In this document: positions 1 through 64,000 of the stretch, one piece after another
Layout of the letters: every line of letters begins with the position of its first letter
Position numbering within the stretch: position 1 is the stretch's first letter
Assembly: GCF_009914755.1 (NCBI RefSeq)
Contig: NC_060934.1
DNA length: 64,000 bases
Reading direction: 5' to 3' (one strand)
DNA from: the human T2T-CHM13v2.0 reference genome, Homo sapiens
Notes under the pieces: model-generated
Databases searched by the model: none
What the model was told of the DNA's origin: nothing
The model's input: only the letters and a program-made list of their open reading frames with translations
Program-made: the position numbers and the translations under genes

Positions 1-329
1 TTCCTTACTTCTTGCTCTTTATTCCATACTCCTTACTTCTCTTTCACATTCCCCATCTGCTATCTCTATGCAATACTTTCAGTAAATTTTGATATTGAAT
101 GTCCATTTACTGATACTCTCTTTGGTTGGCTATGTCTACAGTTTAACCAGTCATTTACCTATGTTTTCTCTTTTTCTTTAAATTTCAGTGATTATATTTT
201 TATTTCATAAAATTCTGTTTAAATATGTCTAAAACCAATTTTTTTCTAAATTATCCTTTTATTGACTCGGAGCTTCTATACTTATGTTTATCTTTTTGAA
301 AAATATTTTACAACAGTGTTAAAAATGTT

Positions 330-3300
330 CCATTTAATCTATTTTAACTTTATTTTTGGAAAATTTTACGCTTACAGGAAAGTTCCAAAAATATTACCAA
401 GAAGGCCAGTAAACCCTTTACCCTGCCTCCCTGTATATTAGTGTTTTACATAACCATAAAATAATAATCTCTGAAATTAACCTTGGTACAGTATCATTAA
501 ACTACAGAATTTATTCAGACTTCAGCCATTTCTCCACTAATGTCCTTTCTCTATTCTAAGATCCAATCAGATCCCATGTGGCATTTATTTCTGTATTTTC
601 TCTATCTCCTTCAATCTGTGACAATTTCTCTTTCTTTCTTTGTCTTTGGTGACCTCAACACTTTTGAGGAGCACTGGTCAGTTATTTTGTAGATGGTTCC
701 CTCAGTTCAGGTTGTTTTAACATTTTCTCCTGATTATACTGAGCTTATGTATTATTGGGGAGATGCTGCAGAGGTGGTGTGCCTTTCTCAGTGCCTTGCA
801 CCAGGAAGCACATGATATTGATAAATACTACTGATGATGTTGACCTCAATTCCTTGGTTAAAGTGGCATCTGTCAGGATCCTTCACTGTAAAGCTACTAT
901 AGTCCCCTTTTTAATTACTAAGAATTTTGGAGATACTTTGAAACTATATAAATATTCAGTTTCTGCTTAAATTTCTCCCCACTCATTTTAGCATCTTTTT
1001 ATGGATCTTGTCTGCATTGATTATTTTTGTGGTGTTTTAATAGTGATTTTGTATTTCCCTGATTCTTCCACATTCACAAACTGAAATTTCTTCTGTAAAG
1101 AAAAGTTGTCTTGTTTCCCTTTCTCTCTTTTTTAATTTGTCTTAACATGGACCTATGGAGATTTATTTTATTAACTGGGGGTGTAATTCAGTTCTACCCC
1201 TACTTGTTTTGTTGCTCAAGTTATTCTAATTTTGGCTACTAGGAATTCTTTCAGGTTGGCGTCTGTGCTCTTTCAACATGGCACCATCTTTTTAAAAAGC
1301 ACTTCTTTAATTTCTGACGTCAGAAGAAGATGCAGACTCATCTTTCATTTATCCTGCCTCAAACGTGGTATCAACCTGTTCTCCAAGGAGCTCTTACTTC
1401 TTTTATTGAGAAATGGTAATTAGAAACCAAGTTCTGGGTGCAAGGTGTGCTCACTGCAACCTGGATATCATTGTCTTAGCAGACAGAAGTAGAAAACATG
1501 TGTGTGTGTGTGTACTAACTCATATACACACACAGCTCTCTCCCATTCCCCACTCCAAAATACAAAAATGCTGGGTTCATATTGATACATCCCACCCTAA
1601 TCCAGCACCATAAGATTCACTCTGGCCTTCTTTTCCTTTACTTATTTGTAACTTCTTTCTCCTACATAGTAAGAAACTGGCTGTCACTGTCTATAACATA
1701 TTTACCTACTTGTTCAACTTTAGTATACTACAAACGTATATTGCATTCCAGAGTTACTTAGTTCAGTTACTTCTTCCTCAGGGTGGCTATGAGATTAATT
1801 TGAAATGTAGTCAGTCATTTATTAGTCTGCCTTCCAACTCCCCATACCCCACATACTGGTTGATTGAAAAAAACACGATATAAAGTTCATTATTTTGGTG
1901 TACAGTACTATGGATTTTAACAAATGTCCAGACACGTACTTACCACTATAGTCCACTACAGAACAGGTGTATCATCCCTTAAATTCTCTGCTGTCCTTTT
2001 ACATCCGACCCTCTCTCCAGCAGCCATTAATTTATTTTGCTTTCTTATAGTTCTGCCTTTTCCAGAGATTCATATAAATGAGATTGTTTAATATGTAGCT
2101 TTTTGGGCATGGGTTCTTTTATGTAATAAGGTGCATTTAAGATTAATACATGTTCCATGCATCAATTGTCTGTTCCTTTATTGCTGAGTAACATTCTATG
2201 GTATGAATGTACCACAGTTTGTTGATCTATTCATCAGCTTAAGGACATTTGGATTGTTTCAGTTTGAGGAGATTATAAATAAAGCTGTAATAAACATTCA
2301 TATGCGGCGGTTGATGTGAACATAAGTTTTCATTTTTCTTGGATAGATAACTAGAAGTGGAGTTGATGGATCATATGGTAGGTGTGTGCTTAAATTTGTA
2401 AGGATCTATCAAACTACTCCCAAAGTGGCTGTTTAAATTCCAATCGACAGTTTTTTGTGAGCATTCCAGTTGCTCTGTATTCTCACCAGCAATTGATATT
2501 GTTAGTGTTTTCTGATTTTAGACATTTTAATAAGTATGTAGTAGTATCTTATTGTGTTTTCTGCATTTCTGTGATAATGCCGAAAACCCTTCCATATACT
2601 TATTTGTTATCCATTGATTTTTTAAAATGAAATATCTATTCATATCTTTGGCCCATTTTTCTATTTGGTTGTTTGTTTTCTGGTTGAGTTTTCAGGGTCT
2701 TTACTATGTGCTGGATAAAAGTCCTTTGTCAGAAATGTTACTTGCAAATAATTTCTCTCAGTCTATTCTTCTTATTTTTTAGCAGTCTTCTACAGAACAA
2801 AAATTTTAAATTTTGATAAAGTCCAATTTTTTTTTGGATTATGCTTTGGGTGTAGGATCATTGCCTAACCCAAGGCCACTTAGATTTTCTCGTAGATTTT
2901 CTTTTGGAAATATTATCGTTATATACATTTCATTTATAACCTATGCAGCTAATTCTTGTGTCAATTGTAAGGAATAGGAAAACGTTTAGTTTTGGGACAT
3001 GAACTTCAAATTGTTTTGGTACTTTTTTTTTTTTTTTTTTTAAGACGGAGTCTCCCTCTGTCGCCCAGGCTGGAGTACAGTGGTACAATCTTGGCTCACT
3101 GCAACCTCTGCCTCCTGGGTTCAAGCGATTCTCCTGCCTCAGCCTCCTGAGTAGCTGGAACTACAGGCACCTGCCACCATGCCCAGCTAGTTTTTGGATT
3201 TTTAGTAGAGACAGGGTTTCTCCATATTGGCCAGGCTGGTCTTGAACTCCTGACCTTGTGATCCACCCGCCTCAGCCTCCCAAAGTGCTGGGATTACAGG

Positions 3301-5870
3301 CATGAGTCACCATCCCCGTCTGGCACCATTTGTTAAAAACACTCTCCTTTCTCCATTAAATTGCCTTTGCCAAAAAAACGTTAACTGTGTTTGTGTGAGT
3401 CTTTCCTTTGTGGGCTCTCTTTTCTGTTCTACTGATATATGTGTCTATCCTTTAACCAATACTTTGCTGTATTGTTTTCTGTATCTTTATAGTAAGTCTT
3501 TAAATTGTGTGGTGTTAGTCCTGCAATTTTGTTTTTCTTTTTGGCTATTGTATTTTCTAGCCTTTCAATGGAAATTTTAGAATCAGCTTGTTGAGATTTA
3601 TAAAAAGGCCTGCTGGGATTTTGATGGGCATTGACTGCCCTGATTGTATAGATTAAAAACATGGAAAATTGACACCTTAACAATACTGAATTTTCCAGTT
3701 CACAAATATGTTATATACCTCCAGTCATTTATGTCTTCTTTGATTTCTTACATCAGTGTTTTATAGTCTTTAGCACATAGGGCCTGCACAGTATTTTGTT
3801 AGATTTATACCAAAGTATTTTTTAATGCTGTCATAAATGGTATTATTGTTAAATTTTCAAATTCCAAGTGTTCGTTACTAGTATATGGAAGCAGAAACAC
3901 ATTTTTGTGTTGATTTTATAACCTGAACCTTGTTAAACTCATTAGTTCTGGGAGCTTTTTTGGTAGATTAAAAAAAAAAGACTTTCTATATAGATAATCA
4001 TGTAGTCTAAGAATAGAGACAGTTTTACCTATTCTTACTGATCTTTATGAGTTTAATAGTTTTTCCTGTGTTAATGCACTGTGAGGACTTCCAGTACAAT
4101 GTTGAATAAGAGTGAGAAGATATCTTTGCCTCGTTCCCAATCTTAGCAGGAAAGCATTCAGTCTTTCTCCTTAGCTGTAGGTCTTTTGTCCTTGATATTG
4201 GTAATTTTGTTATCTCTCTTTAATTCTTGGCCACTCTGGCTAAAAGTTTATCACTTTTATTGATCTTTTCAAGTAACCAGGTTTTGGTATCATTGATTTA
4301 TTTTTGGTTTCACTTATTTTTGTTCGCTCTTTATTATTTCTTCTGTTTGCTGTGGTTTCGTTTGTTCTTTTTTTCTACTTTGTGAATAAGAAAGATTAGG
4401 TGATTAATATGAAACTTAAAGTTTTCTAATATAAGTTATTAAATGCTATACATTTCTCTCTACTGCTTTAACTGCAACCCACAAATTTTTGTGTTACATT
4501 TTCACTTTCATTCAGTTCAAAGCATTTTAATCTACTTTGATAGTCCCTCTTTTATGCATGACTAATTTCTAAGTATGTTGCTTAGTTTCCAAATATTTGG
4601 GGATTTTACAGATATTGGTTATTGATTTCTAGTGTAATTCTTTTATGGCTGGAACACATATTTTGTATTATATCTCTTCTTTTAAATTTGTTCAGGTTTG
4701 TTTTACGGCCCCAAATACAACCTATCTGGTTGTATTCTTAAATATTTCACGTTGAGTGGAGTGTTCTATAAACATCCATTTAGCTCTTGTTGTTACTAGT
4801 GTTGCTCAGTTCTTCAGTATACTTGCTGATTTTCTTTCTACTTGTTCTATTGATTTGCGAGAGAAGAATATTGAAGTCTCCAGCTAAAACTGTGATTTGT
4901 CTTTTTCTCTTTCCAGTTCTGTTGTTTTTGGTTTATGTATTTTGGTTATGTATTATGTGTATACTCATTGAATATTGTTTTCTCTTGGAGAACTGTTAAT
5001 TATCTTGGAGAAATGACCCATTTATTGTTAGGTAATGTCCCTGTTTGGTCCTGATAATATTATTTGTTCTGAAATCCACTTTGTCAGATAGTAATGCAAG
5101 TATTCTAGCTTTTTGTTTAGGGTTTGCAGGGTGTATCTTACTTTATAATTTTTCTTTTACTTATAAAGATGCATTTCCTTTAACTTATGTCTTTCTATTC
5201 AAAGTAGGTTTGTAGCAGACAGCATATGGCTGGGTCTTTTTTGTTGTTGTTTGTTTCTTTTTAAAGTCAATCTGACAGCTAGTCTATTCTTATTTAAATG
5301 TGATTATTGTAAGTTCGGATTAAAATCTACCACTTTGTTAGCTGTTTACTATTAATTACATTTCTTCTTTGTTTCCACCTCCCCAAATTTTTATGCCTCT
5401 TTTGGGTTATTTAAGCATTTAAAAATAATTCTTTTGTAAATTTCACTGAATTATTATTTTTGTCTCTAAAAATTTTTTTGTGGTTTCTCCAGGGTTTACA
5501 GTATACATTTATAATTGTCTAGAATCTTCCTTCAAATAATATGATGCTGCTTTGGTGTATTATAATGACCTTATAATATTTCCAATTCCTTCCTTCAATC
5601 TTTCATGTTGTTGCTGTTATACATATTGCTTTTACATATGCTTTAAACCAACAATATGGTGATACTATTTTTGCCTTAAATTAAAAACAAGAAAACAAAT
5701 CCATTTCATTTTGCCTTCATTCATTCCATTTGCATTGCTCCTTATTTCTTTGTGCAAATTGAGGCTTCAGTCTGATATCATATTCCTTCTGCCTCAATAG
5801 CTTTCTTTAACATTTCTTATAGGGTAAATCTACTGGCAAATGAATTCCCTGTTTTAGTTTCTCTAAGAAA
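330..5870 (-). mobile_element. Layered ancient L1M (L1MB/MC/ME-type) fragments: 3' UTR and ORF2 remnants
   Basis: T-rich + strand with typical antisense L1 motifs (e.g. CCAAAGTGGCTG, AGGAAAGCATTCAGTCTTTC, ATATTGAAGTCTCCAGCT). The minus ORF 3429-3683 (IAGLTPHNLKTYYK...KYWLKDRHIYQ) resembles decayed L1 ORF2. Interrupted by an Alu. Boundaries approximate. Confidence 0.8.
3023..3320 (-). mobile_element. AluS (Sg/Sc-like), full length
   Basis: Poly-T from 3023, then antisense Alu dimer (GAGTCTCCCTCTGTCGCCCAGGCTGGAG...CCCAAAGTGCTGGGATTACAGGC). Confidence 0.95.
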
Positions 5871-5874
5871 ATCT

Positions 5875-6530
5875 TTATTTTTGTTATTGTGATAAAAACA
5901 CATGAATTTACCCCTTAACAATTTAAAAATGTATTACACTATTGTTAACTATATGTACATTGTTGTACTATTGATTTCTAGAACTTTTTCATCTTGAATA
6001 ACTGAAACTCTATAGCAACTGAACAACAGCTTTCCATTTCTCTCTCCTCCTATACTCTGGCAACCAGTATGCCACCTTATGTTTTTATGAGTTTGATTAC
6101 TTTAGATACCTTATATAAGTGGGATCATGCATTTTTCATTGTTTTTGTGATTGACTTATTTCACTTGGCATAGTGAGCTCAATGTTCATCCACATGGTAG
6201 CAAATGATAAGATTTCTTTCTTTTTTAATGCTGAATACAATAATATTCCATTGTATGTCTATACCACATTTTCTTTTTCTGTTCACTTATTGATAGACAT
6301 GTAGGGTCATGTTCACATATTGGCTATTATGAATAATCATTCAACTATCTCTTCAAGTTCCTGTTTTTAATTTTTTTGGAAGTAGGATTGCTAGATCATA
6401 TGGTAGTTCTATTTTTAATTTTCTTGAGTTCCTCATGGCTGTTTTCCACAGCAGCTGTAACATTTGCTAATCTTACCAACAGTGTACAGGCTCTAATTTC
6501 TCCACATCTCCACCGACACTTGTTATTTTC
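5875..6530 (-). mobile_element. L1MA-type 3' end
   Basis: Antisense L1 3' UTR and ORF2 C-terminus. ORF 6396-6647 encodes NNKCRWRCGEIRACTLL, resembling the L1 C-terminal Cys domain. Confidence 0.8.
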
Positions 6531-9500
6531 TGTTTTTTTTTTCCGTTGTTCTGAGACCTCAACTCTTTCATGGATTAAATAAAGGTCACCTTGAGTTAGA
6601 AGTTTGTCCACGTGTTTTCCATTGTAATGTGTGAGTGTGATACCCATTTTAGCTCTTTACATCCCTGAGTGGAAGCCAGAAATCATGCTTAATTGATTTT
6701 TAATGGTTTCCAGAGTATTTACTTTTTTCTTGTTGTATCTTTTGACCATCTCTTATTGTAATTTGTATGTTACACAAGTTCTTACTTTGAATCCATCTTT
6801 AGTGAGTTTGTTTCCCATGAATCTTAAGTGTTTTAAATTGTGGAGATGCCTTTATAGATTATTTTGTTTTACCTTCTATAGCTTTCACTCATTCTAGAAC
6901 TTTAAAAAATCTTTTTCTTGGCTTCCCCCAGCTCTCTCTCTCTCATTTTTTTGGCAGCACATCTCCTGGGTAGTTCCAACTGGAATGCTACATTTCATGT
7001 GGCACAATCCTAGAATTTTGATTTTTTCATAGTTGATCTTTTTCACCCAAGACCTAGAATGGGCAGCCTGCTTCTGTGATGTATACCTGAACAATAAGCC
7101 GAGTTTTCCTTTCTCTCCATTTTCCAGTAGGACAGTCTTGTCGAGCTTCTAGTTTAATGGAGACAGAGAAGTTCTGCCACCTTTGTATACACAGAGCCTG
7201 TGGAGTTAATGCTTCCAGACCCTAATGTGTGTAACAAGCTCTAATTGCACTGTGTGTATCCCTCCTGCTCAGTTCTTTGGATTTGAGTCTTTTTTTCATT
7301 TTTGTCATTGGGGGATTTTCTTTTCCCGCTTTCTGGTCCATCAATGTGTTTAAACGTGTTGTTAGTTGTTTTTGCCACCCGTCATTTCTGTATGTCTAGG
7401 GCAGGGTTGGGACTTCCTGCATTAACTCAGTCTTGCATATTGACCAGAAGTTAATTAATGTAATTATTATTTGAAATCAAGTGACCAAATAGTGAATGAA
7501 ATAAGTCAATTTAAAAATTAAGTTAATTTTTAACAAGGTACAAAACCATATTTCCATAAAGCTTGGCCCTGGATTGGGTGGGGTTATAGGATCTAAAAGA
7601 TACTATGTCCCTTAGCCTCAGGTTTCTCTCTTTAACCTAAGGCATTAGATGTGATGATCCCAGAGGTTTAGTGACTTGTTCTAAGGCACCAGCTAGATGA
7701 ATACAGAGCTGGAATAAAAAGTCCCCATCCTATATTCTGTCTCAAGTTGAGAGAGTTTATTTAAATTTAAAAGCCATCTCCTCCAGGAGGTCTCCTAGAA
7801 CTGTCTTCTTTGCATTTGAGCTGGGATATGGAAGTAATCTGTAGCCTTCACTTTGTGTCTGTGCTTTTGCTACCTGTAGTGTCCCTTGTTATTATTTTTC
7901 TCAGATCCAAGGAGCTGACAGTTTAATGAGGAGGTATTATGCAGGTAGACAGGATTTTATGCTCTTTGAACAGTCTTTTCCTCCCATCTAGCTACAAACA
8001 TACCCAGCCTCTAGCTTGCAGTTGGGCACTCAATGAACCATTGTTAACTCTATAATAAAATCTTCAGGGGTTGGAGATACCAGGCAAGAAGGAGAACATT
8101 CCTCAAGTACCATATGCAAAAATCAGTGAATAGAGGAGAGAGAAAGGGAAGGCTTAACGGAGGGATATAGCCATGTGGGGAGTAAGAGGGAAAGCAACAA
8201 AAAGGTGAAAGGAAAGTTGACGAGGAAATGTATAGTGTGGAGAAAAGGAGGGAGCTGGGGCTCAGACATTGAGTTTTCTTCTTAGCTACTTTCATCTCTG
8301 TTGTGCAGAAAATTCTCTTACTCATCAGATTATATCAACCTTGGGAAACTTGAGCTGTAAGGGACTGTGTTTATTTCATGTGAGTAATTATACAAAGTAT
8401 CTTCATCATGGAACCAGAAGTACACTCAAGCAAGATCATCTCTTATTTTCCTTAATGGAATAAATAACATGATTTTTCTGTGCTATGTTCTATGAACAGA
8501 AAGTAACAGAAATAAAATCAACAAAGTTTTTGTAAATAGAACAGAGAGCTGGGAAGATTTCTCTTCTTTGTTGACACCTGGCCTCAGCAAGCTATCAGTA
8601 TAATAAAGGCTGTCTGCTAGCTGGTCCCACATTGGGCCATGAAATGTATCTATTCTATGCCATGCCTTTGTGATTGATACTGTGACGCTCAAGGATAAAG
8701 GGACTATCAGTCGGAAAAACAGAAACAACTCTAGTTATTTTAGCATGAAAATATTTAATAGAGGAAATCTGCTGCTTACAAAAATCTTCCAAAGACTTGG
8801 GAGATAATGGTCAGGAAGCAACATGGACAACCTTCAGAAAATTGGAGAATGTTAAGATCTCAGCATGCTGCTGGTGGTGAACCCAGCTGCCTGCCACACT
8901 GAAGCAGGTGATTAATGGAAGATTGCCCAAGATTTACTGCAAAACTCATGTCTGCCAACCACCCTGAATCTACTTTCCACCGTTGGAAGAAGATAATGAA
9001 TAGTACCTTCTTCTCTTTTCCCTTCTAAATCTTATGTGAGTTGCATTCATTAGTAGATTCTAAATCAGAATCTTGCTGACAGTAGAGTTTGAAAAATGTA
9101 CTTTCTAGGCACCCCCTGGGATACAGGGCAGAGCTTTAAAGAGAAGACATAGTGCTGAGAACCAATAGACAATGCCCAACAAAATAATCTCCCACCGACA
9201 CTCAGAATTTAACTATGTTGCTGTTTTATTCACCTCATGTCTTCTTAATAAGCTGATAGTCTCTAATGAGAAAATATTATCCAATGGCTTCTCCATGGAG
9301 CTGGTAGGATTTCTTTTCCTGGGTGTACTCCAGGAATTGAAAACTTCAAGGGGAAATTATTTTGGATTACTTGTTCTGATCTCATGAGCAAAAGAAACAA
9401 TTACAAATAAAGGGTCAAATATAATAACTAATGTTTATTAAACGTGACAAATTATTGACATACATGATTTTATTCTGGATATGTTGAAGTCTCCAATCTT

Positions 9501-9759
9501 TTGCTATTATTTCCATTTTACAAATGAAATTGAGGCTTTAGGAGTTTAAGTCAGTTGCCAAAAAGACACAGCTAGAAGTTAGAGCCCAGATTTGAACTTG
9601 ACTACTGAACTCCCCTGGAGTCTGAGAGCTTCACCACAATGCTATTTACCAGCCAAATCGTGCTGTTTCATAAGGGGTGGATTAGACAATGTGTGGGATT
9701 ATGATTAATCTATTCACTTGTCTTCATTCCCCACAATTGCTCCCTAGTACAGACTGTAG

Positions 9760-10360
9760 CAATCTCTTTCCTGGAAACCATAGTAGCCTCCCAACTGGTC
9801 TGCCCTTCTCCAGCTTGCACCAACCCTGAAATTCATTCCTCACCTGCTACTTCAAGGATCTTTCTAAAATGCAGGCCTGATTGTGCTCCTTCTGTGGCTT
9901 TGCGCATTCCTCAGGATGGTGGTTGAAAGCCCCATTTTCAGCCTCTCTCTGCCTCTCCATCATTCCCTCCCCTCATCCTCTTGCTTGCATTCTCTCATCT
10001 CTTTCAAAGAAACCATGTGCTCTGGCTTTGAGACCTTTGCACATGCTTTTTCCTTTGCTCGGCAAATCCTTGTCCCACAGCCTCTTTCTTCTGGCTGACG
10101 CCTGCGCGTTCAGCTCTGAGACTCTGGGCAACTTGCCTATTGCTGGATGACATTATTCCCTGCTGTATTTGTCCAACATTCCGTTGATTCTGCTTAGGTA
10201 ACACTCCCTAATTTCATCAACATAATTTCCCCCCCAAATTCTTTTTTGTTTATTGTGAAACTTTTGACGATGTGCATCGTGTCTACTTCAAATTCCCAGC
10301 ACCTGGCTCAGTGACAGCAAGAGTAGATGTTCAGTAAGTATTTGTTGAATGAAGGGATTC
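9760..10360 (-). mobile_element. L2 fragment
   Basis: ATAGTAGCCTCCCAACTGGTCTGCC...TTTGCACATGCTTTTCC...GTAGATGTTCAGTAAGTATTTGTTGAATGAA is typical decayed L2. Confidence 0.65.
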
Positions 10361-11489
10361 ATGTTGGCAGTACTGATAAGTGTCTGCTCAAAAAGGAGTC
10401 TATCCGTTGGGTGGCTCTAATCCTACTGTCTCCTCTAGCTGCCTTTTTCTTTCTGCCTCCTATTCTCTTTTTTCCCTTTCCCTTCCCAACCTCCTTCTCA
10501 AGCATGGCAGAGTTGGAGAGCCCTTGGGGAGAATCCTTACTTCCCACCCCAAGCCCTCCTAGTTTCAACTTTCTTCTTCCCATACTTGGATGCAGCAGGA
10601 TAAAGGGTAACAGATCCAGTCTCATGGCATGAGTCCGTGAGACACCAGGGAAAGCTGTGTCCCCAGGTTGATTATGTTCTCCTCTTTTCTTGTCCTGAGA
10701 GCCAACATACCTGTGGTAAATCATCCTGCCACTGAATGCTGCTAAGCAATCAAGCCCTTAGCACACCAAGGAGGCACAGTTTATTTTTTTATTTCCACCA
10801 GCCACTTCTGAGTCTATCTCATACTTGTCTTCAGAGACAGATGGCATTTTCTGAAACAAGACTGAAATCAATCAACAGAGAGAGTCCTGAGAACCCCATG
10901 GTGTTTTCACATGTCCCTCCCTTGAGCCAACATCGTAACGTTTCCCACCCTGGCAGCTGGGGCTGTCTGTGGATGCTGCCATTCATTTAGGAGCTGGATT
11001 GTTGCAGCAGCCAGGCTAATGACTTGCTCCTGCTCACCCACATCCAGCTCGCATGCCAAGCAGGGAAGCTGGCCAATATATTTAACCATAAGGAGATTCA
11101 ATCACAAATGTCTAACTTGAGCTCTGCTTTCACCCCAATGAATCACTGAGTAGGGCTAGTGGGGGCCTACATTGGGATTCAGCTACTTCTCTTCTCCATG
11201 TTTACCGACTCTTTTGGTTCAAGTGTAGCTTCTGAGCACCATAAACCTCCCATAAAGATGTTTATTAGTAAAACATCTAGGAAATATTGCTAATTCACTT
11301 GCAAGAGTAGCCATCTACTGAGTAGTACCAAATGGTGTTCATTAGCAGAGAACAGGAACAAACATGATTTAAAACTACTGGGGAGAGAGGCAGGAGTGAA
11401 TGTTCTAGGCTGTGCCAGGAGAAGCAGGCATGAAGGTAGTTGGGGAATGTTTTCTCAGAGTGTCCCACAGCCCATCTGGCTGACGGCTT

Positions 11490-12200
11490 GGTTTAGGTTC
11501 CCCTAAGAGTGTAGACCCTGAGAAAGGATTTGGTGCAGTCAGTTTATTTGGAAGGCAATCTCAAGAAGGAGTTGAGGAAGTGATATGGTTTGGCTGTGTC
11601 CCCACCCAAATCTCACCTTGAATTGTAATAAACCCATGTGTCAAGGGCAGGTCCAGGTGTAGATAATTGAATCATGGGGGTAGTTTTCCCCATATTATTC
11701 TCATGATTGTAAATAAGTCTCATGAGATCTGATGGTTTTATACATGGGAGTTCCCTGCACGAGTTCTCTCTTGCCTGCCGCCATGTAAGATGTGACTTGC
11801 TACTTCTTGTCTTCCATCATGATTGTGAGGCCTCCCAATAGTTATGTGGAACTGTGAGTCAATGAAACCTCTTTCCTTTATAACTACTTAATCTTCAGTA
11901 TGTCTTTGTTAGCAGTGTGATAACAGACTAATACAGGAAGTGAGCCAAGGAAGGGAGGCGATCCAATAGAGGGTGAGCTCATGAGTGGGACTACTGTAGG
12001 CATCTGGACTCAGCCCTGTTGCTGACTCTCTGGGAAACTGTATGGAACACACCTCAGAATTGTCCTTACTCCTCACAATGACAGGAGAAAGAACTGGGGT
12101 CATTCATCAGGAACTTCTTTTCTTCATTGGTTGAGAGTTGCACTGGGGTTGTGAACTCCCTGACACTTGTAGCTTCCCTACAGATAGTTGAGTGTGCCTC
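11490..12200. mobile_element. Ancient ERVL/MaLR-type LTR fragment, split by the THE1 LTR
   Basis: GGTTCCCC...AGACCCTGAGAAAGGATTTGGTGCAGTCAGTTTATTTGG start. The sequence resumes after THE1 at 11936. Family uncertain. Confidence 0.45.
11581..11935 (+). mobile_element. THE1 (ERVL-MaLR) solo LTR
   Basis: Starts TGATATGGTTTGGCTGTGTCCCCACCCAAATCTC and ends CAGACTAATACA. Perfect 5-bp TSD GGAAG at 11576-11580 and 11936-11940. Confidence 0.95.
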
Positions 12201-13841
12201 CCATGGAGACCTGGGAAGCCAGCAGCTATGGGACCCATCTGCAATTGGCTCTGGGGCAGGGGCATGGCATGGCTATCTGCCTCACCTTTTGCAGCAGAAA
12301 GGACACTAGCTTCTGGTTAGCTTCAAACCCTAACCTCCTCATTTAAAAAATTGGATCTGATGGACCTCAGAGGGAATGTGCTCATTAGAGAAATATTTAA
12401 ACTGTGGAAAATGCCTTTCGGTGGCCATTTCAACTCTGGCTTGGCCAGTTTCTCCCGGGAGAAGTGTGTGGAGTGTGGCATGAGGCTTGCTGGACTCATT
12501 ATCCCACAGCATGGAACTCACATCCCAGCTCCTCTATGAAACCTCCATGACCAGCTCACCTGGGCCTTATGTTTTCAGTGGCCACTCCCCACCCCCTGGG
12601 ACTTTACCATCTACAGCCTTGCTGGGTGTGTATCAGTTTTTTGTCCTTGTGCATATCTGATCCCTCAGCTAGGAGGCAAGGCTCTTGAGGGCCAGGACCA
12701 TGACTTAGGCAACTCTACCCTGGACACTGAGACCTCTGAGCTATTAGCAGTGTGATTCCAACAGAGTTAAATGCAGTACATGCCACCATATACTCACAGG
12801 GTAGCCACTTCAGTTACCCAGTGGATTATTGTACAGTGTGTTTTCCTTCCTGGAATTAGAATTAAAGAGGACTTGATTTTGCAGATAATTAAAACATGAC
12901 TTTTACTGGAACAGATATAAAAGCAATTGTGACTGTGACATGTATTAACTTTTAAAATTCTTACCAGTATCCTATTTTGTGGATGAGAAATCTGAGGCAC
13001 AAGATAAGAAACTTGCCCAGGGTTTCTCACGGGAGAGCCCTGACCTAGGTTCTCTAGATTCCTTCTTTCCACAGTGCTATAGGGTTCCCAAAGTGGGGAC
13101 AGTCGGAGGGGTGAGGTGTGTGTTCATTGGAAGGGGTGATATCAGTTTCTTTGCTCATGTGTCCATCCGGTTGAATGAGCAGAAACCCATGTAAACCACT
13201 GGGGGTTTTATGGAAGCCAAGTCAGGGATGGGCGCTGGGTTTCATGACAGGCTGGAGCAAGAACTTGAAAGGCACCAGGAGATGGAGCAGCTTCCCTCTC
13301 TGCAGCTTATTCCTGCATCCTGTGGGTGTCTGCTCCCTTCTTCTGTCTGTCTCAGCAGCTTGATCCTCTCTGCACATGGGTCAAAATGTCCTTGAATTTT
13401 AAACACTGAGATTGGCCATAGGAACTGTGTTCCAATCCCAGGGGAGAGTCTGAAGGGTCTATCCCCATCCAATCTACCATGGCGGGGGATGGGGGCCTTA
13501 GTATCAACTCACTCTCCCCTCCATATTCCTACCTCACCAATGCCTCAATCAGAGATGTCCATTCAGCTGTCACTCTCCTGAAGGAAGATCTGGAAGAGGC
13601 ACCAACCATCTGGGCTTTAGCCTGTGTTCTCTTCTCTGCTGCTTTATGCATCCAAGTTCTGGGTTCCTCAACCTTTGGTGAAGCCCTGCTTAATGCAAGT
13701 TGGAAACCTGAGTGTCCTGAGGAAGGAGAGAGCATATTGAGGAAGGGGGACCCTGATGTCATGTTAGATATATCTGGGCCAGTTTTACTGAGGTGCCTTG
13801 GAAGTGACAGAAAGCAGATAGAAGAATGGTTCTTTCTTGGC

Positions 13842-13972
13842 TCAGTAGTTCTCAATCCTACTTGGGGTGATTTCTCTGAAAAGTCTAATTTTTATGTAGA
13901 TGGGGCTCAGGCATCAAAAAAATTTAAAATGACTCTGGTGATTCTAATGTGTAGCCAGAGCTAAGAACCCCT
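13842..13972. mobile_element. MER5A-like hAT-Charlie MITE
   Basis: CAGTAGTTCTCAA...GGTGATTCTAATGTGTAGCCAGAGCTAAGAACC termini are typical of MER5. Confidence 0.6.
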
Positions 13973-14280
13973 ATCTTGACGAAAGTAGTTTTGAAAGAGA
14001 ATGCAAGGTCCCAAGTGGAGCTCCAAGGATCAGCTCCTGGGAAGTGGCTTATTTTCTATCAGATATGCTTATCTGCTGCCTTGGCCACCAAGTTCACAAT
14101 CCGCACTTTATACTACCACTTTGTATTGGTGGCACCAGGGTGTGAATCCCTTCAAAGACTTCTGATAGAGGGGAATGCAAGGCAATTTAGTGGGCTGGGG
14201 CAGTTTTGCATCTTTTCCAAGTCTGCCCAGAGGCCCTCTCTTGGAGCGAGTATCCGTGTGGGTGCTTGCCACAGGAAGAC

Positions 14281-14560
14281 TGTGTTAATCCATTTTTGTG
14301 TTACTGTAAAGAAATATGTGAGGCTGGGTAATTTTTTTTATTATTATTATACTTTAAGTTTTAGGAAAGGTTTAATTGTCTCATGGTTCTGCAGGCTGTA
14401 GAGGAAGCATGGCGCTGACATCTGCTTGGCTTCTGGTGAGGCCTCAGGAAGCTCACGATCATGGTGGAAGGCAAAAGAGGAGTCTGTGGGTTACATGGCA
14501 CAAGCCAGGGGGGAGGTGCCACATGCTTTTAAACAACCAGATTTTGCATGAACTCAGTGC
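14281..14560 (-). mobile_element. MST (ERVL-MaLR) LTR, partial
   Basis: TGTGTTAATCCATTTT...GGTTCTGCAGGCTGTAGAGGAAGCATGG...GAGGCCTCAGGAAGCT...TTTTAAACAACCAGAT. Confidence 0.85.
14332..14365 (-). mobile_element. Ultra-short L1PA 3'-terminal remnant inside the MST LTR
   Basis: Reverse complement is CCTAAAACTTAAAGTATAATAATAATAAAAAAAA, identical in its L1 part to the L1PA terminus at 18045-18070. Confidence 0.75.
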
Positions 14561-15174
14561 ATAAATCAACTTGAAAGTATGTCTCTTTCATCCCTGATTA
14601 ATAGCTTGCTTTTGTGCCCTGCAGAGAGTTGTGGATGCCTGACTAGCATTCTGCCTGGGAGGTAAGAGGAGAGCAATGCAATAGGAGGCCATGAGGGAAG
14701 TGACTTGTGGACATCTCGGGCTCTATACACAACCATTCATTTTTGGAAGTGAAAGATAGTTGTGGGAATCTTCACACGTGGTGATCAGTGTCCCAAGAAG
14801 CGATTTAGAAAAGCTGACACAGGGATTAAGTCAGGACCCTTCAGAAGAATTTCAGGTGCAGGACTGGAGTGCACAGAAGCTGGTGATGAGTCTCTTGTAG
14901 AATTAGGATGGCACTTACAGCCACTCTGAAGCTTAGATTTCAGGTGAAGACTGAGATAGTTTCACCTGAAACATTCATTCATTCATGAACCTTATACTTA
15001 TGTCTATCTCTTCTTGGTTTAAGCACACTCTGGTAAGTTGCTTCTATGGAAGAGGCTGAAGGTCCTACCAAATTGTTGCTTCAATAAAATTGGGAGTGAT
15101 CCTGTTTTACAAATCTCTCCCTGATATTTGGCATCTTCCTCCATTGAATAAATTAGCTCCCAGTGTTAGTGGCT

Positions 15175-15730
15175 ATGTTAGTTGAATCAGTTTCACAAAA
15201 ACAAAACAAATAAAAATACCAAAAACCCAACTCTAAGTAGATTGAGAGAAAAGGGGAGGTTTTCGTCTTTTGTAAGTGGTAAGTCCACAGGCTTCAGGCA
15301 TGGATGGATCCAGGGCTCAAATGATGTTTTGAAGCTCCACTTTCTCTCCACCTCTTGGCTCTGTTCTCCTTAGCACATTTCTTCATTCTAAAGGGACATT
15401 CTTCATTTGGAAGAAAAGATAACCCCTGGTGGTCCCACGTCAGCATCTCTAAGTTTGCAATCCAAAAAAAGGAGGATCTGATTTCTTCCAGTACCAATAT
15501 GTACATTCTCAGACAAGATTCTAATCAGCTCTGCTAGGTTCATATCCCCAACTTGGAATCAACTACTAAGGTTAAGAGGTGTCACACTCAGCTAATCATG
15601 GTACAATGCCCACCTCACCTAGAGGTGAATCTTACTCCAAATACATGAAATAGGCTTCCTGTGGGAAGGAGGGGTTCTATTATCAGGTGAAAAGGGGGAA
15701 AGGGATGCTGGACAGATAGAAGTAATGACT
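15175..15730 (-). mobile_element. Old MLT1-type MaLR LTR
   Basis: AAAACCCAACTCTAAGTAG...GGCTTCAGGCATGGATGGATCCAGGGCTCAAATGATG motif. Confidence 0.55.
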
Positions 15731-16565
15731 ATACAACACAGCAGTCAAGCTTGTTTTTTTCTTGGCCTAAAGGATAGTGTTGTGGGCTCTGTTTACACTT
15801 CCTCTTACCATTGTGAAGTTATTTAATTGCTGCAGCTGCATAATTGGCTAAATTGGCTAATGTGCCTCATTCTGTGGCTCCATAACTAGCCTCTATGCCC
15901 TCTTTTTTCTTTCCCCATTCCTGTCCTGTCCCCGTCACCATCCCTGTGTGAGTCACCTCTAACATCTTTCCAGGAGTATACTGCTTTGGGAAGGATAATT
16001 CCTTACTTCTGTCAGAAGAGGATGAGAGCAATTAGCTAAGGAACTCAGGCCAGCATCCATCCAGGCCTCCTTGGAGGATTCTGTGTTCTGTGGGAGGAGA
16101 ATAATCTGGTTAGAGATAATTTAGGAAAGCCAATGGGATGAGGATGGCTCTTGGGTTTGCTGAAAGAGTACTTCCTATCACCAGAATGGAACATTCTGAG
16201 TATCACAGAATGAGGAACTTGTTTGGGGGAGATCCTGTGTTTTGAGGCTCATTGAGCAATGACTCCAGCACTGCACTGGGAGAGGGGAGAATAGAAAGCA
16301 TCATTCTTGCTTATAAGGGATGCTCAATCTACTTGGGAATTCTTGGAATACAGGTGCAAAGCATTGGGGTTCAATGAAAGGCTGCACATAGTTATGTGTA
16401 AACCATATTTTGAGTTAGAAATGCAGAGACAAAGATGAGAGAGGGCTAGAGCAGCCAGGGAAGGCTTCTAGGAGGTGGTCTTGAAGCATGAGTGGGAATT
16501 GACAAGGTAATGGGAAGAGGCATGCCTGATAAAGGAAGTGCTACAAACCAGAGAGGAGAAAATGA

Positions 16566-18098
<1,533 letters not shown>

Positions 18099-19639
18099 AA
18101 TCTAGAATGTACTGACCACAGTCCAAAGTGCAGCATTGTCTTCTTGACTTAGCTATGTTGGAGGCTTTGTCTTTGTTCTACAGCCCTCCAATTTTGGCTC
18201 TGTTTGATTCCATTCGTATCAGATACTGGGTAAATTCCAAGTGATGGTTACTACATACTATGGGAAGTGTAGCTCATCCATGAGGCTAAAAAGCATATAG
18301 TAGAAAGCCACCTAGAGTTCTGGGATGTCCAAGGTTTATTTCTTAGGAATTAAAGAGGCTTTGGGATTTGATTTTTTTTAGTAGAGTTTTGTTTGTTGAA
18401 TGTTAGGTAAGGCACAGGACATAGCAACAGTGGCTGACAATCTGGACAGTACCAAGTTCCCATTATGTACTTGGGAGTTTGGTTTAACAAGCATTTGCAA
18501 AGGCCCTTCCATGTGATTGGGCTAGGCAGTGCAGGTGACACAAAGGTATTTCCTCACCTGCAAGGAGCTTATCATCTAGGAGTGTCTTTAGTGGAGAAGA
18601 AATGGGGTACAATAGCAAACATGATAACTCTATGACCTTGGAAAAACAGCAGAACTTCTTAAGTTTCTTCATCTGTAAATTGGGACTAATACCTGTCCTC
18701 CAGAGTTTTTGCTGGGATTAGAGATAATAGGTGAAATTAGGCTTCTTGGCTCACAATAGGTAATAAATAAGTGTGAGTTATCAATATGACTTAGATGGAA
18801 ATCAGTACAGCATTTTCCACCGACGTGAATTTTGGACGATTGGTCTCCCTTAGAGCATAATAAAGAGGAACCTGAACCTACTTCTTGGTCAGTCTTCACA
18901 TTTCAGAGCACTTTTAATTGAAAATACAAATACATCTGTGTTTCCTGGTCAGCTAATATAACATTGAGAGGAAATCTTCTAAAAGGCTGAGATTTGGGCA
19001 ATCTCAAGTTATAAATTTTGATCAAGGCTAATGAAGTAAATGGCTTTAAAAATGGTTTAATGGTTTAAAAATGAAGTGAAAATGGCTTTTAGGATCTCCT
19101 CACTAACAGTGACTGTACTCTGTCTCAAGTTCCTGGCATAGTTGCCCCATTGGGTATTTAATAAATATTTATTGGGTGCTTATTATGTGCTCAGCACTGT
19201 TCTAAGAATTTAATTTTTTTATTTTTCATAACAGGCATAGAAAGGTTAAGTAATACACCAATGGTCAACCCAGCTGACACTGAGGGAGCTGCATTCAAAT
19301 CCTGGCAGTATGGTCCTTGAATCCAGTTCTCAACCATGAAAATGGATTGCCCATTCCCACAGAGGTCTGCTCCCAGGTGTTGGCTGATGTTATATAAACT
19401 GCAAACCCTCATAAGCATGTTCACATTTTCCTAGGGGACCCTTGAGGATAAGCAAGGCACCAGAAAACAGTCTCATTGGTGAAACGATAGGATATGGGGT
19501 TGTTTAATAGGGCCAAGTTTTTCTCCAGAACACCTGGGGACTGCAAGTGGCAGCTGTTACCCTGGTGGTCTAAGAACTTTCAGGATCCTTCTTAGGCAAA
19601 ATAGTAGTCAATTTCAGGATTCCTAGGGAAGAGTCAGGG

Positions 19640-19920
19640 GCTGCCTTTTAAAGCAGAAAGAGTTTAGAGTTGACAGAGCCAACAGACATCATCTAGCTCA
19701 AGCTTCTGTCTAGTACGAAGTTCATCAAAATTGGCCAGGAAGGCCATGACATCCTTTCTCCACGTGAATACTGCCTCTGGCAGGTGGCTCACTACAGCTG
19801 CCATTCCGTTGCTGGACAGCTCCAGTTGTTAGAAAATTTCTTTCTTGAGTCAAAATCTGCCTCTTTCTAACACCCACCAATATGTTCCAGTTTTCCTGAT
19901 AGAACAAATCTATTTCTTCT
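19640..19920 (-). mobile_element. CR1/L3 fragment
   Basis: GGCTCACTAC...CCATTCCGTTGCTGGACAGCTCCAGTTGTTAGAAAATTTCTTTCTT...AAATCTGCCTC is typical of L3. Confidence 0.6.
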
Positions 19921-19979
19921 GTTGGATGACAAAGTGGTGGGACGAGTGTGTTATTGTTGGCATCTGATGTAGGATTGGC

Positions 19980-21200
19980 AGAAACTCCCTAACTTCCAGC
20001 CACTCTTTCGTCCCACTTAAAGATCAGCACCCCTTCTGACCTCTGTACTTCTCTCTCTAGGGAAGAGAGACTTGTGCCCTGGATCTAGCTCCCCCAACTC
20101 CTGCTTTCCGCAGGAATCTCTATCTACCAGTTATTTCTTTTCTCATCTTTAACCTCTCTCAATTGGCTCAATGCAGTCAGCATTTAAATATATTTAAATA
20201 TTTCCATCTTCACAACAAAAATAAAACTCTCCACAGTGTCTTCAGCCCACTTCTCTTGCTTTTCCTTCTCCTTCACAGCCTAACTTCTGAAACAATTGTA
20301 TCCATTCAGTTTTCCAATTCCTCACCTTCTGGTTTCTCCTCAACCTGCTCCAAACTGGCTTTCCTATCACCCACTCCCTGCAGTGAAATGTCGCCTAAGA
20401 TGTCTTTGTCCTTAAGACCTAGAGACACTTTTCAAGTCTAATCTTATGTGATCTCTGTGTTATGTGACATCATGAACCACTCTTTAGGAAAACATACTCT
20501 TCATTGGGCTTTCCCTGACACACAGTCCTCTGCACCTCCTGTCTTCCAGTCACTCGTTAATCACTTGGAAGACCCATATTCCAAAGTATGAAGTATTAGG
20601 TCCATTGAGATTCTGTCTTGGATTTCTTCTGACTTGGGGTACTCACACTCAGCCACGTGTCTTTGATCACCACCCATGTCTGGCAACTCCGAAGTCACTA
20701 TATTGAGTTGTGTCTCTTGAGTTCCAGATCTATATTCAATGGTCCACATAGCATTTGCAGATGGATATTTCACAAATTTCCCAAACTCTGTACACATAAA
20801 ATTGAATTTGACCTATTTTCCTTCAAATTTGCTCATTTTCTGGTGTTTCTAACCCAGTATTTGGCAGCATCATCCTACCTATTGTTCATCCAGAGACATT
20901 GGGATTATCTTTGATATTTGCTGCTTCTTTTTTCTCTATATAAACTACTTCTTCCTTAGCCACACTTTGCTTATTCTAGTGCCTAAATATTTCTTGAAAC
21001 AACCATCTTCTCTCTGGTTCCTCTGTCACTATTCTTATGTAGTTCATTATATTTTGCCAGGGATAATGCATCAGTCTGTAACTAGTTTCTTGTTTCTTCT
21101 CTCCATTCCTTGCATTGAGGTCAGCATGATCTTTCTAGAGGTCAAATATGTTGCCATTACTCCTCTGCTTAAAACCTCTCAGTGGCCTCTTCTAAGGGTA
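19980..21200 (-). mobile_element. L2 fragment
   Basis: Pyrimidine-rich antisense L2 motifs (CTGGCTTTCCTATCACCCACTCC, ACTCCTCTGCTTAAAACCTCTCAGTGGC). Confidence 0.65.
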
Positions 21201-23699
21201 CAGTTCACATGTTCATGTTGCACGCAGTGATCTGAGGTAGTGGTGGGCTAGGTTGTGGGCACGGATTTTAAATCAAGAGATGGAGTTCAGTCCACTGAGG
21301 TTGGGGAGTGTTGCAGAACATGTGACTATTAAGAGTGGATGTGGTTGTAAAGGCATAAATTGGAACTATATAACTCGAAGATCAGTACTAAAAAGTTGAA
21401 CATGGCAGGAGCCATGGACAGATTAATAAGCCTGGGCTACAGTCACCATTGAGGCAGCACCAGGGACAGCTCCAATGTCTTGGTCCAGTCTTAGCAATTG
21501 CCATCCTTTTATGTGGGAATAGGTTCAGAATTTATTAAAGTCTTAGGGATCTTTGATGCTAGGAAGACAGACTGAAGGATACAATTGACTGATCCATTAA
21601 AGCAAATTCTGATCCTCAAAGAGGTTACATCCTTATCTTTTTAGAACTTTCCAAGGTTTGGGGGAAGACAATGCCATTGTTTTGGGTTGGTGATTTGGGG
21701 TTTGGGAAAGGGAGTATGGGGAATGATTCCTTCTTGTCCTTAGAGTTCATCTCACCAGATTTTTTTTTGTTTCAGACCTCTAATACTTTTATAGTTTTGA
21801 AGGTTAAACATTTGCATACAGCCCTCATGTGGTTCCCTTTTTGTCCCCCTTCATGGCAGTTTCCCCCTGCTCCTGACCCCAAAAAGTGTATTAGCCCCAT
21901 CCTGTACTCCAGTGGATTTTCTTCCTGGTACCATTGTGAATTGCTGAGGAAATATTACAAGCAGATGCTTGAAGTCCCCTCCCCAGAGCTTTCTGAGGGA
22001 CTTGCTCTGTCTAGGGATCTTCAGGAAAGGAAATGGAGGAAAATCACTGAGACGTGTTTTCCTATGTTGCTTTCTTCAGGAAATCACATGGAGCTCTGTT
22101 CCATGGGCAGGCCTTTCATACTTTTTTTTTCTAATCTGTTCTTCCCCTAGATATTAGAATCATTCTTCTGGAAGTTTTCAGGGGAGATGAGAATGGGACT
22201 GGGGAAAAAACTCCAGTTCTAGTCAGCATGAACAATAAATGAGTTTACTGGGAAAACTGCTGACTGCACAGAACTCAGGGACAGATCCCAGATATTTTAG
22301 AGATATTTTAAGGAAAATAAATTCAAATTATAGCATTTTTGTCTCCCAGGCTCAGTCAGAAAATGTATCTCTGCCTCCTGGGGAAAGAAACATTTTTCTT
22401 GCTGGCATGGTAATGGGGAAGATATTATTATCCTTTTAGGTGGGCACAAGAAACTGAGAACTGTTTTTGGGGGTGGGGTGGAAATGGCGAACTCATTTTC
22501 TCAAAGACCAGACTAATTACCTCAAGTCGGCAGGCTGTGGTGGTTCGATTTCTTCAAGACTCTTTATGTTCAAGGGAAGTAAAAGGCATTCATTAGTTCC
22601 ACTCGGATATTTAATAATAGCAAATGCACAGGATGGAAAGTGGGCTAGATTGACTTTATCGTGAAGCTGTCCTCTGAGATGAAAGCCTTGGGAATGCTGT
22701 GGTGAGAGCTGCTGGCTCTTCTCCAGCAGGCAGATGAAGCCAGCCTTGGGGAGGAGAAGAAATTCTTAGAAAACTAGCCAAAGTCTCTGCAAGGCATACA
22801 CTTGGGCTCCAAGCTTAGATCCTGAGCTACCCTATGTTATTAAGAGTGGGAACTAGAGAGAAGTGTTTCATACCCATTGTGCATTAGGTGATGGGGCACG
22901 GGGGGAGTGGGAGGGTGCACATCTGTTAGTTGTGAAGACAACTGGCACCTGACGTCACAGCTTCCTGCAGGGTTGTCTTCATCTAAAAGTTAACTCAAGA
23001 AGTTAACAATTTGTAAGTGAAGGAGTCCAAAGAGGAACCCTAGGAAGAGCTGGAGGGAGGCCCAGACTTACAAAAAAACTTCCATGTTCCATGACACTAC
23101 TAGTGGAAATTTTTATAACTTGAGGAACATTTACCACCAATGTTCTTTGGAAAAATTTCAGCATGATGGTCTACATATTGAGTCGACGCTGGTTGCTTGG
23201 GGCCAGCTGCCTGGCTTTCAAAATTTGGGGATACCAAGAAATTACTCTGAAAATTTGCAGGGGGACGTCAAAGTCAGTCATGATTCTCAGTATGCTCTGA
23301 TAGTTCCATCCATCTCAAGTTTTTCCACATTTGTAAATGGAAACTCCTGATATGGTGAGAGGTAATCTGGAGGTGAAAGGCATGGCTTTGGAATGGGACA
23401 TGGTTTGAGGCTGGGTACCGGTTTTGTCATTTCCTAATAGGGTGAAATGGGGCAGGTAAGCTCTCTGAGTCTCAGTTATTTGCATAGAAAGTGGGAAAAT
23501 GGCCCATATCAAAGCACTACTATAGGGATTCGATGATGAGTATAGAACAGCCAAGGTGGTGCTTAGGAGCTAATGGGTATCTAATAATAACCAGTTGTGT
23601 GAAAAAGAGACTAGAATTTTGGTTTAGTCTCTCCTAAATGCAGCAGTTCTAGGAGGAAGTTACAGCCTATACCTTGTGGTGTGTGTTGATCGGGAGTGT

Positions 23700-23935
23700 A
23701 AGCTCTGAATTCATACATATTTGAGTTCCAGTATCAGCTTCAGCGCTTAGTAGCTGAGTGATCTTGGATAGATCTCTTAACCTCTCTAAATCTCAGTTTT
23801 TCAGTTATAGAATGAGATTAAATACCATGGACATTGCTGAGTTGCTGTGAGAATTAAATAGTATACATAAAGGGTTTTGCAGAGTGTTTTTTTGCCCAAA
23901 GAAAGTGCCCTCAAATTTAACTGGTTAACATTGTT
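23700..23935 (+). mobile_element. MIR (representative; other MIR relics near 7600, 9430, 12940, 18640, 19170, 40800, 41170, 43130, 52350, 55820)
   Basis: MIR core GTGATCTTGGATAGATCTCTTAACCTCTCTAAATCTCAGTTTT...GTTGCTGTGAGAATTAAAT. Confidence 0.75.
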
Positions 23936-24132
23936 ATTGTGTAATTATTACTTAAATGGCTATGTCCTGGGTTAGCTTATCCTAATAAAATGAAGGAAAA
24001 TATGATTTAGCTCTACCAGTTAACTGAATGTCCTTGATACCAGAATGTTTTTATCCCCCTACATTGATGTATGTAGTACTTTCATCTACTTAAATCTTAG
24101 CAAGAACTTAATGTTTTCTAGGCTTCAAATTT

Positions 24133-24790
24133 ATTTATTTATTTTTATAATTTATTTTAGATCCAGGGGGTACATGTGCAGGTGTGTTATATGGGTATAT
24201 TGCATGATGCTGGGGTTTGGGGTATGATTGATTCCGTCACCCAGGTAGTGAGCATAGTACCCAATAATTAGTTTTCAAGTCTTGTCCTCCTCTCTACCTT
24301 CCCCTTTTAGCAGTTCCCAGTGTGTATTGCTGCCCTCTTTATGTTCATGAGTACCCAATGATTAGCTCCCACTTATGAGTGAGTACATGCAGTATTTAGT
24401 TTTCTGTTCCTGTGTTTGTTTGCTTAGGACAGTGGCCTCCAGCTGCATTCATGTTGCTGCAAAGAACATGATTTTGTTCTTTTTATGGCTGCATAACATT
24501 CTATGGTGTATATATGCCACATTTTCTTTATCCAATCCACCATTGATGAGCAACCAGGTTGATTCCATGTCTTTGTTATTGTGAATAGTGCTGTGATGAA
24601 TGTAGAAATGCTTGTGTCTTTTTGGTAAAACCATGTATCTTCCTTTGAATATATACCCAGTAATGGAATTGGTGGGTTAAATGGTAGTTGTGTTTTAAGT
24701 TATTTTAGCAATCTCCAAACTGATTTCCATAGTGGCTGAGCTAATTTACATTCCCACCCACAGTGTATAAGTGTTCCCTTTTCTCCACAT
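24133..24790 (-). mobile_element. Older L1PA (L1PA13-16/L1PB-like) 3' end
   Basis: Antisense 3' UTR and ORF2 end (GGGGGTACATGTGCAGG...TTTCCATAGTGGCTGAGCTAATTTACATTCCCACC). Degenerate TSD AGGCTTCAAATTT / AGACCTCAAATTT. Confidence 0.9.
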
Positions 24791-25745
24791 AGACCTCAAA
24801 TTTGGCAAATGTTTTTTGTTAAGTGCACTTGCTAACTCAGCTAGTTTTATCTGGGTGGACCGGCTAGTTTTATCAATTAGCATAGCTCCTTATTGAATGG
24901 CAATACCCTGATACTACATTTAGCAATGATTCTGTCCCTGAAGGAGCAAGGAAGGAATAAATGAACTCAATTGGCATTAGTGTTGGTAAGTCCTAGCCTT
25001 CAGTTACTGTTCCTAGAGTTTGGGGCCCAGGGATCATTGGGTCATAATTGAGTTAACCTGAGAATTAAAGCAAAAGCCAGAGGAGTTGGAGCACAGGGTC
25101 TAGAGAACCCTATGGAAAGAAGCTAAGCTCTTACTTGGTACTTTACCATTTAATTCCCTAAGGGTCAGAAGGGTGTTGGGTTTCTGTCTCTGGTATCCTG
25201 AGAAGGTTTCCCCCAGTGCTAAGGCTGTCCCTCCAGGAACGGGCAGAAACAGATGTAGTGATTTACCTTGGCCTGCCCTGGGTCACATTTGGACAACCAA
25301 AGAAAAGTTGTTACTTCTGCTCCCAGCCCAAAGGTGAGTGCCTATTTGAGCCTTGTTGGAGAGGGAAAATAGCTGATGGGCTTCCTGTCTTGTAACTAAG
25401 TTATCTACTCTCAAGGAATTCAACACATGCTTGGGCATCTACTATTGTTAATAGTGCTCCCCAGCTATGGATACCCAGAATAAGGGTGTCTTCCAGTCTC
25501 TATCCCGGGAGGCCATTTGATCCTTGTGTTGTTTTCTAGAGGTTTTGAATTCCAGAGTGGAGCTTGCTTAAGCCCTATGACCTCTAATGCTTCTGCCCTC
25601 TGGTAAAAAATCTGGAGCCAATCAAGTTTGCCAAATGTTGATAGGTAAGAATATATTTGGATGGTCCCCTTTCTCTTCTACATTATCTTCTTAGACAAGG
25701 CACATTTGAAGCAATGACTCCTAAGTGGTGATCCATAAAATATTA

Positions 25746-28298
25746 CAGGCATACCTCAGAGGTACTGTGGGTTCAGTTCCAGAACACTGCAATAAAGCGA
25801 ATATTGCAAAAAAGAAAGTCACACATTTTTTTGGTTTCCCAGTGCCCATAAAGGTTATTTTTACATGACACCGTAGTCCATTAAGTGTGCAATAGCATTT
25901 GTACATAAATATACATACATTAATTTAAAAATGTTGCTAAAACATGCTAGCAGTTATCTGAAACTTGGAGTCAATAATCTTTTTGCTGGTGGAAGGTCTT
26001 GCCTCGATGTTGATAATTGCTGACTGGTGGTGGTTGCTGAAGGCTGAGGTGGCTCTGGCATTTCCTAAAAGAAGACCACAATGATGTTTGCCACATGGAT
26101 TGACTCTTCATTCCACAAAAGATTTATCTGTAGCATGTGATGCTATTTGATAGCATTTGACCAACAGTAAAACTTCTTTCAAAATTAGAGCCAGTCCTCT
26201 CAAACCCTGCTGCAGCTTTGTCAATTAAGTTCATATAATATTCATATAAATCCTTTGTGGTCATTTTGACAATGTTCACAGCATCTTCACCAGGAGTAAA
26301 TCCCATCTCAAACCAGTTTCTTTGCTGATTCATAAGAAGCAACTCCTCATTCATTCAAGTTTGATCACAAGATTGCAGCAATTCAGTCATATCCTCAGGC
26401 CCTACTTCTAACTCCAGTTCTGTTTCTCTTTCCACCACATCTGAGGTTACTTCCTCCACAGAAGTCTTGAATCCCTCAAAGTCACCCATGAGGATTGAAA
26501 TCAACTTCTTTCAAACTTCTGGTAATGTTGATATTTTGACTTCCTCTTATGAATCATGAATGTTTTTTAAATGGAATCTACAATAGTGAACCCTTTCCAG
26601 ATGGTTTTCAATTTACTTTTCCCAAATCCATCAGAAGAAACACTATCTATTGCAGTGATAGCCTTACCAAATGCATTTTTAAAATAATAAAGCTTGAAAG
26701 TAAAAATTACTCTTTGATCCAATGACTGCAGAATAGATATTGTGTTAGCAGGCATGAAAACAACATTAATTTCCTTGTATGTCTCCATCAGAGCTCTTGG
26801 GTGACCAGGTGCATTGCCAATGAGTAGTAATATTTTGAAAGGAATCATTTATTCTGTGAGCAGAAGGTCTCAATGGTGGACTTAAAGTATCTAGTACACC
26901 ATGCTGTCAACAGATGCATTGCCATCCAGGCTTTATTGTTCCATTTATGGAGAACAGACAGAGGAGATTTAGCATAATTCTCATGGGCCCTAGGATTTTT
27001 GAAATGGTAAATGAGCATTGGCTTCCACTTTAAGTCACCAGCTGGATTAGCCCCTAACAAGAGAGTCAGCTTGTCTTTGGGAGATTTGAAGCCAGGCCTT
27101 GACTTCTCCTCTCTAACTAGGAAAGTCCTAGATGGCATCTTCTTCTGATAATTTGTTTTGTCTACATTGAACATCTGTTTAGTGTAGCTACCTTGATAAA
27201 TTATCTTACCTAGATTTTCTGAATAACTTGCTGTGGCTTCTGTATTGGCACCTGCTGCTTCGCCTTGCACTTCTATGGTATGAAGATGGCTTCTTTCCTT
27301 TAACCCTATAAACCAACCTCTGCTAGCTTCCAACTATTCTTCTGTAGCTTCCTCATCTCTCTGTCTTCACAGAATTAGAGAGTTAGGGTCTTACTCTGGA
27401 TTAGGCTTCTGGCTTGAAGAAATGTGAAACTCTGTTAACAATTAAAGTCTAAAACTTTCTCTTCATCGCCAATAAGGCTGTTTGGCTTTCTCATCATTTG
27501 TGTATTCACTGGCATAGTACTTTTAATTTCCTTCAATAAATTTTCCTTTGCATTCACAACTTGGCTGACTGTTTGGCACAAGAGGTCTAGCTTTTGACTC
27601 AGCCCTTCCTCACTAAGGAAGTCCTATGAATTCTCAATGCTTCTGCCCTTTAGTAAAAAATCTGGAGCCAATCAAGTTTGCCAAATGATGAGGGGTAAGA
27701 ATTTATTTGGATGGCCCTTCTTTCTCTTCTACATTATCCTCTTAGACAAGGCACACTTGAAGCAAGGATTCCCAAGCTTGGCTTTTCACATGCTTTCCTC
27801 ACTAGGCTGAATAATTTATAGCTTTTGACTTAAAGAGAGAAGTGTGATTCTTCCTTTCACTTGCACACTTAGAGGCCATTGAAGGGTTAGTAATCAGCCT
27901 CATTTCAATATCGTTTAGATTCAGGGAATAGGGAGGCCCAAAGAGAGGGAGAGAGATGGGTGCATGGCCCATTGGTGGGACTGTCAGAACACACACAACG
28001 TTTATTGATTAAGTCGCCATCTTATATGAAGCGATTTGTTGTGCCCCAAACAATTACAATACTAACATCAAAGATCACTGGTCACAGATCACTGTAACCG
28101 ATATAATAATTAAAATGTTTGAAATATTGTAACAATTACCAAAATGTGACACACAGACAGCAAGTGAGTGCATGCTGTTGGAAAAATGGCACCAATGGAC
28201 TTGTTCAACCCATAGTAGCACAAACCTTCAGTTTGTAAAAAACAAAACATTATCTGCAGAGATAATGTAGTAAATAGCAATAAAATGAGGCATTCCTA
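25746..28298 (-). mobile_element. Full-length Tigger1 (TcMar-pogo DNA transposon), decayed
   Basis: TIR CAGGCATACCTC at 25746 and degenerate GCAATAAAATGAGGCATTCCTA ending at 28298, with TA on both sides. Transposase-like peptides on the minus strand. Confidence 0.93.
26124..27850 (-). pseudogene. Tigger1 pogo-family DDE transposase pseudogene
   Basis: Frameshifted ORFs: EASRGWF...FNVDKT...[20 protein letters not shown] (26845-27333), [13 protein letters not shown]...[16 protein letters not shown] (26567-26848), and 26124-26354. Confidence 0.9.
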
Positions 28299-29411
28299 TA
28301 ATCTTATGAGATGATTAATCAGAAAGAGCCCTGGGATGAATACATTTGAAAAATGCTGATCTAGCTCTTCTCTCTTGTGGAAATCAATTGCAGCATTTTG
28401 GTAGGGGTGCTGGGGGCAGAATCGGATGACCTTTGCTATTTTGCTGGGTCTTCCCTGGGCCTAAGAAGGTTAACTTTAGAGGATGGCGGTAGAACTCTTT
28501 CTGGGACTTGACCTGCAAGGCAGCTTCCTAGAGGACTTGCTAAAGTCTGTGAAGTAAGTGCTATGTTCCCATCCATGTGCCTAGAAGCCATCACCTGGTG
28601 GTTTATCTTGGTTCCAAGCAGAGAAAAGTAGAGGTTTAAAATGGAACAGTGTGGGCAGCACATGCACATATAGACAAACTTATGCGCAGATGTAAATGCA
28701 TCTTTTCTTTGGGATGCAAAACACTGAAATAGTCTATAAGCTTTTTATTATGGGGGAAGCTGAGTTAAATTGTTAAAAAACCTAACCAAATTTGAACTGC
28801 TCTTCCATCAAAATCATATGTATATTTCATCAGATGTGTACTCTTCAACAAGACTGGAATGTATTTTGTTACTTCCTCTGGAAAGCAATTATTACCACAC
28901 CTTTATAATAGGCTATCTCCAACAACCCCTTTGTCACATTAATTCATCCCACAGCCTGTGATCAAGTAAAATAAAACATTTGGTTACAAAGCAGAGTTGT
29001 TACTTTTTTTTCAAAGTAATGTACAGCATAAATAAATGACAGGTTTGCAGATGTAGGTGATGCTGATAAATTCTTGGGCTTGGAAAATGTACCTTCTCAT
29101 GTGGTTGGAGGCAATCTAAACTAAACCTCTGCAGAGACTCCAAATCATATATAGACCCACTCATTTCTCCTAATAGCCAAGGTACAGGTTGTTGCCAGAA
29201 ATTTGGGCTCCTACGTAATAAGCATCTTTACTTCTTAATTTTAGCATGAGATAGTTGCAACTGTCAAGACACACTTTTGTAAAAATTCTAAGCTCCATGG
29301 GAATCCAGATGCCACTGTGAGAATGACAACAGCCAGCCCTGATATTGTCCCCCCACAGCCAAACAAGTAGATTTTTCTGATGTAAAGTTTCATAGAAAGA
29401 CAGAGTGCTAC

Positions 29412-29467
29412 AATCAAGACAATCTAGCATGTGGTACACATTATAATAGTGGGAAAGGGACCAGTTT
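29412..29467 (+). repeat. 56-bp direct repeat, copy 1 (copy 2 at 38381-38436)
   Basis: AATCAAGACAATCTAGCATGTGGTACACATTATAATAGTGGGAAAGGGACCAGTTT; 54/56 identical to copy 2. Confidence 0.95.
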
Positions 29468-29651
29468 GGGCTAGAGAGAGAGGGGACCCAATACTTTCTG
29501 AGCCTTATCTAAGGGCCAGGCAGGCATTCAGGCACTTGGCATATATTAACTGCTTTAATTCTCAGGGTAATCCTGTGGGCCTGGTGTTATTATCACTGTA
29601 GGATGTCCATTAAATCTGGAAGTCCAGGTATAAGGGACATCCTATAGTGAT

Positions 29652-32600
29652 CATATATATATATATTTTTATATACATTATATATTTATATATAAATAAA
29701 ATTTTTATTACATATATACATTATATACTTATACATAATTTTTTATTTTATTATATATTTATATATCTATATTATATACATTATATAAATTTATATTATA
29801 TATTTATATATGATATAATTATATATCATATATTTATATATTATATAATTATATATCATATATTTATATATGATATAATTATATATCATATATTTATATA
29901 TGATATAATTATATATCATATATTTATATATGATATAATTATATATCATATATTTATATATGATATAATTATATATCATATATTTATATATTATATAATT
30001 ATATATCATATATTTATATATTATATAATTATATATCATATATTTATATATTATATAATATATATGTATATAATATATAAATATATAATATATAAATATA
30101 TAATATATATTTATATATATTTTATATATATATACACATATATATTATATATGTGTATATTATATAATATACACATATATCATATAATTATATATTATAT
30201 AATATATATATTATATATGTATACATTATATAATATATAATGTATACATTATATATTATATAATGTATATATTATATATTATATATGATATAATATATAT
30301 TATATAATATATATGTATATATTATATATATAATATATCATATATAATATATCATATATATTATATATGATATAATATATCATATATAATATATATGATA
30401 TATTATATATGATATAATATATCATATATAATATATATGATATATTATATATGATATAATATATCATATATAATATATCATATATAATATATATGATATA
30501 ATATATCATATATAATATATCATATATAATATATATGATATAATATATCATATATAATATATATGATATATTATATATGATATAATATATCATATATAAT
30601 ATATATGATATATTATATATGATATAATATATCATATATAATATATATGATATATTATATATGATATAATATATCATATATAATATATATGATATATTAT
30701 ATATGATATAATATATCATATATATTATATATGATATATTATATATGATATAATATATCATATATATTATATATGATATATTATATATGATATAATATAT
30801 CATATATATTATATATGATATATTATATATGATATAATATATCATATATATTATATATGATATATTATATATGATATAATATATCATATATATTATATAT
30901 GATATATTATATATGATATAATATATCATATATATTATATATGATATATTATATATGATATAATATATCATATATATTATATATGATATATTATATATGA
31001 TAATATATCATATATATTATATATGATATATTATATATGATATAATATATCATATATATTATATATGATATATTATATATGATATAATATATCATATATA
31101 TTATATATGATATATTATATATGATATAATATATCATATATATTATATATGATATATTATATATGATATAATATATCATATATATTATATATGATATATT
31201 ATATATGATATAATATATCATATATATTATATATGATATATTATATATGATATAATATATCATATATATTATATATGATATATTATATATGATATAATAT
31301 ATCATATATATTATATATGATATATTATATATGATATAATATATCATATATATTATATATGATATATTATATATGATATAATATATCATATATATTATAT
31401 ATGATATATTATATATGATATAATATATCATATATATTATATATGATATATTATATATGATATAATATATCATATATATTATATATGATATATTATATAT
31501 GATATAATATATCATATATATTATATATGATATATTATATATGATATAATATATCATATATATTATATATGATATATTATATCATATATAATATATCATA
31601 TATATTATATATGATATATTATATCATATATAATATATCATATATATTATATATGATATATTATATCATATATAATATATCATATATATTATATATGATA
31701 TATTATATCATATATAATATATCATATATATTATATATGATATATTATATCATATATAATATATCATATATATTATATATGATATATTATATCATATATA
31801 ATATATCATATATATTATATATGATATATTATATATGATATAATATATCATATATATTATATATGATATATTATATATGATATAATATATCATATATATT
31901 ATATATGATATATTATATATGATATAATATATCATATATATTATATATGATATATTATATATGATATAATATATCATATATATGATATATTATATATGAT
32001 ATAATATATCATATATATGATATATTATATATGATATAATATATCATATATATGATATATTATATATGATATAATATATCATATATATGATATATTATAT
32101 ATGATATAATATATCATATATATGATATATTATATATGATATAATATATCATATATATGATATATTATATATGATATAATATATCATATATATGATATAT
32201 TATATATGATATAATATATCATATATATGATATATTATATATGATATAATATATCATATATCATATATATGATATATTATATATGATATAATATATCATA
32301 TATCATATATATGATATATTATATATGATATAATATATCATATATATGATATATGATATATTATATATGATATAATATATCATATATATGATATATGATA
32401 TATTATATATGATATAATATATCATATATCATATATATGATATATTATATATGATATAATATATCATATATCATATATATGATATATTATATATGATATA
32501 ATATATCATATATATTATATATGATATATTATATATGATATAATATATCATATATCATATATATGATATATTATATATGATATAATATATCATATATCAT

Positions 32601-35600
32601 ATATATGATATATTATATATGATATAATATATCATATATTATATATGATATATTATATATGATATAATATATCATATATCATATATATGATATATTATAT
32701 ATGATATAATATATCATATATATTAATATGATATATTATATATGATATAATATATCATATATATTATATATGATATATTATATATGATATAATATATCAT
32801 ATATATTATATATGATATATTATATATGATATAATATATCATATATCTTATATATGATATATATATATGATATAATATATCATATATATGATATATGATT
32901 ATTATATATGATATAATATATCATATATATATATATGATATATTATATATGATATAATATATCATATATCATATATATGATATTATATATGATATAAATA
33001 TCATATATATGATATATGATATATTATATATGATATAATATATTCATATATCATATATATGATATATTATATATGATATAATATATATATATATGATATA
33101 TGATATATTATATATGATATAATATATCATATATCATATATATGATATATATATATGATATAATATATCATATATATGATATATGATATATTTATATATG
33201 ATATAATATATCATATATATTATATATGATATATTATATATGATATAATATATCATATATATATATATGATATATTATATATGATATAATATATCATATA
33301 TATTATATATGATATAATATATCATATATATTATATATGATATATTATTATGATATATATATCATATATATTATATATGATATATTATATATGATATAAT
33401 ATATCATATATATTATATATGAATAATATATCATATATATTATATATGATATATTATATATGAATAATATATCATATATTATATATGAATATATTATATA
33501 TGATATAATATATCATATATATTATATATGATATATTATATATGATATAATATATCATATATATTATATATGATATATTATATATGATATAATATATCAT
33601 ATATATTATATATGATATATTATATATGATATAATATATCATATATATTATATATGATATATTATATATGATATAATATATCATATATATTATATATGAT
33701 ATATTATATATGATATAATATATCATATATATTATATATGATATATTATATATGATATAATATATCATATATATTATATATGATATATTATATATGATAT
33801 AATATATCATATATATTATATATGATATATTATATATGATATAATATATCATATATATTATATATGATATATTATATATGATATAATATATCATATATAT
33901 TATATATGATATAATATATATGATATAATATATCATATATATTATATATGATATATTATATATGATATAATATATCATATATATTATATATGATATATTA
34001 TATATGATATAATATATCATATATATTATATGATATATTATATATGATATAATATATCATATATATTATATATGATATATTATATATGATATAATATATC
34101 ATATATATTATATATGATATATTATATATGATATAATATATCATATATATTATATATGATATATTATATATGATATAATATATCATATATATTATATATG
34201 ATATATTATATATGATATAATATATCATATATATTATATATGATATATTATATATGATATAATATATCATATATATTATATATGATATATTATATATGAT
34301 ATAATATATCATATATATATATGATATATTATATCATATATAATATATCATATATAATATATATGATATATTATATCATATATAATATATCATATATAAT
34401 ATATGATATAATATATCATATATATTATATATGATATATTATATATGATATAATATATCATATATATTATATATATGATATATTATATGATATAATATAT
34501 CATATATATTATATATGATATATTATATATGATATAATATATCATATATATTATATATGATATATTATATATGATATAATATATCATATATATTATATAT
34601 GATATATTATATATGATATAATATATCATATATATTATATATATGATATATTATATATGATATAATATATCATATATATTATATATGATATATTATATAT
34701 GATATAATATATCATATATATTATATGATATATTATATATGATATAATATATCATATATATTATATATGATATATTATATATGATATAATATATCATATA
34801 TATTATATATGATATATTATATATGATATAATATATCATATATATTATATATGATATATTATATATGATATAATATATCATATATATTATATATGATATA
34901 TTATATATGATATAATATATCATATATATTATATATGATATATTATATATGATATAATATCATATATATTATATATGATATATTATATATGATATAATAT
35001 ATCATATATATTATATATGATATATTATATATGATATAATATATCATATATATTATATATGATATATTATATATGATATAATATATCATATATATTATAT
35101 ATGATATATTATATATGATATAATATATCATATATATTATATATGATATATTATATATGATATAATATATCATATATATTATATATGATATATTATATAT
35201 GATATAATATATCATATATATTATATATGATATATTATATATGATATAATATATCATATATATTATATATGATATATTATATATGATATAATATATCATA
35301 TATATTATATATGATATATTATATATGATATAATATATCATATATATGATATATTATATATGATAATATATCATATATATATTATATATGATATAATATA
35401 TATTATATCATATATATTATATATGATATATTATATGATATAATATATATATATTATATATGATATAATATATCATATATATTATATATGATATATTATA
35501 TATGATATAATATATCATATATATTATATATGATATATTATATATGATATAATATATCATATATATTATATATGATATATTATATATGATATAATATATC

Positions 35601-38318
35601 ATATATATTATATATGATATATTATATATGATATAATATATCATATATATTATATATGATATATTATATATGATATAATATATCATATATATTATATATG
35701 ATATATTATATATGATATAATATATCATATATATTATATGATATATTATATATGATATAATATATCATATATATTATATGATATATTATATATGATATAA
35801 TATATCATATATATTATATATGATATATTATATATGATATAATATATCATATATATTATATATGATATATTATATATGATATAATATATCATATATATTA
35901 TATATGATATATTATATATGATATAATATATCATATATATTATATATGATATATTATATATGATATAATATATCATATATATTATATATGATATATTATA
36001 TATGATATAATATATCATATATATTATATATGATATATTATATATGATATAATATATCATATATATTATATATGATATATTATATATGATATAATATATC
36101 ATATATATTATATATGATATATTATATATGATATAATATATCATATATATTATATATGATATATTATATATGATATAATATATCATATATATTATATATG
36201 ATATATTATATATGATATAATATATCATATATATTATATATGATATATTATATATGATATAATATATCATATATATTATATATGATATATTATATATGAT
36301 ATAATATATCATATATATTATATATGATATATTATATATGATATAATATATCATATATATTATATATGATATATTATATATGATATAATATATCATATAT
36401 ATTATATATGATATATTATATATGATATAATATATCATATATATTATATATGATATATTATATATGATATAATATATCATATATATTATATATGATATAT
36501 TATATATGATATAATATATCATATATATTATATATGATATATTATATATGATATAATATATCATATATATTATATATGATATATTATATATGATATAATA
36601 TATCATATATATTATATATGATATATTATATATGATATAATATATCATATATATTATATATGATATATTATATATGATATAATATATCATATATATTATA
36701 TATGATATATTATATATGATATAATATATCATATATATTATATATGATATATTATATATGATATAATATATCATATATATTATATATGATATATTATATA
36801 TGATATAATATATCATATATATTATATATGATATATTATATATGATATAATATATCATATATATTATATATGATATATTATATATGATTATAATATATCA
36901 TATATATTATATATGATATATTATATATGATATAATATATCATATATATTATATATGATATATTATATATGATATAATATATCAATATATTATATATGAT
37001 ATATTATATATGATATAATATATCATATATATTATATATGAATATATTATATATGATATAATATATCATATATATTATATATGATATAATTATATATGAT
37101 ATAATATATCATATATATTATATATGATATATTATATATGATATAATATATCATATATATTATATATGATATATTATATATGATATAATATATCATATAT
37201 ATATATATGATATATTATATATGATATAATATCATATATATTATATATGATATTAATATGATATAATATATCAATATATATGATATATATATTATCATGA
37301 TATAATCTTATATATGATTAATATATCATATATATATATATGATATATTAATATGATATAATATATCATAATATATTAATATATGATATATTATATATGA
37401 TATAATTATTAATATATTATATATGATATTATTATAATGATATAATATATCATATATATTATATATGATATATTATAATATGATATAATATATCATATAT
37501 ATTATATATGATATATTATATATGATATAATATATCATATATATTATATATGAATATTATATATGATATAATATATCATATATATTATAATGATATATTA
37601 TTATGATATAATATATCATATATATTATATTATGATATATTATATAATGATATAATATATCATATATATTATATATGATATATTATATATGATATAATAT
37701 ATCATATATATTATATATGATATATTATATATGATATAATATATCATATATATTATATATGATATATTATATATGATATAATATATCATATATATTATAT
37801 ATGATATATTATATATGATATAATATATCATATATATTATATATAATATTATATATGATATACATATTATATATGTATATATTATATATGATATAATATA
37901 TATGTATATATTATATATGTATATATTTATATACATATATGTATATATTATGTATATATTTATATACATATATTATATATAATATATAATATATACGTAT
38001 ATAATATATAATACACTATATAATATATACGTATATTATATATATTAGATATAATATATACGTATATAATATATAATACACTATATAATATATACGTATA
38101 TAATACATATATACTATATAATATATATGTATATAATACATATATACTATATAATATATATGTATATAATACATATATACTATATAATATATACGTATAT
38201 AATACATGTATTATATACGTATATAATATATATGTATACAATATATACGTATATAATATATATGTATATATTATATAAATTATATATTATATATATGTAT
38301 TATATAAATTATATATTT
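29652..38318. repeat. ~8.7-kb AT-rich minisatellite: 30-bp proximal block, ~7.5 kb of 42-bp units, TACGTA-containing distal block (FRA10B-like)
   Basis: Main unit TATGATATATTATATATGATATAATATATCATATATATTATA, seen as a 14-aa period in the ORF track. 30-bp unit at ~29801-30060, 35-bp variant at ~31980-32250, seven TACGTA sites at 37994-38251. Confidence 0.98.
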
Positions 38319-38380
38319 TTTCACACTTTGAAGACATCTTTAATGACTATACAGCCCTCTCTGTCTAAGCATATGTATAT

Positions 38381-38436
38381 AATCAAGACAATCTAGCATG
38401 TGATATACATTATAATAGTGGGAAAGGGACCAGTTT
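38381..38436 (+). repeat. 56-bp direct repeat, copy 2, enclosed by a 35-bp inverted repeat (38319-38353 / 38448-38482)
   Basis: Direct comparison of the sequences; the IR arms are 31/35 complementary. Confidence 0.93.
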
Positions 38437-40008
38437 CCCACTATATATGTATAGTCATGAAGGATGTATTCAAAATGTGAAATAATAAAAATATTTCCCC
38501 TCTATTTTCTAAGTTGATGGAACCCTGCATTTGTAGATGGGTAAGATGAAGTTCAGCCAGTAATATGGTCACTGGGAATTGGACCTCAACCTGTCTGATT
38601 TCAAAGACCAGGTTTTCTCACGGACACCTCGCAGCTATGACCAGGAGTTTGACTTGCTTTGCAGGGAGGGAGGGCTAGAAAGAGGTCAGAGGTTTGCAGG
38701 TGAAACCTGACCACAGCAGGAATCACTGCAGGCATATAGGCTGTTTGGGAATTGAGCTATCTGCACAATCAGCAGGACTGGCCTTTTAGAGGAGGGTCAG
38801 CTGGGCCTCCAGGCACAAAGTGATGACCCTCTCAAGAAAAGTGAGCAGAATGAGTAAGTGGATGGCAAGTTGGACTTAAGAGTAAAGGTGAGAGGACGTG
38901 GGCTGCCTTCCACCCTGGAAAAAGAAAAAAAAAAAAGGAGTTGCAGGGCTTACCCCAAATCCCTTTAGAGAGTGCTCTGATTGGAATAGAAAAACAAAAT
39001 TTTAAGATCCCCTGCAAGCACCCAAAAAACTCCATTCAGATTTAGAACTCGTAATTCACCGGATGTTTGCTAGGTTGGACCTAGGGCATGAGCCTTAGCT
39101 ATCATTTTCTGCTTGCAGTATCTTATTTTCCACAACTCTCTTAGTTTTGTGGTTTTCAAAATCCCTACCACTGCTTTTGTTTGGAAATTAGTGAAGAGAA
39201 TCTGAAGGCTTTTCTCTCCTGGAGGCCTAGCTAGAATTCCAAATAAGCTGCTCCCTCCGTGAGGCTCAGGCGCAAGCCAGAGGCAAGTGCCAAACCAATA
39301 GCGCCTTGGGGCCTGGGCCCAGGAAGTTCTGTGCCATGCAAGAAGCCCTGCCTTTGTCAAGGAAAAGAAAAATGAGGGAGGCCCATTTGGCCTTTTTCTA
39401 TCCTCATGTAAAGGAGGATTTTGTGCTTAGAGATGATAACTTATGATGTGCCAGATAAAGTGATCATTGGACAGAGCGGCTAAGCTCTCAGTTTTACATT
39501 GATGTTGAGGGAGATGTTACATACAGTATATAATTGTATAGTTAGTTCTCCAGTAGCCTGCTTATTGTCTTCTTCACTGAGCTCTAAAGACCATGAGGAC
39601 AGGTTCTACATCTGCTTCGTTCATTGCTATCTGTACCCTCAGGTTCTAGCACTGAGTACATGAGAGATATTTAATGGGGACTCATGAATGAACGAGCATC
39701 AGGAATGGGTAGTTATGAGTTGTGCACTGAGCACAGGCCATGGGATAGCCCAGAGTCTGTCTCCATCACAGGATAGCCAAGGCAAGGTGGCTTTTAGATG
39801 TGTCACATGAATGAGAAAAGGAGGCAGCAAGTGTGGGAAGGAGTGCAGAAGAGAGGGAGATCACTGAGGCCTGGGATAGTCAGGGAAGGCTTGACAGCAA
39901 AGACAAGCTCAAAAATGCCCTCAAAGTTGGGTTAGGAGAGGCCACACCTGGGGCACCTGATAGCATGAGGAAAGGCAAGCTGAAGAAGATGAGAAAAGTA
40001 CATGGTGG

Positions 40009-40371
40009 ATGGAATATTACTCACCATGTAAAGAAATAAAATAATGTCTTTCACAGCAACTTGGATGGAACTGGTGGCCATTATTCTAAGTGAAGCAACT
40101 TAGGAATGGAAAAATGAGTATCGTATGTTCTCGCTTATAAGTGGGAGCCAAGCTATGAGGATGCAAAGGCATAAGAATGATAAAATGGACTCTGGGGACT
40201 CAGGGGGAAAGTTGGAAGTGGGGTGAGGGATAAAAGACTATATATTGGGTACAGTGTACATTGCTTGGGGATGAGTGCACTAAAATCTCAGAAATCACAT
40301 GGAAGAACTTACCCATGTAACCAAAAACCGCCTGTACCCCCCAAGTTACTGAAATAAAAGTAAAAATTAAT
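40009..40371 (+). mobile_element. L1PB-type 3' end
   Basis: GCTATGAGGATGCAAAGGCATAAGAATGAT 3' UTR. Perfect 17-bp TSD AGAAAAGTACATGGTGG at 39992-40008 and 40372-40388. Confidence 0.93.
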
Positions 40372-40498
40372 AGAAAAGTACATGGTGGGAATGAAAGATG
40401 ACTGCCAAAGCACCCAGGTTTTTGACAAGTGTCTTGGAGATGGTGGGAAGTTAATTGGGGATGGCCTGGCAAAAGTATTTTAAACATACACACTAATA

Positions 40499-40817
<319 letters not shown>

Positions 40818-41954
40818 TTACTCATACATCAGGCCTGTGAGTTAGAAACTATTATTCCCATTTTCTAACAGAAGAAACTGAGACACAGAGAAGTTACGTC
40901 AGTCAGTGTAGACTGTAGTTGACTCCAGATTCTTTGTCATTACTGTCACATAATCTGTCTCTTCACTCAGGTCTGGGCTTAATCTCAGTTTGGGGAGGAC
41001 TATTTACCAACACCCCTCCTGATCTCCCAATCAAGCCTTCACGTAGGTGATGGTATTCTTTAATGTTTTCTTCCTGACTACTGTCATATTTGACATTTGT
41101 TCATTGCTATATTCCCAGATAATCCTTAACAGAGTTGCTTTGGGGTCCTGGAATCAGATATTAGTTGGAGAGGCAGGAAGATTTTGGAGTCTGAAGGGCT
41201 TGGCTCCCAATCTCTACTGTACCCTTCACTAGCTGTGGGACTCGAGGGAGAGTTGTATAATCCATTTGGCAGCACTGTTGGGTGAGGGTATCCCCTTCAG
41301 ACCACAGAGGAGGGAACTGCTGCTCAGAAAGAGCAAATGAATGTGAAGCGCCCAGTCTAGGGCTCTGCATGTGGATTAGAGATGCTTAAAAAATGGCAGC
41401 TATTTCAGTGCATAGGTTTTAGCTAGTAAAGGAAGTTCAGTTTATCACATTGTACTCTCTTGTACAAATGTCCAAACTTTAGATGAATTGTCAAAAAAAG
41501 TAAAAGCAATACATCATGTTACTGTGTTGCTATTTTGACAGCCAGAGAGCTAAATGGGGAGTTTGAAAAGGCAGTGAAGAGCTCTGCGTGCCCGCAAAAG
41601 GCAGGGAAAGGGGGTGAATTGTGTGGCAGGAGTGAAGGACAGATATTCAGGGAAAAAAATGTTGCTGTGGTTACAGCCTAGAAAATAAAAACTCTGCATG
41701 CCAAACAGAAGTCGCTTAAAATTCAGTTGGAATTTATAAGCTGATGAAATAGGTGTTCTTGGAATTTAATTAAACACCAAAACATTGTTCAAGTCTGGTG
41801 AGGAGTTGCCAGCAAATGTGTTTCCGCTGCTCAGGGATGTTGGGGCTGGAATGTTCTGTGGCGTGAACTCTGGCTGTGAGCTAAGAGCATGTCGCTTGCA
41901 CTCACACGATTGCTGTGTCCTGAGTGTGTCTCTTGCTTCAAGTGTGAAAATAGC

Positions 41955-42135
41955 TACAGGGACTAGGGTGAGGAGAGGGGAACACTCCCTTTAGGAGGGA
42001 AACTGGAGGGTGTGCCCAAGACTCAGTAATCAGGATAAATAGTATTTTAATGCACTATTTTAAAAACTCAACATAAAAACCCATGATAAACAAAAAATAA
42101 AATTTTGAATAAGCACAGGAATTGAATAGCACCCT
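41955..42135. mobile_element. Possible small hAT-type MER element
   Basis: ACTCAGTAATCAGGATAAATAGTATTTTAATGCACTATTTTAAAAA resembles a non-autonomous DNA transposon I recall (MER53-like). Family uncertain. Confidence 0.4.
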
Positions 42136-42567
42136 GCCATCTCTGAAACCTAAATTCAGCCTTTATGTTCCAATGTTTAGATAAGAGAACACTGTCTGGG
42201 ACTCTCCAACACGGTGGATTTTTGACAGTCATGATGGCTTCTAGAATGTTCCATGGTCTCCTGTCAAGGGAACTGTTTCTTCCTTCCCCCCTTTATCCCT
42301 CCTCTTCTCCCCTCCCTCTCAGTCAACAAACATTTATGAAGCACCTGCTGTGTGATGCTGTGCTCCTCTGTACCGAGGACTCTGAGATAAACAGGACACA
42401 GACCCTGCTTAGTGAGTAAGACTGACAGGTGAACTGATGATCACAAAGCCTCACTGTAGCAGCAGATGTGCTAACAGCTCTAGGGATTGTCCTTTTGCCT
42501 TTTTACGTCTTATTTCCTCAGCAAGGCTCCAATTCCTTTGTGACCAGGGAGGAGTCAGAATACTCAG

Positions 42568-43099
42568 TGTGATGCTTAACTTTACATGTGGACTTGCCTG
42601 GGCTAAGGGATATTCACATGGCTGGTAAAGCATTTTTTTTTTTGAGTGTCTGTGAAGATGTTTTCAAAAGACATTAGCATATGAATCAGTAGACTGCGTG
42701 AAGAAGGTCTGCCCTCAGCGCTGTGAGTGGGCATCATCCAATCCCTTGAGGGCTTGGACAGAACATAAAAGGTGAAGGCAAGGCAAATTCTCTCTCTCTC
42801 CCTCCTCCACTCCCTCACTTCCTTGAACTGGGTCATTAATCTCCTGTCCTGGGACATTGAAGCTCCTGGTTCTAGGGCGTTTGGACTCCTGGACTTAACA
42901 CCTTTGGCTTCTGTGGTTCTCAACCCTTTGGACATGGACTGACGTACACCACGGGCTTTCCTGGTGCTCTAGCTTGCAGGTGGCAGATTGTGGGACTTCT
43001 TGGCCTCCATAATCTGTGAACCAATTCCTATAATAAATATATAAATATATAAATATATCTTCTATTGCTTCTGTTCTCTGGAGAGCCCTGAGCAATGCC
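42568..43099 (+). mobile_element. MLT2 (ERVL) solo LTR
   Basis: TGTGATGCTTAACTTTACATGTGGACTTG...TCTGTTCTCTGGAGAGCCCTGA; TSD-like CTCAG/CTCAA. Confidence 0.88.
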
Positions 43100-44705
43100 C
43101 TCAAGCACTGCATGATCGTGCTTAAGAGATCAGTGTGCAGCATCTAAAAGCCTAGTTTTGAATTCCACATTTGTGACTTACTGGTTATGTTAGATGCTTG
43201 GACTTCTTAAGCCTGGGTTTTCTCACCTTTGAAAAAGAGCTGTAATAGTCTCTACCTTGCAGATTCGCTGTGCAGATATAAAAGAGACGCACGGAGAGGG
43301 TTCAGCCCAGCATTTGGCTTGTGGTGAGTGTTCACAAGTGTTGGAATCATTCGAAAGGCATGAAGGGAGCAAAGGAGACACAGCCCATGTGAAACAGTAC
43401 AAAGGGACAAGACCGCTGAAAGGCATCTTTCCTGAGGTTTCTGTAGCTAGAGGTGCTTTGGAGTGACTCATACGGCCCCTGATGACAGTCATAGATGAGG
43501 CAAAGTTTCATTTTTCCAGAGTCTCCCAGGATTAACTTATTGCATATCCTGATTTAATTGTCTGCCCTTGTCATGCTGTCTCCCAGTCATAGACATATGA
43601 GCAACAGGTATAATCATATTATTTTATTGTTAGACACTGATCATAGATAATGTACTTTGTTTATATTGGCTTTAGGAACTCAGAACATCAACTGGAGTAG
43701 ACATTGTTGAGAACTTTATAAGCCATTTTCAGCTGATAGCCACCCCATGTATGTGAATGACACAGTCTGGCATTGCTGAATTCTGATTCGTTGAGGTTTC
43801 TAATAGGTCAGCTGATAGTGATGACCTGTAAGCTGTGATAATGGTTTTTGTAGTAACATGATGTTTCCCTTGCTTTGCATCTATAAAGTGTGTGTTTATT
43901 AAAAATCTTTTTTATCATATATGCATCCAGAAAAATGCACAAATTATAAATGTCTAGTTTGATGGATTTTACTAATTGAACATAGGAAACCAGCACTCAA
44001 ATTTAAAAAATGGAACATCACTGTCTCAGAAGCTCCTCCTGCCCCTTCCTGACCCCCTTCCTGTCACTACTGCTTCCCTCCCCTATCCTGACTCCTAGAA
44101 GCATTAAGTTTACCTGCTTTTGTATTTTATGTAAATGAAATCATAAAATAAGTATTCTTTTGTGTTTGGCTGCTTTTGCTTAATTTATGATTGTGAAATT
44201 CATCCATGTTGCTATTATTGGTTGTAAAACTTTTACTCTTGGTGCTGTACAACATTTAATAGTGTTACTATCTCACTATTTATATATTCATTCTGCTATT
44301 GATTGATGTTTGGGCTATTAAAAATGGTGCTGTTGACAGACATATAGAACAATGGAATAAAATAGGAAGCCCAAAAGTAAGTCCTCATGTATATGGTCAA
44401 ACGATTTTTGACGAAGGTGCCAAGACCATTCAATGGATAAAGGGCAGCCTTTTCAACAAATGGTGTTGGAAAAACTTAGATGTCCACCTACAGAAGAATG
44501 AAGTTGGACCTTTACTTTAAATGGATAAAAGACCTAAATGTAAGAGTTAACACTATAAAACTTTTAGTAGAAAACAATAGGGGGAAACTTAATGGCACTG
44601 GATTTGGCAGTGATTTCTTGAATATGACATCAAAAGCACAGGTAACAAAGAAAAAATAGATTAATTGGACTTCATTAAAATTAAAAACTTTTGTGCATTA
44701 AAAGG

Positions 44706-48740
<4,035 letters not shown>

Positions 48741-48778
48741 TTTAAATGACATTATTAGAGTGAAAAGACAATACATGG

Positions 48779-49182
48779 TGTGATTGAAGGATGCAATATT
48801 GATCCTGGGTGTGTCTGTGAGGGTGCTGCAAAAGGAAATTAACGTTTGAGTCAATGGGCTGGAGAAGGCAGATCCACCCTTAATCGGGTGGGCACCATTT
48901 AATCAGTCACCACCAAATATAAAGCAGGCAGAAAAATGTGAAAAGGAGAGACAGGACTAACCTCCCAGCCTACATCTTTCTCCCGTGCTGGACGTTTCCT
49001 GTCCTTGAACAATGGACTCCACGTCCTTCAGTTTTGGGACTGGGGCTGGCTCTGCTTGCCCTCAGCGTGTAGACAGCCTATTGTGGGACCTTGTGATCAT
49101 GTAAGTTAATACTGAATAAACTCCCCTTTATATCTATCTATCCTATTAGTTCTGTCCCTCTAAGAGAACCCTGACTAATATA
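48779..49182 (+). mobile_element. MLT2A (HERV-L) solo LTR
   Basis: GATTGAAGGATGC...CCTGGGTGTGTCTGTGAGGGTG...GAGAACCCTGACTAATA; TSD CATGG/CATGA; small deletion near the 5' end. Confidence 0.92.
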
Positions 49183-50716
49183 CATGAAATGAGAGAACAT
49201 ATTAGCAAATTATGTATCTGATAAGGGATTAATATCCAGAATAGATAAGTAACTCTTAGAAGTCAACAACATCTGCAAAAAGCAACCTGATTAAAAAATG
49301 GGCAAAGGACTTGAATAGATATTTCTCCAAAGAAGATATACAAATGGCCCATGAGCATATGAAAGATGTTCAACATCACTAATCATTAGGGAAATGCAAA
49401 TAAAACTCACAGTGAGATACCACCTCACACCTTGGGATGGCTATTAAAAAAAAAACGAAAACAAAAACAAAAAACAGCAACAAGTGTTGGCCAGGATGTG
49501 AAAAAATTGAAACCCTGTGCTTTGCTGGTGTGAATGGAAAATGGTGCAGCCTCTATGAAAAACTGTATGGAGATTCCTCAGAAATTAAAAACAGAATCAC
49601 TATATGATCCAGCAATTCCACTTCTGGGTATAAACCCCAGAGGATTGAAAGCAGAGATTTTTGGGGTACAAAAATATTTGTACAAATATTTGTGCACTCA
49701 TTTTTCATAGCAGCATTATTCACAATAGCTAGAAGGGAGAAGTCACCCAAGTGTCCACCAATGAATGAATGAACCAACAAAATGTATATACAGGCAATGG
49801 AATATTCAGCTTTAAAAAGAAATTCTGACACATGCTATGACATGGATGAACCTTGAAGACATTATGCTAAGTGAAAGAAGCCAGTCACAAAAGGACACAT
49901 ACCATATGATTCTACTTATATGAGATACATAAGGTATCTCAAATTCATAGAAAACAAAAGTAGAATGATGGTTGCCAGAGGCTGGGGATATAGAGGGTTT
50001 GGGTGTTATTGTTTAATGGGTATAGTGTTTCAGTTTGGAAAGATGACAAAAATTCTAAAGATGAATTTTGGTGATGGTTGCTTAATAATGTGTTTAATGC
50101 CACCGAACTATGCTTAAAAATAGTTAAGATAGTAATTTTTGTTATGTATACCATGATTAAAAAAATAATAATGGTGCTATTATAAGTGTTCTTCTAATAC
50201 ATATCCTTTGATAAACACATCTATATTTTTGTTTGAATTATTGGGACATAATCTATGCATATGTTTGGCTTTAGTTGATAGTGCCATTATTTTTCCAAAG
50301 TGATTGTAGTAACTCACAGCCCCAGCTCTGCAACAGCATGTGATAGTTTCTCATGTTCCACATCCCAACCAACACTTGATAATATCTTTTTCACATAGAC
50401 CATTCTGATGATGTGTATTATTATCTCATAGATTTAATTTGTATTTCCTGGATGACTAATGAAATTGAGCCCTATTGTTCTCTTTTGTGAACAATCTATT
50501 TAAATCTTTGCTACTCTTTCTATTGGCTTGTCTTTTTCTTATAGAGTGAATTATTGTTTTCATTTGCCTTAGGTAAATGTCTGATTATATCTGATGTGAT
50601 GGATTCTGAAAATAAAAGGCTCTTATCCATCTAAATGTAGACATTTTCATTGTACAGTTTATAAAAATTAAATTTATAGGAGTGTAGCTAGGTTTTCCAG
50701 TATCTCTTTGTTAGTA

Positions 50717-50718
<2 letters not shown>

Positions 50719-50754
<36 letters not shown>

Positions 50755-50762
50755 TGTGTGTG
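50719..50762. repeat. (TG)n microsatellite
   Basis: (TG)17 TC (TG)4. Confidence 0.97.
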
Positions 50763-51344
50763 GTCTACCGTAGCTGGAGACTGTCAGCAGATGCCCTAAG
50801 ATACCACTTTCTTGATGGCTAGTTCTGGTTAGTGTGCCAACCCCAGATACCCAGGACAGACTCAGCATAAGACCAGTTTCAGCAGGTCTGACCAAGAGTC
50901 AGTTACAGAATTGTATAGACTGTATTACCTGAACACCCAGTCAATTGTGTTAGGTCTGCTTTGATTGTGCACAGCAAATGTTTAGCTTTCACAGGCTTCA
51001 GTAGGTCTGCAAAATATCTAAAGTTATATACAGAGTGGTATTTTGGGAGTCTGTATTTTTTGGAAGGAGAGCATCCAAGGCTTTCACTGTATTCTCAAAG
51101 AGGGTAAGGGGGGCGGTCTGTAGCCTCTAAAGAGTGAGCATCCTTAGTTCAACATGACGCCAGTCTTCTTGGCTGATCCTCAGTTAACTTCTGTTGCCTA
51201 TTTCCTGTCCTGCCTGTCTATATTTGAGGTAAGGAGAGCAAGTTTAATATTAACCTAGTTTCCCTTAGAGTAAGAAGGTGGTTACCCATGTTGTCTGAAA
51301 GGGCTACAATCCTGTCTCCCCCCCGCTCGGATAAGTAGAAGTTA

Positions 51345-52117
<773 letters not shown>

Positions 52118-52510
52118 TGGATTTTTGAATTATCCATCCGTGGGGATTCAGGGAAGCCAGGTCTGCTGGTGAATGGGCTGTGTTTAAGACCAATTTTGAA
52201 AAGAGTGTGAAATATGTCACTAGGATGTGGGTCTTTGTTTTACGGAAAGGCTAAACTAAGCTCTGAGAGGCATTTTGTGGTAGCACTATGCCTCAGTGCT
52301 CTCCCAGGAACAGATGTGCCACGGAGCATAGGCTCTTCTCAGGGATTTGGAGACCCGGACTCTTCTCCTGGCTGCGTAACCTTGGGAATTTCAGTCATCT
52401 CTGGGTTGACGGTTTCCTCTTTTATAAAAAGAAGTCCCTCTTGAGGGTTGGATGACCAGGAGGCATGTCATGTAGGATCTCTCTTCCTCGCTCAGAAGTG
52501 TTCTGTTAAT

Positions 52511-52810
<300 letters not shown>

Positions 52811-52820
52811 GTTCTGTTGA

Positions 52821-53163
<343 letters not shown>

Positions 53164-53399
53164 CTATTAATATCTGCATCCATGGCCATTACCCAAGAAG
53201 TCACTTTTACTTTCCACTTATTCTATTACACTATTTTCTAGTTATTTTCTGCCTCCACCTTTGTCCCAATTTGATTCATTATCTACATGGCAGCCACACT
53301 GACATTTTAAAACACAGTTCTAATCAAGCATCCCCAAGCACAATCCCTTCTTTAGCTTCCCATGCTCTGAGGATAAGATCCCATCCTGTTTGTTGGTTT

Positions 53400-53717
53400 T
53401 CTGTCCTTTGCAGGGACATGGATAAAGCATGGATCATTCTCAGCAAACTAACACAGGAACAGAAAACCAAACACTGCATGTTCTCACTTATAAGTGGGAG
53501 TTGAACAATGAGAACATATGGACACAGGGAGGGAACATCACACACCCAGGCCTGTCGGGGGGTTGGGGGCAAGGGCAGGGATAGCATTAGGAGAAATACC
53601 TAATGTAGATGATGGATTGATGGGTGCAGCAAACCACCATGGCACATATATACCTATGTAACAAACCTGCATGTCCTGCACATGTATCCCAAAGCTTAAA
53701 GTACAATAAAAAAACAA
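53400..53717 (+). mobile_element. L1PA (7/8-like) 3' end
   Basis: GTCCTTTGCAGGGACATGG...ATAGCATTAGGAGAAATACCTAATGTAGATG...AAAGTACAATAAA; inserted into an L2 relic. Confidence 0.9.
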
Positions 53718-54030
<313 letters not shown>

Positions 54031-54753
54031 TTCCATCTTGCTTGGCCCTCCACAGTCTGGCCCCGCTGCCTGCCAGTGTCCCCTCAGGCTGGTCTGCCTG
54101 CTCAGCTGGCCTCTCACCACTGCCTCCTGCCTCCTGCCTCATGGCTTTGACCCCAGTGGGCTTCTCTTTGTAGAAGTCTCTGTAAGCCACTGTTGTTAGT
54201 TCCTATTCTTCTTTTGGATCTTAGCTTACATGTCACTTCCTAGTAAATAGGTTACTTCCCAAATTAGGTCAGGATCCGTATTACAACTCTCATACCCCCC
54301 TGTACTTTTTAAACTGTGGTATTCCAGATTGTAGTTCTGTGTTTGTGCTATTATTTGATCAAGACTTTCCACTTCTTTCAAACTGCGCAACTTCATGAGC
54401 ATAGGAACTCTGTCTGCTAGGAACTGGAATCAAACACAAATCAAACACAGAGTAGATGCTCAATATACATTGGATGGATGAATTGATGCATTAAGCTGAA
54501 TGACTGGGTTCATTCTCTTCTGTCACTGCCTCCTTTCCCACACTGGCTCCTTCCTGCCAGCCAGAGATCCTGACCTTAGCTTGGTGACATAAGAAGATGA
54601 GACGCAGCAGCAACACCTAGAATCTCACTCTTCCCCTCAGCAGCAGCCACAGTCAACTCTTCAAATCCATCAACAAGTGGCCTTCTCTCCTCCACTGTGC
54701 CTGTCAAGGTTGGGATGAAGGTCTCTCAGGACCTGGCTTTGAAACTGACTTCA

Positions 54754-55166
<413 letters not shown>

Positions 55167-55464
55167 CTATAGTGACTATATGTTGTATACCTTATAAAAT
55201 GCTGTTCCCTGGAAAGGGGTCCTTTAGCAGAGATCTGTGTTAAGAGGGAAGCAAAACCAGAAACTCTGGTCCAGAGAAAGAAATACTTCATCTTTGCTCT
55301 GTTCATCCTGGTGACCATTTGAAGGCATCTCCTCCTCTTCTCCTTCTGTTCTATCCTACCTGCCATCAGGGGTCAGCTGGATGGCTCCCTCCTCCTGGAA
55401 GCCTTCTGTGACTCCTGCCTTAGCTCACAGAGATTGTTCCCTCCACCCCACTCCCACCCCCCAG

Positions 55465-55548
55465 CTTGGTGGTAAGGCTACTAAAGATTGATTAGGAGCC
55501 ACATTTAAATGTGGCTCCTAATCAATCTTTAGTAGCCTTACCACCAAG
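55465..55548. repeat. Perfect 84-bp palindrome, no spacer
   Basis: CTTGGTGGTAAGGCTACTAAAGATTGATTAGGAGCCACATTT | AAATGTGGCTCCTAATCAATCTTTAGTAGCCTTACCACCAAG; 42/42 complementary. Confidence 0.99.
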
Positions 55549-58500
55549 TCTTTTCTCCCTAGCTTCAGCAAAAGCAGCTTTCTGGTTCAATGGCTGCCCT
55601 GGACTTCTCTTCCTAGAGGCCAGATACCTCAACTCCACCTCCTTGGCTATTTTCCCGGTGGCTTCTAAGTGACTGGATGTCAGTCTATAACCCCAGGCCC
55701 AAGGTCTGCATTTTTGCTCCTGCATTCCAGAGTCGCTTTGACTGAGTCCTCCATTCTAGAAGTTGGACGTCCCCCAGGGAATTGACATTTAGGTTTGGGC
55801 TTTGGTTCCCGTGAGTTGATAGCAGCATAGCCCTGAAGTTAAGAGCAGGAACTTAAGACTCAAACTTGTTCTAGGTTCAAATTCCACTTCCCACTTATTA
55901 TTTTGTGGCCTCAGGAAACTACTTGATCTTCAGTTTCAGGTTTCTCATGTGGAGATAATAAAGGTGTTTAAATACTTTTATGATGTAATTTAAATGTATG
56001 ATATAATAAAAATGGAGACAAAGTATACAACAGCATTTTTTTTGCAGAAGGAATAGTCCATTTCAAACTTTTAGCCCTTAATAAATGATCATCCTCACCT
56101 TATCAGGGATACAGCTTTTGTGTTTCTGCTGTTTTTTTTTTTTTTTTTTGTGGAGATGGGGACTCTTTCTGCCCTAAGTGAAAAGTGCTCAATGCCCTCC
56201 CAACCCCATCTGGTCTCCTTGGCTGGACTAGCTTTAGTCTGAGAGGTAGGCAGTTACAGGATCACAGCAGTGTGGCGTCTTGTCACTGGCTTACCCAGGA
56301 GGGCCTTCCGGGGTCCTCTTCCTCACCTGACAGAGGCCAGGTTTGCCCCACAGCTGTGCATGTCTGTGAATGGTCCATTCAGGCATGCAAAAGGCTGGTG
56401 GTCCTTGAGGTGATCTACCCCTTATGCCAAGCCAGTGGAAAAGCCTTCCCAGCAAGCTCGACTTTGTCTTTCAGAGCAGTGCTCACCAACCATCACCTTA
56501 ATTAGACGCCTTATTGTCTCCTATTCTGAGGATGGAGAAAAGCCATAGGTGTCGCCAGGTGAGCTCCACCAGGAACAGAGGCATGAATCCCTAGACAAAG
56601 CAGAGAAAGCCAGTCAGCCTGTTGAGGGGAAACAGAGACAGGGAGATAGGGACTGCTTCTGAGGTCGTAAGCCTGGCAAATGACTCTCAGGAAACTCATG
56701 ATTTCATTTAGAAAATATGCCAAGTGTTCCTAAGACAGAAAAATCTATTAGATTTATTTCCTCTGCAATGAAGGCAAGCTTATCCCAGCTCCCCCTCCTG
56801 CTACTCACCCCCATGTTTGTTGCTGCCAAAGTACTTGGAAAAGCAGAAAAGTGAGTTCTGCAGGTTGCAGCTCTGCTACAGGGGACTGTGAAGACAGGAG
56901 GCTCAGTGGGCTAGCAGTCACCCAGCTGGGCAGAGGGGACAGCCTTCTGCAGAATGGCTCCAGAGGGTCCTGCCTGCTCAGTCACTGCCCCTCCCAGCAG
57001 CCCTGGCAGTGAGACAGACAGAGACAGTTTCCTTAGTCTCATTTTGCAGATGACTTTTTATTCCTTACCTTTTGTTCTTACTGGATTATTTTAAAGAAAA
57101 TTCTGGATATTGTGTTGTATCACTCACAAATAATTTAATTTGTATCTCTAGCAAAGATTTAACAAATATAACTCCCATGCCATTATTAGGAATTGCTTCA
57201 TGTCCTCTGTCTATTTTCATATCCCTGATTTATTAAAGAATTTTTTTTTGGTTGATACTGTAAGAAAATATAAAACTGACAAAAAGTTGCAAGAATCTCT
57301 CATATATACCTTGCCTAAATTCACCAAATGCTTACGTTTTGCTGTATTTGATTTATTATTTATATAAACATTTTTCCTAAGTGACAAGAAGTACATTGGA
57401 GATATCATATCCCATTCCTTGTAAACATTTCAGCGTATATTTCCTGAAGGTAAAGACATTCTCTTGTATAACACAGTATAATTATCAAGAACAAGAAACT
57501 CTGCACTCCTACTATTTATCCTCGTCCACATTCAAAATTTGGCAGTTTCCCCAAAAATTATTTTTAGAGTTACGTATTTTCCCTAGTCCAGATGCAGTGC
57601 AGGATCATACTTTTGGATGTCATGTCTCTTTAGTCTTTTTTTGTAGGGAACATCTCCTTTGCCTTTGTATTTCTTGACCTTTTCATTTTTTCAAAGGTAC
57701 AGGCCAGCTGTTGTGTAGAATGTTTCATGATTTGAGTTTGTCTGAAGTTTCCTTATGGTTAGATTTCAGTTATGTCTTTTTGACAGAAGCACCAAAGACG
57801 TGATACTGTGTTGTTCTCCATGCATACTATTGGAAGGCGATATTGGTCATGTTGACTTTGATCATTTGGCTATGGTTGTGTCTCCGGGTTTCTTCATTGT
57901 ATAGTTAATTATAAGTAATTAGTGGGGAGCTTGGGAGACTATGTAAATATCCTACTTGTCATCAAACTTTTACTGACAAGTTTTAAGCATCCGTTGCGAT
58001 TTTCTAAGTTTATTGTCTAATTTATTATTTGGCATTCTATACACATGGGTCTTCCGCCATTTATTTAGTCATTGATTTATTTATATCAGTATGGACTTGC
58101 AGATTATTATTTTACTTAATGTATGATAATCAATTATTTATTTTTGATGCTTAAATTTTCCCAAATTTGGCCAGTGGGAATCCTTCCAGCCAGCTCCTGT
58201 GTCCTTTTCTTATGTCCCGGTTGTTCTTTAAGCACTTCCTTAATTTCCGGATCAACAAGGTGCTCCAGGATCTCCTAGGTTTTCATTGTTCCAGCTCTGG
58301 AATTAGCGTTTTCAGAGTTCTTATTCTTTTCAGAGAATAATAGTACTTAGAATCCAAAATCTGGGTGCCAGTGTGCTCATTGCTATTGTTATATCATGGC
58401 TTCTAGGCTGTCGCAGTGGACAGAGCTAGAAAATACATGTGCACATGCATTTACTTTTATAAAACTGTAAATTATTAAAAGCTATAAATTAATTAAAACT

Positions 58501-59419
58501 ATACATTAATACTGATGCCTCCCATCCTAATCCAATGCATTCTAGTTGCTCCCTTTCCATGTTTGATATCTCCATACTGTAATACTGAGAAACCTGGCCC
58601 CTGTGATCCTCAATGTATTTACTTATTTGCTCAAGCCTAGAAAACACAGACAGTGGTTTTAGAATTGTTAATCCATATCACTGTGAAAAGAAAACGTATT
58701 GACTAGAGTTTAGTATTTGTTTATGTTCTTTTTTTAAAGGTAAAAAATTGATCGAGAGTGACATGTACAAATCCTGAGTACCTTTCAATGAGTTTTGACA
58801 AATACATGCACTCTTGTAATTCACGTCCTTCTCAAGATAAGAGAACATTTCCATCACCTTAGAAAATCCTCTTATACCCTTTCCCAGTTTTAACTACCCT
58901 TCTAGAGCTAATCACTTATTTTTTTCACCATAGATTACTTTTACTTATTCTAGAACTTCATGTAAACGGAATCATACAATATTCTTTTGTGTTTGGATTC
59001 TTTTAGTTATGATATCTGTTAGTCCATCCATGTTGTGTATCTAGTAACTCATTCCTTTTTATTAAGAACTAGTATTCCATTGTATGAATATACTACAATT
59101 TGTTTATCAATTCTCCTGTTGATGGACATTAATCCTACCCCTCCAGCCCCCTGTTTTTGGCTGTTATGAATAAAAATACTATAAACTTTCTTGTACATGT
59201 CTTTTTGTGGACATACTTTTATTTCTCTTGAATACAAACTAGTGGGTAAAATTTCTATGTCATAGGGTAGGTGAATATTTAGCTTTTACTTTGTCAGCTA
59301 AGAGACTGATAAACTTAGGCTTTCTTTTCCCAGATGGTTTTGCAACTGTATAGGATCTAAACAAGGTCTACATATTACATTTGGTTTTTATGTGTTGATA
59401 AGTTTCCTTCCCCATTCTA

Positions 59420-60185
59420 AACATTTATCTATTTTTGTTTATGTTATTTTAAATTCACAAATCATACTTAAATGACATTTATGGAATGCTATGTGATGTT
59501 TTGATATATGTATACAATGTGGAGTGATTAAATCAAGCTAATTAACATATTCATCACCTCACTTACTTGACATTTGTTGTGCTGATAGATTTGAAATTTA
59601 CCCTTTTAGTTATTTTTAAATATACATTAGTATTGACTATAATGACCCTGCTGTGCACTAGATCTCAAAACTTATTTTTCCCATCTAGTTGAAACTTTGT
59701 ACCCTTTGGTGAATATTTCCTCATTCCCTCACTTTCCCTACCCCAAGCCTCTGACAACCATCATTCTACACTGTACTTCTATGAATTCAACTTTTTAAAG
59801 ATTCTGCATATAATGGAGATCATGTGACATTTGTTTTTCTGTGCCTGGCTTATTTCACTTAGCACAAGTTCCTCTAGATTCATCCACATTCTCCCAAGTG
59901 ACAGGATTTTACTCCTTTGCAAAGCTGGATAGTATTCCATTGTGTATTCACACCACATTGCAGGTTGTTGAAAAAATGCTCGGCATCACTAATCATTGGA
60001 GAAATGCAAATTAAAACCTCCTGTGAGAATGACTTTTATAAAAAAGTTGAGCTATAACAAGTGTTGGCAAGGATATGGATAAAGGGAACCCTTGGACATT
60101 GTTGGAAGGAACGTAAATTAGTACAGCCACTGTGGAAAATGGTCTGAAAATAACTAAAAAAACTAAACATGCGACTACCGTATGA
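59420..60185 (-). mobile_element. L1MA 3' end with 5' inversion (59960-60185 reads sense on +)
   Basis: Antisense 3' UTR 59420-59960 abuts sense ORF2-end sequence (CATCACTAATCATTGGAGAAATGCAAATTAAAAC...CTACCGTATGA). Confidence 0.8.
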
Positions 60186-61333
60186 TTCCCTTCTCATACC
60201 ATTTTATTTGTTGAAGTACTAGAACATTTAGCTTGTAGAACATTCTAGATGTGACTGATCACTATTTCATTATGCCATTTAGCTTCTTATTCTATTCCTT
60301 GTATTTCATGTTATCTTACTGCTATACCTAGAGACTGAGAAGATTCTGGTTCATTTTTTGTTTTTTAAACAGGAACACTTCAGAGGTTCATAGTGGAGTT
60401 ATGTGTTTGGTATTGTAATACATTGTGAGGCATATAACGTGTGGTTCTTCCACTTTTAGTGTTGTAAAGATGGAGTTGAGTGTTTAAGTGGTGCTAGCTT
60501 GCTCTATCCGTTATAATGTTCCAATTTCATTAGTGGTTTTTAGCATTCATTCATTGTTATTGCCTAAATCTATTATTTTATTTGTGTTACCAAAAGGTGA
60601 TATTCTAATTCCATCGCTCCTCTTGCCTTTATTACCTAGGATTTTTCTGTAAAGAAGAACTTGTTCTCAACATTTTCATTACTCTGAATAAAATCTATAA
60701 AGGAAAGTCAGAATAAATGTTTGATTTTTGCACATTATCAAATTTTGGGGTAATAAGTTGGTGCCTTAGCAACCTCCAGTGGTGATGAATGAGATTAGTT
60801 TTTTGTATCATGATTAACTCATAAATTTTATATATTTGATATATTTCAATCCATTGCAGTCATCATTTTTTCTCACATTATGTCATCTTAGGGCATTATG
60901 TACCTTTGGCTTGGCTCCTGAGTGTTTTTAACATGGCCCTGTTTGCCTCTGATGACTTCCTTGCTCTCTTGGCACACCACCAGAGCTCAGGCTCATGTTG
61001 TATATTTCCAGCTGCAGACTTGGACTCAGTCATTTCTACAAGAAATCCCAGTGTATTTTTGTGGACAGTGGTATTTACAGAGCGCAGACTGGGCATTTGG
61101 GTTGCTCATTGCTACTGGGTTGTCATTGTTACTAGGCCTCTTCAGTGATCTGAACTGGAAAATACATATTTTTAGAAACAGAAAAAATATGAGTAGATAC
61201 TGATGTTTTCCATTCAAATGTACCTTTGCAGGGTCTTTCTTTAATTTGTCTGATTTATGCTCTTTTAAACTCAACATTTGGGTTCCTAGTGGCATCATTG
61301 TAATCATTTGCTATAAAACATATGTAATAATTT

Positions 61334-61670
<337 letters not shown>

Positions 61671-61729
61671 TTAAAAATAACTGTAGCCATATTACTACTT
61701 ATGCAATTCCTCTGCTCCATGTTGTGTCA

Positions 61730-61970
61730 GTAATATTCATGTTGTGGTCAGGGTTGGCTCAAGACAGCTCATTCACATGCTGGTGCCTTGACAAGGATGG
61801 CTGGATATTTGGGCTCAGCTGGGATCTCCTCATTCTCCAACTAGCCTCAGGGCCTTTCTAGGTGGTTGCCTCTTTAGTGGGGTAGAAGGACTGCTTAAGT
61901 GGTGGTTCAGGCTTCTAAGAGAGTGAAGTAGAAGCTGCCAGTCCTTTAAAAGCTTAGGCTCTGGCTTTTA
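61730..61970 (-). mobile_element. MLT1-type LTR fragment
   Basis: GGGCTCAGCTGGGA...AGAAGCTGCCAGTCCTTTAAAAGCTTAGGCTCTGG. Confidence 0.55.
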
Positions 61971-62756
61971 GAGCAATTTTAAAATAAGTTATACCCAGGA
62001 AAGATTTTCCTCAGTTATTTTTTAAAACTTTAAAATCTCTAATTCACTTGGGATTTATTCTAATGTATGTATTCCAATGTACGTTTATTCTAATGTACGG
62101 ATTTTTTTTCCATGTAGTCGTCTAATAGTCACGTCATCAGTTATTAAACTCTGCCTTTTCTCATTTATTTGAGATACTTACTGTCTTCATCATACATTAA
62201 ATTGCCCTGTCTGCTTAGGTCTATTTTTGGGTTTTCTCTTCTGGACCACTGGTCTGCCTGCCTATTAATGATATAACAGTTCACTGTTTTATTCATAGAG
62301 ACATTTCATATTTTAATATCCAGTAGGACTAGCTCCCACCTCCCCAGAATTGCCTTAGCTTTTCAGGGTTTTCTTGGTTATTTTTCCCTTTTGCTTTTTC
62401 CATATGAACTTTGTTATCAACTTGTTTAGCTCCAGAAAGAAAGAAAACCTGATCATTATTGAGATCTCAATAATCATAAGTTAACATAGAGAAAACAAAC
62501 ATCCTTCTGATGTTATGATGTTGAGTTTTTCTAATAGCCTGTATCTTCCTATGGTTCAAACTGTTTTTGTGTTTTCAGGAGTATTTTACAGTTTTTCTAT
62601 ATAGATTATGCACATTTTGTGTTAGTTTAATGGTTAGGTATTTTGTTTTACTTTTTTTTTTTATTTTGCTTTTGTGAATGGGGTTTTCTCTTCCCTTCCC
62701 TTGTATCTTCTAATTGGTTATCTTGTATATGTGAAGTCTATTGCTTTCTGCATAGG

Positions 62757-63430
62757 TGTTAATCAGAGTCCAGTCAAGAGACAGGCATAGCACCAATTAT
62801 TTTAACAGAGACTATTTAAGACAAAGAATTGTTAACTGGTATAAAGGTATAAAGTGGATAACTGAAAAGGTAAAAAGACAATACTAAGTAATCACAGAAG
62901 AAAAAATCTTCAGGAAGCAGCTACCATCCTTAGGGCTGGGTAACAAAGGCACAGAGAGAGAGGTATTAAATCTAGAAGTTTGGGTTGGGGGAACCCATGG
63001 AGTTGAATCTCTGACTGAGGTGGAAGCTGCTCGGCTGCTGCTGGAATCTCCAAGCTCAGAGGAAGGGCCATGGGACCCGGACATTGGCCAGCAGTTGCTG
63101 GTGTCTCTGAGGGGTACACAACATAGCTGGTTCTGTAATTTTTGGAGAAATTGAAAACTGGATTCCACTGATGCTACTGGAATGAGGAATTATTGCTTGG
63201 GGACATTCACAGGAATAGGAAGCTGGCAGGAAGGCAAGAGGAAGAAGCAAATTCCTCCTTCCCCTGCAACCTGCAGTCTCCCTCCGGGGCCCCTTCCGTT
63301 GAAGCCATAGAGGGAGCCGCTGGCAAAGCTGAAACTGGATTTGTGGAGTCCCAGCTCCTGCATCACAAAAGTGAGTATAGAAGGGTGGGTTTGGAGCTGA
63401 GCGACAAGAGCTTAATAGCTGGCGTAACAT
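62757..63430. mobile_element. Ancient LTR-type element (a related-looking relic lies at ~8690-9170)
   Basis: TG...CA bounded, purine-rich segment interrupting the antisense L1. Family not determined. Confidence 0.45.
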
Positions 63431-64000
63431 GATAATTGTATATTCCTCAATTTTACTAAGAGTTGCTTGTGGTAATTTTGTCCACGGTTCTTTGCGGTTT
63501 TAGGATTATATCATCTGCAAATAGAGATTTTTTTAAAACCTCTTCCTGTATAATTTTCACTGTTAATCTTTTGATCTTGGTTCCTAAAATATCTCAAACA
63601 CAATGACTACTGCTCTTGGAAAAAATTATTGTCCATCATTGGAGATACTTTGTGAGGAGGGGAGGTGCTGGATAGAAGAAAGCTTTTCTTTATGGTCTTC
63701 CTTGATGAGTGTTTAGAAAAAGCTAATACAGCACTGAATGCTATTTCTTGACTATACCTAGGACACTGGGGGCACCTAATAATTGCTAAATACTGGTGAG
63801 ACAGATGTGTAGGTCTGCCCGTCCATCCACTTTTCCTTGTTTTGACCTGATTACATCCATTCTTTCTTTTTCTGATATATGATGGAGATGTCCAGTGGGG
63901 ACATTCCACATCATTGTAGTGATTGTTTCAGACAATGTTATGTGGTCTAAGCCAGGCCAGTATTTCTCAGTCTCAGAAGTTTTGCTGATGTTGATGAAAA

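What the first reader, a model, noticed from the sequence alone, without database searches (positions are those of the whole stretch)
29412..38482. Both array edges are fold-backs, and the right edge is a patchwork of templated flank copies
Left edge: ATCACTGTAGGATGTCC (29592-29608) and GGACATCCTATAGTGAT (29635-29651) form a 16/17 inverted repeat ending exactly where the AT tract starts. Right edge, in order: 38319-38353 is the reverse complement of 38448-38482 (31/35). 38354-38370 resembles the reverse complement of 29470-29485. 38381-38436 is a direct copy of 29412-29467 (54/56). TTTCCCACTAT (38434-38444) folds back on ATAGTGGGAAA (38415-38425). Every piece derives from DNA within ~250 bp of a putative pre-array junction. 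Inference: the array was seeded inside one complex template-switching insertion (FoSTeS/MMBIR or Pol theta-type snap-back synthesis), a fossil of how the minisatellite originated.
Basis: partly seen in the sequence, partly recalled or inferred. Interest (0 to 1): 0.72.

Follow-up and report, generated by a model that had tools for sequence, protein, structure and literature searches.

The report
Fragile site born inside dead transposon
The hairpins and copied pieces at both edges of this 8.7-kb AT-rich repeat are real; the repeat is very likely the known fragile site FRA10B, it sits between the two halves of a small ancient DNA transposon, and the edge pieces are likely scars of DNA repair that copied nearby sequence, probably in more than one round.

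Summary
The array (8,667 bp, 92.6% AT, 42-bp unit found only here in the genome) is very likely FRA10B. If so, this allele is above the reported 5-kb fragility threshold.

The left arm is the terminal repeat of a ~120-bp TA-flanked DNA-transposon relic. Its other half lies right of the array (38443-38527): joined in silico, the halves fill a family profile end to end (33.9 bits; 0 of 3000 random joins reach it). The element itself splits a MIR-like repeat.

The partner arms are not transposon features. None of 24 family loci has such a hairpin, and the left copy runs past the target site into flank. They are local inverted copies, 12-15% diverged, with changes on both arms.

The 90-bp patch holding the 59-bp duplication sits in the apex of the right hairpin and is only 4-5% diverged. 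No primate orthologues could be reached.

The parts
29409..29467 (+). Unique left flank, presumed template of the 59-bp direct copy (29446-29456 is also the sequence repeated in the 11-bp fold-back)
29469..29485 (+). Possible template of the weak inverted piece at 38354-38370
   Evidence: 12/13 core; 170 of 1500 null regions match as well
29550..29596 (+). Left part of a split dispersed repeat (MIR-like; name recalled), profile positions 23-68
29597..29598 (+). Left target-site dinucleotide (reads TG; TA in the fold-back copy at 29645-29646 and in most family copies)
29599..29621 (+). Left terminal inverted repeat of a ~120-bp Tc1/mariner-type non-autonomous element; with 29588-29598 it forms arm 1 of the left hairpin
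   Evidence: 20/25 to the family profile consensus
29623..29655 (-). Left fold-back: inverted copy of 29588-29620 (TIR, target site and 9 bp of flank), 28/33, 2-nt loop
29652..38318 (+). AT-rich minisatellite, 8,667 bp, 92.6% AT, 42-bp self-complementary core unit (103 exact copies), irregular proximal repeats, 7 TACGTA sites in distal repeats; very likely FRA10B
   Evidence: passages
38314..38353 (-). Right fold-back: inverted copy of element interior 38448-38487, 35/40
38354..38443 (+). 90-bp templated patch in the apex of the right hairpin: weak inverted piece (38354-38370), 9-bp repeat of the apex (38371-38379 = 38445-38453), 59-bp direct copy (38378-38436), 11-bp fold-back (38434-38444, sharing TTT with the end of the copy)
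38443..38527 (+). Right two-thirds of the transposon relic (interior and right TIR), profile positions 36-120
   Evidence: 61/86 to the consensus
38528..38529 (+). Right target-site dinucleotide (reads CA)
   Evidence: best MIR-like join is 29596|38528
38530..38556 (+). Right part of the split MIR-like repeat, profile positions ~73-102

Best explanation
This 8.7-kb AT-rich array, very likely FRA10B, lies between the two halves of a ~120-bp DNA-transposon relic, and its edge hairpins and duplications are likely scars of at least two rounds of templated break repair. Inferred order: (1) a Tc1/mariner-type miniature element inserted at a TA site in a MIR-like repeat and decayed. (2) A break or stalled fork in its AT-rich interior was repaired by fold-back synthesis on both ends, copying 33 bp leftward through the TIR into flank and 40 bp of interior, with an AT-rich filler between and about 10 bp lost; that filler seeded the array. 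(3) Later the ATAT apex of the right palindrome broke, and a 90-bp patch was stitched from 29409-29485 by template switching and snap-back (polymerase-theta-like). (4) The self-complementary AT units expanded by slippage or recombination, here to 8.7 kb. Shown: the repeats, the split element, the split host repeat, the absence of such hairpins in other family copies. Inferred: the order, the ages, the enzyme, and that the AT seed was made in step 2.
For: TIR family is real: 13 hits vs 0 control, 12 vs 0. A profile from 7 TIR-ascertained copies scores the in-silico join at 33.9 bits over positions 4-120, against 16.7 and 13.0 for the halves. Nulls: 0 of 3000 random right partners and 3 of 3000 shuffled right halves reach 33.9. 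The flanks join into one MIR-like hit of 19.0 bits, halves 4.5 and 2.3; 12 and 1 of 3000 null joins reach it, and 11 of those 13 use a piece that is itself such a repeat. 0 of 24 family loci have a hairpin of score >=18; the window's edges score 18 and 25. Both arms of each IR share private changes against the family, and the 10 arm differences fall on both sides (4 on originals, 5 on copies, 1 unresolved; read by eye from the alignment), as expected of decay after copying. Removing 38354-38443 leaves one continuous 40-bp stem with an ATAT apex, a self-priming end; the junction at 38353/38354 shows no microhomology. Jukes-Cantor divergence 0.15 for the IRs vs 0.04-0.05 for the direct copy. FRA10B: ~42-bp, 91% AT unit at 10q25.2, fragile above 5 kb (PMC9714581), at GRCh38 chr10:111-112 Mb (PMC12324623); the exact 84-bp dimer occurs 84 times in the genome, all here. 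Polymerase theta mixes snap-back, in-trans and untemplated synthesis in one product (PMC4912351).
Against: The age difference is not significant (p 0.067 and 0.14; exact intervals 6.8-23.8% vs 0.4-12.3%). The patch's templates lie 140-210 bp left of the original break, which suits one event better than a second break on the far side of an array. A 12-mer carrying both variant bases of the right-hand copy occurs three times at the array's proximal end (29671, 29714, 29774), which could tie seed and patch together. The 7 profile members were picked by eye from 21 TIR loci as one subfamily resembling the window, and the join point was the best of 5 (25.4-33.9 bits), so the null values are optimistic; one random join reached 31.6. 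With composition correction the right half alone is not significant (2.7 bits, E 3.1). Neither target site reads TA in place. No outgroup sequence was seen. FRA10B identity rests on unit length, composition and megabase position, not on a sequence comparison.
Confidence: 0.5

Rival explanations
1. One complex template-switching event inside the transposon relic made both fold-backs, the AT seed and the 90-bp patch together.
For: All templates lie within about 210 bp left and 45 bp right of the reconstructed break. Age heterogeneity is not significant. The shared 12-mer at the proximal array end. Multi-switch products are documented in vitro (PMC4912351).
Against: Point estimates differ three- to four-fold. 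Arm differences fall on both arms, so they are not copying errors at birth. The patch lifts out cleanly from the apex of the right palindrome, and the 40-bp copy has no priming microhomology once the patch is in place.
Confidence: 0.25
2. The array came first: TA slippage in the element's AT-rich interior made an unstable tract, and its own breakage left the fold-backs and the patch as later scars. They would then record fragility, not origin.
For: Family copies have AT-rich interiors at this position. The 42-bp unit is self-complementary. FRA10B alleles are tied to somatic 10q deletions (passages). Minisatellites often arise inside transposons (PMC9659126).
Against: None of the 7-10 aligned full copies shows a TA expansion. 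Both old fold-backs start at the reconstructed break and have similar divergence (5/33, 5/40), which fits one event.
Confidence: 0.2
3. The inverted repeats are simply built-in transposon structure (terminal repeats, or nested copies of the element), with no repair synthesis needed.
For: Arm 1 on the left is a true TIR, and the right IR is element sequence.
Against: The left copy includes the target site and 9 bp of host flank and shares private substitutions with arm 1. 0 of 24 family loci show such hairpins. The 59-bp copy is unique flank.
Confidence: 0.04

Closest known systems
FRA10B rare fragile site minisatellite, 10q25.2 (Hewett 1998, not read; known here from passages of PMC9714581, PMC8744678, PMC12324623)
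   Same: 42-bp AT-rich unit (92.9% AT here, 91% reported), mixed unit lengths, position on 10q, size above the 5-kb threshold. Distal TACGTA-bearing repeats match my recollection of the original description (recalled, no call).
   Different: The passages seen describe the repeat and its fragility, not its flanks. No published unit sequence or exact coordinate was available for comparison. Fragility of this allele was not tested.
Non-autonomous Tc1/mariner elements of the human genome (Repbase lists EutTc1-N1 and MARNA under Mariner/Tc1 and DNA1_Mam as unclassified, PMC5753468 passages; which name fits is not determined)
   Same: ~120 bp, ~25-bp terminal inverted repeats, TA next to the ends, dispersed copies 75-78% identical to the profile consensus (L031, L036).
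   Different: This copy is split by 8.8 kb, has lost about 10 bp, and carries inverted copies of its TIR and interior that other copies lack.
Polymerase theta / synthesis-dependent MMEJ templated insertions and replication template switching (PMC4912351 passages; PMC2943611 and PMC5728401 seen as search listings only; FoSTeS/MMBIR recalled)
   Same: Short direct and inverted copies of break-flanking DNA, a snap-back with 3-bp priming, AT-rich filler.
   Different: A fixed germline fossil, likely layered; pieces of 33-59 bp; some junctions lack microhomology; the enzyme cannot be assigned.
Tandem repeats born inside transposons (about 7276 human minisatellites; miDNA4 satellite inside a Tc1/mariner MITE of Xenopus tropicalis; PMC9659126 passages)
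   Same: An array nested within a transposon copy.
   Different: Here the unit is not a recognisable piece of the element; the array fills a repair junction bounded by fold-backs and is confined to one locus.

Membership tests
FRA10B | ~42-bp AT-rich (about 91%) unit | tested here: met
   42-bp period, 103 exact units, 92.9% AT; reported values
FRA10B | Location at 10q25.2 | tested here: inconclusive
   T2T chr10:112.13 Mb vs reported GRCh38 chr10:111-112 Mb; the unit dimer is found nowhere else; no exact coordinate or assembly conversion available
FRA10B | Repeat longer than 5 kb in expressing alleles | tested here: met
   8,667 bp in this assembly; threshold; assembly length not independently checked
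FRA10B | Identity to the published allele and flank sequence | not testable with these tools
   Hewett 1998 and Loh 2018/2020 are not held
FRA10B | BrdU- or distamycin-inducible gap on metaphase chromosomes | not testable with these tools
   needs cytogenetics
Tc1/mariner non-autonomous element (MITE) | Terminal inverted repeats at both ends | tested here: met
   29599-29621 and the end at 38527 match profile positions 4 and 120; the join also hits the profile on the reverse strand
Tc1/mariner non-autonomous element (MITE) | Dispersed copies of similar length | tested here: met
   21 distinct TIR loci, 7 aligned full length, 3 more from an interior motif
Tc1/mariner non-autonomous element (MITE) | TA target-site duplication | tested here: inconclusive
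   TG left, CA right, TA only in the fold-back copy; each is one transition from TA; TA precedes the TIR in most hits, but that pattern included TA
Tc1/mariner non-autonomous element (MITE) | Match to a named curated consensus or an autonomous partner | not testable with these tools
   no Dfam or Repbase library on hand
MIR SINE (host repeat) | Match to a dispersed-repeat profile continuous across the insertion | tested here: met
   19.0 bits over positions 23-102 of a 25-copy profile built without the junction; the name MIR is recalled
Polymerase-theta-type templated insertion | Insert pieces copied from DNA flanking the break | tested here: met
Polymerase-theta-type templated insertion | Microhomology at switch points | tested here: inconclusive
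   TTT at 38434-38436 and TA-type overlaps at 38378 and 38442-38444 are present; none at 38353/38354 or at the left apex
Polymerase-theta-type templated insertion | Dependence on POLQ | not testable with these tools
   ancient fixed event

The most novel reading that the evidence does not exclude
FRA10B is a readable birth record: a repair event inside a dead DNA transposon wrote two fold-backs and an AT seed in an early anthropoid, a second break at the new palindrome's tip added the patch, and the seed grew into a medically relevant fragile site, of which the T2T reference carries a complete fragile-size allele. Fold-back-bounded AT filler may be a general route by which AT-rich minisatellites arise.
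Probability: 0.35. Interest if true: 0.72.

Novelty: new variant of a known kind. Interest (0 to 1): 0.5.

Why it matters
How GC-poor minisatellites begin is poorly documented because expansion usually erases the seed. Here the flanks keep the junction, and the model gives branch-by-branch predictions for existing primate assemblies. FRA10B alleles are linked to mosaic 10q-terminal deletions in blood and to false-positive prenatal screens (passages). A fully resolved 8.7-kb allele with hairpins at both edges is a ready substrate for replication-stalling and breakage assays, and users of this reference should know that it likely carries an expanded allele.

Tried and rejected
BLAST-type genome searches with both flanks found only self and the local repeats; the element is too short and old for that search.

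The first motif search gave 10 hits vs 2 control; only L009 and L014 were clear family members.

The interior motif gave 7 hits vs 1 control. One was a locus already held, 3 were new members, and 3 (L032, L034, L035) lacked a TIR and were dropped.

The 10-copy profile run over the raw window with composition correction ranked the left TIR first (E 0.012) but left the right half at E 3.1. Without the correction a 32-bit hit runs from the TIR into the AT array; I take that as a composition artefact.

Testing whether the two array ends are copies of each other was uninformative: direct 5 of 300 and inverted 2 of 300 shuffles reached the score, with a shuffle that destroys TA runs.

I rejected reading the left hairpin as a 46-bp mini-element with its own two TIRs, because the symmetry continues 9 bp beyond the target site and the true right TIR lies at 38527.

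Literature: the FRA10B search (40 papers, 39 listed), FRA10B+VNTR, rs118137427, and searches showed no title or abstract on the origin or flanks of FRA10B. One search matched 634 papers and listed 15, none with the term FRA10B. The primary papers were not held, and supplements were closed.
Full report
1. Observation. All coordinates check out. Both long inverted repeats extend further than reported: 33-bp arms with a 2-nt loop on the left (28/33) and 40-bp arms on the right (35/40). The direct copy is 56/59. Both hairpins fold far below shuffles (z -7.4 and -7.7, 0 of 200 each), and about 55 kb of the rest of the window holds just one hairpin of comparable score. The 17-bp piece is the exception: 170 of 1500 random regions of equal length match it as well, and 15 of 1500 if only 60 bp are allowed.

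2. The array. It spans 29652-38318 (8,667 bp, 92.6% AT), with a 42-bp unit present 103 times exactly, irregular proximal repeats and seven TACGTA sites distally. The unit contains its own perfect hairpins. The exact dimer occurs 84 times in the genome, all at this locus. Review passages describe FRA10B at 10q25.2 as a ~42-bp, 91% AT minisatellite that is fragile above 5 kb (PMC9714581; PMC8744678), and a preprint passage places FRA10B expansions at GRCh38 chr10:111-112 Mb (PMC12324623). I put the identity at about 0.9.

3. A transposon relic around the array. A search with the left arm gave 10 hits vs 2 control, one of them a complete ~124-bp element with TA at both ends. Motifs from it gave 13 vs 0 and 12 vs 0 hits, 21 distinct loci. 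Seven of the 21, chosen by eye, share one interior; three more came from an interior motif. A profile of the seven scores the window's left part at 16.7 bits, the right part at 13.0, and the join 29621|38443 at 33.9 bits across positions 4-120, with about 10 positions missing at the join; five join points gave 25.4-33.9. 0 of 3000 random partners (maximum 31.6) and 3 of 3000 shuffled right halves reach 33.9; 0 of 3000 random pieces alone reach 13. The subfamily and join were chosen with the window in view, and these scores omit the composition correction; with it the right half alone is not significant. An independent check agrees: a 25-copy profile of a dispersed repeat (MIR by my recollection), built without this region, gives 19.0 bits for 29596|38528 against 4.5 and 2.3 for the halves. 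12 and 1 of 3000 null joins reach 19.0, and 11 of these 13 use pieces that are themselves such repeats. The target site reads TG, CA and, in the copy, TA. The family name is not determined; PMC5753468 (passages) lists candidates only.

4. The partner arms are later copies. Of 24 family loci scanned (duplicates and three non-members dropped; several are partial or of other subfamilies) none has a hairpin scoring 18 or more, the best being 13. The left copy includes the target site and 9 bp of host flank. Both arms of each hairpin share changes that the family mostly lacks. Read by eye from the alignment, the ten arm differences fall four on the original arms, five on the copies, and one unresolved. 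That is decay after duplication, not error during copying.

5. One event or more. Pooled IR divergence is 10/73 (corrected 0.15); the direct copy differs at 2/56 or 3/59 (0.04-0.05), the 11-bp fold-back at 0/11. By recalled primate neutral divergences this would put the fold-backs near or before the New World monkey split and the patch among catarrhines or apes, but the intervals overlap (Fisher p 0.067 and 0.14). Removing 38354-38443 restores a continuous 40-bp stem with an ATAT apex, which could prime its own fold-back; with the patch in place that copy has no priming homology. Against staging: the patch's templates lie 140-210 bp left of the first break, and a 12-mer with both variant bases of the right-hand copy recurs three times at the array's proximal end and nowhere in the window outside the locus, which may be chance in AT-rich DNA. 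I give staged repair 0.5, a single event 0.25, array-first 0.2, pure transposon structure 0.04.

6. Mechanism. Polymerase theta switches among snap-back, in-trans and untemplated synthesis within one product and favours dA when untemplated (PMC4912351, passages). The patch, with its TTT-primed snap-back, fits this; replication template switching (recalled) fits as well, and the enzyme cannot be assigned. Minisatellites inside transposons are common, about 7276 in humans, and a satellite inside a Tc1/mariner MITE is known in Xenopus (PMC9659126, passages).

7. Novelty. The locus and each mechanism are known. The nested anatomy and staged history did not appear in the listings, or in the FRA10B passages read. 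That library lacks most subscription papers, and a RepeatMasker track may already label the element's halves. Clinical links come from passages only: mosaic 10q deletions and prenatal false positives and a possible link in CLL. No primate sequence could be reached, so the decisive test remains open. Verdict: a real feature, a new variant of a known kind, interest 0.5.

Noticed in passing
window 55465-55548: A perfect 84-bp palindrome (42-bp arms, no loop, no mismatch) in unmasked sequence 17 kb right of the array; no other BLAST match in the genome. Likely a young fold-back or homogenised hairpin.
   Followed up: partly
window 29652-38318: If this is FRA10B, the reference allele (8.67 kb) exceeds the reported 5-kb threshold for fragile-site expression.
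   Followed up: partly
window 31540-31790, 31960-32700, 34300-34430: Blocks of variant units inside the array (runs with a C for G change, 35-bp and 49-bp variants), recording local amplification steps.
   Followed up: no
window 29671, 29714, 29774 and 38403: The 12-mer ATATACATTATA occurs only in the proximal repeats and in the right-hand 59-bp copy (one reverse copy at 30259), where it carries both of the 56-bp segment's differences from the left copy.
   Followed up: partly
L017-L048 (e.g. L018, L020, L025, L026, L040; L021, L023): The same terminal repeat heads at least two further interior types besides the ~120-bp one; L021 and L023 are interrupted by Alu-like inserts.
   Followed up: no
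window 16652-18104; 52522-53127: An L1-like fragment (recalled resemblance) and two tandem Alu-like copies ending in a 26-nt A tail. Ordinary.
   Followed up: no

What the first reader, a model, noticed from the sequence alone, without database searches (positions are those of the whole stretch)
29652..38318. ~8.7-kb hairpin-forming 42-bp AT minisatellite: probable expanded FRA10B-type fragile-site allele
Seen: about 7.5 kb (roughly 170-180 unit equivalents) of a 42-bp unit. Each unit holds the perfect inverted repeat TATATGATATA-A-TATATCATATA (11-bp arms, extendable to 13). A 30-bp repeat block lies on the left and a TACGTA (SnaBI) block on the right. From recall: the rare BrdU-inducible fragile site FRA10B (10q25.2) is an expansion of a ~42-bp AT-rich repeat with an 11-bp inverted repeat. 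It has proximal, SnaBI and distal repeat classes, and alleles above about 5 kb are fragile. Inference: this is either a fully resolved expanded FRA10B allele or an undescribed locus of the same class. Such alleles are hard to clone and sequence, so a base-level view is valuable.
Basis: partly seen in the sequence, partly recalled or inferred. Interest (0 to 1): 0.88.

Follow-up and report, generated by a model that had tools for sequence, protein, structure and literature searches.

The report
FRA10B fragile-site minisatellite, long CHM13 allele
This is the already known FRA10B fragile-site repeat on chromosome 10q25.2, present in this reference genome as a long (8.7 kb), fully sequenced, hairpin-forming AT-rich array; whether this allele actually makes the chromosome fragile is untested.

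Summary
Window 29650-38317 (CHM13 chr10:112,125,650-112,134,317) is one 8.67-kb tandem array, 92.6% A+T. It has five blocks:
- a degenerate edge;
- a 30-bp repeat (9.2 copies);
- a degenerate block;
- 7,478 bp (178 units) of a 42-bp repeat;
- a 0.49-kb distal block holding all 7 SnaBI sites of the array.

It is 38/42 identical to its own reverse complement. 160 of the 161 genome-wide copies of the 23-nt palindrome lie in this array.

Several features match what the reviews I read give for FRA10B:
- the place, 10q25.2 (GRCh38 chr10:111-112 Mb);
- 22.6 Mb from the 10q end;
- the 42-bp unit;
- about 91% A+T.

So this is the known locus, not a new one.

The length exceeds the ">5 kb" that one review gives for fragility. 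But the array is a mosaic: 98 of 158 units are identical and the longest perfectly periodic tract is 1.1 kb. "Expanded and fragile" therefore stays open. Read support and population allele sizes could not be checked.

Interest is low to moderate. Side observations: a 59-bp direct repeat bracketing the array, hairpin-forming flanks, and a perfect 84-bp palindrome 17 kb distal.

The parts
29409..29467 (+). Left copy of a 59-bp direct repeat that brackets the array
   Evidence: 56/59 identical to 38378-38436. These are the only two copies found in the genome.
29588..29655 (.). Non-AT inverted repeat abutting the left edge of the array (33-nt arms, 2-nt spacer, 85% complementary)
   Evidence: it forms the dominant hairpin in the fold of the left flank.
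29646..29800 (+). Block A: degenerate AT-rich edge (weak ~43-bp period, 3 copies)
29792..30065 (+). Block B: proximal 30-bp repeat, 9.2 copies, 97% matches. The unit is a C-arm and a G-arm of the same 11-mer, separated by 4-nt spacers.
30061..30362 (+). Block C: degenerate AT-rich stretch with TG/CA interruptions
30362..37840 (+). Block D: main 42-bp minisatellite, 178 units (7,478 bp). The unit is G-arm, A, C-arm, TATTA, G-arm, TTA.
   Evidence: The unit folds as a hairpin with an 18-bp stem and 3-nt loop, -11.7 kcal/mol, z -4.1.
31543..31836 (-). Sub-block of units in effectively inverted orientation. The exact variant 42-mer starts at 6 places. It differs by ATG->CAT from the modal unit and by 1 mismatch in 42 from the modal unit's reverse complement.
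   Evidence: (6 minus-strand palindrome matches).
31963..32242 (+). Sub-block of 8 tandem 35-bp deletion-variant units, which still fold as a hairpin (-8.7 kcal/mol)
35775..36888 (+). Longest perfectly 42-periodic tract (1,114 bp; 25 identical units in a row from 35794)
37830..38317 (+). Block E: distal degenerate repeats (period ~33, 78% matches) holding the array's 7 TACGTA (SnaBI) sites
38314..38487 (.). Inverted repeat at the right edge (40-nt arms, 88% complementary, 94 nt between). The region folds into a long hairpin, -36 kcal/mol, z -8.9.
38378..38436 (+). Right copy of the 59-bp direct repeat, lying in the loop of the right-edge inverted repeat

Best explanation
The array is the FRA10B minisatellite locus (10q25.2) as assembled in T2T-CHM13. 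It is a non-coding, 92.6% A+T array of 8.67 kb, and its core is 178 units of a 42-bp repeat.

**Structure.** Each unit is three copies of one 11-mer in +,-,+ orientation. The central arm can pair with either neighbouring arm:
- one palindrome has 13-bp arms and a 1-nt centre;
- the other has an 18-bp stem and a 3-nt loop.

The unit as a whole is 38/42 self-reverse-complementary.

**Inferred mechanism** (from the literature on FRA16B and fragile sites, not shown for this allele):
- When single-stranded during replication, the tract folds into hairpins in many alternative registers.
- These stall and regress forks and delay replication.
- They favour slippage and template switching, which change copy number.
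- At long lengths, and more so after BrdU substitution of its many T's, the tract leaves an unreplicated gap that breaks. The results are the cytogenetic fragile site and mosaic 10q25.2-qter deletions.

**This allele.** The CHM13 allele is long: it lies above the 5-kb figure quoted for fragility. It is also a mosaic of variant blocks. It is best described as a long or borderline-expanded allele whose cytogenetic behaviour is unknown.
For: **Locus**
- The window is G000 C10:112,096,001-112,160,000. The contig is 134,758,134 bp long, so the array ends 22.62 Mb from the q end.
- Large FRA10B repeat expansions distort read depth at chr10:111-112 Mb (PMC12324623).
- 22-Mb mosaic 10q25.2 deletions occur at FRA10B (PMC8486654), and 20-Mb deletions starting at 10q25 (PMC11277968).

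**Uniqueness**
- 160 of 161 genome-wide exact copies of the 23-nt palindrome lie here.
- The modal 42-mer has 102 genome-wide hits. The 100 listed are all in this array.
- Both flanks are single copy.

**Structure**
- The unit hairpin is -11.7 kcal/mol, with 0 of 200 shuffles as stable. Three units give -37.8 kcal/mol, z -7.3.
- 126-nt windows in the 42-bp block average -34.0 kcal/mol (n=11). Outside the array they average -10.3 (n=88), and only 1 of 88 is as stable.

**Traces of the proposed mutational processes**
- Variant units occur in tandem blocks: 8 units of 35 bp, and a block whose exact variant 42-mer starts at 6 places.
- That variant is the exact reverse complement of a 41-nt segment of the modal tandem (ATG->CAT). 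This is as expected from hairpin-templated switching or inversion.

**Mechanism by analogy**
- 14 copies of the FRA16B unit stall polymerases and regress forks, and cause deletions and expansions. All fragile sites tested, FRA10B included, replicate late (PMC2875025; PMC9714581).
Against: - No primary FRA10B sequence or coordinate could be compared. Hewett 1998, Loh 2018, Huijsdens-van Amsterdam 2018 and Zlotorynski 2003 are not held.
- The match to GRCh38 '111-112 Mb' relies on a CHM13-GRCh38 offset of about 0.9 Mb that I recall and did not compute.
- An attempt to anchor the place on SMC3, said to lie near FRA10B, found no chr10 match for the SMC hinge family.
- The mechanism is inferred from FRA16B and from fold predictions on naked single strands. 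Nothing here shows stalling or breakage at this allele.
- The review speaks of 'uninterrupted' AT-rich motifs spanning several kilobases. This allele is interrupted at least every 1.1 kb.
Confidence: 0.85

Rival explanations
1. The CHM13 allele is a truly expanded FRA10B allele that would show BrdU-inducible gaps at 10q25.2, on both homologues in this homozygous cell line, and predispose to 10q25.2-qter loss. This refines the best explanation and does not exclude it.
For: - The array is 8.67 kb, of which 7.48 kb is 42-bp repeats. The review quotes '> 5 kb' for fragility.
- Long homogeneous runs point to recent local amplification: 25 identical units in a row, and 98 of 158 units identical.
- For comparison, the FRA16B motif gives only 19 matches over about 0.6 kb in the same genome.
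Against: - Rare fragile sites occur in <=5% of people, so the prior is low.
- The array is a mosaic of 37 unit variants. Its longest perfectly periodic tract is 1,114 bp, while the review describes 'uninterrupted' kilobase tracts.
- I could not check how the 5-kb threshold was measured, because the primary paper is not held.
- I could not see the population length distribution.
Confidence: 0.4
2. The length is an assembly artefact: the real CHM13 array is much shorter or longer, and the copy number was mis-assembled in this low-complexity tract.
For: None from my calls. Extremely AT-rich hairpin-forming repeats are hard to sequence in general (background knowledge).
Against: - The window has no N.
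- The array is not a featureless run. It holds 37 unit variants in a non-periodic order, and identity at lags 42, 84 and 126 decays monotonically.
- The longest perfectly periodic tract is only 1.1 kb. That is far shorter than long reads (background knowledge), so placement of copies is well constrained.
- Reads could not be inspected here.
Confidence: 0.05
3. It is a separate, undescribed AT-rich minisatellite that merely lies in the same band as FRA10B.
For: I could compare no primary FRA10B sequence. Published FRA10B alleles differ in motif between families.
Against: - Unit length, A+T content, band, megabase interval and distance to the telomere all fit.
- The palindrome and the modal 42-mer occur as an array nowhere else in the genome.
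- At up to 3 mismatches, the 8 matches listed outside this array all lie on other chromosomes, and no two lie close together. A further 87 matches were not listed.
Confidence: 0.03

Closest known systems
FRA10B, the rare BrdU-inducible fragile site at 10q25.2 (Hewett et al. 1998, known to me only through citing reviews)
   Same: - Chromosome band and megabase interval.
- ~42-bp consensus unit.
- About 91-93% A+T.
- Kilobase-scale array with motif variants of different length (35, 40, 41 and 42 bp here).
- Distance to 10qter equals the size of the FRA10B-associated deletions.
   Different: No structural difference found: this is the locus itself. What is specific here is the allele.
- It is 8.67 kb and base-resolved.
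- It is a mosaic, not one uninterrupted motif.
- Its fragility is untested.
FRA16B, the 33-bp AT-rich minisatellite at 16q22.1 (Yu et al. 1997; Burrow et al. 2010, PMC2875025)
   Same: The same class: an AT-rich minisatellite whose expansion gives a rare non-folate fragile site. For FRA16B, secondary structure stalls replication.
   Different: - The unit is unrelated. The published 33-bp motif maps only to chr16:71,116,559-71,117,176 in this genome: 19 matches over about 0.6 kb.
- Its single unit folds weakly: -4.5 kcal/mol, z -1.3, with 22 of 200 shuffles as stable. The FRA10B unit gives -11.7 kcal/mol, z -4.1.
AT-rich cruciform-forming sequence in the common fragile site FRA16D, and palindromic AT-rich repeats (PATRRs) of 11q23/22q11 (PATRRs recalled, not from a call)
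   Same: AT-rich inverted repeats that form hairpins or cruciforms, block forks and break chromosomes (FRA16D: passage).
   Different: Those are single long palindromes or (AT)n runs. They are not a 178-fold tandem array of a short quasi-palindromic unit.

Membership tests
FRA10B locus | Lies at 10q25.2 (GRCh38 chr10:111-112 Mb), at the start of the ~20-22-Mb terminal deletions | tested here: met
   The array is at CHM13 chr10:112,125,650-112,134,317, 22.62 Mb from the contig end. The CHM13-to-GRCh38 offset (~0.9 Mb) is recalled.
FRA10B locus | AT-rich (~91%) minisatellite with a ~42-bp consensus and motif-length variants | tested here: met
   Period 42, 178 units, 92.6% A+T. Variants of 35, 40, 41 and 43 bp are present.
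FRA10B locus | Unit and flanks identical to the published FRA10B clones | not tested
   Hewett 1998 and Loh 2018 are not held. No published FRA10B sequence was available from any tool.
   A proximal 30-bp block and a distal block with 7 SnaBI sites exist. The published scheme could not be read.
Expanded (fragile) FRA10B allele | Repeat longer than 5 kb | tested here: met
   The array is 8.67 kb, with a 7.48-kb 42-bp block, against '> 5 kb' in the PMC9714581 table. The basis of that figure is unknown to me.
Expanded (fragile) FRA10B allele | Uninterrupted expanded motif spanning several kilobases | tested here: not met
   The longest perfectly 42-periodic tract is 1,114 bp. 98 of 158 units are modal and there are 37 variants. 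The wording 'uninterrupted' comes from the review.
Expanded (fragile) FRA10B allele | BrdU-inducible gap at 10q25.2; late replication; somatic or intergenerational instability | not testable with these tools
   Needs CHM13 metaphases, replication timing data and pedigree or clonal data.
FRA16B sequence family | 33-bp (or 35-bp) FRA16B unit | tested here: not met
   The motif printed in PMC2875025 matches only chr16. It is not found in this array.
Structure-forming AT-rich fragile minisatellite (class of FRA10B and FRA16B) | Single strands predicted to fold far better than composition-matched shuffles | tested here: met
   Unit z -4.1; three units z -7.3. Array windows average -34.0 kcal/mol against -10.3 elsewhere.

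The most novel reading that the evidence does not exclude
The T2T-CHM13 reference haplotype itself carries a FRA10B allele in the fragile size range.

If so, the available CHM13 cell line, homozygous for this exact base-resolved 8.67-kb sequence, would show BrdU-inducible 10q25.2 gaps. That would give the first one-to-one link between a complete FRA10B allele sequence and fragility.

The allele would come with its map of interruptions, its inverted-unit blocks (ATG->CAT template-switch signature) and a 59-bp duplication bracketing the array that may be a scar of past break repair.

In the held library only one paper contains both 'FRA10B' and 'CHM13' (a review; listing). In that review I read only the FRA10B passages, and they do not describe this allele.
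Probability: 0.35. Interest if true: 0.55.

Novelty: already known. Interest (0 to 1): 0.3.

Why it matters
FRA10B expansions are linked in the papers I read to two things:
- mosaic 10q25.2-qter deletions in blood;
- false-positive cell-free-DNA prenatal screens (passages).

They also distort short-read depth around the locus.

A complete sequence of a long allele is useful in several ways:
- It shows what such an allele is made of: a quasi-palindromic 42-bp unit, blocks of amplified variants, inverted-unit blocks and hairpin-forming flanks.
- It gives exact probes and flanks for sizing the locus in long-read cohorts.
- It would let length be tested against purity as the determinant of fragility in a cell line that exists.

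The locus and its general mechanism are textbook, however, so this refines known biology and is not a discovery.

Tried and rejected
1. **Primary papers.** Hewett 1998, Loh 2018 (by PMC id and by DOI), Huijsdens-van Amsterdam 2018 and Zlotorynski 2003 are not held.
2. **Literature searches.**
   - A broad search with FRA10B plus genome-build terms returned 33,633 papers and was useless.
   - The search for rs118137427 gave only the two versions of the Strand-seq paper.
   - Three papers turned out to cite FRA10B in their reference lists only.
4. **Anchoring on SMC3.** The Pfam SMC hinge family gave 6 matches, none on chr10. This is uninformative.
5. **A 126-bp (3-unit) higher-order repeat.** TRF's higher score suggested one, but I rejected it. 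Identity falls monotonically at lags 42, 84, 126 and 168, both over all bases and over G/C positions only.
6. **The flanks as copies of a dispersed element.** Rejected: both flanks are single copy apart from the 59-bp pair.
7. **The 84-bp palindrome at 55465-55548 as a known RNA.** Only sub-threshold Rfam hits were found.
8. **Fold of one 30-bp proximal unit.** As sampled at 29822-29851 (the T variant), a single unit does not fold better than shuffles. A 90-nt stretch of that block does, z -3.7.


Full report

Yes. Tandem Repeats Finder reports one array at 29653-38316 with period 42, 207.5 copies and 91% matches. It is the only large tandem repeat in the 64-kb window. GC falls from 0.38-0.47 in the flanks to 0.058-0.090 inside. 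A+T over 29646-38318 is 92.6%.

The spacing is exactly 42 in 114 of 151 intervals. On both strands there are 160 matches, and none in any of 100 dinucleotide-preserving shuffles. The 12-bp-arm form occurs 151 times, and reading the unit shows that the arms extend to 13 bp.

**2. Anatomy**

| Block | Coordinates | Content |
|---|---|---|
| A | 29646-29800 | degenerate AT-rich |
| B | 29792-30065 | 30-bp unit, 9.2 copies, 97% matches |
| C | 30061-30362 | degenerate, with TG/CA interruptions |
| D | 30362-37840 | 42-bp unit, 178.7 copies, 94% matches (7,478 bp) |
| E | 37830-38317 | period about 33, 78% matches |

Block E holds 7 of the window's 9 TACGTA sites. They are the array's only CpGs.

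The array holds 339 G-arms (TATATGATATA) and 203 C-arms (the reverse complement). The dominant arm-to-arm spacings are G-12-C (160 times), C-16-G (129) and G-14-G (142). The 42-bp unit is therefore G-arm, A, C-arm, TATTA, G-arm, TTA. This explains the constant GC skew of +0.33. The 30-bp proximal unit is a C-arm and a G-arm with 4-nt spacers.

Cutting block D at each palindrome centre gives 158 units of 37 distinct kinds:
- 98 of the 158 are the identical modal 42-mer.
- The longest run is 25 identical units, from 35794.
- The longest perfectly 42-periodic tract is 1,114 bp, from 35775.

Variants sit in tandem blocks:
- 8 units of 35 bp at 31963.
- A block at 31543-31836.
- Mixed 7-bp-slippage variants at 32243-32743.
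- Two indel-rich stretches, at about 32.8-33.5 kb and 36.9-37.65 kb.

There is no real 126-bp higher-order repeat. Identity decays monotonically at lags 42, 84 and 126.

**3. Structure**

The modal unit folds as single-stranded DNA into a hairpin with an 18-bp stem and a 3-nt loop. It covers 39 of 42 nt at -11.7 kcal/mol. Shuffles average -5.9, giving z -4.1, and 0 of 200 shuffles are as stable. The other strand folds the same way.

The C-arm can pair with the upstream or the downstream G-arm.
- Three units give -37.8 kcal/mol (z -7.3), with a two-unit fold-back.
- The unit matches its own reverse complement at 38 of 42 positions, so any part of the tract can pair with any other.
- Of 126-nt windows taken every 630 nt, the 11 in block D average -34.0 kcal/mol (range -46.9 to -24.1).
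- The 88 windows outside the array average -10.3 (sd 5.5). Only 1 of the 88 is as stable.

**4. Traces of mechanism in the sequence** (inference)

The block at 31543-31836 carries the palindrome on the opposite strand. Six minus-strand matches lie there and two more at 34318 and 34360. Its 42-mer occurs 6 times and compares as follows:
- It differs from the modal unit by three adjacent bases, ATG->CAT, which is their exact reverse complement.
- It equals the reverse complement of a 41-nt segment of the modal tandem.
- It is 1 mismatch from the reverse complement of the modal unit.

One event explains this better than three substitutions. It was either a hairpin-templated strand switch or an inversion, followed by tandem amplification. 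Together with the blocks of 35-bp and 7-bp-slippage variants, this fits an array that evolves by slippage and template switching.

**5. What it is**

The own-genome search confirms the window as C10:112,096,001-112,160,000 of a 3.117-Gb, 24-contig assembly. The array is therefore chr10:112,125,650-112,134,317. The contig is 134,758,134 bp long, so 22.62 Mb lie distal to the array.

From passages of papers (I read passages only, not whole texts):
- Large FRA10B expansions caused artefactual calls at chr10:111-112 Mb in UK Biobank WGS (PMC12324623).
- A 22-Mb mosaic 10q25.2 deletion arises at FRA10B (PMC8486654). 20-Mb deletions start at 10q25 in FRA10B carriers (PMC11277968).
- Fragile FRA10B alleles explain 10q25.2-qter deletions in Europeans and are absent in Japan (bioRxiv 10.1101/653733).

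The CHM13 coordinate corresponds to about 111.2 Mb in GRCh38, if the offset is the ~0.9 Mb that I recall.

The sequence is specific to this locus:
- 160 of the 161 exact genome-wide copies of the palindrome are here. The other is on chr8.
- The modal 42-mer has 102 hits, and the 100 listed are all here.
- At up to 3 mismatches there are 187 hits against 21 for the reversed control. Of the 100 listed, the 8 outside this array lie on other chromosomes, none close to another; 87 more were not listed.
- Both flanks are single copy.

I conclude that this is FRA10B itself (about 0.93) and not a new locus.

**6. Is the allele 'expanded'?**

Points for:
- Its length is above the quoted 5 kb.
- It has long identical runs.
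- The published FRA16B motif finds only 19 matches over about 0.6 kb at chr16:71.117 Mb in the same genome. It lies inside an AT-rich tract of about 2.7 kb.

Points against:
- The mosaic composition and the 1.1-kb purity limit, set against the review's 'uninterrupted ... several kilobases'.
- The low prior for a rare fragile site, <=5%.
- My inability to see how the threshold was measured, what lengths are usual, or whether reads support the assembly.

I put about 0.4 on cytogenetic fragility and about 0.05 on an assembly artefact in length.

**7. Mechanism**

The mechanism is inferred from established work. It is not shown here for this allele.
- Fragile sites including FRA10B replicate late.
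- 14 copies of the FRA16B unit stall polymerase, regress forks and give deletions or expansions.
- An AT-rich cruciform-forming sequence in FRA16D blocks forks and breaks chromosomes in yeast (PMC2875025; PMC9714581).

The FRA10B unit is a much stronger hairpin than the FRA16B unit: -11.7 against -4.5 kcal/mol, z -4.1 against -1.3. The same route is therefore plausible:
- hairpins form on the single-stranded template;
- forks stall and replication is incomplete;
- the result is a gap or break, and terminal deletion.

BrdU substitution of the T-rich tract would aggravate this (background knowledge).

**8. Flanks** (side finding)
- A 59-bp direct repeat (56/59 identical) lies at 29409-29467 and 38378-38436, and nowhere else in the genome.
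- The right copy sits in the loop of an inverted repeat with 40-nt arms. Its last part pairs with adjacent unique sequence in a fold of -36 kcal/mol, z -8.9.
- The left edge abuts an inverted repeat with 33-nt arms.
- The pair may be a templated-insertion or duplication scar. That is speculation.

**9. Novelty and score**

The locus, its unit class and its consequences are known, so novelty is 'already known'. New here are the base-level map of one long allele and the side findings. In the held library, only one paper holds both 'FRA10B' and 'CHM13' (a review). In that review I read only the FRA10B passages, and they do not describe this allele. Interest is 0.3.

Noticed in passing
window 55465-55548: A perfect, spacerless 84-bp palindrome (42-nt arms, 100% complementary) in sequence that is not AT-rich, about 17 kb distal to the array. 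It is the only window outside the array that folds as stably: -48.1 kcal/mol for 126 nt. It is single copy in the genome. Rfam gives only sub-threshold generic miRNA-hairpin hits. Unexplained.
   Followed up: partly
window 29409-29467 and 38378-38436: A 59-bp direct repeat (56/59 identical) brackets the array. These are the only two copies in the genome. It may be a duplication or templated-insertion scar at the array edge.
   Followed up: partly
window 29588-29655 and 38314-38487: Both edges of the array abut inverted repeats that are not part of the repeat unit: 33-nt arms with a 2-nt spacer on the left, and 40-nt arms with 94 nt between on the right. The right region folds at -36 kcal/mol, z -8.9.
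   Followed up: partly
L012 (G000 C16:71,115,118-71,118,150): The FRA16B motif printed in PMC2875025 maps to chr16:71,116,559-71,117,176. There are 19 matches, spaced 28 bp and then 33 bp, inside an AT-rich tract of about 2.7 kb. The FRA16B allele of CHM13 is therefore short.
   Followed up: partly
G000 C8:25,880,715-25,880,737 and C23:25,409,083-25,409,124: The single copy of the 23-nt palindrome outside the array is on chr8. A 42-mer with 2 mismatches to the modal unit is on chrX. I did not look at their surroundings.
   Followed up: no
window 50719-50762 and 52522-53121: A (TG)22 microsatellite, and a 311-bp unit present 1.9 times whose consensus looks like an Alu (my recognition, not tested).
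   Followed up: no
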